Shown: in pieces, positions 1 to 64,000 of the stretch
Position numbering within the stretch: position 1 is the stretch's first letter
How the letters are laid out: each line of letters starts with the position of its first letter
NCBI GenBank assembly: GCA_963758525.1
Contig: CAVWVQ010000003.1
Span: forward strand, 3,872,001-3,936,000
DNA length: 64,000 nucleotides
From: an uncultured Phycisphaerales bacterium
GTDB taxonomy: Bacteria; Planctomycetota; Phycisphaerae; Tepidisphaerales; Tepidisphaeraceae
Direction: 5' to 3'
The notes under the pieces: generated by a model
Told to the model about the DNA's origin: nothing
The model's database searches: none
The model's input: only the letters and a program-made list of their open reading frames with translations
Program-made: the position numbers and the translations under genes

Positions 1-1123
1 TCATCTCCTCTTCTTGTTTGACAGGTTGTTGCTTAGCAGATTGTTGCTTGAGCCGGGCCTTGTTGGCCGCCCGCTCGTGTCCGGTGGGCTCCTGGCCCTG
101 GTAGGCCGTCCCGTCGCGGACCATGGCAAAGAGGACACGCAGCAGGCGTCTTCCCATCGCGACGTTCGCCTTGGGCTTGACCATGTGTCCGATCAGCCGC
201 TGGCGGATCGCCTCCTGCTTCGCGTCGGAGCGGCAGAGGGTGACCGCGGCCTTGCACAACGCCCAGCGCAGCGTGGCGCTGCCCGCCTTGGTGATGTGAC
301 CCGACTGGGTCCGGCCGGCCGACTCCTGGTTGTCGGGAGTCAATCCCGCCCAGAACTCGAGGGTGTCGGCGTTGGGAAAACGGGAGAACTCGCCGATCTC
401 CGCGGCGATGATGCACGCCCAGATCTCGTCGATTCCCGGCACGCTCTTGAGAATCGCAATCAGGGAGGCGAATCGCCGGTCGCGGTTGGCAAAAATGATT
501 TTCCTGCGCAGGCAGTCCCGCTGTCGCTCGATCAGGCAGACCAGGTCCAGGAAGTTGCCGAAGGCTTCGCGCTGCACGTCCTTGAGCAGATCGCCATTGG
601 CCAGCAGCCATTTCTGGGCGCCGACGCCGTCCAGCTTGGGACCGCCAATGTTGGCGGCCAGGAGCATCGACCGCATGGCGTGCTTGGCGCGGGTGAGGGT
701 GCGGGACAAATGCCGCCAGTGCCGGCCGAGCTTGCGGAGCTGCATCACTGCTTCGGGGGCGATCCATCCCAGCGGGCACTCCCCGCGGGAGAGGCGCTGG
801 GCGATGTCGGCCGCGTCCTTGCGATCGGTCTTGCGCCGCTTACCCCGGAGGTTGGACAACTGCGTCGCGTCGGCGATCTCGATCTTGTCCACGCAGGAGC
901 GGAAGCGGTCGATGAACCACTCGACAAAGCCGACGGCTTCCACTGCCAGGCGGCTGGGACGCGGCAACGCCAGCATCCATTTTTCGATGCGGTCAACGCA
1001 CTTGGTGTCACAGGTCAGCGCGGCGATCTGCGTCCCCGAAGCATCGACAGCACACAGCGAGACGGTACACTTATGCAAATCCACGCCGACGAACGCGGCG
1101 TACGAAACAGGCACATCAGACAT
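1..1123 (-). mobile_element. IS110-family transposase (RuvC-like DEDD recombinase), 3' end runs off the window
   Basis: Manual minus-strand translation from ATG at 1123: MSDVPVSYAAFVGVDLHK...AVEAVG...KRRKTDRKDAADIA...LKSVPGID...AEIGEFSRF...WAGLTPDNQESAG...GHITKAGSATLRWAL. These are the GxDxHK, KTDxxDA and GLxPxxxxSG motifs of IS110. GGAG-like RBS upstream. Absent from the ORF track because there is no stop inside the window. Confidence 0.93.
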
Positions 1124-1198
1124 AACAAACTCCGTGTTAGGGACCAAGGGAACTTAGAACACTCCCGGAAGCGTAACGGCTTCCGCAGGCCCCTTCAC

Positions 1199-2211
1199 GG
1201 TTTTACGTTGGTGGAGCTTCTGGTGGTGATTGGCATCATCGCGGTGCTGATCGCGCTGCTCCTGCCGGCGCTGGCAGGCGCGAGTTCGAGGCGCGCCGGG
1301 TGGCCTGCATGAGCAACATGCGGCAGCTCGGCCAGTCGATGATCATGTACGCGAACGACAATAAGGGGTCGTTTCCGCGCGGGGTCTATTACCCGGATCT
1401 TTTCTACAGAAGCTCACCACCCTTGCCCGACACTTGGGCAGGGCTGCGCGGCTTCTCTGATCCGATTGCCAACAGTCCATTTGCCAATGCGACCAATCTC
1501 CTTGCCGATGACGTGCTCCCGCCCTGGCAGGTTGCCAAGCGCCCCGGCGACAATGACGTAACGGGCTGCCTTTTTCTCCTGCTTCGGACGTATCAGCTTC
1601 CCTCGGCCCTTTTTGTCTGTCCCGGACGCTACGACATGTATCCCGACGACTTCAGCAATACCTTCGGCGTCGCGGGGGCATCGACGGATCCGCAGCATCG
1701 ATCTAACTTCAGCTCCGTATACAATCTCAGTTACAGCATCTCCCTCCCATTCCCTCCTTCCTCCGCCTGGCGGCTGGGGTATCGCTGGGGTATTGCGGCA
1801 AATCCCGGTTTTGCCATCCTGGCCGACCTCAACCCGGGTGAAAAATACTCCGACTGCTGCTGCGTATCGCACAGCGGTTTGTATCTCAGCAACGGGCCGT
1901 CCACACCCACCGACGGCCCGCAACTTCAGAGGATGGCCAACAGCAGAAACCATAACAAAAAAGGCCAGAACGTTTTGTTCGCCGACGGACACTGCGAGTG
2001 GGCGCCCACCGCGTTCGCGGGCTACAACCAGGACAACATTTACACAACGTGCCTCGCCTCGGGTACCACTGGCCTGGCCAATCAATGGACAACCGCCGCC
2101 CAGACGCCCAATCCATGGGCTCTGGCGAACCCGAATGACAGCATGATGCAACCGAACGAAGGCGATATGTTCGATCCCACGAATACCAATGGCGGCCTGG
2201 GGATCAACTGA
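1199..2211 (+). CDS. Prepilin-type N-terminal cleavage/methylation protein with H-X9-DG C-terminal motif (DUF1559-like); native leader missing; frameshift near 1285
   Basis: [25 protein letters not shown] (end of ORF 14..1312) continues after a 1-nt shift into ACMSNMRQLGQSMIMYANDNKG...HNKKGQNVLFADGH (ORF 1300..2211). Confidence 0.85.
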
Positions 2212-2719
2212 ATTCAGGGCGGACCATGCAAATGAGAGAATTGATCAACCGCCACCGCGGCATGACGTCGGGGCGCTGGTGATCGCGGTTGCACTGGCCC
2301 TGGGTCTTTCGTTGCGCAGCTCACTCGGTCCGGAGCGCGGGGCCCGCATCACACAGGCGTTTTATTCCGACGATGATGGCAAGAGCTATTTCGCCGAAGC
2401 GCTCGCAAAGCCCAGCCCATTCGACCATGGGGGCAAACTCGCATACCGCGCATATGTCTACCGCTGCAGCGATTCGAGCATTACATTTGTTGGCTACCTC
2501 GCCCGGCAGGCTCCCGATGAAAAGCCGCAGGGTGCGATGGGCAGCACCGCAGATGCTGTTAAAGCCGGCGCCGCACAAGGCAAATCCGCCGGTCTCACGG
2601 AAGTGAAGAAGCCCGGCGATTCCAAGTGGGTGGCGATCAATGGTGCCGACGGAACCACCATTATCAACGTAACCTGTTCCGACGGCGAACGGCCCCTGGC
2701 CGTCGTGCCCGGCAGCTAA
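2189..2719 (+). CDS. Hypothetical membrane-anchored protein; start uncertain
   Basis: Hydrophobic N-terminal segment, then AFYSDDDGKSYF...PFDHGGK.AYRAYVYRC; lies directly after the prepilin gene. Confidence 0.6.
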   Translation: MAAWGSTEFRADHANERIDQPPPRHDVGALVIAVALALGLSLRSSLGPERGARITQAFYSDDDGKSYFAEALAKPSPFDHGGKLAYRAYVYRCSDSSITFVGYLARQAPDEKPQGAMGSTADAVKAGAAQGKSAGLTEVKKPGDSKWVAINGADGTTIINVTCSDGERPLAVVPGS

Positions 2720-2806
2720 CCACTCCTCCGTTTCAGTCGAGCTATTCAATGTTGCCCAACCCGGCGAGATTTACACGATCGCCGTCGCGGCAACAATGGA
2801 GCATGT

Positions 2807-3202
2807 CTGCTGTTCCCCTTCGGGCACGGGCTTAGCTACACGACATTCGACTACGGTGATCTGAAACTCTCCGCGACGGAAGTAAAGGCGGCAGGCAAAA
2901 TCACGCTCTCCATCGAGGTGACCAACACGGGCTCCCGCGCCGGTGACGAGGTCGTGCAGTTCTACGGCCACCAGCGTCAATGCAGCGTGAAACAGCCGAA
3001 TCAGAAGCTGATCGCATTCGCGCGGGTTCACCTCGAAGCGGGCGGGAAGAAGACGGTGACGCAGGACGTGCCGGCGGATCGGATGTCGATTTACGAGGTC
3101 AAGCCGCACAAGTTTGTCGTCGAGCCGGGCAGGTTCGACGTGATGGTTGGAAGCTCCGCGAAGGACATTCGTAGGCGCGGTCAGTATGAAGTGTCTGATT
3201 GA
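2807..3202 (+). pseudogene. C-terminal fragment (Fn3-like domain) of a GH3 beta-glucosidase
   Basis: LFPFGHGLSYTTFDY...VTNTGSRAGDEVVQFY...KLIAFARVHL...VGSSAKDIR. No catalytic N-terminal domain upstream. Confidence 0.8.
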
Positions 3203-3270
3203 GTCCTAGATGAATCACTGTTCGACATTCACTTTGACTTTTCAAAAAAAACTTCGCATATTGTGAAGCT

Positions 3271-3588
3271 GTGAACGTCATCAGCCGAAAGAAGCTCAAG
3301 GAGTTCTACGAGGCAAAACCGGAACGAAAGAAGCACGCCGGCGCATTTGACGACTGGTTCAAGATCGCTCGCAAGGGTCGCTGGCAGAATTACCAGGACA
3401 CGAAAGCAACCTTCGGCCAAACGGACGTTGTCACTGGCGACACGGGTCGAACCGCCACAATTTTCGACATTGGCGGGAACAAATACCGCGTCGTCGCCCA
3501 CGTCGATTACACACGGCAGACCGTGAAGATCGAAGCGGTGATGGATCACAAGGAATATGACCAGGGTTCGTGGACGAAGCTTTTTTGA
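3271..3588 (+). CDS. higB: HigB-family toxin (mRNA interferase)
   Basis: MNVISRKKLKEF...IFDIGGNKYRVVAHVDY...HKEYD; toxin gene lies upstream of an HTH antitoxin. Confidence 0.88.
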   Translation: MNVISRKKLKEFYEAKPERKKHAGAFDDWFKIARKGRWQNYQDTKATFGQTDVVTGDTGRTATIFDIGGNKYRVVAHVDYTRQTVKIEAVMDHKEYDQGSWTKLF

Positions 3589-3598
3589 GGAGTTGAAG

Positions 3599-4018
3599 AT
3601 GCCCAGGACAAAATTCCGCAAGACTGCACGGATCGGCGACACCTACATGGGACTGGTCCGGCGTTTCCCGTTGAAGACGATCAAAAATGATGACGGGCAT
3701 GAGGAAGCAACGAACATGATTTCGGAGCTGATGGGCCGCGATCTCGACGCTGGGGCCGGGGACTACCTTGATGCATTGCTCGTGCTGGTGAACAAGTACG
3801 AGGATGAGCACCATGCCATCGACGCAACGATGACGCCGCAGCAGGCGCTTCGGTCGTTGATGGAGTCGAATACTCTGAGTCAAGCGGACATCGGCCGGAT
3901 CATCGGCAGCGAATCGGCGGTCTCGATGTTCTTGAAAGGTGATCGCGATCTGTCGAAGCCTCAGATCAAGAAACTCGCGGACCGGTTCAAGGTAGATGCC
4001 TCACTCTTCATCGGGTAA
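3599..4018 (+). CDS. higA: HigA-family antitoxin (HTH)
   Basis: LLVLVNKYEDEH...LMESNTLSQADIGRIIGSESAVSMFLKGDRDLSKPQIKKLADRFKV. Confidence 0.88.
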   Translation: MPRTKFRKTARIGDTYMGLVRRFPLKTIKNDDGHEEATNMISELMGRDLDAGAGDYLDALLVLVNKYEDEHHAIDATMTPQQALRSLMESNTLSQADIGRIIGSESAVSMFLKGDRDLSKPQIKKLADRFKVDASLFIG

Positions 4019-4450
4019 CTCGACTTCAAGCATCCCAGGTTTCCGACGCCTGAACCCCGGCGACAGATTCGCTCGGATCCGCTGGCGCGACCATAGCGAG
4101 CCCTTGTAGGCTCGGTTTACGGTCGACCATGCGCCGAATGGGGCATACGTGTTCAGGTCGTGGTGGGGAATGGCTGTGGCGTGCAGGCGCTGGACACCTG
4201 GGTAAAAAATAATGTCTAATTTCGTGTCTCGCCGGCAATTTGATGGCGGGCCGTGGGTCTGCATTGTCATCGGTCTGGAACCGGAGATGATGTTAAGTTG
4301 AGTGGGCGTCCATGTTTGGATGCCGGCGGCGCGAAGCTGGAGGCAGACGCATTGGGAGTGGATTGCGAGGCGGCGCAAAGCTTCCAATCAGCGCCAAACG
4401 GCGCTACGAGCCTTGGCGAAGTTGCCGGCGCGTTGAGGGTTTGAGATCCC

Positions 4451-4975
4451 ATGGCTGATTCAGAGCGCGTTGAAGAATTCATCCGGATCCTGGCGACGCA
4501 CGAGGCGCGGCTGCGGTGTTACGTACTGAGCCTGGTGTCGCAATGGGCGGATGCCGACGAAGTGATGCAGGATGTGAACGTGGTTCTGTGGCAGAAGTTT
4601 GAATTGTTCCAGCCGGACACGAATTTTTTCGCCTGGGCGTGCCAGATCGCGCGGTTCAAGGTGCGGGATTACCGCCGGAAGAAGAGTCGGGAGCGGGTGG
4701 TGTTCAGCGATGAGCTGGTGGACCTGCTGGCGGAAGAAGCGGTGGTGGTGGCGGAACGCGTGAACGATTGCCAGGCGGCGCTGGATGGCTGCCTGGGAAA
4801 GCTGAAGCCGGATCAGCGGAACCTGATTCATCTTCGCTACAACGAGGATGAGTCGATAGACGACATCGCTCAATCGGTGGGTCGAACCGTCGAAGCGGTT
4901 TATAAATCCCTTGGCCGAACGCGGCAGGTATTGCACGACTGCATCAAACGAAAGCTCCAGGCGGCCAGCGCATGA
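4451..4975 (+). CDS. ECF RNA polymerase sigma factor (sigma-70 family)
   Basis: DADEVMQDVNVVLWQKF...FFAWACQIARF (region 2) and C-terminal HTH (region 4). Confidence 0.9.
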   Translation: MADSERVEEFIRILATHEARLRCYVLSLVSQWADADEVMQDVNVVLWQKFELFQPDTNFFAWACQIARFKVRDYRRKKSRERVVFSDELVDLLAEEAVVVAERVNDCQAALDGCLGKLKPDQRNLIHLRYNEDESIDDIAQSVGRTVEAVYKSLGRTRQVLHDCIKRKLQAASA

Positions 4976-6647
4976 ACACCTCTGATGAAACATTCGACGA
5001 GCTGCGCGAAGCGCGCGAGCTGATCCACGCGCTGTGTGACGATCACCTGCCGCCGGCCGGTCACGCGCGTCTGGAGGCGTTGATGCTGGAAAGCGCCGAG
5101 GCGCGGACGCTGTATCTGGAAATTCTCCGGCTGCATGCGGCGCTGCACCAGCGCACGGCTCGATTGCAACCCAGCCGCGGCTCGATGAAGCAGACATTGC
5201 CGAAGCCGGCGGGATGAACGATGTGATGATTCTGCCCGCCCTTGGACCCGGCGAACGCGAGACGATCATTCCCTACATCCGCCGGGAGAGTGTCGCGGCA
5301 GCGGAACCGACGCCCGTTTCCGCTGAAGAGTCGCGTCCGCAGGCTGTTGCGCAGGCGCGACGGCCGATGTTCCTGAGGCGTGCGGGGCTCACGTGGCTGG
5401 CTGTCGCGGCGACGATTGTCGTCGCGACGTCGGTGCTGATTGTGCAGATGACTTCCCAGACGCCGGCGGGGGCCACGGTCGCCGGTTCGGCGGACGCGCT
5501 GTTCGATTCGGGCAATCTCGATGCTTCGCGCGGCGCCAGCGTGGCAACGGGAAAGCGCTTCAGCCTCGCGGGCGGTTGCCTGGAACTGAGGTTTGGCGGC
5601 GGCGCGGACGTTGTCATCCAGGGGCCGGCGACATTCTCCGTGACTTCTTCCGTTGCCATGGCTTTGACCAGCGGGCGTCTGAGAGCCACTGCGTCGGGCG
5701 CGGCGCACGGATTTGTCGTCGACACGCCGGGTACACGGGTGACCGATCTGGGGACCGAATTTGGCGTCAACGTCACGTCAGCGGGAGCGACCGAGGTGCA
5801 TGTGTTCCAGGGTCAGGTCTCGGTGACGGAGAATCGGCGCGCCGATGCATCATCACCGCCGCCGCAGAGCCCCACGATTCTTTCGGCGGGACAGGCTGCT
5901 GTGGTCGCGAACGGATCGGTGGCGGTTTCGCCTGGCGGCGCTACGCCCCAGGCATTCGTCGGCAGCTTATCGACGGCTCCCTCGATTGATGTCGTTGATC
6001 TGATCTGCGGGGGCAATGGAACGATGCATCTTCGCAGCGGCGCGATCGATCAGCGAACCGGCGATTCGGGATTGCTCGATCCCGTGATGGGCGCGAGCCG
6101 CGAGAGCCCAAAATACCATCGTGTGCCGAGGCTGCCGGTGATCGACGGGTGCTTTATCCCCCGAGGGCACACGACTGTTGATTCCTCCGGGCACGTGTTC
6201 GATTTCGGAAAAACATCGGGCAGCAGCTTCTACCAGATTCGTGCCGGCGGCACGTTCCCCTGGCCGCGCCAGGTGAGAAGTTCGCCGGCGTCCTGTGGGG
6301 CGTTGATTACACGCAGTCGGGAAACGGCTTTGTCCTGATGCATCCCAATAGCGGAATCACCTTCGATCTGGCGCGGTCCGCCACTTGCACCCGGGGGTGA
6401 GAGTTTCTGCACTCCGTTCGGTTGTCGGCAATGCCTATACGGGTCTTCTGGCGGTCGGCCCGACGCGCGTGCTTGTTCTGGTTGATGGCGTGGCCCGGTT
6501 CGACCAACGAGGCGCTGCGCCCAAGAGAGACCACTCGATATCGACGTGCCGCTGGGTGACTCAGACCACTTTCTAACAATCGCGACAACAGATGGCGGGG
6601 TAGTCGCCCGCGATTGGATGATCCTGGGGAATCCACGTATCGAGTGA
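4972..6647 (+). CDS. FecR-like anti-sigma factor with C-terminal periplasmic domain (several frameshifts)
   Basis: ORFs 4972..5217 and 5214..6338, then shifted remnants ending WMILGNPRIE*. TM helix; FecR motif GFVVDTPGTRVTDLGTEFGVNV...EVHVFQGQV. Overlaps the sigma stop codon. Confidence 0.8.
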
Positions 6648-6648
6648 C

Positions 6649-7710
6649 CTATTTGCCAGCGGAAAGCTCCCGCGCCGGATCCCAGCCGTCGCTGCCGCCA
6701 AGAATGTGCGCGATCGTATACCCCTCGGCCTCTTGTTTGGTCAGTTGCTTTGCCCACTTGGCCCGCGCATCAGGGTTCGCTCCTGGCCCGAAACTGTTGT
6801 ACTCGCAATACCTGGCCGTGCGTTCATTCGATTCCTTCTGCCAGTTGTTCCAGCCCGTCGAACGAATGTGGTCGCCCATCTCGCAATGGATGAACGCGAC
6901 GGCGGCGTAGGGCCGCCAGGGGCGGCCGAGCATCGCCAGTTTGCGGGGAGCTTTCGCGGGCAGGGTCGCGGCAGGGTTTGTCGTCGCGGGGTTCCATGGA
7001 ATTGCATTACCAGTCAGGCGGCATTCAAGAAAAACAAAGCCGAACGGATGGTCCCGCGGCGTGCTCGCGGCGGTTACATAGCCGCCGTTTTTGCTGTGAA
7101 TTTCGCAATGGTCGAAGATGGAGGTTCCCGATCCGTAAATGAAGTCAACACGCCCTTCGATATAGCAGTCTTTAAAGTACTGGCGGCCGTCATTGACCAT
7201 CAGGGTATCCTGCCAACCCAGCATCCGGCAGTTATGAATGATCGCGCGGTCGCCGTCGATGCGCAGCGCCAGCGCCTGTCCGTGATCACCCGAGGTGTTT
7301 TGGAACGTGATTCCGTCGGCTGAAAAGTCATCGGCCAGAATCAGCGTGCCGATTCCCTTGTAGTGGGGTTGCACGTCGGGGGGATTCGGTTCGTTTTGAT
7401 TGAGATTGAACGTCAGAATTGTTGACGCGGCATCATCGCCCTTGAAGCGGATACGCGGCTTGGTTTTGGGGACGACGATCTGGCCCTGATAAGAGCCGGG
7501 TTTTATATGGATGATGGTAGTGTCGCCACTGTTTTCCGGGGCCGCGGCTATCGCGGCTTGAACCGTCGCAAACTCCGTAGAGCCGTCGGCGGCGACGGTG
7601 ATTGCGCGCTCCGCGCTGCGCACGCTTCGGCAGATCAACAGGAGCACAAAACTGCTGACAAGGAAAGTTGCGGAAACTGCCTGGTCTCCCACAATCGCAC
7701 GGCATTTCAT
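6649..7710 (-). CDS. Pectinesterase (CE8)
   Basis: GQALALR, GWQDTL, IEGRVDFIYG, LGRPW motifs; signal peptide. Confidence 0.93.
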   Translation of the reverse strand: MKCRAIVGDQAVSATFLVSSFVLLLICRSVRSAERAITVAADGSTEFATVQAAIAAAPENSGDTTIIHIKPGSYQGQIVVPKTKPRIRFKGDDAASTILTFNLNQNEPNPPDVQPHYKGIGTLILADDFSADGITFQNTSGDHGQALALRIDGDRAIIHNCRMLGWQDTLMVNDGRQYFKDCYIEGRVDFIYGSGTSIFDHCEIHSKNGGYVTAASTPRDHPFGFVFLECRLTGNAIPWNPATTNPAATLPAKAPRKLAMLGRPWRPYAAVAFIHCEMGDHIRSTGWNNWQKESNERTARYCEYNSFGPGANPDARAKWAKQLTKQEAEGYTIAHILGGSDGWDPARELSAGK

Positions 7711-7713
7711 GGT

Positions 7714-9066
7714 TCACTTCACAGTCGTGGGCAGCCCCGTCACGTCGCTGAGCTTTACGATCAACGGCGGCCCCGACAAGACGTCGATGCGTGAATTGAC
7801 GAAGCGAATGCCTCGCGCGTTGACGATTTGCATCCCCTTTTCGGCCGAAACGCTGACATTCGTCATGACCACGTCCGACACCGGCATTTCCGGGAGGCCC
7901 AGGATTCGGCCCGCCATCGGCGAGTTTGCGACAGTGACATTCTCAATCCGGATGTTTCGCCAGACCGGCGTTGTCTGGCCGACCGCGATGATCGGGTCGT
8001 CCTGCGGCAGAGTCGGAATCGAAGGGTAATAGCTGGTGATGAAGATTGGCACCTTCACATGGTCCATCGTAATGTTTTGGTAGGTCACGTCTTCAACGAC
8101 GCCGCCGTAACCGCGGCCTGACTTCATGCGAATGCCCGCCTCCGTTCCCTTGAATGCGCAATCGCGCACGACCATATGGCGAAGCCCGCCGGGGGTCTGG
8201 CCGCCGATGGACATCCCGTGTCCGTGCAGGAACGTGCAGTCGGCAATGGTCATGTTCTCACAGGATGCCCGGCCAGGTTTGATGCTTCCGCTGGGCTTGA
8301 CCGCGATGCAGTCGTCGCCCACGTCGAAGGTGCAACCGGTGATGAGAAAGTTCCATCCCGAAGGATCGAGCCCGTCGGTGTTGGGCGATTTGGCGGGCGC
8401 CTGAAAATGCACGGCCTTGATCAAAACGTCCTGACACAATTGCGGCACCAGGTGAAAACTCGGAGAGTTCTTCAAAGTGACATCCTGCACGAGCACCTTC
8501 GTGCATCGGTTCAGTACGATCATGTACGGGCGGTGGGGGGGCGACGACTGATCCGCGGGCGCGGACTTCGACTTCACATAGTGTGTCCACCAGAATTCGC
8601 CTTGCCCGTCGATCGTCCCGAGGCCGGTGATGGCGACGTCGTGGCAATCGTCCGCAACGATGCAATTTTCAAACCTGTCGTTTTTCAGCCGGTAATCGGA
8701 TGCTGTGTCGCTGAGCAATAGCGTCGCGCCTTCTCCAATTTGGAAGTTGAGATTGCTTGCGAGCTTCAACGGCCCGGTGAGAAACCGGCCCCGTGCCACG
8801 AGAACGGTTCCGCCGCCGGCCGCGGAGCAGGCATCGATCGTCTTCTGAATCGCCGTCGTGTCGCGCGTCTTGCCGTCGCCCACGGCGCCGTAATCGGTCA
8901 CCGGGAATATCTTCTCCGGAATGGCTGGAGCGGAGATGTCCGGCTGGGTGTCCGGCCTCCCGCCAGCCGATGAGCGGCGCGGCACGAGGTTCGTCAGCAG
9001 CAGCGCCGCGATGATCGTGCCGCGCGCGATTCGCAAGCGGTTGTCAGGCGCATGCATATCAGGCAA
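7714..9066 (-). CDS. GH28 polygalacturonase
   Basis: NTDG, GDDCIAVK, GHGMSIG, GIRMKS catalytic motifs. Confidence 0.93.
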   Translation of the reverse strand: MPDMHAPDNRLRIARGTIIAALLLTNLVPRRSSAGGRPDTQPDISAPAIPEKIFPVTDYGAVGDGKTRDTTAIQKTIDACSAAGGGTVLVARGRFLTGPLKLASNLNFQIGEGATLLLSDTASDYRLKNDRFENCIVADDCHDVAITGLGTIDGQGEFWWTHYVKSKSAPADQSSPPHRPYMIVLNRCTKVLVQDVTLKNSPSFHLVPQLCQDVLIKAVHFQAPAKSPNTDGLDPSGWNFLITGCTFDVGDDCIAVKPSGSIKPGRASCENMTIADCTFLHGHGMSIGGQTPGGLRHMVVRDCAFKGTEAGIRMKSGRGYGGVVEDVTYQNITMDHVKVPIFITSYYPSIPTLPQDDPIIAVGQTTPVWRNIRIENVTVANSPMAGRILGLPEMPVSDVVMTNVSVSAEKGMQIVNARGIRFVNSRIDVLSGPPLIVKLSDVTGLPTTVK

Positions 9067-10402
9067 CCTCGCCGTTGACCGCCAATGGATCGAACGTTGG
9101 GGCCAGCAGATGGTGCACGATGAATGCCGTCACGTAAGCGACGGAGCAAACCGCAAAAAGGATGGTATAGCCATTGGCGAATCGATCGAGCACAACGCCG
9201 GTTGCGAGCGGGAAGATAATCCCGCCGATCGAACCGGCCGATGTGCCCAGGGCGATGATCTTGGCCACGGCGCGTTTTGGAAACATATCCGAGACGGTGG
9301 TGTAGAGCGTCGCAGACCAAGCCTGATGCGATGCGCCTGCGAGCCCGATCAGCAGGACGGCAGTCCAGTCGCCGACGCGGGTCGCCAGTGCGATCGGCAG
9401 CACGCAAAGAGCAAACAGCGCCATGCTCATTTTTCGCGCGCGTGTCACGCTCCAGCCCTTGCCGATGAGGTGTCCGCTCAGCCAGCCGCCGAAGATGCTT
9501 AGAACCGTGATGATGGCATAGATGGACACCAGCAGCTTCCAACTGTTCTTGATGTCCAGATGGCGCGTCTTCTTAAAAAAATCGGGGAGCCAGATCAGGA
9601 AGAACCACCAGACCGGATCGGTCATGAACTTGGCGGCGATGAAAGACCAGGTTTGGCGCTGTCGCAGAAGCTGCCGCCACGGAATCTGGTCGCCGACGAC
9701 CTGTTCCGCATCGGACTCGATGTAAAACAATTCCGCCGGCGATACGCGACGTGAACGCTCGGGGTGATCGAACAACGGGAACCAGAAGAGCAGCCAGGTC
9801 AGGCCCGCCAGGCCGGCAAAGATAAACGTCCAGTGCCAGCCCAACGAGTATGCGATAACCGGCACAATGACCGGCGCCAGCACAGCTCCGAAGTTTGCGC
9901 CGGAGTTGAACAAGCTGGTCGCCAACGCTCGCTCACGCTTGGGAAACCACTGGGCCGTGGCCTTGATCGCTGAGGGGAAGTTGCCTCCTTCGCCCAGACC
10001 CAGAGCGATGCGTGCTCCGAAAAAGCCCCCGACGCTGTTGACCAGTGCGTGCCCAAGTGCCGCCAAACTCCACGCACCGATGGAAAGGCCATAACCGAGC
10101 TTGGCGCCGAAGCGGTCCACAAACCAGCCGAAGAAGAGAACGCTCACTCCGTAGGATGCCTGAAACACGGAATTGATCGCGCCGAATTGCGTGTCGGTCC
10201 ACCCCAGCTTGGAGTCGAGGATCGGCTTGAGCAGCGAAAGGATCTGCCGATCCACGTAGTTGATGGTCGTCGCGAAGAAGAGGAGCCCGCAGATGACCCA
10301 GCGGTATCGGGTCAAAGGCGAGACCGGCGCTGTCGCGACCGGTGAGATTTCGGAGGTTTCGGTGTTCATCATTTTTCCTGGAGCAAGTTCATTTGGTCGC
10401 AA
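9059..10402 (-). CDS. exuT: MFS hexuronate transporter (ExuT-like)
   Basis: RWVICGLLFFATTINYVDRQ, EGGNFP...WFPKRERALA, DPVWWFFLIWLP. Confidence 0.85.
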   Translation of the reverse strand: MRPNELAPGKMMNTETSEISPVATAPVSPLTRYRWVICGLLFFATTINYVDRQILSLLKPILDSKLGWTDTQFGAINSVFQASYGVSVLFFGWFVDRFGAKLGYGLSIGAWSLAALGHALVNSVGGFFGARIALGLGEGGNFPSAIKATAQWFPKRERALATSLFNSGANFGAVLAPVIVPVIAYSLGWHWTFIFAGLAGLTWLLFWFPLFDHPERSRRVSPAELFYIESDAEQVVGDQIPWRQLLRQRQTWSFIAAKFMTDPVWWFFLIWLPDFFKKTRHLDIKNSWKLLVSIYAIITVLSIFGGWLSGHLIGKGWSVTRARKMSMALFALCVLPIALATRVGDWTAVLLIGLAGASHQAWSATLYTTVSDMFPKRAVAKIIALGTSAGSIGGIIFPLATGVVLDRFANGYTILFAVCSVAYVTAFIVHHLLAPTFDPLAVNGEVA

Positions 10403-11831
10403 GCGCAGCCTCCTTCACGTCAATGAAAATCCTTTCCGGCCGCGCATCGGGCTTCTGAAGAATGGTCTGCACGTTTCGGAGGCTCATCCCGCGGACGTGA
10501 CGCGCGTAGATACCGCAGGCAGGCACGCTCTTTCCGAACATGTTGATCTCAGGATAGATCGCTTCCTTCTCAGAAAGTCGAACCGCCGCCTCAGATGCTG
10601 TGCCGCCGCCTGGCAGTTCCAGTTCAATATTCTCCAGCGTGAGGTTTTCGATGGGATGGCCGGGAATGCCGTTGATGAGCATGCCGACCATCCCGATATT
10701 TTTGGCGGAAATATTCTTGATCGTCACATCGCACAGTTTACCGGCGGCGGGCTTGGGCATCTGCCCCTCGCGGAACGTCTTGAGCCGGGAGCCCAGACGA
10801 ACGCTGATCGGCACTGTCACACCATCCATGGTCACGTCGCTGACGGTGACCCGGCGCAGGTCTCCGCCGTCCACGGTATAGAGTGCAATGCCGGCAAGCG
10901 CCGTGTTGGTGACCTGGCAATTCGAGACAGTGATGTCTTCGAAGCCGCCGAATGATTCAGTGCCGAGCTTGATGGCGTTGGTTCGGCTCGAGAGCTTGCA
11001 ATCGCTGGCGATGATGTCGCGGCTCGGTTTGAGATCTGTGGATTTGATGACGATCGCGTCGTCGCCGCTGATAATGTCGCAACGACGGACAGCCACATGC
11101 TCGCTCGAATCGATGTCGATGCCGTCATTGTTCCTCAACTTCTGGGTTCGTGAGCGAATGGTCACACCTTCAATGACAACGCCCCGGCTCTGAAAGAAAT
11201 CCAGCGTCCATGCACCGGGATTGGCCAGGTGGACATCCCGTACGGTGACATCGCTGCAGCGGATCCAGCGCAGCAAAAATGGCCTCATCTTGTAAGGCTT
11301 TTGGTTTGCGGCCAACTGAGCGCCTTGACCATCAATGGCGCCGCTGCCCTCGATACCGACATGCTGTACATCGATGGCGACGACCAGCGCGTGGCCCATT
11401 GGGTTTCCGTTGCCATCGACAAACGGATCGAGATTGCGGTAATCCGCCGCATCCGTGCTCCCCAACAACGTCGCGGCATTCTCCAGTCGCAGCGTCACGT
11501 TGCTCTTGATCTGGATCGTGCCTGTCAAATACCGGCCCGCGGGGAATCGGATCGTCCCGCCGCCGCTGGCGGAGCAGTCATCGATCATCTTTTGAATGCC
11601 GAGCGTGTTCAATGTCGTGCCATCACCGACCACACCGACGTTTGTCGCGTCGATGACTCGGCTCTCCGCCGCCAGCAGGGGCGAGATCGAGAACAGAATC
11701 ATCGTCGTGAGCAACCGGAGAATCGCCCGCTTGAAATGACGTCTTTGCATTATGGTGCAGGCTTCCAGCCTGCCCGAATTCGGCCGGGTGGAAGCCTGTA
11801 AGTTAAAGTAGGGCGGGCTCATGTTTTTCAA
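10389..11831 (-). CDS. GH28-family glycoside hydrolase; start probably near 11750
   Basis: GDGTTLNT, NNDGIDID, GDDAIVIKS, AIKLGTES. Confidence 0.88.
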   Translation of the reverse strand: MKNMSPPYFNLQASTRPNSGRLEACTIMQRRHFKRAILRLLTTMILFSISPLLAAESRVIDATNVGVVGDGTTLNTLGIQKMIDDCSASGGGTIRFPAGRYLTGTIQIKSNVTLRLENAATLLGSTDAADYRNLDPFVDGNGNPMGHALVVAIDVQHVGIEGSGAIDGQGAQLAANQKPYKMRPFLLRWIRCSDVTVRDVHLANPGAWTLDFFQSRGVVIEGVTIRSRTQKLRNNDGIDIDSSEHVAVRRCDIISGDDAIVIKSTDLKPSRDIIASDCKLSSRTNAIKLGTESFGGFEDITVSNCQVTNTALAGIALYTVDGGDLRRVTVSDVTMDGVTVPISVRLGSRLKTFREGQMPKPAAGKLCDVTIKNISAKNIGMVGMLINGIPGHPIENLTLENIELELPGGGTASEAAVRLSEKEAIYPEINMFGKSVPACGIYARHVRGMSLRNVQTILQKPDARPERIFIDVKEAALATK

Positions 11832-14418
11832 GGATGTTTAGTTTCCGCCGGACACGACATCTCCGCCGGGACCGCCGCGGCTTGAATCGCGATGGAGCCG
11901 GGGGCCAATCCCTCCGCCGTTGCCGTGAGGCGGATCGTCCCGGTGTCAGTCGTGGCCTTGAGGATCACGGTGCAGCACCCGTGGTATGCATGGCGCCGCA
12001 TCGCATGAAACGGCTCATGGCTTGTTACGTCGCCGTTCTCCACCGCGATCACCTCGCCCGGACCGTCCACCGCGAACGTCATCAGATTGTCCGCCAGCGG
12101 CGCAGGAACGCCAGCGGCGTCGGTCACCCTCACAGTGACAAACGAGACGTCATCCCACACCGGCGCCAGCGAGGAGTGGTCTGTGCTGAGAACAATCTTC
12201 GCCGGCGCCCCGGCCGTGTGAAGCTCGTCGGTGGCGACGACCTTGTCTCCCTCTCGTGCAATTGCCTGCAAGGTTCCGGGCGCGAAGCGAACTTTCCATT
12301 GGCACGGCGCGCCTTGCGGCGAGCAGCGCTGCGAGCCAAGCGACGTTCCGTTCAAGATCAGCTCCGCGCTCTGAGCATTGCTGTAGACCAGCACGTTCTG
12401 CTCGCTGATATCACGGTCGGAGGGGGACCAATCCGCAAATTGGCGCGGCGCATCTGCGGTTCGCCGGGGATGTTGCCAGTGGCATCCGCACCCGCGTCGC
12501 GGACGATCGCCACCATCGCCGCGCTGCTCCAGCAGCTCTGCTGCTGGGCGCTTTGCAGATAAGGTTGATCGGTCAGATCGAGCAGCCCCGTCTCCCGCGA
12601 GATGGCCGGCCAGCGGCGCGCCTCGCCAAGGTAATCCGTGCCCGACCAGAGGAACTGACCGGCATACGGCGGGTTATCGCGAACGAACGCCCAGGCATTG
12701 AGGTCCTTCCCATTTTCGGTGCCGATGATTTTTCGCGCCGGCTTGACGCGGTGCGCGGCCAGCGCCTCGGCGTCTCGATAGTTCACGCCGATCACGTCGA
12801 GAAGATCCGCCAGCCCGTCATCAAAATCGTGGCTGACGTTGGGGCGAAACAGCGCCTGCGTCACCGGGCGCGTTGGATCGTTGTCGTGAAAGACCGCGAC
12901 GAGCGACCTGAGAATCGGAATTGCCTCCCGCGGATTGGGCGTATCGTGAATTTCATTGCCGGCGCTGTACAAGACGACGCACGGATGGTTCCGATCGCGC
13001 CTCACCGTGTCGGCGGCGTCGATCAACGACCATTGCTTGAAATAAAGGTGGTAGTCATAGGGATTCTTGGCGACGGTCCAGCAGTCGAACATTTCGTCCA
13101 TGACCAAAAAGCCCATGCGGTCGCACAAATCCAGAAAGTCCGGCGCGACGGGATTGTGACTGGTCCTGATGGCATTGCACCCCAGCCGCTTGAGCGCGGC
13201 CAGGCGATGCTCCCAGGCGCCCAGCGGCACCGCCGTGCCCAAGCCGTCCATGTCGCCGTGCAGACAGACGCCCTTCAACTTCATGTTCTGACCATTGAGC
13301 CAGAAGCCGCTGTCGGCTTTGAACTCCGCGCTACGAATCCCGAAGTGGACAACCTGGTCATCGACCGCTCGCCCGGCTTCGAGAATCCGCACCACCATCT
13401 GATACAGATTCGGATGATCCAGGTCCCAGAGGCGCGGCTTGATCGTCAACTCCTGCTCGACCTCCAGCGGCTTGCCGGGCTCAACGCTCATCGTGCTGGA
13501 CGTCACGGCGGCGGCGTGTGCACCGGCGGGATCGATCAGCGTCGCTTCCACCGTGATCTTCACCGCGCCGGCAGAGGCGTTGAGAACCGTGCTTCTGACA
13601 CGCACGGTGGCCTGGGCGGCGGTGACATTCGGGGTCGTGACAAACGTTCCCCACTCCTCCAGATGAACCGGATCGGTGAAAATCAGCCGCGTGTGCCGGT
13701 AGATGCCCGCGCCGGCATACCACCTCGAGGCGGGCTGCGGCCCGTCGTCGGCGCGCACGGCCAGCACGTTGGATTTGCCCGCTCCGAAATTCAGATGACC
13801 GCTCAACGGATAGTAAAAACTCACATAGCCGTATGGTCGCTTGCCCAGATGAAAGCCATTGATCCAGACATCGCTGTTGGCCATCACCCCGTCAAACTCG
13901 ATGAACGCCAATCGCTTGGCCCGATCCTCGGGAAGAGTGAAATGCTTGCGATACCACCCGACACCCGTGGGAAAGAAGGCACCGGCGCCGCCGGCGGGGT
14001 TGGACTCGGCGACGACGCCCTCGATGCTCCAATCGTGCGGAACATTCAGCAAACGCCAGCCGCTGTCGTTGAATTCCGCGGCCGCGGCACCGGCCGGGTC
14101 GCCCTGGATGAAGCGCCAGTTCGAATCGAATGATTCAATCACCCGGGGCCGATCGGCGTCCAGAGCGCGCGCGGTGTCCCCAACGCCGGCCGCGGCGACC
14201 GCCGCCGTTGCCAGCACAATCGCAGCGATCTGCCCCGCCAGGCCGCAGGCGGCCCAATGCACAGCGCGGCGGTCCGCAAAAATCACGAGCCGCCGGGCGG
14301 GCGCGAAGGCGCAACAAAAAGACGCGAAGGAAGAGCAGGCTCGCAAAGCGACGCCCTCTCCTGGTACTCCGGGAGAGGGCAGGGGTGAGGGTGATTTCGA
14401 GCACCAGGGGTTGGTCAT
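11828..14418 (-). CDS. GH2 beta-galactosidase-like protein (frameshift near 12390; true start probably downstream of the repeat at 14354-14405)
   Basis: VPHDWSIE, FDGVM, SRWYAGAGIYR, NAIRTSHNP, RDRNHPCVVLYSAGNE. C-terminus in ORF 11828..12394. Confidence 0.88.
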
Positions 14419-14437
14419 GTTCCTTGAGGAAAAGGTG

Positions 14438-16875
14438 CTAATGGAAGTTGATCACGATCTTGTCGAACACCATGCCCGGATCGAGCGGACGGAGTGTCAG
14501 CGTGTGTTTGCCGGCGGTGATTTGACACTCGGTCTTTCCAATGGCAGTGCCGTGCAGCACGTTTTCACTCCACTGCGGGCTGAACTCTTTAGTCTCGAGA
14601 TCGACCGAACTCGACGGCCCGTCGTCGATGCCCAGGGAGTATCGCACCTTGAAGCCATCGCGAATGGCGTGCGTGGGAATGCAATAGACGCAGACCCTTG
14701 CAAAACCCTGCTTGTCCGTCGTGAAGTCGTATTCGAGTCGGGAGGCCGCTGTCACGGAAGCCCGCGCCGGCAGCAGCGCGATCGAGTCACCGCTGACGCC
14801 AAGGCCGGGAATCACTTTCCAGGCCGCTCCGTCCTGGGCGACGTGTCGTGACGGTTGCTCGGCTTCGATGGAGACGTCGCCCTGGGCGACGCCAACCCAG
14901 CCGGCGGGAGCGGTCACCGGTTTTCTTAGATCCGGCGTTTCGTAGACGGGCCGGTTTCGCGAGTCGGCGGACATGATGTTCCTCCACTTACCAGCCGCGA
15001 GCTTCTGATTGTAATACTCGGTCTCTGACTGGATCTGTTCGTACGCCGCCTGCCGCAACTTCGCGTCGTTGCTCAGCCACTTGCGGTTCATCGCCGCCGA
15101 GCAACGAACGGGGTAGACCACCGTTTCGAAGAATGCATCGCGAAGTCCGGGCGAAACGCCGGCATACAGCGCGTCAGCACGCTCCACGAGTTTAGCGAAC
15201 CGATCCAGCCGCTGGCTCGCCGACTTTGACTCGCTGCTCAGTTGAGCAGCCAGAATGTGTTCGGGTTTCACGGCGAAATTCAGCCGGTAGTATTCATCCA
15301 TCACCGATGCGGCTTGCGCGGCATCCGACGGCCCGAAGTTGCGCGTCATCCAGTCGGTCAGAAAATTCATCTGGCAGTTTTCGTCCCACGCCGGCACGTT
15401 CCTCGCGAGTTTCAGAAAGAACTCCATATCGATCTCGGCCGGCTTGATGTCGCCGACGTTCAGAACCCAAATGCGCCTGGCATCATTGTCGTAGGCCTTG
15501 CTCATTTCCTCCCACACCAGCGCCGGCGGGGTCGTGCAGAGCCAGAGATAATCTTCGGGCTGTCCCCAATAGGACACGTGGTAATAAACACCCGATCCGC
15601 CGTTGCGGGCCTGTTCTGCTACTGACGGGAGCTCGCGAATGTAGCCATGATTGTCATCCGGCCACAGAAGCGTCACGTCATCAGGAACTTTCAGGCCGTT
15701 GCGATAAAGGGTCAGCACTTCCTTGTAGGGACAGAAGATCTGCGGAATGAGCTGCACCTTCGGATTGACGTACTTCGCCAGCAGCGCCCGTTGATCGCCG
15801 ATCGCCTCTTCCACGAGTTTCACGCGCGAGGGAACATCTTTCGGGCCCTCCAGGGGGCTGTCGTGAATCCCGCCAAGCCCAGCGTCCACGTCGACTCATA
15901 TGGCCCGCGTTTGCTGGCCCACTCTTGCCAGAACCTGCGGATCGCGTCGCGATTGGTGTCGTATCGCCACGGGCCTTGCCTCTTCTCGTTCCACGCCACG
16001 TTGGCCCGATTCATCGGCTCGGCGTGGCTTGCGCCCATGACGATCGCCCAATCGTCGGCGAGCTTGATATTTTCATCGACCGTGCCGAATTCCCGCGTGC
16101 CGCCCGCGACTTTTGTTTTCGACGCTGCCGGATGCATCGCCGGCCAGAGGTAGTTTGCCTTCAATCGCAGGAGGAGCTCGAAAACCTTCTCGTAGGTCCG
16201 GGGACCGATGTTGCCGAAATGGGGATCGAATGTCGTCGACGCCCAGGGCCGCAGGCCCCAATCCTCGTCGTTGATGAAGATGCCGCGATACTTCACCGAC
16301 GGCTCGCCGATCACGTGCGTTCCCTGTTTCACCGAAAGTGTGCTTCGATGGGCGGGTGTCACATCCGCCCACCAATACCACGGCGAGACCCCGATTTGCT
16401 CAGACAATTCAAACACGCCGAACGCGGTGCCTCGTCGATCGCTGCCGGCAATCACTAATGCGCGCTGCACATTCGGAAGCGGATCGTCGATCGTCGTGAG
16501 GACCGACGATTCCCATTTGCCCCGCACGCCGGACACATCCAGCTTGCCACCCTCGATCAATGCATCGATCAGCGAACTTTTGCCGATCGTGCCGACGAGG
16601 ATAGCGGTCTTTCCCAGCGCCGTCTTGTCGTTCTTCACGGCAGGCTTGTGAGCCGTGACCCGCTCAACGTCCTCGGACAGCAGCTTCGCGGCGATCTGTG
16701 CCACCATGGCGTCCTTTGAATCCACATAGATGTCCGCGACAGCCGCGTCAGCGGCCAGGAGAACATCATTGGGACCGGCTGATTGGGCCAGCATCGGCGG
16801 CGCGTCGCCAGCATGCGCGGCCTCAATCAAGCTGAGCAGCGTCAGGATGTTGATGGCTCGGATCAGGTGATGCAT
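14438..16875 (-). CDS. GH115 alpha-glucuronidase-like protein (frameshift near 15880)
   Basis: GSDRRGTAFGVFELSEQIGVSPWYWWAD, KYRGIFINDEDWG, YLWPAMH, DDNHGY, NVGDIKPAE. Confidence 0.88.
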
Positions 16876-16924
16876 GGGCGCAAGTTCGTTTCGTTCAGAA
16901 GCAATTTCAGAACAGCGGTTCCGA

Positions 16925-17016
16925 TCCCCACGCCGAGTCTGAGGTGCTCCGAAGGCTCGGATTCTCCGGCACTCGATCCGAGGCTTCGGAGTACCTCAGA
17001 CTCGGCGTGGGGGATT
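16925..17016. repeat. Long intergenic inverted repeat (hairpin, stem ~38 bp)
   Basis: ATCCCCACGCCGAGTCTGAGGTGCTCCGAAG...CTTCGGAGTACCTCAGACTCGGCGTGGGGGAT. Confidence 0.8.
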
Positions 17017-17050
17017 GTGAAACGAACTCTTAGCTTTAAGGATCGCTTGC

Positions 17051-17791
17051 TTACTCGCCCGGAGATTTCAAACACCCCTTGAGCTTCGGCTCCGCGGTCG
17101 GCAGCTCCCGCATTACGAGATCGGCCATGGCCCTTGCCCCTTTCTCGTTGAAATGGGTGAGATCGCCCTTCTTATTCGCCAGTTCCGCGCTTCCGGCCGG
17201 GCCAAGCTGTTCCACCAGTCTTTTGCTGGACGCGTGCAGGTCGATCACGGCTGCCTGCTTCTCGCTGCCGACTTCTTCCATCGCGCTGGCGTAGGGGGCA
17301 AGCGCATCGATGAGTTTCCCATCAGGATCGAACGTCCTGCGAACCATCGGAGTCACCAGGATGGGTGTCGCGTCGGCCGCGCGGGCTTCGTCGATATAGC
17401 GCCGGAGGTACTGTTTGTAATCGGTCGCCGCGTCGGTTGACTCGGGTTTGTCCGGACCGTGCGAATCGTTATGGCCGAACTGGATCAGAACGTAATCAGG
17501 TTTATCATCCAGCGCCTTCTTCCAGCGCCCTTCCTTGATGAAGGTCTTGGTGCTGCGCCCCGCCGCGGCGTGGTTGATGACTGTCACATCTTCGGACTTG
17601 AAGCGTTCCTGAATAAATTGACCCCACCCCCGGTTGGGGCTCTTCTCCGGATAATCGCAGACGGTTGAGTCGCCAATGATGATCATCCGCAACGGCCCGT
17701 GGGAGACTTCGTCGCCACGGATCGTGGACGAAACGAGCATCGCGACCGCGAACAGGGCGGCGACAGGAAAGTGATTCGGCGTCAATTTCAT
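17051..17791 (-). CDS. Rhamnogalacturonan acetylesterase (CE12, SGNH)
   Basis: IGDSTV, GWGQ, GRSTKTF, QFGHND, DLTHFN. Confidence 0.9.
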   Translation of the reverse strand: MKLTPNHFPVAALFAVAMLVSSTIRGDEVSHGPLRMIIIGDSTVCDYPEKSPNRGWGQFIQERFKSEDVTVINHAAAGRSTKTFIKEGRWKKALDDKPDYVLIQFGHNDSHGPDKPESTDAATDYKQYLRRYIDEARAADATPILVTPMVRRTFDPDGKLIDALAPYASAMEEVGSEKQAAVIDLHASSKRLVEQLGPAGSAELANKKGDLTHFNEKGARAMADLVMRELPTAEPKLKGCLKSPGE

Positions 17792-17851
17792 GGCAGAAGA
17801 GGACGGGTCACGGCCAGAACACGACGAATCGCGACGTCATCTGCGAGGTTG

Positions 17852-18856
17852 TTATTTCCAATTCACCAGGGTCGCCGCATGCACGGGCACCAGCCGGTGA
17901 ACCTGCGGCGCCGACCACTGCTGTGGAGAGGTGTTGAGATCCGCCATGGTCTTGTTGGGATTGCGTCCGTCCGCCTCGGTTTCCAGGATGTCCACATCGT
18001 CGTCGATCACATAGGGCTTGTCGGCGAAGCGCCCGAGCATATTGTTGAACGCCATCGTGTCGTACACGCTCGATACGTGTCCATCGGGAAAGAGCAGGTT
18101 GAATGTGTTGGCCGTCTGGCTGCTGTTCATGTGCGTGAAACTGCCGTAATCCGAGGCGTCGAAGTTGTACACGGCATCGCTCGCCAGTTCCTTGAACGGT
18201 GGGATGTCCGCAAGCTTGCGGTACCACGTCGCCTCCGAAGGACTGGATGGGAGGTAGGCGGATGTGTTTGACCAGTGCGGGTTGAACATGTAAGCACTGC
18301 CCCATTGCGTGCTGGGAAGGCTGGACAGATCCACCTGGCCGGGGCAAAATCGCATGGGGGCGAAATTCATATCGGCGGTGTGTGCTCCGGTAAGCAGGTC
18401 GCTGAACGCGCTTCCTAAGTACCCGCGGATAATCAGCCGACCAAGATTCGCCCCGGGGTCGACACCGCGATAGGCGCCGAGGAGGGGAGCATCTGTCGGC
18501 TGAAACATGTTTATGTTGAACCAGTAATACGGAGTATTATTATTGTCCATCGAGAGGTACCCACTCCGCCACCGCTCGGGCAAAAACCCGCGATTGTCGT
18601 TGCAGTAGAGAATCGTTGCCTGGCCAATCTGCCGAAGATTCGAGGCGCAGGCAGTCAGGGTGGCCTGTTTGCGCGCTCTGCTTAACACCGGCAGGAGGAT
18701 CGCGATCAGCAATGCGATGATCCCGATGACGACGAGCAGTTCGACAAGCGTAAACGCTGCGCGTTTTCGCCTGCTCACGGCAGGCAGTTCGATAATCGCG
18801 GAGCCGAAAGCGGCGCTGACCAAGGTTCCCGATCCCTTTTGCCGTTTGGTAGACAT
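17852..18856 (-). CDS. Prepilin-type N-terminal cleavage/methylation protein with H-X9-DG-like motif
   Basis: [34 protein letters not shown]...[10 protein letters not shown]...NLLFPDGHV. Confidence 0.88.
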
Positions 18857-19059
18857 GTAGGCCTCACTCGTAAATGAACGTCTGCACCATCGGGCGTTTC
18901 CAGCTGCGCGAGCATCAGCCGCGGCAGTGTGCGCCCCAAGCCTGCGACACCGGCAACTCTTCCTCCGCCAGTGATGCGTGGGACATCTTCATCCCTGCGC
19001 ATGATTGTATCCTGATCATCTCATATACCAAGCAAAGTTTTGCCACTGAATCCAGCCTT

Positions 19060-19902
19060 TCAGGGCTTGCCCGCACCTGCCGCCGGACCGCTGGCGGCGT
19101 CCGCGCTGACAACCACATCAGCATTCAACGGGCAGGCCTCAATTCCCTTGAGACCTTCGATCACCGAGCGCGCATTCAGCGCCGCTCCCTGGGGATCAGT
19201 GTGCGTATGGTCCTGCGGAAAAAACGCCTTCACCTTCTCCTCGCCCAACTCCTCATAATGCTTTGCGATGATGTCATTGAGGTCGACAAATGCGACGCCC
19301 TCACTCTGTGCGGCCTCCTGGGCCCACTTGCCGTAGTCTCCGGATGACCGGGCGACCTTTCCATCCTTCCAGATATTCCGCGGCACCGGCGAGAGCACGA
19401 TGGGCGTTGCTCCCTTGGCCTTTGCATCGGAAATATATTTCCGCAGATACCAGCCATAGCTGTGTACCGTCTCGGTTTTCCCGGCTGCATTCTTGACGTC
19501 CTGTGTCTCATCGCCGTTGCCCTTGATCGAGGCGCGGCCTTTGGGGTCGGAGAGTCCGCCGGCGTCGTTGTGCCCAAACTGCATCAGCACAAAGTCGCCC
19601 GGTTTGATTTCTTCAAGCACCTTGTCCCACAGACCCTCGGTCAGGAACGTTCTGCTGCTTCGCCCGCCGCGGGCGCGATTTTCGAGGTTGATCCTCGACT
19701 GATCGAAATCCGCGACGATCGCGGTCCCCCATCCTTCCAGGCCCTTGGTGCCGTTGTTCACGGTCGAATCGCCGATCAAGAAAAGCGTCGGCAGCTTGGG
19801 ATTCGGCCCCTTTTCCGCCGGACTGCTCCCCCGGCTGGGGCAACAGCAAATCAGCGACATGCCGATGGCTGAGAGAACGATCGATGCTCGCAATCGGTTC
19901 AT
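19060..19902 (-). CDS. Rhamnogalacturonan acetylesterase (CE12)
   Basis: LIGDSTV, GGRSSRTF, QFGHND, DHTHT. Confidence 0.9.
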   Translation of the reverse strand: MNRLRASIVLSAIGMSLICCCPSRGSSPAEKGPNPKLPTLFLIGDSTVNNGTKGLEGWGTAIVADFDQSRINLENRARGGRSSRTFLTEGLWDKVLEEIKPGDFVLMQFGHNDAGGLSDPKGRASIKGNGDETQDVKNAAGKTETVHSYGWYLRKYISDAKAKGATPIVLSPVPRNIWKDGKVARSSGDYGKWAQEAAQSEGVAFVDLNDIIAKHYEELGEEKVKAFFPQDHTHTDPQGAALNARSVIEGLKGIEACPLNADVVVSADAASGPAAGAGKP

Positions 19903-21777
19903 GGTTGCACCTCTAAACGAATGGCGTCATACATCACGTCCCCGAAGTACTTTGCCCGCTGCTCGAAAGGCTCTGAAAACGGCAGGGCGTGATGCAGTGC
20001 CAGCGTGATCTGGTTGCTTCCGCCATGAAGCAGGGCGGCGTCGAATTCCGCGTATTCGACTTGATAGAGGCTGTCCTGCCCGCCGCTTCGATACGCGGCG
20101 GCGCCGCTCTTGCGCGGCTTGAGCTCGGCAACCTGCACTCCATTGACTTTGACCACCAGCGATCCGAACACCTGAGCCGAGGCCAGGCCGAGCGTCAGCG
20201 TTGCCTTGCCCGTCTGCGCGGGGCAGGTCAAAGAGGATGCTCCAGTACGGCTTCCTGCTGTACCAGTTCCACTGCGCGAAGTTCCAGTCGCGCTCTTCGC
20301 GGCTCTTGCCGATCGTAAACGTCACGTCGTCGGGGAAGTCGGCGGGATAGCGGAGGAAGTTCCCGTAGTGACGCACGTCGTCGCCACCCTTGAATTCGCG
20401 CGAGGATCGATCGGCAACGCCAATCTGCCACAGCGTCCGTCCATGCGTCACCGGCGTCCATTGCAGGATACCCAGTTCGGTCATCGACTGCGGGCGGACG
20501 GCGACGTTTTCTCGTTTCAAATCCTCAAACTGATTCGCTCCACTGACGAAAAGTGTGTAGTTTCCAGGCCGAACGTTGCGAATCGCGAAACGCCCGCTCG
20601 AATCCAGCTTTGAATAGAACATGTACCCGTTGGCGGACTCGGTCCAGTCTTTGTCATCGGGGGGAGCGAGCACGACCCATGCGTCCTTCACGCTGCCGCC
20701 GCCCTGGAGAGCGACCTGGCCGGTCACGACGCCACGTTCGAGCGGATATTCCTCGCTCTTGAGCCACGCATACGGCCACTGCCCCCGCTCGCTTGCCGCG
20801 CAAGTCTGCGCATCCTCCCACATGGCGCTGACAGACGGTCCATGGTTCACGTAGACGAACACCGGACCGAACATTTTGCTCCAGGTTTCCGCTTCCTTGA
20901 CCTGAATGGCTCCAGCGCCGAAATGCCCGCCCTGGAACATTGCCAGCAGCGTGTTGTCTGCGTGCACCGTCAGATCCTGCCGAAGGGGGCCGCCGTTGAG
21001 GAACTCGGTGCTGGGCCAGATCATCCAGAGGCCGACGCCATGTCCCGCCATGCCATGGGCAACATAGTCGCAGGTGAAAGCGGAATTGTTGTACTTTGTG
21101 TAGATCGTCCCATCCGCCAGGCGGGACGTGGCATCCTGAACGGATTGAACAACCGGCGCCGTCGAATACGCTCCCTGCCGTTTGTCATCGACAACATGGT
21201 TTGTGAACAGCTCAGGACCCTTCACGCCCCTGATGGCAAAGCGTGTCTGCCCGATGTCTCCCGCGGGCATTCCAGCGGAATGTCGATAGATCACGTATGC
21301 GTAGAAACCGCTTTGCCCGCGCCGCAATACGTAGTGAGCCTCGGTGTGGAACGGAAACCACTCGCCCGGTTCGCCGTGGAGTTCCAGGTCGGCCGACTCC
21401 GGGCCGGCGCTGACCAGACGAGCGGTGCAGCCAGAAAGCGGATGCGCGTATCCCGCCTTGGGGCGCGCCCGGTCGGCGTTCTCTGGCTCGTCTTCGGGAC
21501 CGCCGTTGGCGTCCAGGTACATTCCCAGCTTCCGATCGGTCAGCACCTGTGAATGGCGCCGATCGAGCGATTCGATCGTGATAATGTCCCCGCTCACCAT
21601 CGATACCGTCAGCGAAATCAGCCCGTTCTCCAGCACGATCTGGCCGCGCCCTTGCTTCACCGTGACCGGCGCGGTCTCGCCGGCGTTGACATGAGCGGTC
21701 AGCAGCGACGCGACGGTCGTAACGACAAGCACACATAGCCGGCTAGCACGCATTGAGTCCTGGAAGGTGGTTGGCAT
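19899..21777 (-). CDS. Rhamnogalacturonan lyase (PL4), frameshift near 20230
   Basis: GGPLRQDL, HFG, GPVFVYVN, WPYAW, VRPGNYTL, LWQIGVADR; C-terminal MYDAIRLE in ORF 19899..20231. Confidence 0.85.
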
Positions 21778-21978
21778 GAGTGACTACGAAGTCGAAGACC
21801 CTGCCGATGAATCTCCCTCTCCGTCATCCATTATATTGCCGGCAGGCAGGCGGTTTGGACGCCAATTCCGTCATTTTCGCGATACAGTTTCCGGCGGAAG
21901 GATGACGGAACCCAATCGGCCGGCGCCGCGATGATTTCGAGTGCCGTTTGGAACCGCCGACTCCGGTAGGGCGGCGAA

Positions 21979-24900
21979 TCAGTCCTGCCGACGACGACGG
22001 CGGGCCGTCAGCATCGGCACTACTCCTGCCAGAACCAGCATCATTGTGCCCGGCTCGGGCGTGGCGTTATAGCCGATCTCCAGCGATTGGCTGCCACCCG
22101 GGCTTCCGATGGCTTCCAGGTAGAACGACGAGCCCGACGCCGTCGGATTACTCGCGACGAACGAACTCGTGTCGAGCGTGAACAGGCTGGCAGTGCCGGT
22201 CGGGCTGCCGGAGCTGGTCGTTACGGCCAATGGAGTATTGGGGGTCAGCGAGCCGGTGGCGATGTTGGCGATGACCCAAGTATAGTTGCTGGTGCTGACA
22301 AAGTTCGCGGCTGCTGTCCCAGAGCTGGTGAGCGTGATGGCAAACGTACTTCCCGTGCTGAGGGCACCGGAGTTCAGCGTTCCCATCGAAATGTCATCCC
22401 ACCCGCTGGCATTGCCCGAGGCGCCTGTGGCGTTATTGAGCTTGACGGCATAGGTGCCGCCCGCCGCAAACTGCTCGTCGCCGGTCGTAAGCTTCCCGGT
22501 GACGTTGGTTCCGCCTGTTCCCAGGGAGGTGCTGGTGCCGGCGGAAATCGTGCTGCCGGCGCCGATCAGAACTCCTCCTGCGGTCAAGCCCGTCACCGTG
22601 CCTGTGCCGCCAAGGGCCTGGCCCGCGGGCAAGGGCGATCTGCCCGCTGGTGAGGCTAGTCACGTCGAGCGTAGCACCAGTGCCAACGCTGATCGCCTTT
22701 GACGTTGAGATATTGTTCGTCGAGGCCACAACTGGTTGCAACTTCAGTGTGCCGGCGGCAATCGTGGTCGCAGCGGTATAACTGTTTGCTCCGCTGAGCG
22801 TGACAGTTCCGTTGCCTGCCATGCTGGCATTGGCGTTCGTCCCACCGGTACCGGCGAGCGTGCCTTGGCCTACCGTCAAGTTCCCCGCGCCGCTGATGAC
22901 CCCCGGGACGGTAAGCGTGTTTGTCGCGGTCGCCGCCAGGCCTCCGCCAGGCCCGATCAGGGAAATTGGACGGTTGTTGACGCCCGTTCCATTGTCCAGG
23001 GAGAACGTCCCATTGCCGACAAGGTTGCCGCCCTGCAGGTTCAGGATCGCCGCACTGCCTGGAGCGCCAATGCTGCTGTTGGCGGCGATCATCAGATTGC
23101 CGCCGTCGAGGTACGTCGGGCCTGAGTAGATGCTGGCGGTGGCGGGACTGAACACCACGGTGCCCACGCCGCCGACCGTCACGCCGTTGGTGCTGCTGGT
23201 CTTATTGACGATCTGCACGTTGACGTTCAAGAAGCCCGCCGGATTGTCCTGGATGAACACCAGATCTTTATTCGTCACGCCGGACCGAATGCTGCTGGCT
23301 GCGTTACCGGCGCCAATTGTCGCATTGAACGCGCCGACGTTGCTGGACACGAGAACTGCACTGTTGCCTAACGTCAGCAGCCGTGAGGTGCCTCCGGTGC
23401 CGAGTGTTAACGTTCGGGCGGCTGTGCTGTCGTTGAATCGAACGGAACTTTCACTCTGCGTGGCCGTGTTGCTCACGCTGAAGCTGGCGTCCATGTCAAG
23501 ATTGAGATTGGTGCCGCCGGCATTGGTAGAGGCGGGCGAGTAGAAGCCGGACGTCGCCCCAACAATATTGACGTTTGAGCCATCCTTCAACGCCCAGGTC
23601 GTGCCGCCAACCGTCGCGTAGTAAACACCACTGTCATTCAGCGCCGTACTTGCGGTCCCGGACGTTGTGCCGACGCTTCCGCTCGTCGGCAGCGCAAAAT
23701 TCACCAGTGCCCCGGTGCTTCTCGTGATCGCGCCCAACGTCAGGTTTTCAGCGGCGCCTGGGCTGGTAACGGTAACGGCTGGCCCTCCCGCGGTAATGGC
23801 AGTGCTGAAAAAGGTCTGGGAATTCCCTCCAGAGTTTCCTGCAATCGTCAGATTTCCACCGCCGAGCGTCAGGGCGGAGCTGCTGCTAATGATGCTCGTG
23901 GGATTTGAAACCGAGAAGTCCAGTTTCAGCGTGCCGTTATTCACGGTTGTCGCGCCGGTATATCCGTTTGAAGCCGTAAGTGTCCACGTACTTGAGCCGC
24001 CCTTCGTCAGTGCCGTTGCGCCGCTGCCGCTGTCCACGATAGCGCCGTCCACCTCACCCGTTCCGGCAGCAGACCCTTGGAGAGTGAGCGTCTTGGCCCC
24101 GGCGGTGCCCGCTGTCAGGGCGCTGCTGAACTTGAGCGCTCCCGTGCCGGAATCGTCGATGACTGCGCCACCGGTGGTGCCCGCAGAGATTGATCACTTT
24201 ATTGCTGGTTTCACCGATACCTGTGTAGAGCAACGTTCCGGCCGCGGTGGTCGCCCCCAGATTGATGGTGCCGTTGGTTCCCAGATTGCTGTTCGAAGCG
24301 GAGTTGCCGATGCCGGCGACGCTGACGGAGCTTCCGGACACGCTGACAGCGCCTGTGAAGCTGTTGGCGCCCGTAAGCGTCAGCACCCCGCCCGTGCCGG
24401 TGCCCGAGTTGATCGTAAGGCCTCCGCTGCCGGAGATGGCGCCGCTAATGACTCCGCTGCGCACATCGGCGTAATTGTACCAGTCACGCAGGCCGATGAT
24501 CGCGTTGGTGTTGAGTGTGATGGGTCCCGAAAAATTGCCTCCGTTGCCGTTCTCGAAGCTTAGCACGCTGTTTGTGCCGCCCGACACGGTGATGGCATTC
24601 GGAAGAGCCACGCCAGCGGATCCCTGCACGGCCAGCTCGCCCTGGTTGGCGATGGTAATCGTGCCACCAGCACCGACTGCACCAGCGACCCCATACTCGA
24701 AGATGCCGCCGCTCTGAAGCGTTATGTTGCCGCTAAAGGTGTTCGTCTGCGCCACGCGAAAGTTGCCGGTATTCGCAGTCAGCGTGCCGGTGCCCGTAAG
24801 CGTGAGTGTTCCGCTGCCCAGCAGAGTATTGGAAGTATTAAAGAAATATTGGCCCGTGGTGGTCACGTCAATGGTGCCTCCCGAGGCGCCGATGGTGACC

Positions 24901-25910
24901 GCATGGCTGTCGGTTACAAACGCCGTGGTCTTGAGCGTGCCGCCGTTGAGGGAGACTGCGGCGCTGCTCGCCCCGAGATTGTTGTCCGCAGCGATGGACA
25001 CGGTCCCAAAGAGAATATTTGTGGTTCCCGTGTAACTGTTGGCCCCTGCAAGTACCAACGTTGAAGCGTCCGTAGTGCTGTTGAGCGTGACGGAGCTGAC
25101 GCTGGCGCCCAAATTGCCATTGAGGGTGACCCTTCCGAGGTCGTAGATGTCGCTGATCGCGATGTTTGCGCCCGAAGTCCCAATATCACTGTTGAGCGTT
25201 ACGCCATTCCCCGCCGACTCGATCCCTCTAAACGTCAAATTATGGGCGGCACTCGCATTGCCGGTGCTTCCGGCATTGTTGAGCGTTGTCGATCCCAACG
25301 TTCCAATTGCCAGATTTGACGTGCCGGCGGTGCTGTAGGCGGCGCCAATATCCAGGTCGGTGTTGAACATGGATATGTTCGCGTTCAGCACTGATGTGTT
25401 AATGCTCGCGGACATGCGTATGGCAGCGACGCCTGCATCTCCAAACACATTCGTCCCCAGTCCCGTGCCATCCAAGGTCAGCGTGTGGTAGTTGGACCCG
25501 TCGTACAGGACGTTCCAGTGGGCGCCGCCGGTGGTGACGGCGCCATTGATGACCTCGCCCGCCGTCGCGTCGACATTCAAGGTGACTGCGTCATTCCCGG
25601 CGTTCGCCTGCGTGATGGTGACGATCGCACCGGCTGCGTTCGGGTATGTGGCGCTCTTCCAATCCGTTGAAAGGCTCGTGCTGCTCCAGGAGCCGGTTGT
25701 ATCACCGGTGGTCCAGTTGAAAGTGGCAGCGTGCGCCGAATGGCAGGCCTGAAGAAGCGCGCCCGTGGCCGCCGCAGTGCGGACGAGAGTCTTCCGCCGC
25801 CGGCTCGATCGAGGCGGATTGAGCTTCGGCTGCCGCTTCATGGAAGTCAGTTCAGCGCCTGCGAGTTCGACCTGGTTGGTTCCGATCTGTCGCCTGGAAT
25901 CGCTTGCCAT
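21979..25910 (-). CDS. Large secreted autotransporter-associated beta-strand repeat protein with PEP-CTERM sorting signal (two frameshifts); start uncertain
   Basis: G/T/S-rich with repeated LxLxGANSYTGxT motifs across ORFs 24054..25997, 22433..24052 and 21979..22632; ends TPEPGTMMLVLAGVVPMLTARRRRRQD. Confidence 0.85.
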
Positions 25911-26613
25911 GCTTTCGCCTCCGAATGAAGTGCTGCTCGCCGGTCTCCCTCGAAAGCTAAATTGCCACCAGAGCGACGGATTGGACAGGAAATTCATTCC
26001 GCTGCGTTTTTCGCTGTTTGAAGCGGTTGCTCGATGGAGCCGACGAGCTCGAGCGGCCCGTGTTCTGCCACGATGACAGTCGTCAGCTTGCGGTGAACGG
26101 TGACCCTCTACTGAATTTCGGCGACTATTCGTCTGCCGTCCAAATATCCGGTCTGCGGGCGATAGGAGGGTATGTCTTGCCCGTCACCTTTATGTCTTCA
26201 CCGACACACTGGCGACAGCTTTTGCGGAGGATCATGACAGCGGAGTACCGCACTTCGCCGACGCCAAGTGTCGACGCCGAGTATCCGGCGCTCGCCGCCC
26301 GAATCCATCAACGCTTGATCGCGATTCCGAACCTACACGGACAGTTGATTAAGATCACAAAATCCTCCGTGTGATCGTCTTTTGGCTCTCACCGGCGCCC
26401 ATCAGCATAGCAAGGTTGTCACATCTTGTTGTTTTAACAAGCACCTTCCTTCCTCCCTTCGTGCCTTGCGTTGGGTGCAGCCCTCACGGCATTTATCCGC
26501 GGTTCCACCTCTCCCTTCGCTACGTTACACTCCGGGGATTCGTCATCACTTCTTCACCATGCTGTCGGCGACGCCGCTGCTGGTGTGACTGCTTTATCAA
26601 ACAGAAGAAAGGG

Positions 26614-26795
26614 AACCGCAGATGAACGCAAATGAACGCAGATTGAATGAAATCACTGAGAAGATCATGGACGTTAAACGCATTGTACGGAGTCTCTGAT
26701 CAATCTGCGTTCATCGGCGTTTATCAGCGGTTCAATCTCTTTCCCTGCGTTCCGCGGTCAGATTCTTTTCTTTGGGTTGCGGGCGCAGCCAGCGC
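26614..26795 (+). pseudogene. Internally deleted GxxExxY-type gene (26622..26699) inside inverted short-repeat arms
   Basis: MNANERRLNEITEKIM-DVKRIVRSL* flanked by AACCGCAGATGAACGCAAATGAACGCAGAT and ATCTGCGTTCATCGGCGTTTATCAGCGGTT. Confidence 0.6.
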
Positions 26796-26908
26796 CGTCA
26801 AATCCGCGGTTGAGAGAACCCTCGTACTGTGCGCGGGCAATCGCGACGCAGCCTGGGTAAAATGCACCTTGCCTCGAACCGCTCACGTCCGACTGGAGTG
26901 CACAACAA

Positions 26909-28068
26909 ATGAAAACCAAGCAGGTTGCGCTGCTGATTGAGACATCCAACGCATATGCCGCGGATTGCTCGCGGGGATCACCGCGTATATTCACGAGCAC
27001 GACGCCTGGTCGATCTTTCTCCCCGAGAGCGGCAGGGGGGATGCTGAGCTGGCCCGGTTGTCGGGATGGAGCGGCGACGGGATCATCGCCCGCATTGAAA
27101 ACCGCAGGATCGCGCGGGCCGTGAGCAAAGCGGGCGCGCCGGTCGTGGATCTGAGCGCGGCTCAACTCTGCAAGGGCGCCGCATGGGTCGAGACAGACGA
27201 TCAGGCGATTGCCCAATTGGCGTTCTCCCATTTGCTCGAGCGAGGGTTCCGGCAGTTGGCCTTCTGCGGGCTCGCCCAATACAACTGGTCCACGCGCCGC
27301 CGCGACCATTTTTCCCGGCTCGCGGCCGAAGCGGGGATTCGTTGCTCCATCTTCATGGCCGCCGGATCGCTCGCGAATGCGGCCGACTGGGCTGGCGATC
27401 AACGTGATCTGGTTCGCTGGGTGCGGGCGCTTCCCAAGCCCGTTGGAATCATGGCCTGTTTCGACCTGAGAGGCCGCCAGCTTCTCGACGCCTGCCGGAC
27501 CGCGGACGTGCGGGTGCCCGATGACGTGGCGGTGGTGGGGGTGGACAACGATCCGATCCTTTGCGAACTGGCGGACCCGCCGCTGTCGAGCGTCGAGCCG
27601 GACACGCACCGCACCGGGTACACCGCCGCCGGGCTGCTGGCGCGCATGATGAACGGTGAAAAAGTGAAGGGCGGAGAGTATCCGGTGGCGCCATTGGGGA
27701 TCGCCGTGCGCCGCTCGACCGATGCGCTGGCGATCGACGATCCGGACGTTTCGGCGGCCGTGCGGTTCATCCGTCAGCATGCCTGTGAAGGAATCAGCGT
27801 GAAGCAATTGCTCGACGAAGTGCCAACCTCGCGTCGCAATCTCGAACGACGCTTTCGCACTCTGCTGGGACACAGCCCTCACGAGGAGATCGTCCGTTGC
27901 CGCGTCGAGCGGGCCCAACAGTTGCTTCAGACCACCGATCTTCCGCTCAAGACCATCGCCAAGCGCATCGGCGTCGCACACGCCGAATACGTGAACGTCA
28001 TCTTCCGCAAACTGACCGGCCAGTCGCCCGGCGCCTACCGGCGGAAATTCCGAAAGCATTCGTCATAG
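26909..28068 (+). CDS. XylR-type regulator (periplasmic-binding-fold + AraC HTH), frameshift near 26960
   Basis: MKTKQVALLIETSNAY...DGIIARIE...VPDDVAVVGVDND...SRRNLERRFR..LGHSPHEEI. Confidence 0.9.
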
Positions 28069-28128
28069 CGCGTTTGGTCCCACCCCGGCGACGGTTTCTC
28101 AATGTCAGCACGACCAACTACACGAAAA

Positions 28129-29450
28129 CAACCACAGAGAATTCAGAGACCCCGGCGCTGCCTCGCTTCGCTCGGCCGCAACCAAAACGAAGAGCCGCGA
28201 AGACGCGAAGAGAGACGCGAAGGTAAGAAAATCAAAAATGCGGGATCGAAGCCCAAGGAAGTGCGCCTTCGGGTTTCAGGTGCAATTGAATTGTCTTCCT
28301 TCGCGTTTGTCTTCGCGGCTTCGCGTCTTCGCGGCTCTTGACCGCGGTTAAATTATCTTCTTTGGGTTGCGGGCGCAGCCAGCGCTGTGTTCTCCGTGGT
28401 TGTCTTTGGCGCCGCGGCAGGAAGACGACTCGGCCCCTACGCTGGATAACTCGCCCACACCGTGATGCAACCACAGAGAATGCAGAGACCCCAGCGCTGC
28501 CTCGCTTCGCTCGGCCGCAACCAAAACGAAGAGCCGCGAAGCCGCGAAGACGCGAAGAGAGACGCGAAGGTAAGAAAATCAAAAATGCGGGATCGAAGCC
28601 CAAGGAAGTGCGCCTTCGGGTTTCAGGTGCAATTGAATTGTCTTCCTTCGCGTTTGTCTTCGCGTCTTCGCGTCTTCGCGGCTCTTGACCGCGGTTAAAT
28701 TTTCTTCTTTGGGTTGCGGGCGCAGCCAGCGCTGTGTTCTCCCGTGGTTATCTTTGGCGCCGCGGCAGGAAGACGACTCGGCCCCTACGCTGGATAATCG
28801 CCCACACCGTGATGCAACCACAGAGAATTCAGAGACCCCGGCGCTGCCTCGCTTCGCTCGGCCGCAACCAAAACGAAGAGCCGCGAAGACGCGAAGACGC
28901 GAAGAGAGACGCGAAGGTAAGAAAATCAAAAATGCGGGATCAAAGCCCAAGGAATTGCGCCTTGGGGTTTCAGGTGCAATTGAATTGTCTTCCTTCGCGT
29001 TTGTCTTCGCGTCTTCGCGTCTTCGCGGCTCTTGACCGCGGTTAAATTTTCTTCTTTGGGTTGCGGGCGCAGCCAGCGCTGTGTTCTCCGTGGTTGTCTT
29101 TGGCGCCGCGGCAGGAAGACGACTCGGCCCCTACGCTGGATAACTCGCCCACACCGTGATGCAACCACAGAGAATGCAGAGACCCCAGCGCTGCCTCGCT
29201 TCGCTCGGCCGCAACCAAAACGAAGAGCCGCGAAGACGCGAAGACGCGAAGAGAGACGCGAAGGTAAGAAAATCAAAAATGCGGGATCGAAGCCCAAGGA
29301 AGTGCGCCTTCGGGTTTCAGGTGCAATTGAATTGTCTTCCTTCGCGTTTGTCTTCGCGGCTTCGCGTCTTCGCGGCTCTTGATCTTTTGGCTGATCGCCT
29401 GCCCGGGAAAATTTGCGCAGCGGGCGAAGATCTCAATGGGTTGTGGCACA
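28129..29450. repeat. Tandem array of four ~347 bp units built from nested inverted repeats
   Basis: Units start at 28129, 28468, 28815 and 29162 (CAACCACAGAGAA), giving periods of 339/347/347. The last unit has a different tail. Confidence 0.95.
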
Positions 29451-29651
29451 GAGCACACGGTGAATATCCAGTAAAAACGAGAAGATTGACGCAATTGAGC
29501 CAACTGTCTCGATGTGAGTCCGAGCCACCCGCCTGATCGGCAATGACCTTTCGGTCGCACTTTTCGAACGATTGACTGACATTTTGCAACGCGCCAACAC
29601 AGAGGCTCGCCGAACATATACAATGTAACTGGCGGACCACTCAGGAGGACC

Positions 29652-31118
29652 ATGTCGAAAATCACCCGTCGATCGTTTTTGGAGCAGACGCTCTATTCCG
29701 CGGCAGCAGGACTCGCGGCAGCGCAAAGCATCGCCTCCGCACGTGGAGCCGAGCCGGCCACCGCTCCCTCCGCACGCGGCTCGGCCAATGAGCGCGTGGC
29801 CGTTGCTGTGATCGGGTTGCACGCCCGCGGCCTCGCCCATATCCAGGGCTACGCCGACGATCAGAGCGTGGATATCGTCGCCATCTGCGATGTCGACACG
29901 GATCAGTTCGCCAAGCCCCAGCAAATGCTCAAAGATCGCGGCCGCCCGCCGGCGAAGGAGTATCAGGACATCCGCAAGTTGCTCGAAGACAAGGATGTTC
30001 AAGCCGTCTCCATCGCAACGCCTCATCACTGGCACGCCCTGGCCGCGATCTGGGCGATGCAGGCGGGCAAGGACGCCTATGTCGAGAAGCCAGTCAGTCA
30101 TAATATTTCCGAAGGCCGACGCATCGAGCAGGCGCGCGCGAAATACGGCAGGGTCTGTCAGGCAGGAACGCAGACACGCTCCAACCGCGCCGCCCATGAA
30201 GCAATTCAATTCATCCAGGACGGGAAGATCGGAAAGGTTTTGCTCTCCCGCGGACTCTGCTACAAACGCCGACCGAGCATCGGGCACTTTGACGACAGTG
30301 CCGCCCCCAGTTCCCTCAATTACGACATCTGGCTCGGACCTGCCCCCGTCCGGCCATTCAACAAAAACCGCTTCCTCTACAACTGGCACTGGAACTGGGC
30401 CTACGGCAACGGTGACCTCGGCAACCAGGGCATTCACCAGATGGACATCGCCCGCTGGGCTCTGAAGGACCAGACGCTCGCAAGCTCCGTACTCTCCGTC
30501 GGCGGACGTTTCGGATACACCGACGACGGCGAAACCCCCAACACCCAGCTTGCTCTCTACGACTTTGGCGGCGGGCCCCAGATCCTGTTCGAAGTGCGCG
30601 GACTCAAAACTGATTCGCTCCAGGGAGTCATGATCGGCAACATCGTCTACGGCACCGAAGGGATGGTCGCCTTCGGCGTGAAAGACGGCGGCATCGTGCA
30701 CCTCGACAAAGACGGCAAACTCGTCAGCAAGTTCAAGGGCGGCGAGCTGAATCACTTCAGCAACTTCGCCTCCGCCGTCCGCAGCGGCAAGCAGGAAGAC
30801 CTGCACGCCCCGATTCTCGAAGGGCATTACTCCAGCGCCCTCTGCCACATGGGCAACATCTCCTACCGCCTCGGCTCGCCCGAATCGTTTGACGCTGTCA
30901 ACAAGGCCTATTCCGGTAATGAGCCGATGACCGAATCGCTGAAACGCTTCGAGCAGCATCTGGAGAAGAACGCGTTGCAACTTAAAGATCTCCACTGCCA
31001 ATCCGGCCCGGCGCTTGCGTTCGATCCCAAAGCCGAGAACTTCGGATCCAACGCCGCGGCCAATGCGCTGCTGACGAGGGAATACCGGGCACCGTATGTT
31101 GTGCCTGCGGAGTTGTGA
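29652..31118 (+). CDS. Gfo/Idh/MocA oxidoreductase with Tat signal
   Basis: TRRSFL Tat motif; IATPHHWH, YVEKP, GNQGIHQMD. Confidence 0.92.
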   Translation: MSKITRRSFLEQTLYSAAAGLAAAQSIASARGAEPATAPSARGSANERVAVAVIGLHARGLAHIQGYADDQSVDIVAICDVDTDQFAKPQQMLKDRGRPPAKEYQDIRKLLEDKDVQAVSIATPHHWHALAAIWAMQAGKDAYVEKPVSHNISEGRRIEQARAKYGRVCQAGTQTRSNRAAHEAIQFIQDGKIGKVLLSRGLCYKRRPSIGHFDDSAAPSSLNYDIWLGPAPVRPFNKNRFLYNWHWNWAYGNGDLGNQGIHQMDIARWALKDQTLASSVLSVGGRFGYTDDGETPNTQLALYDFGGGPQILFEVRGLKTDSLQGVMIGNIVYGTEGMVAFGVKDGGIVHLDKDGKLVSKFKGGELNHFSNFASAVRSGKQEDLHAPILEGHYSSALCHMGNISYRLGSPESFDAVNKAYSGNEPMTESLKRFEQHLEKNALQLKDLHCQSGPALAFDPKAENFGSNAAANALLTREYRAPYVVPAEL

Positions 31119-31285
31119 GTGACGGGATAATACGGAGGCTCTCTCAGATTCCTGGGAAGAACTCTCGCTTCCTCGCGCGATGTCTCCGTGTGTGTAGCCG
31201 CCGAGCTTGCTCGCGGTTTTCCCTGCGGGAATAGTCTGGATATCAGACGATGTTGTCCCAGTGATTTGCCTGTATAAGCGATGCC

Positions 31286-32821
31286 GTGAAGACCACGCGC
31301 ACGCAAACCGCCGGCGGCTTTCCCGATCTTTCCCGCCGAAGCTCCGGCGTGCTTCTGCATGTCACTTCGCTGCCTGGCCGATTCGGCATCGGCGATCTCG
31401 GACCCGCGGCTCACCAATGGGTCGACATGCTCAGCGCCGCGGGCCAGCGCTGGTGGCAAATGCTGCCGCTGGGGCCCACGGGGGATACCACGTCACCGTA
31501 TCAATGCCTCTCCTCCTTTGCCGGCAATCCGCTGCTGATCAGCCCCGAAGAATTGGTGAAAGACGGCTTGCTCGCGGCGTCTGATCTGCGCGGATTCTCG
31601 CTGCCGCCGGGAAAGACCGATTATGGGCGGGTCACGCGAAAGAAGTGGGCGCTGCTCGCTGTTGCGCATGATCGGTTTCAACGTCGGCGCGTCAAACGCC
31701 TCACCGAAGAGCTGCGCGAATTCGAGGAGCAGCAGTCGGGATGGCTCGCCGATTTTGCGCTGTTCATGGCGCTTCGCGAAGCGCATTCGTGTCAACCCTG
31801 GGAGCGATGGCCGCGCCCGCTCCTGCGCCGACAACCGGCGGCGCTCCGCGAGGCTCAGCGGGAGCTTGCCGGCTCAATCGATCTGCAAACGTTCGCGCAG
31901 TTCATCTTCTTCCGCCAGCTTCGATCGCTTCGGGCCCACGCACGTTCCGCCGGCATTGCGCTGATCGGCGATATGCCCATTTTTGTCGCCCCCGAATCCG
32001 CGGACGTCTGGCTGAGTCCCAGGCTCTTTGAACTTGACGCGCATCTGGAGCCTCGCGCCGTGGCGGGGGTGCCGCCCGACATGTTTTCCAAGACGGGACA
32101 GCGCTGGGGCAATCCGCTCTACAACTGGAAAGAGATGGCCAGGGACGGATACGCCTGGTGGAAAGCCCGCCTGCGGGCCGCGCTGCTCCAGGCGGACATG
32201 GTGCGCATCGATCATTTTCTGGGGCTCTCATCCTATTGGCGCGTCCCCGCCAGTTGTCCCACCGCCGAGTCCGGGAAGTGGGTGAAAGGCCCCGGCACGC
32301 AGTTGCTGCAAGCGCTGCGAGCGGAGTATCCCGCACTTCCGCTGCTGGCCGAGGATTTGGGTCTGGTGACGCCGGCGGTCGAGCAACTTCGCGATGATTT
32401 CAATTTGCCGGGAATGCGCGTCCTTCAATTTGGACTCCCCGCCGAGCCGGGCAATTCGCACGTGCCGCATAACTATATTCACCACTGCTTCGCCTACACC
32501 GGCACCCACGATAACGACACCAGCGCCGGCTGGTACCAGTCGCTCTCCAGCAAGCACAAGTTGAAAGTGCAGCAATACGCCCCCGATCCGCTTTGGAAAA
32601 CCGCGCCCGCCTCGGCAATGATCCGCATCCTCAGTGCTTCGGTTGCCGGCCACATCATCGTTCCTCTCCAGGACCTCCTGAACCTCGGCAGCGCAGCCCG
32701 AATGAACACTCCCGGCACCAGCCAGCACAACTGGCAATGGCGCTGCGAAGACTTCGCCCGCTGCAAAGAGCCAATGGCACGTCTGGCTGCAATCACGAGC
32801 CTCTATGAGAGGCACGTTTAG
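31286..32821 (+). CDS. malQ: 4-alpha-glucanotransferase (GH77)
   Basis: GVLLHVTSLP, WWQMLPL, GDMPIFV, GVPPD, RIDHF, AEDLG, YTGTHDN. Confidence 0.95.
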   Translation: MKTTRTQTAGGFPDLSRRSSGVLLHVTSLPGRFGIGDLGPAAHQWVDMLSAAGQRWWQMLPLGPTGDTTSPYQCLSSFAGNPLLISPEELVKDGLLAASDLRGFSLPPGKTDYGRVTRKKWALLAVAHDRFQRRRVKRLTEELREFEEQQSGWLADFALFMALREAHSCQPWERWPRPLLRRQPAALREAQRELAGSIDLQTFAQFIFFRQLRSLRAHARSAGIALIGDMPIFVAPESADVWLSPRLFELDAHLEPRAVAGVPPDMFSKTGQRWGNPLYNWKEMARDGYAWWKARLRAALLQADMVRIDHFLGLSSYWRVPASCPTAESGKWVKGPGTQLLQALRAEYPALPLLAEDLGLVTPAVEQLRDDFNLPGMRVLQFGLPAEPGNSHVPHNYIHHCFAYTGTHDNDTSAGWYQSLSSKHKLKVQQYAPDPLWKTAPASAMIRILSASVAGHIIVPLQDLLNLGSAARMNTPGTSQHNWQWRCEDFARCKEPMARLAAITSLYERHV

Positions 32822-32850
32822 TCCGCGTATGTGAGCCCCTGGCCTTTAAA

Positions 32851-33009
32851 CTTTTTCATTTTTCATTTTTCATTTTTCATTCTCTGCTCGGGGCGGGGAG
32901 AATGGAAAATGAAAAGTGGAAAATGAAAAACGAAAAAGTAAGGGATTCACTGTCGACACTCCCCACCTGAAACCTGAAACCTGAACCCTGAACCCTGAAC
33001 CCCGAACCC
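32851..33009. repeat. Heptamer short tandem repeats forming a hairpin between convergent genes (possible terminator)
   Basis: (TTTTTCA)n...(GAAAATG/GAAAAGTG)n, followed by (CCTGAAA/CCTGAAC)n. Confidence 0.75.
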
Positions 33010-34076
33010 TAATCCATCGTCTCCGCCAGATGCTGCAGCATTCGAATTCCCACGATCCGCCCGGCTTTTTGCAGCGCCGTTTTGCCCGCAATGTTTTCCG
33101 CGAGATCGACCGCCCGCGTCGTTTCGCGATCCGTGTAGACAATTTTGCCGCTGTTGCGATTGGAGATTTTCACTTCGATTCGAGCCTCGCAACTGACAAG
33201 GTCGCCGATGCGGGCGGCAAACTCGCTGAATGCCTCGCCGCTCACAATCAGCTTGACTCCGCCGTTGGCCTGGTCTCGCGCATCATCATCGATGATCGTG
33301 AAACCGCACTCGCCGAAGACGCTGCGGATCTCCGTCTCGGCGGCGGGATCGAGCTTCGCGAGCGGCGCTGGCGAGATGTGTCGTTCCTGGATCTGGATCG
33401 AAACCTTCGGCAGCTTCTTCCCGGCAAACAGCTTCTTCAGCTCCGGCAGCGGGTCCTTCCCCGCGTCCGGCTGCGCCACCAGCTTCGGACCCGCTTCGCG
33501 AAGCCGCGCTGCCACTTTCTCGGAGAGCTTCATCAGCAGATCGCCAACGTCCGCGTCCTTGTCCCCTTTTACAAGTACCCCATCCACCAGGCTCGTCTCA
33601 GTCCCGATCAGCTTGGCGGTAAAGAACAGTTGCTTGTCGAGCGGAAACACCTTTCCCGTGATCAAAATGCGGGCGCCGACGAGCTTGCCAATCTGGATCG
33701 CCTGGCCCGACGTGACCAGCCCGGTGCGATTCAGCTCGGTTTCCGCCAGGGTGTGCGCAATCGAGGCGCGGTCCACCAGGACAAACCCGGGTTCACCGCT
33801 CAATGTGGCCGTCAGCGCTTCGCCGATCTGCTTGCCAAGCTCCGGATTTGCGGAACTGGAATCGAAGTCCAGCACTGCGATCGTCAACGAATCCCTGGTG
33901 ACGCCATCGGAACTGTTTGATGCCGGCGATGTCGTTGCCGGCGATGTTGTCGCTGTCGTCGTCGGTGACGTCGTCGCACCCTCCGCCGCTGGCGGCGCAG
34001 AAGCGGCGATGGGGTTGCTCAGGGGCCACGCCAGCAGGCAAACCAGAGTCCCTATCGGCAATTGTCTGCAACTCAT
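33009..34076 (-). CDS. Secreted CsgG/HfaB-like domain protein
   Basis: Signal peptide, T/S/P linker, IAVLDF...LVDRASI...E.EL...IGKLVGARILITG. Confidence 0.75.
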   Translation of the reverse strand: MSCRQLPIGTLVCLLAWPLSNPIAASAPPAAEGATTSPTTTATTSPATTSPASNSSDGVTRDSLTIAVLDFDSSSANPELGKQIGEALTATLSGEPGFVLVDRASIAHTLAETELNRTGLVTSGQAIQIGKLVGARILITGKVFPLDKQLFFTAKLIGTETSLVDGVLVKGDKDADVGDLLMKLSEKVAARLREAGPKLVAQPDAGKDPLPELKKLFAGKKLPKVSIQIQERHISPAPLAKLDPAAETEIRSVFGECGFTIIDDDARDQANGGVKLIVSGEAFSEFAARIGDLVSCEARIEVKISNRNSGKIVYTDRETTRAVDLAENIAGKTALQKAGRIVGIRMLQHLAETMD

Positions 34077-35104
34077 AATTGACCTCCAGGCAAGAGCAGA
34101 ACGCTTGCCGGCGGCGGGGGCCCGGCGGGCCGGGTCGATGCCCGCTGGCTGGGCCTGGGCGTGGGCTCGGGAGGTGAGAGCAGATAATCCATGGCGTTGA
34201 CCAGCAGCAGTTGTGCCCGAGGATCCTTCGTCCATTCCGTCAGCGGGAGCTGGCAAATAACAATCCGCCCTTTTCCAACCGCCTTGCTGACCAGCAGCGC
34301 GTCGATGGAAACCGGCGCCGTACCCGGAACCTCGCGCGGCCACGCCGCGATCGCCAGTGCCGGTTCATCGGCAGGCAGACGCACGGGCAAAAAACTCTCC
34401 GCCGCGCCTGCGATCGACTTCAGCATTGTCGCATCCATTCCGCGAAGCAGCGCATGATCCGCAAGCCATTCCAGGCGCACCGGAGCATTTCGCCGCACGA
34501 GGTCATAGCCGTCCACAGTGTCGCTGCGCCCCTGATAAAAAAACATGACCGATGCGCCCGCGTGCGCCAGCTCAATGAGCGGCCCGGCCGTGAATGGCGA
34601 ATCGTCGAGCATATCAGATCCAACCAACACCGCTTGCGGCCGCAGAAACGCGAGCTTGGAAAGATTCGTCACCCGTGTATACGCTGCCTTTGCCTGATCC
34701 AGCGCGCCGCTTAAACCCTCCCCGTTGTCCCATACCGCGATTCGGCTCCGCCCGATGCGCCGGTTCAAACCATCTAACAAGGAGCTGGGGAAAATCTCGA
34801 TCGGCGTCTCGCCGTGGTCGAGCTCCTTCCCCCCCGCGTGCGCTGTCAGCGTGTATTTCCATCGCATGGTCACCGGCACGCGAACCTCGGGCGGCGTAAG
34901 GCGAATTTCCGTCGTTCCGGGGTCCGGCAGCATCGCGGTGTTCCCCCAAGCCACCCTGGTCCCGCCCAGCTCCAGTTCCCACCTCAGATCTGCAGCGGGC
35001 TGCCCCCCCCTCGCAGCCCACTGCAGACCGATGTCGTTTTGATCGCCACCAATCCAAAAGCCCTGATGGGAAAGTAGAATGATGACGACGACTGCCCCGC
35101 TCAC
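34073..35104 (-). CDS. Hypothetical secreted protein
   Basis: Long ORF coupled by 4-nt overlaps to both neighbours; GTG start inferred. Confidence 0.65.
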   Translation of the reverse strand: MSGAVVVIILLSHQGFWIGGDQNDIGLQWAARGGQPAADLRWELELGGTRVAWGNTAMLPDPGTTEIRLTPPEVRVPVTMRWKYTLTAHAGGKELDHGETPIEIFPSSLLDGLNRRIGRSRIAVWDNGEGLSGALDQAKAAYTRVTNLSKLAFLRPQAVLVGSDMLDDSPFTAGPLIELAHAGASVMFFYQGRSDTVDGYDLVRRNAPVRLEWLADHALLRGMDATMLKSIAGAAESFLPVRLPADEPALAIAAWPREVPGTAPVSIDALLVSKAVGKGRIVICQLPLTEWTKDPRAQLLLVNAMDYLLSPPEPTPRPSQRASTRPAGPPPPASVLLLPGGQL

Positions 35105-35970
35105 GGCGTCCCTCCCGACGAAAGCCGCGCTCGCGCGAAACCGACATTCAACACGTATTTCCCCGAGACCGTCGAAAGCTCCCCGGCCGTGCGCTTCTCC
35201 CCCGATTGCAGCCGCAAATCGGTCGACAACGCCGCCAGCGGCTCGGAGCCGGTCGGTTTGCGGATTTCCGCCCACAGCGAAAGATGCGTCGGTTCATCAA
35301 TCGACGTCCCCACCCGGTAGTGAAGCGATGTGCCGTTCTCCAGCGGCACCGTGAGGTTGGCGGTCTGCCCGGGAATTGCCACCAGGTCCGCCTCCGACAC
35401 CTTTTCGCCCCCGGCAAGCAATGAAAATCGGAGCAACAACACTTTGTCCGCGTCGACCGCGCGATCAGCCACGCCAACATCCGATGCCCGGTCCGAAACC
35501 AGGATCCACCCCGCCCGGCCCTCCAGCACCTGCGACACCTCGTGAAACGCGCTCACTTCGTGCGTGATATCCCCGGGCGTAAACGACGCATCGCTCTCCC
35601 GCGGACGCGACGTCGCTCCCGTCATGGCCAGGCCCGAGGCGGGTGCTGATCGGCCGCCCTGCAGCCTTCCAAATTCAAATGCCCCGGCAACGATCAACAC
35701 CGAAGCGGCGATCGCCATCGGCCAGCGCCACGAATGACCGGTCGCAAGTGCTCTTGCCTCCAGCCGATCTTCAAACGCATCCCACCCGCCTTGCGGCGTC
35801 GCCTGATCGCCCGGCGAATCGAACGCGTCGCGAAAGACGTCGAAATCGCCGATTGCCTCCCGGCATTGGGCGCACGTTTCGAGATGCTTCAACGCCCTGG
35901 CGGCCCGCTCGCGATCAGCCGCTCCCCAGCCCAGTTCCAGCAGAGTTTCACGAATCGATTCACAGGTCAT
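35101..35970 (-). CDS. Putative anti-sigma factor (zf-HC2-like N-terminus + TM helix)
   Basis: MTCE...HLETCAQC; TM segment WPMAIAASVLIVAGAF; directly downstream of an ECF sigma. Confidence 0.75.
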   Translation of the reverse strand: MTCESIRETLLELGWGAADRERAARALKHLETCAQCREAIGDFDVFRDAFDSPGDQATPQGGWDAFEDRLEARALATGHSWRWPMAIAASVLIVAGAFEFGRLQGGRSAPASGLAMTGATSRPRESDASFTPGDITHEVSAFHEVSQVLEGRAGWILVSDRASDVGVADRAVDADKVLLLRFSLLAGGEKVSEADLVAIPGQTANLTVPLENGTSLHYRVGTSIDEPTHLSLWAEIRKPTGSEPLAALSTDLRLQSGEKRTAGELSTVSGKYVLNVGFARARLSSGGTP

Positions 35971-36526
35971 TGGATTCTCTTTCCGTCTCGCCCGTCACAC
36001 CTCGCCAGTCTGCCAGCAGCCCCCGCAACAGCTTCATTCCCAGGTGCATCTTTTTGGAAACCTCCGCCGCGCTGCATCCGAGCAGTTGTGCCGTTTCATT
36101 TCCCGACACCTTTTCGATGAGTCGCAGCACCACCACCAGCCGGATGTTTTCCGGAAGCCGTTCGATCGCCTTGAGCACGGCCTCCCGCACCTCAGCCAAC
36201 CCCGCTTCCGGCCCGACCGCGATCTCACTCACGGCCGCCGCATGTTCCTCCAGCACCCGCTGTTCCACCCGCTGGCGCTCGCGCACCCGCAGACTGTCGT
36301 TCAGCACGGTCCGCGCAAGCCAGCTCCGCAGTTTCGCCGCGTCCCTCAGTTGCGCGCGACCTTCCCACGCCGCGGCCAGCGCCCGTTGAACGCTATCCTC
36401 CGCGTCCGCGGCATTGCGCAGAACGCCATACGCAACGCGAAAAAACAGCCGCCCGTTGTGCCGAGCCTGATCGGCCAACAGGATCCGCCAATTCGCGTCC
36501 GACTCATGCCGCCCAAACAAACTCAC
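35960..36526 (-). CDS. ECF sigma factor; start uncertain
   Basis: FRVAYGVLRNAADAEDSVQ...SWLARTVLN...LPENIRLVVVLR...ETAQLLG. Confidence 0.85.
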   Translation of the reverse strand: MSLFGRHESDANWRILLADQARHNGRLFFRVAYGVLRNAADAEDSVQRALAAAWEGRAQLRDAAKLRSWLARTVLNDSLRVRERQRVEQRVLEEHAAAVSEIAVGPEAGLAEVREAVLKAIERLPENIRLVVVLRLIEKVSGNETAQLLGCSAAEVSKKMHLGMKLLRGLLADWRGVTGETERESNDL

Positions 36527-36707
36527 GCGGGCTGCCCTTCCCGTCTTGCCCCGCTCACGACATAAGAGCAGCGAGGCACGCATCTTTTTCCAAAAATCTT
36601 CGCCATCCGCAATTTCCCTCAAAGCCGGGGCCGGTGGGACCCGTCGTGCATTTGACGTTGCGTGCGGGGGAGCGATCAAGGCCATCTTCCACATACAGCC
36701 TTGATGA

Positions 36708-37839
36708 GTTTCAATCCACGCCCGTGAGGGGCGACTGACTGCTGGGCATCCAGCATCGCCGCTGAAACGCGTTTCGATCCACGCTCCCGTGAGGGAGCGA
36801 CGGGGGCGGTGCTGTTGCCGCTCTCCTTTAGAGCGTTTCAATCCACGCTCCCGTGAGGGAGCGACCAAGGGACACCCCGCCGAAAGACACCACAACAAGT
36901 TTCAATCCACGCTCCCGTGAGGGAGCGACGATGGAGAAGGCAAGCGCCGCGGTCGGGACGTTTCAATCCACGCTCCCGTGAGGGAGCGACTCTCGCCAGT
37001 CGTGTCCGATTTTGCAAACACGATGGTTTCAATCCACGCTCCCGTGAGGGAGCGACATGGTCATAGCCGGTGCGCACATACGTCCAAGATGTTTCAATCC
37101 ACGCTCCCGTGAGGGAGCGACGGGACGCCTATGTAATCGTCGCGTTCGCGAGATGTTTCAATCCACGCTCCCGTGAGGGAGCGACCTACGCTGCAGTGTC
37201 CGGCCTGCGGAGACATCGTGTTTCAATCCACGCTCCCGTGAGGGAGCGACTGGTGCCGGCGGTGCGTATCTCTGCTTCTCCGATGTTTCAATCCACGCTC
37301 CCGTGAGGGAGCGACATGTCCGCAGCCTGTTCAGCATTTGGCTGCTGCGTGTTTCAATCCACGCTCCCGTGAGGGAGCGACATGCGATCTCGCGGCTGAC
37401 GCCCATCTTGACGAGTTTCAATCCACGCTCCCGTGAGGGAGCGACCTCAACGTACTGTATCCGCTTGCTGGACATCGATCGCTGTTTCAATCCACGCTCC
37501 CGTGAGGGAGCGACAATCTGCTTCCTCGGCGACATGCCGTAGCTGGTGTTTCAATCCACGCTCCCGTGAGGGAGCGACCGTTTCAATTCCATGATGGAGC
37601 GGCCGTTTGCACGGTTTCAATCCACGCTCCCGTGAGGGAGCGACCCGCCGCGTTCGCCTCGATTCGCTCGCGTCGCATGTTTCAATCCACGCTCCCGTGA
37701 GGGAGCGACGCTGTCCACCGAAATGCTGATTTGCCAGTCTCCGGTTTCAATCCACGCTCCCGTGAGGGAGCGACCGCTCCGAAGCAGCCACCACGTCTGA
37801 CGTCAAAGGTTTCAATCCACGCTCCCGTGAGGGAGCGAC
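36708..37839 (-). CRISPR. CRISPR array: 18 repeats (31 nt, GTCGCTCCCTCACGGGAGCGTGGATTGAAAC) and 17 spacers of 30-38 nt, type I-C-like
   Basis: Repeats counted by eye at 36708, 36771, 36835...37744, 37809. The two leftmost (trailer) copies are degenerate. Palindromic repeat with ATTGAAAC 3' end; leader side faces cas2. Confidence 0.97.
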
Positions 37840-38026
37840 GCCTCTCTTGTATCCTCTGGGCGCTTCAGCGGCAAAACGCGTCTGCCCGCGTATGCGGGCA
37901 GACGCGTTGTCACACGACGTGGTGTGCATCACCGAATTTCTCTATTCACTTGTCAAAGAACGTGTTATCGCAATCGCGAAGGATGCGGGTCTGATGAAAG
38001 CGCTGGCGGTTCGCGAAATCGTAACT
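37840..38026 (-). promoter_or_regulatory. CRISPR leader
   Basis: Non-coding and partly AT-richer, between the cas2 stop and the first intact repeat. Confidence 0.7.
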
Positions 38027-38317
38027 TTAGACGATCAATGGCCCCTGGAGGTCGGTCGATGGTTTGGCCCCGTGATGCTCAACGCGCCGGCGCCAGTTCG
38101 ATCCGAGATAGTAGAAGCGCAGGCTGTCCTCCTTGCCGTTGAAAATATCCAGCAATTGCAATTTCAGCGTCGCCCACTGCGCGGGGTCCACCTGGCACTC
38201 GAAAACAGAGTTCTGCACGCGCTGGCCGAAGTCGAGGCATGTTTTGGCGACGCGAGACAGCCGGCGACGGCCGATGGGAGTCGTGGTGGCGACGTCATAG
38301 GTTACCAATACCATCAT
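38027..38317 (-). CDS. cas2: CRISPR-associated endoribonuclease Cas2
   Basis: MMVLVTYDV...[11 protein letters not shown]...DSLRFY. Confidence 0.97.
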
Positions 38318-38336
38318 ACGCGACGCTCCTGGCGGC

Positions 38337-39371
38337 TCATTTCCAGATGAAGGGCGGATACGCGTCCAGGTCGTTCCGCAGGTAGCGGGCCAGCAGCCGG
38401 GCCTGCAGGTGCGGGAGCAGGCCGACGCTCACCTTCTCGCCGAGAAACGGGTGCATCAGCTCCTCCTGCTTCCGTTTTTGATAGGCGACGAGAACCGCCT
38501 TGCGGGTGGCGTCGTTCATCATCACCGCGCCGTTCTCGGCGGTCTGGAATCCGCTGCCGGAAATCTGCCGGCGATTGATGAGCGATAGCGCCAGCCGGTC
38601 GGCGAGAAACGGGCGGAATTCTTCCATCAGGTCCAGCGCGAGCCCGGCCCGGCCGGGGCGATCGCGATGCAGGAATCCCACCTGCGGATCTAGGCCGACG
38701 GTCTGGCAGGCCGACCGCAGATCGTGGCCGAGCATCGCATAGAGGAACGAGAGCAGGGCGTTGACCGCATCAAGCGGGGGCCGGCGGTTTCGCGAACGGA
38801 AGACGAAATCCTCCTTCTGGGCGACGACCAGGTGGTCGAAGACTCCGAAGTAGCAGCTGGCCGAGTCCCCCTCGATTCCGCGGGCCGTGTCGAGCGAAAC
38901 CTCGGAAATGCGGAGTTGCTCGATGCTCTGGGCGAGGTACGCGGCGGCCTTTTCGATCTCGGCTTTGCCAAGGGTCTGCGGATAATCGCGCAGATGCCGC
39001 AGGAGCACCGACCGCGAGTTGGCCACTTTCGCGGCGATCATCGCGCGGGCGATGGCGGCGGATTGGGAATCAGATTCGGAGCGATGGTATTGCTCGCGGC
39101 GGAGCAGCACGTTACCGCTGACAAAGCCGCAGACCTGGGCGAGGAATTTGCCGTGGGAGCTGAGCAGGGAGATGCAGACGTCCCGCTCGCCGCAGAGTCC
39201 CATGAGCGATGGGCTGAGGCCGACCCGGCCGAAGCACACGATCCCGCCGAGCGTATGAATGGGGATGCGGAGTTTGGTTTGCTTCTCGACCCGCACGAGC
39301 AGCGCCTCCCCCTGGCGGGCGAGGTACGCGCCTTCGGTGGTGATGAAGAGGGTGTTGAGGTGCTGCTTCAT
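38337..39371 (-). CDS. cas1: Type I-C Cas1
   Basis: [59 protein letters not shown]. Confidence 0.97.
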
Positions 39372-39452
39372 GTTCGGTGAATGGCCGCGATTACGCGCCC
39401 ATTCGTGTTTGCACGAGCACCACGGTTGGAAAACACGTGGTACTTCAATCAG

Positions 39453-40153
39453 TCAGGGCTCCCATTGCGACCGCGCCGGCCAGCGCCGGTCCAGGTATCG
39501 CGAAGCTCCGCTCATTCCCGGCATGCACAAGCCGATCAGCGAGCAACGCTCGCACTTGCCGCGCTCATAGATCGCCGGCGGCGTGATGCGCGAGGCAATC
39601 AGCGCATGCAGACGCGTGATGGTGTTTTCCGTGAGCTGCCGAAGCGACGCGTCGAATGGCACGTCGAGCCGCCGACGGGTCTTGCCGTAAAAGAGCGCTC
39701 CGGCGGGGATGGAGCAATCCAGCATTTCCTCGAGGCACAGCGCCTTGCGCAAAGCTGGACGCGATCCGCGTCGTGCGGCTTGGGCTTGCCGCGTTTGTAT
39801 TCAATCGGGAACGGGTTTCCCGGCGCGCCGGGACTCGGGGGTTGAGGACTTCCGTCATCCAGCACCGCGCTGTTGGGCACGGGTTGGAAACCCGTGGTAC
39901 GGCGGAATTCGACGACATCGGCTTTGCCGATCAGTCCCCATCGCAGAGAGCGGAGCGGGAGGGAGCGAACGATCCGCACGCCGCCGATGGTGGTGTGCTT
40001 CCCCGAGTCGGCTCGTTCGTGCAGATGCTTGCCATGCACGGTCAGGCTGTTCTCCGCCCACGCCTGCTCGATATGAATGAGCGCGCATTGCCGATCGCAG
40101 TAGATCAGGTGCTGCAATGCGGAGATGGGGAGGAGGTCGGATTCGGGGAACAT
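39453..40153 (-). CDS. cas4: Cas4 (frameshift near 39750)
   Basis: ISALQHLIYCDRQCALIH, GKADVVEF, PIEYKRG, C-terminal CERCSLIGLC. Confidence 0.92.
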
Positions 40154-40167
40154 TTTTGCACTCGGTG

Positions 40168-42435
40168 CTAAATGACTGCTCCACCCGCGGCGACAAACGC
40201 ATCGGTGCGCAACACGCCAGCCATGATTCCGAGGAACTCAGCATCGTAGTCATCGTCCCATCCATACAATTCCCCGCGCCCAGGGAGAAGGTGTAATCCC
40301 AGCTTTTCGATCTTGGTCGCCCACAGTTGGACGCTTCCGCGCAAGAGCGCACGATAGCCAACCGGTTGAAATTGCATGAGTCGCTTCTTGAGTCGCTTAT
40401 CGACGACCACGAGCCTGGTGTCTGCAACGATGACTCGGCCGTGCTCCTTTACCGACGGATAGTCACGTTCCTTTTCAGCCTTCAACAGTTGGTCTGCCCC
40501 GAGGCCGCCCAGACGTGACAACTCGGTCCGCATCGCCTTCGTGACGATTTCCGCGGGCGTGCCGCCATCAAGCTCTCCGGTGATCAACATTTCGCGAAGC
40601 ACTTCTGCGGAAACCTTAGCCGCGGGATGTTGCGTCACGCCTGCGCCACCGAGAGCGAAGTCGTAGACGATCCCGCCACCGTCGGCGTCGTACTCGCCGT
40701 GGCGGTTTACGCGCCCCCCGACTTGGATGATCGAGGCCGCTGAGAATCGCTCGCGCAGCGCATTTCGGAACGACAGATCGACGCCAGCTTCTACACAGCT
40801 GGTTGCAACCAAGGTCCAATCTTGTTTAGGACTACCCAAACGACTCATCACTCGTCTCAGAATTCGCTCGCGGTCTCGCGGCGTGAGAGCCGTTGACAGG
40901 TGGAGAACATCCAAGTTGGCGTCGCGCATGCTCTTAGCGAGAACAGCGGCGTTCTGTACCGTGTTAACGATAATGAGACGTGGGCCGGGAATATCGCGGA
41001 TATGCCCGACCAGTTGATCGATGTCTACTGTGCGCCCCTCAGCCAGTCGGCTGTATTGGATGCGGTGACGCTCCGCTTTGAGGACATCAGTTGCTTGGTC
41101 GCGTGGCAGCAGTTCCGGCAGCCGCATCGGCTCGGACACAATTTCCGCATTTTCCCAAAATCGCGACAGGGAACCGCTTGCGAATGCGAAGCGGCAACCC
41201 CAGCGCTCGCCCAATTCCCGCATCCATCGCCAGTTCTGCGGCCAGAGCTTTGTGGGCAGCGCTGCGTGTGACTCGTCGATGAATATGGCGCTGCCGGGTA
41301 ACGCGTGCAACTTACGAAGTGATGCCGGATCGCACGCGGATAACGTCTCAAAGAAGCTCACGGCCGTGGTGAGGATGATTGGGGCCTGCCAAAGCACGGC
41401 AAGTTGGCGGTCCTCGTCGGATTCGAAGTCGGCCCGGTGGTGGTGCTCGACAATTACGCGATTCGGGCGTTCACCCCGAAGGACGAGAGCCTGTCTGAGA
41501 CGCTTTGCGGTTTGCGTCAGAATGTTTGTATAGGGGGCGACGATGATCAATCGGCGAAGGGTGGGACGCTCATCGCGCGCTAGACGAATGAGATAGGCGG
41601 CAACCGCAGTGGTCTTACCGAGGCCAACTGGACCCTCGCAGGCGACCATTGGTCCGGCTAATGTCGAATGTAGGCACGCATCGAAGAACGCGGCCCGGCG
41701 GCAATTGCGCGCACGTTCAGCATCGCCATCTCCTGTGGGCAAGCTGCGCGCGTAACTGCAAAGCGCTTCGAGCCGCTCAGCCCATCGGCACTGTGCGGGC
41801 GCGATTGGCGGTCGCCTGTTGTCGAAGAAAGCCGTATCCGTGTGGTCGGCATCAACGAGGCACGACAGCGCGAGCCGCAGCGACAGTCCGTGTATTGGTC
41901 GCCGTTTGGATACGACCTGCCGCCCGAGAACGGCTTCGTGATCGTGAAGGTATTGACTCAGGCGCGCGTTCGTTCTCGCGATCTGTTCGTTGTGCCGAAT
42001 AGGATCAATGTCGTCATGCCGCCTTCCCCGCAATCGGCGCCCGAGCTTGTCAGCATCAAAATGCTCTTGGTTCTGTGGTAATCCGGGAGCGTGGTGACCC
42101 CGGACGAGCCATGCAGCGGCCCAATCTTGCCCGGCGGACAGATGCGCTACCCCGGCGTCGATATGGTCCCATTTTAGCTTGCCGCCCGTCCGACCTTTTC
42201 GAAGCACCTTCTGAATGTCCGGGTCGAGCTTGCCAAGGTCGTGAAAGGTCGTGGCGGCTTCGATCGTCTGCACTAAATCAGAGGGCGGGTCGACCGCATG
42301 CCGGAGAAGCTCTTGAAGTCGATCGCTTGCGCCTCGGCGCACTGCGATAACATGCCGTGAATACGGATCGCCGGGCTCGCCACAGGTAGGTGGTGAGTGA
42401 GCAAGAGGGACGTGAGCGGTCGGCGCAGGCGTCAC
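40168..42435 (-). CDS. cas3: Cas3 HD nuclease-helicase
   Basis: FHDLGK, LVDADH, GLGKTT, IDESHA, VEAGVD, QVGGRVNR. Confidence 0.93.
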   Translation of the reverse strand: MTPAPTAHVPLAHSPPTCGEPGDPYSRHVIAVRRGASDRLQELLRHAVDPPSDLVQTIEAATTFHDLGKLDPDIQKVLRKGRTGGKLKWDHIDAGVAHLSAGQDWAAAWLVRGHHAPGLPQNQEHFDADKLGRRLRGRRHDDIDPIRHNEQIARTNARLSQYLHDHEAVLGRQVVSKRRPIHGLSLRLALSCLVDADHTDTAFFDNRRPPIAPAQCRWAERLEALCSYARSLPTGDGDAERARNCRRAAFFDACLHSTLAGPMVACEGPVGLGKTTAVAAYLIRLARDERPTLRRLIIVAPYTNILTQTAKRLRQALVLRGERPNRVIVEHHHRADFESDEDRQLAVLWQAPIILTTAVSFFETLSACDPASLRKLHALPGSAIFIDESHAALPTKLWPQNWRWMRELGERWGCRFAFASGSLSRFWENAEIVSEPMRLPELLPRDQATDVLKAERHRIQYSRLAEGRTVDIDQLVGHIRDIPGPRLIIVNTVQNAAVLAKSMRDANLDVLHLSTALTPRDRERILRRVMSRLGSPKQDWTLVATSCVEAGVDLSFRNALRERFSAASIIQVGGRVNRHGEYDADGGGIVYDFALGGAGVTQHPAAKVSAEVLREMLITGELDGGTPAEIVTKAMRTELSRLGGLGADQLLKAEKERDYPSVKEHGRVIVADTRLVVVDKRLKKRLMQFQPVGYRALLRGSVQLWATKIEKLGLHLLPGRGELYGWDDDYDAEFLGIMAGVLRTDAFVAAGGAVI

Positions 42436-43352
42436 CGATTACTCCATACCTTCGTGGAGAGGTCCTCGAAGTCTGCGAGGCGGTCCCGAAGCTCCTTGGG
42501 TAAGGCGGTTGGGATTTCATAATCCGAAATAGACCTTGACGGGTCGTTGATTGCTCCGTCTGTCCTCGTGGGCGTGAGGGCATCCAAGATTAACGAGTCC
42601 GGACAGGATCCCAGAGCAGATTTGTGCTCCGCGTACCATGCGTGCCGCACCTCGACGAACGGCCGAACCGCGGATGCACTATTGCGGTAGGCGTGGGGTA
42701 TTAGAAATTTCAACAGATCAATGTCATCGGTGGTGCATCCGCTCTTCCTGGCCGTCATTGGGTTGACGAAGAATGGCATTGCATAGACTCCATGGCGCAC
42801 CACGCGCCAACCAAGCGGCGCCATCCCACGATCCTTTCCTTCCTGGACCCCTGATTTGTTGGTGGTCGTCAGTCGCTCGACCTCGATTGGGGAGATACTG
42901 ATGCCCGGTCCGAACTGTACCGCACCCGTGCTGATGAAATGGTCCTTCTCGCCGGGCTTAAAATCTTTGCCCTTAATGTCTTCGAGGAACGTATTACCGA
43001 AAACGCGACCATCCCAGTACGCGCTCATGAATTCGGCAGCGCTCATCTTGAAGATCAAGTCGCGGTTCCTCCCACGGCTTTCCAAAATGCCGTATTTACG
43101 TTTGTCGCCGTTCGACATAAGGGCGAGCTTTTCTTTGGCTTCTACCCAAACCGGCCCTTGGTCGTCCGCGACCATATCGCGAAGTTTCCGCTTATACGAA
43201 ACCGGCGAGATAAGCCCTCTGCCGTCAGCGTCAAGCGTTCGCGGTTCGCTTTCAGCGTCCGGGTCTCCGTTAGGGTTGCTGTGGCGGACCTCGATTACAA
43301 GCAGGCCAGTCCCTCGATTGAGCGCGGCTTTACCATCGTTGATCGATGCCAT
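42432..43352 (-). CDS. cas7: Cas7 (Csd2/Csh2-like)
   Basis: SNPNGDPD..PR, KRKLRD, YWDGRVFG, GAVQFG. Confidence 0.9.
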   Translation of the reverse strand: MASINDGKAALNRGTGLLVIEVRHSNPNGDPDAESEPRTLDADGRGLISPVSYKRKLRDMVADDQGPVWVEAKEKLALMSNGDKRKYGILESRGRNRDLIFKMSAAEFMSAYWDGRVFGNTFLEDIKGKDFKPGEKDHFISTGAVQFGPGISISPIEVERLTTTNKSGVQEGKDRGMAPLGWRVVRHGVYAMPFFVNPMTARKSGCTTDDIDLLKFLIPHAYRNSASAVRPFVEVRHAWYAEHKSALGSCPDSLILDALTPTRTDGAINDPSRSISDYEIPTALPKELRDRLADFEDLSTKVWSNR

Positions 43353-43363
43353 GTTTTTGTCTC

Positions 43364-45547
43364 CTATTCCTTGGGTGGGTTCGATTGTGAGTCTTGGGCC
43401 GAGAGATCCGATTGGGACTTTTGAAGCCCCGCAATATAGCCAAGCAATAATTCTGCCCGAAACAAGTCGTCTACTTTGCAGGTGTTTAATTCGGTACTGA
43501 CTTCATCAGCCAGCGGCTTCATTTCCCGTGCGTGGCGTAAAGCCTTCTTAATTTCCCAGAACCGTTGCTGTTGGTCCTTTTGCTTGCTTCCGTGCAGAGC
43601 TTCGATACGGTCCGGGTCGCGCACCGTCCTCTTCGCCCATCCGTCGTACGGCTTCCACCGTCGGCAAAGCGTAGCCAGCGCTTTCGCCGGTGAGGCCTGA
43701 GCCATGGTGAACACCTGATTACCCAGCAGGGATGGCGGCACGTCGCCGCCCCGTACGTCCGCACAATAACCTGCATGTACGATGTCCGCCGCCGCGAGCA
43801 ACTGGCCGAGTTTAAATGCAATTTGGCTCATATATATTTCCTTATTACGACCCGATTTGGACAATAGCACGCCCAGCATTGTCACAGTTCGAAGAACCTC
43901 GCGGCGGTCGAATTCTTTGGCCGCGTCGAAACTGCGGCGCAAAGCATGAGCCGCTCGTGAACAAAGAATCGTCCTGCGCGCCAAGACCAGACGAAGGACG
44001 CGCGATGTACGACGGCGTGCCGGAAGCGTCTTAGGCTCTGTGCGGTCAAGGAATAGCGATAGGGCCTCCGCCGCAGGCAAACCGATGACGTCCTCCGCCC
44101 GCGTCCCCCCTTCGATGAAAAGCTGTTTGGTAAACGAGATGACGCCGAGCGGCGGCACGTGAGGAGGCGACATTGGCCGCGGTTTGCGCTCGCCTTGGCG
44201 AAGTACCGGGAGCGTGACCCCCGCCGGCACGTTTCTCTCTCCATCTGACCACCTGACGGCCGAGTCGTACAGGTCGCCTACCGGGGATTCGCCGGAATAA
44301 ATAACCTTGCGATTAGCCGGATCAACTCTACGCAACACTGCAAGCCGTACCGGAGTCTTTCGAAAGTCGGCCCCGGCCCTCCCTTGGATCGACTCAAGAA
44401 GTCGCTCGGTGCGTTTTTCAAACGTCGCAATTGAATCGGGTGGGTTGGCCGCAACCAGAGGCTGTGGCTCTTCCGAAGAAAAGTCCTCCTCGTCGTCTGT
44501 AAGCGTCCCTACTATCGGGGCGTCAGGGAGTGATTCGACGAAGGCTAATAATAGGTCGGTTTGCTTCGGGGCTTCGCCGGGGATTGAACGCCACGTTATC
44601 CCCCGACGTTCCGGGCTTGTAAGCGACTCGGCTGCCGCCGCCAGACAACGCGCCAAGTCTTCTCCGACTTGAATCGTGTCGCTTCCAAATCTGCCGTACC
44701 GATCATTAGCGGGAAGTTGGTCGAAGCGGGAGAATAATGACGTTGGGCCGATGATCGGAAGATTGCATCGCGGAAAAATGTCATCAACGAGGTAGACATT
44801 GTCGCCGGTCAGCGCACACCGTGATTTGGTCCTGTCCGGTGGGCCTGCTGAACCGCCCAAGGCCGTGCCGATTAGTGCGAGGATTCCGCGATCGGTGAGA
44901 CTCAGAGGCCATTCGCCGACCGCGTCTATGTAAATCGCCCCCTTTGCTACAAGCAGGGCGGCAGCAAGGTCAATCCAGTCATCCGAGGCCGTTTCGGTCA
45001 GTCCCTTGATAAGGTGAACTCGAACGGCATCCAAAAAACGGGCAGGGTCGCCCCCGTCTCTGGGGTCGCAGGCCCGAAGAAAGCGCTTCAAAGCGGCGGG
45101 GACAACACGAGCTTGCCCCTCTCGCAGGCTGTCAAGCTGCGCCAATCGCTCGCGCAGCCGCCTCATCGTCCCACCGGTCGCCCACTCGCCGAGTTCCTGG
45201 CGGCGTAGACTGGTTTCTGCAGCGAGATTTAACAAAGTAGCGCGCTGTTCATGCCGCTTCGGCCGCTTTGCCGCTTCTGTCCATTCGTCCCACTTCCGAA
45301 TTGCCACATCATCCAAGAGCGGCTTTATCCGAACGAAAGGGAAACTATTCTTGTTGAAGTCCCTGAGTGTCCAAAGCGGCGCTGTTTTAGGCACCGGCGA
45401 ACCCTTGGCTATGTGGCCATCAGGATTCAGGTACACCCGTAAGGTATCAACGCCTCGGGCGGTTGGCGAGATATCTGGATGGCGCTGCTCGATTTCGATG
45501 CCGGCGTCCCGCGCCCCCCGCTCGGCTATGAGGAATTCGTTTAGCAT
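43364..45547 (-). CDS. cas8c: Divergent Cas8c-like large subunit, with a probable internal-start Cas11 (43364..43831)
   Basis: Lies between cas5 and cas7; MLNEF start; C-terminal AFKLGQLLA...LLLGY resembles the Cas8c tail. Confidence 0.7.
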   Translation of the reverse strand: MLNEFLIAERGARDAGIEIEQRHPDISPTARGVDTLRVYLNPDGHIAKGSPVPKTAPLWTLRDFNKNSFPFVRIKPLLDDVAIRKWDEWTEAAKRPKRHEQRATLLNLAAETSLRRQELGEWATGGTMRRLRERLAQLDSLREGQARVVPAALKRFLRACDPRDGGDPARFLDAVRVHLIKGLTETASDDWIDLAAALLVAKGAIYIDAVGEWPLSLTDRGILALIGTALGGSAGPPDRTKSRCALTGDNVYLVDDIFPRCNLPIIGPTSLFSRFDQLPANDRYGRFGSDTIQVGEDLARCLAAAAESLTSPERRGITWRSIPGEAPKQTDLLLAFVESLPDAPIVGTLTDDEEDFSSEEPQPLVAANPPDSIATFEKRTERLLESIQGRAGADFRKTPVRLAVLRRVDPANRKVIYSGESPVGDLYDSAVRWSDGERNVPAGVTLPVLRQGERKPRPMSPPHVPPLGVISFTKQLFIEGGTRAEDVIGLPAAEALSLFLDRTEPKTLPARRRTSRVLRLVLARRTILCSRAAHALRRSFDAAKEFDRREVLRTVTMLGVLLSKSGRNKEIYMSQIAFKLGQLLAAADIVHAGYCADVRGGDVPPSLLGNQVFTMAQASPAKALATLCRRWKPYDGWAKRTVRDPDRIEALHGSKQKDQQQRFWEIKKALRHAREMKPLADEVSTELNTCKVDDLFRAELLLGYIAGLQKSQSDLSAQDSQSNPPKE

Positions 45548-45560
45548 CGGTTTTTCCCTC

Positions 45561-46274
45561 TCAAGCAACGTCGCTTGTCCACTCGGGCGGCAGTTCGTAG
45601 CGGAGAATGCCGGCGTTTACCCTCACTTCTTGACGGTAGTCGGGGTCGTAGCCACCGTTTACTGGACGGTCCCAAATCCCTAGCAACATCGAGGGAATCT
45701 CCAATGATAATGCCGTATCGACTTCCATTAAATCATTGCGGAAGGGACCCCAATACGAGCAAGTAAATTCGCTCCAGCCCATACATGGAGTTCGGAAACA
45801 TTTGCCGCCCTTTACCCGACGATCGAACAGGTCCTTGAGATAGTGGCGGGTGTTGATTCGGCCTGCTTGACGCCGCCCGATGATAGCTCCGTGGACTCGG
45901 TAACACACATTGCTGAGAACGGTAGCAAAAAGTTGCATGCTGCTGCCGCCGGAAGCAAGACCCTTAGTGAGGACGCTCGTTTTCCGCAAAGGGCCACCGT
46001 AATTCGTCGTGAATCGTTGAAATGAAACTCGGCCACCGGGCTCGCCCACCCGGCGGCATACTTCAACCGTTGTTGGGCAAATCCAAGCCGCGCCGTCAGC
46101 AAGAAATGCAATCGCCTCGAACAACCCTTTAGCCGCCGACCAAGTGGGTACGGCGTAACTCGTTGGCGTGCCGCCGGTGTCTGGCCGTGAAAACATGGCC
46201 AACGGGGCAGCAACTTCCAGTTCAACGGGATATCGCGAAACCATGCGTGGCGCGTCGTCACTGGTCGGTTTCAT
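45561..46274 (-). CDS. cas5: Cas5 (Cas5d-like)
   Basis: LEVAAPLAMFSRPD...SYAVPTWSAAKGLFEAI...GKCFRTPCMGWSEF. Confidence 0.88.
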   Translation of the reverse strand: MKPTSDDAPRMVSRYPVELEVAAPLAMFSRPDTGGTPTSYAVPTWSAAKGLFEAIAFLADGAAWICPTTVEVCRRVGEPGGRVSFQRFTTNYGGPLRKTSVLTKGLASGGSSMQLFATVLSNVCYRVHGAIIGRRQAGRINTRHYLKDLFDRRVKGGKCFRTPCMGWSEFTCSYWGPFRNDLMEVDTALSLEIPSMLLGIWDRPVNGGYDPDYRQEVRVNAGILRYELPPEWTSDVA

Positions 46275-46278
46275 GTTA

Positions 46279-46545
46279 TTAGTTCCCAAGTAATGTGCCG
46301 GGACCCGATCGTGCGGCGAATCCCGAAAATTTTGCGAGCGGTTCCGCAAATCGTGCCAGCGACAGTAGCTCGCCCCAGTCGGCGGCGCCGAATGCCGCTG
46401 CGAACGTTCGGGCGAGCCGAGCGACATGGTCGGCGTGCGCCTCAAGCGTTTCCCACTGCGATTGCGGCTCGCCCGGCAGGCTATGCGCGTAAATCGCGCG
46501 CGGCTCGTTCAAACTGTCTGAATCCTGAGTAGCGGCCCGCGACAT
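46279..46545 (-). pseudogene. cas3: Truncated N-terminus of a second Cas3 (start of the HD domain)
   Basis: IYAHSLPG...WETLEAHADHVARLARTFAAAFGAADWGEL, then WHDL in a shifted frame; ends immediately before cas5. Confidence 0.75.
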
Positions 46546-46690
46546 ATCCCACCTTTTGTTGCAGCGGCGTGTCACCCACGCCGGGGGGATATGGTACGGC
46601 GGATGTTTGGAGTCCAAAAACTATTCGGGAGTTTTCAACAGGGGGCTGGGCCGGAGCGGAGGGGTGGACGGTAGAGAGTCGACTCGACGG

Positions 46691-46794
46691 TGTACTTGTC
46701 CTCGCTTCCCTTTCCGCTTTTAGCCGGCTGGCTCGCGAACCGTGTCCCCACCTGCTGGAAGAGAACGGCTCGCGAGCGAGGCGGCTAAAAGGGG
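46691..46794. repeat. ~100 bp palindromic repeat, copy 1
   Basis: TGTACTTGTCCTCGCTTCCCTTTCCGCTTTTAGCCGGCT...GAAGAGAACGGCTCGCGAGCGAG..GGC.AAAAGGGG; second copy at 48629. Confidence 0.85.
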
Positions 46795-46853
46795 GAATTG
46801 GCGCGAGGATGGGTTATAGTTGTTCTGAGGCTTCATGCTAGAGTCGCGGGACC

Positions 46854-47123
46854 ATGGACAGGGCATTTCGCCGGAACGAGTGGAATCGTGAGCACATCGC
46901 GATTCACGGCGTATTGCCGGAGGAAGCGGAGTTCATCGTCAACCATACCTCACGGCCGTACCCCGAGTTTATTGGCGATGGCAAATGGCGGGTGCGCGGG
47001 CAGACGTTCAGCGGTCGGTATCTGCAGGTGATATTCGTGATCGAGCACGAATGCTATTATGTGATTCATGCGCGGGGCCTGACGGAAAGAGAGCGACGAA
47101 ACTTGCGACGGAGACGCCGATGA
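46854..47123 (+). CDS. BrnT/DUF497-like toxin
   Basis: NEWNREHIAIHGVLPEEAE...GQTFSGRYLQVIF...VIHARGLTERERR. Confidence 0.75.
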   Translation: MDRAFRRNEWNREHIAIHGVLPEEAEFIVNHTSRPYPEFIGDGKWRVRGQTFSGRYLQVIFVIEHECYYVIHARGLTERERRNLRRRRR

Positions 47124-47413
47124 CGAAGAAAAAGAAACGGTGGTCCGAACTGACCGCCGGGGAACTCGCTGCCGCGACGAAGGAATTCGACGATCCGAAT
47201 TATCAACCTGCGGCGGTACGCCCTTCAAAGAAAGACGTTGCCTCGCTTCGGCGTGTACAGCGAAAATCCGTCAGCGATGGCTTTCGCGTCGGAGTCGCGC
47301 TGGAGCAGGCGCTGATCGATCAGGCCGACCAATATGCGCTGGATCATGGAATGACCTTTTCCGATCTGGTTGGTACGGCCCTTCGCCGCCTGATGCGAAA
47401 GCGGTCGGCATAG
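47120..47413 (+). CDS. Putative antitoxin (C-terminal ribbon-helix-helix-like)
   Basis: ATGA overlap with the toxin; LIDQADQYALDHGMTFSDLVGTALR. Confidence 0.65.
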   Translation: MTKKKKRWSELTAGELAAATKEFDDPNYQPAAVRPSKKDVASLRRVQRKSVSDGFRVGVALEQALIDQADQYALDHGMTFSDLVGTALRRLMRKRSA

Positions 47414-47440
47414 TTGCCGACAAACAGGGGAGGCGGCTCC

Positions 47441-48454
47441 ATGGCCGACATCCGCGTTGCTCGATTGTTGCGGCTCATCACCCTCCTGCGCGCGCGGACC
47501 GCGCCAACTTTGATAGAGTTCGCACGCGAGTTAGAGGTGTCCACGCGGACGATCTACCGCGATCGCAGGGCGCTGGAGCACGCGAACATTCCCTGCCGTT
47601 TCGACAAGGAAATCGGCGGATACCGTCTCGGCGAGGATTTCTTTCTCCCGCCGGTGCAGCTCACGCTCGGCGAGTCGATGGCGCTGTCGGTGCTGGCGTC
47701 GCAGCTTGCCGGGCGAAAGCAGATTCCGTTCCTGGAGGATGCCTGGCGGGCGGTCACGAAGGTGCGGAGCCAGCTTCCGGCGGCGATTCGCGAGGAGCTG
47801 GCGGGGTCCGATGGAAATGTGCGGGTGGAGGGGACGCGGGTTTCGCCACAGAGCGGATGCGAGCCGCATTTTGAGATGTTGCGGCGGGCCATCGCGTCGA
47901 AGCGAAAGGTGCGATGCGCGTACGAGGGAGTGAAGCACGGCAAGGCGGCGTTTTTGTTTTGGCCATACGCGCTATTCTTCTGTCAGCGGGCGTGGTACGT
48001 GATCGGCCATAGCGAGAGTGCCGACGCGGAGCGGTCACTGAAACTCAATCGGCTGAGCAAAGTGGAGCCGACCGAGCGGCCCTTCGCGATCCCGGACGGC
48101 TGGACCCTTGAAAAGAGCTTTGGGAAAGCCTGGCGGATGATGCGCGGCGGCCGGCTGTTCCAGGTTAAAATCCAATTCGACGGCGAGTTCGGTCGCAACG
48201 TCGCGGATACGCTCTGGCATGCCACGCAACGAATCACTTGGGCGGGCGGCGTCTGCCTGTTCGAGTGTGAGGTCGACGGCTTGGATGAGATTATCTGGTG
48301 GGTGCTGGGCTATGGGCATCACGCCCGCGTGCTCGCGCCTCCGGAGCTGGTGGAGCGCGTCGCCAAATCGGCGGAACTGGTGGGGAAGCAATACCGCGGG
48401 CGGGCAGAGGGCCCGCCCAAGAGAAGTCGGGAGAAGGTGCTGGTGCCAAGCTAA
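47441..48454 (+). CDS. WYL-domain HTH transcriptional regulator (YafY/PafB-like)
   Basis: ELEVSTRTIYRD HTH; PYALFFCQRAWYVIGH...LKLNRL; WVLGYG. Confidence 0.92.
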   Translation: MADIRVARLLRLITLLRARTAPTLIEFARELEVSTRTIYRDRRALEHANIPCRFDKEIGGYRLGEDFFLPPVQLTLGESMALSVLASQLAGRKQIPFLEDAWRAVTKVRSQLPAAIREELAGSDGNVRVEGTRVSPQSGCEPHFEMLRRAIASKRKVRCAYEGVKHGKAAFLFWPYALFFCQRAWYVIGHSESADAERSLKLNRLSKVEPTERPFAIPDGWTLEKSFGKAWRMMRGGRLFQVKIQFDGEFGRNVADTLWHATQRITWAGGVCLFECEVDGLDEIIWWVLGYGHHARVLAPPELVERVAKSAELVGKQYRGRAEGPPKRSREKVLVPS

Positions 48455-48628
48455 GCGGGGGCAATCAAAACTTTACGGAGATGACACGGGAAAGCCATGG
48501 GGGGCATCCAATTGCAGAATGGCATTTCTGCCGTCCAACTCTACGTCCGAAATGGACCGGCGCGCGCCACGACCTTCGAGCCGCCGGGTGCCACCATACT
48601 CAGATGAAACGACCTCCAACCTCTACGA

Positions 48629-48731
48629 TGTACTTGTCCTCGCTTCCCTTTCCGCTTTTAGCCGGCTTGCTTGCGAGCCGTCTTTCCATATTCAGAAGAG
48701 AACGGCTCGCGAGCGAGCCGGCAAAAAGGGG
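48629..48731. repeat. ~100 bp palindromic repeat, copy 2
   Basis: Direct-orientation copy of 46691..46794. Confidence 0.85.
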
Positions 48732-48857
48732 AAGGACCTTTCGCGAAGACGCGGGCTGCAATCTCCCAGCTCCCGCGCGAATCTGGGAAGAGGGAACACG
48801 AATCTGCACGAATCTTCACGAATGAGACGAAGGAATTTGCTTCGTGAAGATGACCAC

Positions 48858-49120
48858 GGCGCTGCCTCGCTTCGCTGGGCCGCAACCAAAACGAAGAGCC
48901 GCGAAGACGCGAAGACGCGAAGAGAGACGCGAAGGTAAGAAAATCAAAAATGCGGGATCGAAGCCCAAGGAATTGCGCCTTCGGGTTTCAGGTGCAATTG
49001 AATTGTCTTCCTTCGCGTTTGTCTTCGCGTCTTCGCGTCTTCGCGGCCCTTGATCTTTTGGCTGATCGCCTGCCCGGGAAAATTTGCGCAGCGCGCGAAG
49101 ATCTCAATGGGTTGTGACAC
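48858..49120. repeat. Solo copy of the core of the 28-29 kb repeat unit
   Basis: Near-identical to 29188..29450, including the alternative tail GATCTTTTGGCTGATCGCC...GGGTTGTG. Confidence 0.92.
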
Positions 49121-49280
49121 GGATGGCAATCCGTTGGCTTTGGGAGATTCACAATCGGACTCAGCTTTGTAAGGGGGTGAAGAAGAGATCCGCCATGGCG
49201 GGGGAGCTGCGGTGCCCGCGGTGGCGGGGGAACTGCGTCACGGAGCGGAGGAATGAGGAGTGTTTGTCGGCGGGTTACGC

Positions 49281-49910
49281 TCAGGGGATCGCTTGCGCGA
49301 TCGCTGCGACGGCTTGGGCGAGAGTGGAGAGGGCGTGTTTGGAATTTCTTGCGAGGCGGCGAGCGATGGGCCAGGAGCGGGGGCGAAGGAGCATGTCGCG
49401 GGCGATGACGGCGGGGCGGGGAGTTCCCATCTGGTCGATCCAGTGCAAAATCATCGGGTCCAGCTCATCTTCGGCAGTGTCACTGACGCTCCGAATGCCG
49501 ATAAACGGGATTGCCAGCGAGCGTGCGGCGGCGCGGACGAGCGACTGCTCCATGTCGACGGCAGCGGCGCCGGTTTGAGCGAAGAGGAGTTTCTTCGCGT
49601 CAGGGGTGGTCACCAGTGCGACGCTGCTGTGAATGTTGCCGCGGCGAAGGGAGCGGGTGTTCCAGGGGAAAGACTCGTCGCAGTCGACGATGATGTCGCC
49701 GATCTGGAGGGAAGGGTCCAACGCGCCGGCCAGGCCGGCCAGGATGATGCATCGGATCGGCTGCAACGGGGCCAGGTCGGGCAGGCGGGCGGCGCGGATG
49801 CCGATGGTTCGGAATTGGACGTTTTGCGATGTTGAGGTGGGAATCGCGGCTTTGATGGCTTTGGACTCGTTGTGCAAAGCCGTGAGGACTAAGAGTTTAG
49901 GATTTGTCAC
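49281..49910 (-). CDS. Nucleoside phosphorylase-like protein (HpnG-like)
   Basis: GLAGALDP, AVDME, IRSVSD; divergent from hpnH. Confidence 0.75.
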   Translation of the reverse strand: MTNPKLLVLTALHNESKAIKAAIPTSTSQNVQFRTIGIRAARLPDLAPLQPIRCIILAGLAGALDPSLQIGDIIVDCDESFPWNTRSLRRGNIHSSVALVTTPDAKKLLFAQTGAAAVDMEQSLVRAAARSLAIPFIGIRSVSDTAEDELDPMILHWIDQMGTPRPAVIARDMLLRPRSWPIARRLARNSKHALSTLAQAVAAIAQAIP

Positions 49911-50014
49911 GCGGGCGAATTGTAACCGGAGTGGGGGGAAGTTAAGCTTTTGACCCTTTCGGGGTGTTTGAATGAACTCCTGCGGGTGCGCGCGGGAAAA
50001 GCGAAGGATTGTCA

Positions 50015-51157
50015 ATGGGTGTGCCGGTATCGCAAATGTGGACGGTTGCCAGTTACGTGGTGAGCCAAAAGCTGGCGGGGCGCAAGCAGTACCCTCTGGT
50101 GCTGATGCTCGAGCCGCTGTTCCGCTGCAACCTGGCATGCGCGGGGTGCGGGAAGATTCAGTACCCGGCCCACGTGCTCAAGAAGAACCTTTCGCCCGAG
50201 CAATGTTTCAAGGCGGTGGACGAATGCGGCGCGCCGATGGTGAGCATTCCCGGGGGCGAGCCGTTGCTGCATCCGCAGATCGATGAGATCGTGCGCGGCC
50301 TGGTGGCGCGCAAGAAGTATGTCTATCTGTGCACGAACGCGTTGCTGCTCAAGGAGAAGCTGCACCTGTTTGAGCCGAGCAAGTATCTGACATTCAGCGT
50401 TCACATGGACGGGCAGAAGGAGCATCACGATTTCAGCGTCTGCCGGGAAGGGGGGTACGAGATTGCCGTTGAGGGAGTGAAGGCGGCGATCGCCCGCGGG
50501 TTCCGGGTGACGACGAATACGACGCTGTTCGATGGAACCGATCCGAACAGCGTCAGAGCGTTTTTCGATGAGATGATGGAGCTGGGCGTCGAGGGGATGA
50601 TGCTCTCGCCGGGGTACAGCTATGACAAGGCTCCGGATCAGGAGCATTTTCTGGGCCGGGCGAAAACGCGGCGGCTGTTCACGAAGATTCTGAGCAACCG
50701 GAAGAAGTCGTGGCGGTTTAATCAGAGCCCGCTGTTCCTGGAATTTCTCATGGGCAAGCGGCAATATCGCTGCACGCCCTGGGGGATGCCGACGTACAAC
50801 GTTTTTGGGTGGCAGAAGCCGTGCTATCTGCTGCAGGACGGATATGCCGACACGTTTGCCGAGCTGATGGAATCCACGCAGTGGGACCAATACGGCACGG
50901 AGAGCGGCAATCCCAAGTGCGCGAACTGCATGGTGCACAGCGGCTACGAAGCCAGCGCGGTCGACGACACTTTCACGTCGATCGGCGGGTTGCTGGGCGC
51001 GGCGAAAGCGACGCTGTTTGGTGGGAGATACAGCAATCCCGAGGCGATGGAATCGCTGGCGGAAGAGCCGATGCCGCATGCGCCGGCGGCGAAGTTGGTT
51101 TCGCTGACGATGCGAGGGGTGAAGTCGGCGGAGAAGAGGGAAGGCGTGAGTGTGTGA
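50015..51157 (+). CDS. hpnH: Adenosyl-hopene transferase, radical SAM
   Basis: [39 protein letters not shown]. Confidence 0.95.
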
Positions 51158-51354
51158 GGGGGAGGAAGTTTGGGAGGAGCGTGGCGCGGGGAGCCTGGGG
51201 GGTTACGGGGCGCGGTGTTGCGGGGGGGGCCGGCGCGGTGTTGCGGGGGGCGGCGCGGGTTGCGGGGCATCGCGCGCGGCCCTTCGGGCGGCCGCTAAAC
51301 GGGGGAGGGAAGCATTCTGACGCAGCTTTCGGGATCGATTGGGAAGGAGTGATT

Positions 51355-51783
51355 GTGCCGCAGGAAACGAAGGGTCGGCCGTTTGACGTGGAGGGGGCGG
51401 AACATGCGCCGGGGTTTGTTCACGAACAGCTTGAAGGAACGATTCCGGCGCTGGCCAGCGAGGACGAAATCCGCCTGGCGCTGGAGAAGGCTTTTGACTA
51501 TCGCGGGGATGTGACGATCGGGCTCAAGGATGGGAGCGAGATCGAGGGTTATATCTTCGATCGTCGCAGCAATGGGCCGGCGTTGGCCGAGTGCATCGTG
51601 CGGCTGTTCCCCAAGGATCGTGACGAAAAGATCAGCGTTCGCTACAGCGACATCGCACGGCTCGCGTTCAGCGGCCGCGATACGGCGGCGGGGAAAAGCT
51701 TCGAGACGTGGGTGAAGAAATATCAGGAAAAGAAAGCCGCCGGCGAGAAGAACATCGGGCTGGAGCCAGAGAAGCTCGATTGA
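51355..51783 (+). CDS. Conserved hypothetical protein
   Basis: AAGGAG RBS; ALEKAFDYRGDVT...GRDTAAGKSFETWVKKY. Confidence 0.7.
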   Translation: MPQETKGRPFDVEGAEHAPGFVHEQLEGTIPALASEDEIRLALEKAFDYRGDVTIGLKDGSEIEGYIFDRRSNGPALAECIVRLFPKDRDEKISVRYSDIARLAFSGRDTAAGKSFETWVKKYQEKKAAGEKNIGLEPEKLD

Positions 51784-51847
51784 TTCCGATTGAATGCGGT
51801 GGATTCCGTGCGATGGGGTAAGTTTGATTGGGATGCCGAGCGCCGTT

Positions 51848-51900
51848 GGTGCTCGAAATCACCCTCACCCTGGCCCTCTCCCGGCGTACCGGGAGAGGGG
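51848..51900. repeat. REP-like CCCTCTCCC...GGGAGAGGG hairpin; relatives at 14354-14405, 52975-53012 and 62322-62352
   Basis: Near reverse complement of 14354..14405. Confidence 0.75.
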
Positions 51901-52041
51901 ATCAGAGGGCGCCTTCTGCGGAGTACAGGGAGCGAGGGATCGGAGGAAGTTCGGCGCTCATCAGGTTGCGCCCGACGTCGAGATCGACGGCAGCACGCGG
52001 GGATCGGAGGGAGTCGGCCGCTCATTGAAGGTTACACGTAC

Positions 52042-52905
52042 GTGGAGGCGTTGCTGCATCTCGATCTTGACGGAGCCTGGCCGGCTGATGCGCTGCCGAT
52101 CCGGACGATCGATTTTCGGGAATGGGGGCCTCGATTGCGGTACATCACGCGAGAAGATGATGTGCGCGATTTTTCGCGGGAGCTGCTGGCGCAAGACGCG
52201 CGTTTTTTTCTCTACGGCTCGGGGGACTTTCACCATCTGTCGGCGATGTTAGTGCGCCGTGCCCAGGAGGCGGCGCGACGCCCGATTCGAGTCGTTTGTT
52301 TCGACAATCATCCCGACTGGGACGTTCGTCCGCCGCGCTGGGCATGCGGCGGGTGGGTGAACCGCGCGCTGGAGTGCGCGGGTGTGGAGCGGGTGAGCGT
52401 CTGGGGGTGCGGCAACTTTGAAATGGATCGTCCCAACCGCTGGTTCCGCAATCGCGAGGCGCTGCGCTCCCGACGACTTGAGATCTTTCCGTGGTCCGAG
52501 CGGCAGTCGTCGGCGGCAGCCAAACGTTTTCGCGGAGTCTCCCGAGATCACTGGCGCGGGGATTTCGAGCGCTTCGCCGATGAGCAGAAGGGCACGCCGT
52601 TGTATGTGACGGTCGACATGGATTGTCTTCGCGCAGAAGATGCTGTGACGGATTGGGAGGCCGGTTTGTTCAGCGCCGAGGATGTCGCGTGGGCCATCGG
52701 CCGGTTGGGAGAATCGACGACGGTGAACGGCGGAGATGTTTGCGGCGCCTCGTCGCCTCAGGTTTACGCGGGGGCGTTCCAGCGTCTTGCGGGGTGGTGG
52801 GATCATCCCAAGTCCGGGCTCATCAATCTTGAGCGGGCGCGGGCGGTGAACGTCGGGTCTCTGAGGATCATCTGGCCGGCGCTCACGCGGGACTGGGATT
52901 CGTGA
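52042..52905 (+). CDS. Arginase/ureohydrolase-fold protein
   Basis: GSGDFHHL, FDNHPD, VTVDMDCL, GGDVCG. Confidence 0.75.
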   Translation: MEALLHLDLDGAWPADALPIRTIDFREWGPRLRYITREDDVRDFSRELLAQDARFFLYGSGDFHHLSAMLVRRAQEAARRPIRVVCFDNHPDWDVRPPRWACGGWVNRALECAGVERVSVWGCGNFEMDRPNRWFRNREALRSRRLEIFPWSERQSSAAAKRFRGVSRDHWRGDFERFADEQKGTPLYVTVDMDCLRAEDAVTDWEAGLFSAEDVAWAIGRLGESTTVNGGDVCGASSPQVYAGAFQRLAGWWDHPKSGLINLERARAVNVGSLRIIWPALTRDWDS

Positions 52906-53117
52906 GCGGCCGGGGGTCGGTGCGGGAGGGTCAGGGCGTGACAGGTCATGAGCGTGCTGACAACGCAGCCCGCTCCCACGCCGGCCCTCGCCCGGAGTAC
53001 CAGGGGAGGGGGAAGAGGCGGCCCGGAGAGGATGCGCACCATCATGGCGTGCTGGGAAAGCCGCGCGCGCGACGGCGGGTGTCACTTTGCATTGTGGCGA
53101 TTGCGGATCTTGCGATG

Positions 53118-53185
53118 GTAGGGCGGGATTTTATCCCGCCGTTTTCTCGGCCGGCCAATAGATCGGCGGGATGAATCCCGCCCTA
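53118..53185. repeat. Inverted REP-like pair with GTAG heads
   Basis: GTAGGGCGGGATTTTATCCCGCC...GGCGGGATGAATCCCGCCCTAC. Confidence 0.75.
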
Positions 53186-53312
53186 CTCGGAGCCGATCGT
53201 AGTTTCGAGCGCCACACCCCGCGCCGCTCCCGACGGCCGTGAAAGCGGGAGAACCTGCGATTTTTGCAGGCGTATTTGCTAGAATCCCTGGCTGACTGAA
53301 TCGGAGTTGAGC

Positions 53313-54412
53313 ATGAAGCGATTTCTTTGTTTCGGAGCAGTGTTGATGGCGCTGGCCGCCGGCGCCTGCAGCGAAGATCAGGCGCCTCCTGCGAGTGAGC
53401 GCGTTCCGCCGCCGGCGGCTTCCGCGGCGCCGCCTCCTGCGCAGCGCGCTAATGAAGTTGCGATGAATGGAGCTGCGGCCGGCGCCCATACGGCAGCGGC
53501 CGCAGCCGGCTCACCCGCGCCGCCGGCGGGGCGCAGTGGACGATCTTCTGCTCGGCCTTTCGCGGACCGGATCACGTGCTGGTCTCAAATCGGGTGAAGG
53601 AGGATCTGCTTCAGCAATCACATTTGAGCGGCTGGCATTTGGTGCATCACGACGACGAAAGTATTCTGTACTACGGCTATTACACCGAGTTGGGCACGCC
53701 GCGGGCGCGGGCGGATAAACGCGCCGTGGAAAGTCTGACCAACGACGCGGGGGATCGGGAATTCGCGGCGAGCCAGTTTGTGCCTCTTTCATCGCCCAAT
53801 CCGTCGGCGCCGCCGGAGTGGGACCTGGCAAACACGCCGGCGGATATGTACTGGTCGCTGCAGATTGCGGCGTTCTGTCAGACGCCGGATCATTGGGAGC
53901 GTGCGGTTCAAGCGGTTCGCGACGCGCAGGCGCAGGGGATCGAGGCATATTACTATCACACGGACGCGATGAGCACGGTATGTGTTGGGGCATGGCCACG
54001 GGCGGCAGTGCGTCAGCAGGCCGCCGGCGTCGCGCACAACAACAATGCCGACACACCGATTGTCGTATTGAGTCAGCCGGCTCCCGAAGGCGCCATTCCT
54101 CAGTTGCACGACAGCAACGGGAATCCGGTGCCGGTCATCGCTCCCAAGTTGGAGGTTGATGATCCGACGCTGCAGAAAGCGATCAACGAGTTTCCCGAGA
54201 ACGCGGTCAATGGTTACGTCATGACTCAGAAAGACCAGCAGGGCAAGGAGTATCCGGCTTCGTCGTTTCTGGTCGAGATCCCGCACCACGATGGGTCGGC
54301 AAAGGACAACGATCGGGATGCGGTGCAGGAATCCCCGGCTCGGTCGGTGGTGCCGCCGGTGGACAGCAACGATACGACGCTCGGGAAGCTGCGCACGATC
54401 GGGGAGCATTGA
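53313..54412 (+). CDS. Hypothetical lipoprotein (frameshifted)
   Basis: Lipobox-like LAAGAC in ORF 53307..53597; continues in ORF 53576..54412. Confidence 0.6.
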
Positions 54413-54413
54413 A

Positions 54414-55058
54414 TTGCGGATCGTGGTGGCTACACGGAATTCTGGAAAGTCGCGCGAGTTTCGCGAAATGCTCGCATCCGACCAATGGGTGTGGAGCGAT
54501 CTGTCAGACCATCCGGAAACGCGCGAGGTTGAAGAAACTGGCCGGACCTTTCGTGCGAACGCATGTCTCAAGGCATCGGGCTATGCCCGGCAAACGGGGA
54601 GTTGGGCGCTGGCGGACGACAGCGGACTGGAAATCGATGCGCTGGGCGGGTCGCCGGGCGTTGCCAGCGCGCGTTGGGCGATGCTGCACGGGACGGGCGC
54701 GGGTGATGCGGATAACAACGCGACCGTCTTGGCTCAGCTTGAGCCGATTCCTGACGATCGGCGGAGCGCCCGGTTCGTCTGCGTGCTGGCGCTGGCCGAT
54801 CCGCAAGGGCGAATTATTTTCACCACGCGCGACACGGTCGAGGGACGCATGCTGCGCAAGGCGCGGGGCAGCAATGGGTTTGGGTACGATCCGCTTTTTT
54901 ATATCGAGTCATTGAAGCAGACCACCGCCGAGTTGTCGGCCGGGCAAAAGCATCAGATCAGCCATCGCGGCAAAGCCCTGCGGCGTATGAGGGACCTGAT
55001 CCGACAGACAGGATTCGGGCAAACGTTGTGCGAATCGGGCCCAATGACGTTAGAGTGA
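54414..55058 (+). CDS. rdgB: dITP/XTP pyrophosphatase (Ham1 family)
   Basis: ATRNSGK, ETGRTF, ADDSGL, GFGYDPLF, SHRGKA. Confidence 0.93.
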   Translation: MRIVVATRNSGKSREFREMLASDQWVWSDLSDHPETREVEETGRTFRANACLKASGYARQTGSWALADDSGLEIDALGGSPGVASARWAMLHGTGAGDADNNATVLAQLEPIPDDRRSARFVCVLALADPQGRIIFTTRDTVEGRMLRKARGSNGFGYDPLFYIESLKQTTAELSAGQKHQISHRGKALRRMRDLIRQTGFGQTLCESGPMTLE

Positions 55059-55065
55059 GGTTCCT

Positions 55066-55482
55066 ATGAGCCGGATTCTTCTTGCCGTCAGCAGCAACTA
55101 CGCCGCCCAGAAGGTGGTGGACTGCATCGTCGATCTGTCCAAACGGCTGGCGGCGGAAATCCTCGTGGTGCATGTTTCCCGTCCCAGCGGCGGGCAGATG
55201 CGCGAGCAGGAACAGGCCGAAGGGGAATCGGCGATCCGCTATCTGCGGGAAAAACTGGTCACGCGCGGGGTGGCCGTGCAGGACCTGCTTCTTTTCAGCG
55301 ACGATATTGCACGAGCCATTCTGAACACTGCCGTCGAGCGGGAGGCATCCATGATCGTGCTCGGTCTGACCGGGAAAAACGTCTTCGCGCGTCTGCTGGC
55401 GGGGAACGTTCCGGTGGAATTGATTAAGAATACAAAAATTCCGGTGCTGATCCTTCCGCCGGATTGGAATAGGACGATTTGA
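55066..55482 (+). CDS. Universal stress protein
   Basis: RILLAV, MIVLG, IPVLIL. Confidence 0.85.
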   Translation: MSRILLAVSSNYAAQKVVDCIVDLSKRLAAEILVVHVSRPSGGQMREQEQAEGESAIRYLREKLVTRGVAVQDLLLFSDDIARAILNTAVEREASMIVLGLTGKNVFARLLAGNVPVELIKNTKIPVLILPPDWNRTI

Positions 55483-55494
55483 GGGGGGAAGGGG

Positions 55495-55690
55495 GCAAGG
55501 CACGAAGGGGGCAAGGCACGAAGGCACGGAGGCACGGAGGGGCCAAGGCACGAAGGCACGAAGGCACGGAGGCACGAAGGGGAGGACGCTGCGCGGCGGA
55601 ATGTTTTGTCAGATTCGCTTCCTCAAACCTGTCGCCTCTCTTCTGCTCCCCTTCCTCACCCTTCGTGCCTTTGTGCCTTTCTTGCTTCCT
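55495..55690. repeat. Octamer repeats (GGCACGAA/GGCACGGA) with a partial inverted arm
   Basis: GGCACGAAGGCACGGAGG... and CTTCGTGCCTTTGTGCC. Confidence 0.7.
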
Positions 55691-55807
55691 GCCTTTCTTA
55701 AACTCTTCCCTCTCAGAAATTTCTTCCAGACGTCTTTGCGTCTTCCGGGCGGACGCTATAATCCCGCGCTTCGGACCCGGATGGACGGGACAGGAGACGA
55801 ATTGTCG

Positions 55808-56518
55808 ATGCAAATTAATAACGCGCAGGACATGGTGCCCAAGGAAGTCTTCTTCACGAAGGGCGTGGGCCGGCACATTCACAAGCTGCAGAGCTTTGAG
55901 CTGGCGCTGCGCGACGCGGGGATCGAACGACAGAACCTCGTGCGCGTGTCGTCAATTTATCCGACGGTCTGCAAGATCATTCCGGTCCGGGAAGGGCAGC
56001 CGAAGCTCAAGCCGGGGCAGATTACCTTCGTGGTTCTGGCCGAAGCGGCGACGGATGAGCCGAACCGTCTCATCTGCGCCGGGATCGGGCTGGCGATTCC
56101 CCGCAGTCATGCCTACGGGTACATCGCCGAGCATCACGGGTACGGGATGAGCGAGAAGAAGACCGAGGATCTGGTGGAGGATCTCGCCGCCACGATGCTT
56201 GCCACCACGCTGAATGTTCCGTTCGACGCGGACAAGGCTTGGGACGAGCGCGAGCAGGAGTTCAAACTCTCGGGCGAAATCGTGAAGACCCGCGCCATCG
56301 TGCAGACCGCCGAGGGAGATAAGGCGGGGCTCTGGACGAGCGTCATCGCCGCGGCGGTGTTCATTCTCGACGAAAATGGGCACAAGAGCGCGCCTGTGCA
56401 GACCGCCAGTGACAAGAGCACGAGCGACGGCAAAGCCGCAGTCGACACGAAGACGCCAGGCGACGCGAAGACTGCATCAGACCGCGCGGGAGCTCTCGAA
56501 GCGAAGACTGTTTCCTAA
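55808..56518 (+). CDS. pdaD: Pyruvoyl-dependent arginine decarboxylase
   Basis: SFELALRDAGI..QNLVRVSSIYP (Ser-Ser autocleavage site), YGYIAEHH. Confidence 0.9.
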   Translation: MQINNAQDMVPKEVFFTKGVGRHIHKLQSFELALRDAGIERQNLVRVSSIYPTVCKIIPVREGQPKLKPGQITFVVLAEAATDEPNRLICAGIGLAIPRSHAYGYIAEHHGYGMSEKKTEDLVEDLAATMLATTLNVPFDADKAWDEREQEFKLSGEIVKTRAIVQTAEGDKAGLWTSVIAAAVFILDENGHKSAPVQTASDKSTSDGKAAVDTKTPGDAKTASDRAGALEAKTVS

Positions 56519-56618
56519 ATGAACGTGCGCGATTAAGCGCACGTGCCAGCAGTATGCTGCCCTTAGGGCAGCCGCTAAACGGTTTTTGGAAGCGCGTAAT
56601 CGCGCAAGGTCATATAGT

Positions 56619-57689
56619 TCAGAAGCTGGGTTGCTGCTGCGTGAGACAGTGAATCGCGCCGAGCCCCCAGATCAGCTCGACGCAATCAATTCCGATGACC
56701 TGATGTTTCGGCAAATGCCGCTGTAGCGTCTCGATTGCGATCTGATCGTTTGTCCGGTGCCGATACGTTGGCACCAGCAGCGCGCCATTGACGAAGTAAA
56801 AATTGACGTACGTCGCGGGCAGGCGCTGCCCGTCTTCCTCAAGCACGCCCGGCATCGGTAACTCGACAATTTCAAACGCTCTGCCGCGCGGATCGCGCAG
56901 CCGCTGCAGCCGGCGGAGGTTGTCGCGGAGCAATTGGTAGTTCTCGTCCTTCGGATCTTTTTCAACCGCTGCGACGATCGTTCGCGGACTGATGAATCTT
57001 GCCAGATCGTCGACGTGGCCGTCAGTGTCGTCTCCGACAATTCCCTCGCCGAGCCAGAGCACCTGTTCCTGGCCGTAGTAATCCTTGAGGTATTGCTCGA
57101 TCTCGGGTTTGCCCAAATGCGGATTGCGGTTCTTGTTCAGCAGGCACGACGTTGTCGTGAGAATCGTCCCTTCGCCGTTGAAATCGACAGCGCCGCCTTC
57201 CATCACGATCCGCGGATAAAAAACCGGCAGCTTCAGCTCCTCGGCTATTCGCGTCGGCACCGCGTCGTCATCATCGAAGGGGGGATATTTTCCACCCCAG
57301 GCATTGAATCCCCAGTCGACGATCGCGGCACCGGCTTTTTTCCCCTGCTGCTTCAAGACAAATGCGGGTCCGTGGTCCCTGCACCAGCTCTCGTTGGTCT
57401 TGATGAGGTGGAAATGAACGTTATCGATCGGGCATTCGTAGGACAGAAGCTGCTCGCGAACCAGGGTTGCGTAGTTGCCATTGGGAACGTTGATCTCAAC
57501 GCGCTCGCGTGGCGCGATTTCGCGAATGATCCGCGCCAGGTTTTCAGGAACCGTGTGATATTTGTCGGGAAACGAGATTCCCTCCGGCCGCGGCCAACTG
57601 AACCATGTCGCGGTATGCGGATGCCATTCCGGTGGAAATCGATAACCCAGTGCGGCAGGAGTTCGGTCGAGAACGCGAGGTGAGCTCAT
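56619..57689 (-). CDS. aguA: Agmatine deiminase
   Basis: PPEWHPH, WCRDHGP, EGGAV, DDTDGHVD, GAIHCLTQQ. Confidence 0.92.
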   Translation of the reverse strand: MSSPRVLDRTPAALGYRFPPEWHPHTATWFSWPRPEGISFPDKYHTVPENLARIIREIAPRERVEINVPNGNYATLVREQLLSYECPIDNVHFHLIKTNESWCRDHGPAFVLKQQGKKAGAAIVDWGFNAWGGKYPPFDDDDAVPTRIAEELKLPVFYPRIVMEGGAVDFNGEGTILTTTSCLLNKNRNPHLGKPEIEQYLKDYYGQEQVLWLGEGIVGDDTDGHVDDLARFISPRTIVAAVEKDPKDENYQLLRDNLRRLQRLRDPRGRAFEIVELPMPGVLEEDGQRLPATYVNFYFVNGALLVPTYRHRTNDQIAIETLQRHLPKHQVIGIDCVELIWGLGAIHCLTQQQPSF

Positions 57690-57716
57690 GCAGTGCTTCC
57701 GAAAAGGGCCAGCGGA

Positions 57717-58664
57717 TCATTCGGCATCAACAAACCGGCGGGTGAGATTGCCGTAGGCGTCGATCCGCCGATCGCGGAGAAACGGCCAGTGCGTTCTGCT
57801 GAATTCAACGCGTGCCAAATCGCACGTCACCGTCAGCACTTCTTCGCGGTCAGACGAGGCCTTGCGAACGATCTGCCCGTCAGGCCCGGCAACAAACGAC
57901 TGACCCCAGAATTCGATGCCGTCTTCGCTGACCGGCTTTCCGTCTGCGCCGATGATCTTCTCGAGGCCGATTCGATTGGGGGCGCACACGAAACACCCAT
58001 TGGCAACCGCGTGCGAGCACTGCATCAGCTCCCAGCTATCGTGCTGAGGCAGTCCGAACTCGGCCTTCTCCGAAGGATGCCAGCCGATGGCGGTTGGGTA
58101 GAACAGAATCTCCGCGCCCTGCAGCGCGGTGAGACGTGCGCCTTCGGGGAACCATTGGTCCCAGCAAATGAGGACGCCAATGTTGGCGTAGCGTGTCTGC
58201 CAGGAGCGAAACCCGGTGTCGCCGGGCGTGAAGTAGAACTTCTCATAGTAGAGTGGATCGTCGGGAATGTGCATCTTGCGATAGATGCCGAGAATGGACC
58301 CATCCGCGTCGATCACGACGGCCGTGTTGTGGTACAGCCCGGCGGCACGTTTCTCGAAGAGCGATGCGACGATCACCGTCTGGGTGCGGCGGGCGATCTC
58401 GCAGAGCGCTTCGGTGCTGGGGCCGGGAATCGTCTCGGCAAGCTCGAAGAAGCGATGATCCTCGACCTGGCAGAAGTACTGGCTGCGAAACAGCTCCTGC
58501 GTGCAGATGATCTGCGCGCCCTCCGCGGCCGCCTGTTCGATCAGACGCACTTGCCGGTGGAGGTTGTCGCGCGGATCTTCCGAGCAGCTCATTTGGGTAA
58601 GCGAAACCTTCAGAGCCGATCGAGTTGGCGATGGGCGAGCAATTCTGCCATTCTTCATGATCAA
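57717..58664 (-). CDS. aguB: N-carbamoylputrescine amidase (nitrilase family)
   Basis: QELF, YRKMHIP, EKFYFTPGD, ICWDQWFPE, YPTAIG. Confidence 0.88.
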   Translation of the reverse strand: MIMKNGRIARPSPTRSALKVSLTQMSCSEDPRDNLHRQVRLIEQAAAEGAQIICTQELFRSQYFCQVEDHRFFELAETIPGPSTEALCEIARRTQTVIVASLFEKRAAGLYHNTAVVIDADGSILGIYRKMHIPDDPLYYEKFYFTPGDTGFRSWQTRYANIGVLICWDQWFPEGARLTALQGAEILFYPTAIGWHPSEKAEFGLPQHDSWELMQCSHAVANGCFVCAPNRIGLEKIIGADGKPVSEDGIEFWGQSFVAGPDGQIVRKASSDREEVLTVTCDLARVEFSRTHWPFLRDRRIDAYGNLTRRFVDAE

Positions 58665-58870
58665 TCTCTCCGCCGGACGCAGTCACCGATCCGGCAGAGA
58701 AGGGTAGCCGCGCCGGATGCGCCGGGCAACGCATCAGTGTTGAGCATGAGTGTTGAGCGGGCGGTATTCGTTGTATTTCCGATGAAGGAATTGTTAACTT
58801 AAAGGAGTCAATGGGGCGCATCCAACGTACGCATGGCGAGGCGTGCGTGTCGAACGAGGGACAGAAAGCC

Positions 58871-61230
58871 ATGACACTGGGCTCAAATGGTCTTTCATTC
58901 AGCATTGCCACCGTATTATTGATGATCGCATCGAGCCCCGCGACCGGATGGGGCGCTACGCCGGACGAGATCGATGCCGCGATTGACAAGGGGCAGAAAT
59001 TTGTACTCAGCCAGCAGAAGCCCACCGGGCAGTGGGAAAACGATTTGACGCGCGTCGGCACGAGTCACGCGCATGACAAGATGCAGGGAGATACTTTCGG
59101 CGGCTTCACGGCGCTTTCCACGTACGCGCTGCTTGCCTGCGGAGCCAAGCCAACCGAACCGGCGATGGCCAAGGCGATCGACTTTCTCCGCAAGGCGGAT
59201 GTGATCGGCATTTACGCCCTGGGGCTTCGCGCCAATGTCTGGCAATTGATTCCGGTGACGGCGGAGAACAGCAGTTGGCTGAATGCTTCGATCCGCAAGG
59301 ATCGCGACCTGCTGCTCAACGGCATCAACAACAAGGCCGCCATCAATCAGGGATTCTGGGATTATGGGAATGGCCGGGGAAAGCGGCTGGATCACAGCGT
59401 CAGCCAGTATGGGGTGCTGGGCCTGTGGGCTTGCGAGCAGGCGGGCACGGAGGTCTCCGTGGATGTTTGGCGCCTGCTGGACAAGCACTGGCGCGACCAG
59501 CAGTTTCCAGACGGCGCGTGGTCTTATGATTCCACGCCGACCACAAAGGGCTCCGTCAGCAAAGGGCAGACATCGGCATCGATGACCGCCGCGGGCGTCG
59601 CAACCCTTTTCATCACGCAGGACTATATTTACGCCGAACGAGGAAGCGCCTGCAACGGCAATATCACCAACGACAACATCGAAAAAGGGCTCGCCTGGAT
59701 GGCCGACCATTTTACGAAAGCAGACAACCTCTACTCCATCTACGGAGTTGAGCGTATCGGCGTCGCCAGCGGAAGAAAGTATTTCGGCTCGCACGACTGG
59801 TTTGCGGAAGACGCCGATCGGGTCGTCAAGAGCCAGAAGCGAGACGGCTCATGGCAACCCAATTTTGTCGGCGCCACGCCGGCGGTGGCTACGTCATACG
59901 CACTGCTATTCCTGCGCGCGGCCGCGCGCCCGTGCTGGTCAACAAGCTGGATTACAATCTCGCCAACGCCGCGCCCACGGCCGCCGCTAACGCAAGCGGA
60001 CAGACTGCGACGGAGGGGCACTGGAATCAGCGCCCGCGCGACGTGGCGAACGTGCTGCGCTGGTTCATCCGCCAGAGCGAGACGGACGTCAACTGGCAAA
60101 TTGTCAATCTGCCGCGCACCGCCACCGAGCTGATCGAAGCGCCGGTGCTCTACATCAGCGGCGATACGGAGCTGAGCTTCACCAAGGACGAGATGGAGAA
60201 GCTGCGTGAGTATGTCTACCTCGGGGGCGTGATCTTCGGGAACGCCGACTGCGGAAGCGACGCGTTTGCGAAGAGCTTTGAGAAGCTTGGGACGACGCTC
60301 TTCGGGAGGGAGTTCCGCGATCTTCCGCGCGGGCATCCGATCTATATGCTCGAGCAGTACCCTGCAGCGACGTGGAGAACCAAGCCGGTCGTGCGCGGTC
60401 TGAGCAACGAAGTGCGCGAGCTCATGCTGCTGGTTCCGCAGGCGGATCCCGGCCGCGCCTGGCAGGTGCGTGCCGATCAAACCCGCTCCGAGCTATTTCA
60501 GGTTGGGGCCGACGCGTTCATGTACGCCGTCGACAAGAATCCCTCGGTCAAAGGACGAACGCATGTGGTTTTGTCTGACCCGAAAATTGTTCCGGACCGA
60601 AAGCTGAACGTCGCCCGGCTCGAGCTGGGTGACAATTGGGACCCGGAGCCCGGCGCATGGAAGCGCATGGCGGCGGTCATCCACAACGACGCCAAAGTGG
60701 ACGTCACGGTCACGCCGGTAAAACTGGACGCCGGGGCGCTTGCCCCCTATAAGGTCGCCCATCTGACCGGCACCACCAAGATCAAACTCACCGACGATCA
60801 GCGGTCCGCGCTGCTGGAATGGACCAACCGTGGAGGGACGTTGATTATCGATGCCGCAGGCGGCAGCGCGGATTTTGCGGACTCGATCGAGGCGGAATTG
60901 AAGACCATCTTCGGCGCCGACGCGGAAAAGGGATTGGCCGACACGCTGCAGCCGGATCACCCCATGTTCGGTCTTCCGAAGATGGCGATTCAGTCCGTCG
61001 CCTATCGCGCGTATGCCCGCACCATTCTCGTGGGCGACCTGCATTCCCCCCGCATTCGGGTGATCGAACACGGCGGACGCACCGAAGTTTTTTACAGCCG
61101 CGAGGATCTGACTGAAGGAATGGTGGGACAAAACGTCGATGGCATCGACGGTTATTCGCCCAAGAGCGCGACAGAACTGATGCGAAACATGGTGGTCTAC
61201 GCCGGTTTCTTCCATCGGCGCGGGGGGTGA
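58871..61230 (+). CDS. Secreted protein with alpha-alpha barrel repeats and DUF4159-like domains (frameshift near 59915)
   Basis: DHSVSQYGVLGLW, SMTAAG, QKRDGSW, then APVLYISG and GGTLIIDA domains. Confidence 0.7.
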
Positions 61231-61293
61231 AACGTCAACTTCCGAGGACGCGGATTTGCAGGTGCCGTAGTGTGCGGAAAACCTGAAACGAGT

Positions 61294-62252
61294 TTACCGT
61301 GACTCCGCATTGAGCTGTGCCATCTCCAGAATAAATCCTTCGACGTTCGTCACCGCATCTCCCACTCCGGATTTCGACTGGTAGTCCACTTTGGCCAGCA
61401 AATCGAGCGCCGCGCCGCACCGGAAGCGCCCAGCGCCTCGGCGGTACGCACGAATGGCTCCTGATTTTCCCGCGGCCAGATGCGCAGCGCAGATCCGATG
61501 GAGAATGCATTCATTCCCCTGCGGCGCATGGCGATCGCCTTGCGCACGTTCTCGAGCCACATTCCCAGCCATGTGACGGCGCGGAACTCGGCGGAAGGAT
61601 CCAACTGCACCAGATGCCGCCAGCGCCGCAGCGCCTCGGCTGACCTCCCGGCGGCAAGTTCGCCGGTCATGTCCCACATTTCCTGCTCGCGCTGAAACGA
61701 GACGCCGGTGGTGACCTCCGCGGCGGTGATGCGCCCCGCCGGGGCGCTGATCGCGAGTTTGGCCATCTCGTTATCGAGTCGGCCGAGGTCGTCGCCGATG
61801 TAGTCGCATAACAGCCGCGCGGCATCGGGATCGATCCGCACTTTGTGTGCCGCGGCGCGTGAGATGATCCACTGCGGAATGTCCTTGAGCTTCGGCGGAT
61901 TGCAGTCCTCGATCTTTCCGACTTTTGCAATTGCCTTATAAATTCTCTGATTGGACGGCAGCGACGCCAACCGGAGCACGAGCGTGGCGGCCTCGGATGG
62001 CGCGGCGACGTACGACTCAAGCGCTTCGCGGAATCGGGTGAGAAATGCGTCTGCGTTGCGCACGCTGACCAGCTTCGATCCGCCGAACATCGCGAAGCTG
62101 CGCAGTTCGTCGAGCACTTCCGCCAGCTCGCAGCGCTCGCCGTCGAGGTCGGTGCGCTGGGCGTTGCCGGGCAACTCGCGCAAAATATCTTCCAGCCGCT
62201 GCAACTGCAGAAAGGTGTCGGAGCCAACCAGAGCGTAGACGGGCTTGGGCAT
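61294..62252 (-). CDS. holA: DNA polymerase III delta subunit (frameshift near 61420)
   Basis: PVYALVGSDTFL, DELRSFAMFGG.KLV, GDDLGRLDNEMAKL, LAKVDYQSKSG. Confidence 0.85.
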
Positions 62253-62400
62253 CGTCGTGGTTCTATGCGGATGTTCGGCGCGGGTCAACGGAATCGGATG
62301 CACGACCGTCTCTGCGCACTACCCCTCTCCCGCTATTTTCCGGGAGAGGGAGCAGTGCGCAGAGAACGTCGTGCATTCAACGAAATCCGCGGAGAGCGGA

Positions 62401-62617
62401 ACCGAGGGTGCAAGCACCCTCGGCGTTCACGGCGAGCACCTCAAGCGAGTCCATCGTCTTCCTCCAGATTTTCCACGGGTGCAAGCACCCTCGGCGTTCA
62501 CGGCGAGCACCTCAAGCGAGTCCATCGTCCTCCTCCAGATTTTCCACGGGTGCAAGCACCCTCGGCGTTCACGGCGAGCACCTCTTCAACGCCGAGGGCT
62601 GCTTGCAGCCTCGGTTC
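62401..62617. repeat. 71 bp tandem repeat (x2.5) bounded by inverted palindromes
   Basis: GGGTGCAAGCACCCTCGGCGTTCACGG... at 62406, 62477 and 62548. Confidence 0.9.
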
Positions 62618-62810
62618 CCCGTGTCCGTTCGCAGTCAAACGAACCTGTCGGGGGGCTTGCTCGTTGTAAAAGAGTTCGGCTACACTTTGCCGGGCACGGT
62701 GGCCGATGTTAGCCTGTGTCTCAGAACATCGGACGGCGCACGGGCTGTTTTGAGACAGTGGCTGGCAATTGGAAAACCAACTGCAAGGCCAGTGGGACTG
62801 GGAGATTGGT

Positions 62811-63558
62811 ATGTCTCATCCGTACAACACATTTTGCGAAGACTTCTACGTGAACATGCGGCTGGGGTCGCAGATGGCGCTGCCGCACAATCGTGAGACG
62901 CTGCTGCACCTGTTCGAGCGCGTGCAGAAAAGTTATCCGGGGATGACCCGGTTCCGGAAAAACGACAGCGGCGAATTCAATCTCGAGGAAGAGCGCAGCA
63001 GTCATGCGTACCGCTGGGTGAGCCTCGAGCCCAAGCGCCTTTCCAGCGGCCATGTGAATCCTCCCAGTGTCGAGCAGTCGATGGGAGTTCACACCATGCT
63101 GCTCGAGGCCGCGCCCCATCACCTGGGAATCAGCCCGATCGAGATCGATTACCTCGACGTCCTCTTTGGCTTTGATCTTCCCTTCGGCGGCAATCACGAC
63201 GAGATCATCGCGGAGAGCCTGCTGGCGGAGTGCCCGCTCAATTGCCTCACCGAAGAGCCCGGCGCGAGCGGTGGATTTTCAGCCATCGGTGACGGTGAGC
63301 CTCAGCGACGACTGCCGGCTGCAGGCGCGCATCGACGTGGTGACGCGCACCAACAGCTATCAGGTGCGCACCGGAGACTATTCCGACGACGTGATCAGCG
63401 TATATCTGATTGTCAGGCGCTATTGGGGTGATCGCCCGAAGGAGCCGCTCGAAGTGCTCTTTGCGCAAATGGCCCAGCGTGCCGATGCGCTCTGCACAAC
63501 GTACATCGTCCCGCGGATTCTCCGGCCGATCTCGACGGCCATCGCATCCCGCTCGTAA
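62811..63558 (+). CDS. Conserved hypothetical protein (frameshift near 63265)
   Basis: ORFs 62769..63431 and 63067..63558 join into one coherent protein; GGAG RBS. Confidence 0.7.
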
Positions 63559-63746
63559 TGGCCATGAGCACCGACCAGCAACTCGCCACCGATATCTCCC
63601 GGCAGGGGGAACGTCTTGCCGCCCAGCTCGCGGAGTTTCGGCGCGACCTGCAGGCCCGGAAACACAGCGACGGCCAAGCTCTGGTTCAATCTGCAACCGA
63701 GGCGATCGAGCAATTGCTGCGCGATCTCCACTTGGCGAGCCGATGA
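63558..63746 (+). CDS. Small hypothetical protein
   Basis: Translationally coupled to both neighbours. Confidence 0.5.
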   Translation: MAMSTDQQLATDISRQGERLAAQLAEFRRDLQARKHSDGQALVQSATEAIEQLLRDLHLASR

Positions 63747-64000
63747 TGAGCGGTCCCCAGGCTGATGTCATCGCACTTCCCGATCGATCGTTTCGGACGA
63801 AGCGATATCTGATCGTGCTGATGCTGGTGGGGATGGGCCTGTGGTTTTGCTACGACGGCTTCTACAACTGGCCGAAGCAGGCGCGCGAGGCCTCGGACCT
63901 GCAGAAGCAGCAGCAGATGCCCCGCGAGAAGCCGCATTCCGACCGTGACATTTTTCTGAACCAGTTGCTCGGCGTCTCGCTGCCGCCGGTCGGTTTTTTG
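63743..64000 (+). CDS. Hypothetical membrane protein (partial)
   Basis: MMSGPQ...YLIVLMLVGMGLWFCYDGFYNWP; open at the window end. Confidence 0.6.
   Translation, partial: MMSGPQADVIALPDRSFRTKRYLIVLMLVGMGLWFCYDGFYNWPKQAREASDLQKQQQMPREKPHSDRDIFLNQLLGVSLPPVGFL

Follow-up and report, generated by a model that had tools for sequence, protein, structure and literature searches.

Seek or bridge RNA elements of the IS110 family include those of the IS1111 group, such as ISEc11, ISKpn4, ISPst6 and ISPa11, according to the accounts drawn on here (PMC11187229, PMC11208160). IS900, which also belongs to the IS110 family, carries an antisense ORF named hed that extends over the whole element, has no start signals of its own and is host-dependent (PMC8141618). 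As the hed frame uses host signals, a host-translated antisense frame is already known in the IS110 family, as far as this account of IS900 goes.

The window under study, a stretch of 64,000 nucleotides from a contig (C3) of an uncultured Phycisphaerales bacterium (G000), opens inside an element of 1,695 bp (G000:C3:3871510-3873204) with the IS1111 layout. Judged by this layout, it is an IS1111-type insertion sequence; the quick tree, computed without bootstrap, holds no named IS1111 members. The features of the locus are the following (window positions, or contig coordinates for features left of the window):

C3:3871528-533, left of the window: -35 box of the computed circle-junction promoter
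~C3:3871702-3871929, left of the window: predicted bridge RNA in the non-coding tail
C3:3871897-908, 3871817-827, 3871787-798 and 3871724-734: its four predicted guides
Left of the window, inside the element: far subterminal repeat
C3:3871990, left of the window: stop codon of the transposase
1..1204, minus strand: in-window part of the element, with ~490 bp more left of the window
1..1123, minus strand: IS110-family DEDD transposase of 377 aa, whose final codons fall slightly outside the window on its left side
2..1201, plus strand: portion of the open antisense frame that lies in the window, its codons in register with those of the transposase
1073..1075, plus strand: ATG in the pilin frame, antisense to the codon for the conserved His17, a possible internal restart
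1124..1201, plus strand: short element end, a K/R-rich stretch ending in RRPLHG
1130-1133, minus strand: ribosome-binding site of the transposase
1189..1197: subterminal inverted repeat of 9 bp, 7 bases from the near element end
1198..1205, plus strand: near junction, with the crossover TTY/A within a shared TTYA
1202..2211, plus strand: prepilin-type target gene, mature portion, with an H-X9-DG-like motif near the C-terminus

The transposase starts with the ATG at 1123 on the minus strand and matches DEDD_Tnp_IS110 (PF01548), Transposase_20 (PF02371) and NF033542 (184 bits, cut-off 140). Residues D15, E62, D100 and S268 are invariant among its relatives and D103 is nearly so, while the motif written GL-P----S(t)G for the IS1111 group reads GLTP....SAG, with SA replacing SG/TG. 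A long non-coding tail follows downstream of the gene (483 bases here, 396-717 in relatives), and the 9-bp repeats lie 7 bases from the left and 5 bases from the right end. In 68 of 76 elements, joining the ends yields a computed promoter composed of a -35 box, 17 bases and a -10-like box. A circular form was not seen in four runs of contigs. The end-to-end junctions of L082 and L105 stem from two different elements arranged in tandem.

On the plus strand, the junction reads RRPLHG-FTLVELL, with the Gly codon at 1199-1201 and the Phe codon at 1202-1204. The target gene is split after Phe+1, and the position of the crossover at TTY/A, deduced from the junctions, means that the element supplies both Gly-1 and Phe+1. 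The target has the hallmarks of a prepilin (G/A at -1, F at +1, E at +5 and a hydrophobic helix), matches N_methyl (PF07963) and scores above the cut-off of TIGR02532; the mature pilin beyond the prepilin motif gave no family match. An A24 prepilin peptidase is encoded by the host genome. The 75 bases that separate the transposase ATG from the prepilin motif are stop-free and the nearest in-frame ATG lies at 1073, as the earlier note had described. Its statement that the pilin gene has no start of its own does not hold, since a Shine-Dalgarno sequence and an ATG precede the native leader MSKYTARKREG at G000:C3:3871474, outside the element and left of the window.

The genome of 6.47 Mb contains four copies of the element, which differ from one another at six positions. 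All four reside in prepilin genes, which are four different genes entered in one orientation at the identical base, and the displaced native leader that the earlier note proposed to look for beyond the far end was found with its start codon at every copy, ending in Gly or Ala. A motif scan of the 6.47 Mb returned 46 candidate prepilin sites but did not pick up two of the four that are occupied. The copy at C3:2706497 interrupts an otherwise intact allele. At G000:C3:4128498-4132368, adjacent pseudopilin genes of one cluster each harbor a copy, and the leader of the second gene overlaps the stop of the first. At the window copy, the far-end leader and ribosome-binding site are similar to the ones found at a paralog that is 86% identical to the gene, which means that leader and body belong together; at this copy, the one that could be tested, the suggestion that the element shuffles paralogs finds no support. 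Compared with the same paralog, one base is deleted between 1284 and 1285, which is why the window ORF stops at 1312, and as assembled the pilin of the window copy is, by its sequence, broken by a frameshift, a position that none of the four runs of contigs spans. The target and its downstream neighbor (1202-2719) form an inverted duplicate of a pair ~12 kb away (G000:C3:3858900-3860516), with identities of 86% for the target gene and 77% for the neighbor. Further downstream, two short ORFs at 3271-4018 presumably resemble a HigB/HigA-type toxin-antitoxin pair.

Relatives of the transposase number 894 at an E value of 0.001 or better. The nearest named one is 85% identical and, together with the prepilin set of the genome, points to a probable planctomycete host. 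Two transposase motifs led to 54 genome loci and the best 80 of 183 metagenome loci, and these 134 loci were chosen by transposase alone and not by target. Of the genome loci, 49 carry planctomycete titles and five, mostly on short contigs, carry titles of other groups. The viral contigs searched yielded no relative, and in a sample of 400 other genomes of the phylum, whose assemblies often lose such elements, neither a transposase match at E 1e-60 nor the end motif was present. A sister clade with a transposase about a third identical has both the ends and the target in common; its tail RNA is differently built, with recognizable guides. The search for this clade in 301 genomes gave five weak matches, one of which is the element of L006 itself, and L190, the sole remaining weak match placed in the tree, fell outside the clade.

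The earlier note had supposed that the whole clade targets prepilin codons, and the junctions bear this out. Leaving aside 13 loci without the near end and 10 that end too soon, 111 of the 134 loci are readable, and in 104 of them, which are related and partly duplicates, the junction lies at codons for F-T/S-L-x-E. Two of the other seven join another element end and five join something else, two of these being prepilin-like. At position -1, 102 of the 104 loci have G and the other two have A, and an in-frame native start is present at all 66 loci with flank. L156 was rejected as an insertion, because an unrelated IS110 element merely neighbors a prepilin gene that has its own start. Insertions away from typical prepilin motifs occur in L016, L088, L090 and L104, and the transposases of the first three contain one or two antisense stops. 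In L123 and L131 the element is located at a prepilin G-F site that is reached in frame by a long protein; this protein has a PEP-CTERM-like tail and forms a natural and very long N-terminal extension.

Some prepilin genes carry traces of the element. Leaders that end in RRPLHG and share the element's end bases occur without an adjacent transposase at G000:C3:4773152, C3:687693, L179 and L120, and these are likely left-over element ends adopted as leaders, to go by their bases; the reverse origin, in which the element captured an RRPLHG leader, may also apply. Truncated elements in front of a prepilin gene (L178, L187) retain the leader-like end and the first transposase codons. Tandem arrays are present in L105, L108, L132, L134 and L082, where two IS110 clades with transposases 28-40% identical occupy one prepilin gene. 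In tandem pairs with transposases 33-40% identical, the frame stays open over 2.8-4.2 kb. The first element's end restores a target site for the next one.

The structured RNA with a target-matching loop that the earlier note anticipated was looked for in the tail, where a predicted bridge RNA with four guides was found. Four similar modules have variable cores that are read as the guides: the first equals the Gly/Ala-Phe codons in pilin sense, the second the reverse complement of the Phe-Thr-Leu codons, the third the near end of the element and the fourth the reverse complement of its far end. In the fold obtained from an alignment of 32 of the 43 extracted tails, the two target guides oppose each other in one internal loop. 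When a two-loop fold is used in which the donor loop is opened by hand, 96.8% of the cells pair, and two-sided changes occur in 23 of 43 pairs, more than in any of 500 shuffles, although this comparison is favored by a structure drawn from the same alignment. With each of 43 clusters represented by a single element, covariation between the left target guide and the sites hit is evident, with 30.3 observed against 19.6 shuffled for the base that decides between Gly and Ala, 22.7 against 12.6 for the third base, and 31.6 against 22.0 for the third base of Phe. The right target guide showed no covariation at its variable positions in rows of which 13 of 97 took the donor guide wrongly. The single-sequence fold of the tail is weak (z -1.78), and an Rfam search of the tail returned no relevant family. 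Taken from these alignments, a bridge RNA likely steers the element to prepilin codons.

The most distinctive property of the element is found on the strand opposite its gene. The pilin frame stays open for 565 codons over the whole element, from the native ATG through the tail, the antisense of the transposase and the short end, while the other two frames of the element contain 7 and 21 stops. Relatives were compared using 76 loci with both ends, which correspond to 72 distinct sequences in 49 clusters, and 28 further loci lack an identified far end. No in-frame stop occurs in 66 of the 76 complete elements (40/49 clusters), and the length, which ranges from 1,584 to 1,899 bp, is a multiple of three in 73 of 76. 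The tails of 65 elements contain 0 stops in 10,765 codons compared to 273-376 in the five other frames, a count that omits three relay elements (0 stops in their own shifted frame) and four that are damaged or mis-parsed; for the tail of this element alone, a shuffle gives P = 0.006. In the short end the frame has 0 stops in 82 distinct sequences (seven loci omitted), against 90 and 47 in the others, and two fixed motifs lie 69, 72, 75 or 78 bases apart. Kinship inflates the significance of these stop counts, and the contrast is large all the same.

For the transposase region to be open in antisense, the codons TTA, CTA and TCA must be absent from the gene. They are absent from this transposase and from 94 of 102 segments, compared to 3 of 29 other IS110 genes and 5 of 24 trimmed controls. 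Members with a GC3 of 0.45-0.62 contain 0-1 such codons, whereas controls of like GC3 contain 3-11. That the open frame is a chance shadow of a GC-rich gene, in which antisense frames in register are often open (255 of 1,761 host ORFs longer than 370 codons lack the three codons, by rough ORF calling), can be dismissed in view of 0 against ~300 stops in the non-coding tail, the openness of the low-GC members and the lengths in threes.

Substitutions in the tail are spread evenly over the codon positions (0.129/0.142/0.138, 19 close pairs), as they are in the short end, while the transposase keeps its third-position excess. Gaps in pairwise tail alignments are not enriched for lengths in threes (21/15/13), so only the total lengths are used. 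At the level of the sequences, the frame thus shows selection for openness and for a length in threes, and none on amino acids. Lys and Arg make up 35% of the short end (33% minus the fixed motifs) and 11-18% of its other frames, which supports selection on the element end to resemble a basic leader. The donated leader of the earlier note is retained insofar as the end is basic and leader-like; translation was assumed to begin inside the element, yet the open frame already begins at the native start. The outward promoter that had also been considered corresponds to a single weak 9/12 match at 1044-1071 (0.2 expected), whose -10 bases are present in 9 of 76 elements, and was dropped.

The ten elements with an interrupted frame fall into three kinds. 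L037, L042 and L092 are frameshifted. L034, L036, L040 and L044 are open until a stop 189 bases before Phe, which is followed after 57-60 bases by an ATG at the position of 1073 with a ribosome-binding site of -7 to -8 kcal/mol, so the internal ATG is likely used in this one sublineage. In L020, L083 and L087, the native leader is stopped within 36-54 bases, and an ORF of 537-551 codons crosses the element in another frame. It ends at, or a little upstream of, an ATG with a ribosome-binding site that opens a leader of 16-19 residues. Such stop-and-restart relay forms fall in three places on the quick tree, which has no bootstrap. The view that lineages with their own ATG are losers of the open frame was rejected, as the shifted frame is still open. 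By their arrangement, fusion and relay forms alike would bring ribosomes across the element to a cleavable prepilin.

The most far-reaching reading, with a probability of roughly 0.55, is that the element of 1.6-1.9 kb (more than 3 kb in tandem) acts as a throw-away leader of 530 to 1,100 or more residues that is clipped by a host protease, that the paralog family offers a free landing field, and that decayed ends turn into native leaders. The host promoter and the native start would drive translation through the whole element, as without a stop in the host frame host ribosomes would read through. Prepilin peptidase cleaves on the C-terminal side of a Gly or Ala that is preceded by basic residues. 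At the rebuilt Gly-Phe site it would remove a leader of ~580 residues and release the normal mature pilin unchanged. In the relay sublineages, coupled stop and start codons that end in a short new leader would replace the fusion. Read-through of the element and its removal as a leader by prepilin peptidase, taken on its own, is the explanation preferred here and is rated as rather probable. Counting against it, the donor guide and the inverted repeat likewise determine Gly-1 and the letters RPLH. A strongly hydrophobic 19-mer in 11 of 66 read-through peptides could misroute the leader, and in the literature searched no prepilin peptidase cut behind a leader of hundreds of residues was found.

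A doubtful but serious alternative is that the open frame only keeps ribosomes on the message, preventing polarity or decay, and that the prepilin starts at the ATG or GTG antisense to His17 with a leader of 43 residues, leaving the long fusion as waste. This alternative amounts to the leader donation of the earlier note combined with relief of polarity. A start codon is always present at this position (ATG in 13 and GTG in 46 of 59), with a median ribosome-binding site of -5.5 kcal/mol compared to -2.7 kcal/mol for other in-frame starts. The site is weak in the present element (-4.1 kcal/mol), however, no more than 5 of 62 fusion elements attain a value of -7, and the bases of its codon are dictated by the transposase protein. 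The group of L034, where a stop precedes a strong site, fits an internal start, and the short new leaders of the relay lineages represent a workable solution of this type. Most lineages lack a stop before the restart codon, so that read-through ribosomes would occlude the restart and make the fusion anyway. Read-through and restart at the His17-antisense codon may both operate.

It is improbable that the open frame merely spares downstream genes from polarity while the pilin is lost until excision, as with other IS110 elements. Avoidance of polarity likewise predicts the lack of stops and the lengths in threes, copies do lie in gene clusters (the two adjacent pseudopilin genes), and the pilin of the window is frameshifted. 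Left unexplained by it are the K/R-rich and acid-poor end, the restriction of residue -1 to G or A, and the relay start with its short leader right before the pilin. Moreover, 63 of the 70 judgeable downstream frames run at least 90 codons, with seven of the 104 stopping earlier and 34 too short to judge.

Very improbable is an antisense protein that serves the element itself, as proposed for IS900 hed, with host genes targeted for their expression signals. Such a protein would account for the frame being retained where it is unfused to the pilin, in the relay forms of 537-551 aa; its tail and end, however, show no codon-position pattern of substitution and the third positions of the transposase are normally free, the tail varies from 396 to 717 bases, and there is no family match outside the pilin motif.

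Seen next to the described systems, the element has a DEDD transposase, a short left and a long right end, and subterminal repeats with a 7-base extension in common with the IS1111 group, and further a guide RNA downstream of the gene, a circle-junction promoter and one target orientation, in so far as the accounts used here portray that group. The transposase is longer (377 aa, compared to 330-350 aa in the group; PMC11187229, PMC11208160). Unlike what these accounts give for the IS1111 group, the target consists of the codons for the cleavage site in a family of host proteins, and the element is free of stops in the host frame over its full length. With IS900, as portrayed in its account, it shares an antisense ORF over the entire element that relies on host signals. 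IS900 targets translation initiation signals (PMC8141618), whereas the present element lands within coding sequence after the leader and, unlike IS900 in that account, continues in frame to the remainder of the host protein and re-creates a protease site. The guide of ISEc21 is likewise directed to codons that specify a conserved protein motif; this element targets catalytic codons of IS3 transposases and has its guide upstream, the account used here describing no restoration of the target product (PMC11187229). The system would allow a direct test of why antisense frames of the IS900 type exist. The Piv invertase acts on type IV pilin genes. In Moraxella, it is an IS110-related enzyme of the IS492/IS621 branch that inverts a fixed segment (PMC11187229), and this description sets it apart from the mobile element of IS1111 layout found here. 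Targeting of prepilins or a rebuilt protease site by an IS110-type element is unreported in the literature searched, which included few subscription papers and no supplements.

A single stretch of DNA here combines a transposase gene, a predicted guide RNA, a recombination end and a stop-free antisense frame, and would offer a natural bridge RNA adapted to a target that varies through codon degeneracy. The system would also make it possible to test which leader length is tolerated by prepilin peptidases. Inteins and IStrons insert in conserved coding sites and leave the host product intact. In contrast to both, the element has no self-splicing part, and the host prepilin peptidase would remove the N-terminal insert. 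It would thereby join RNA splicing and inteins as a third route to a harmless insertion in a conserved coding site, one in which the insertion borrows a processing enzyme of the host and the element erases itself at the protein level.
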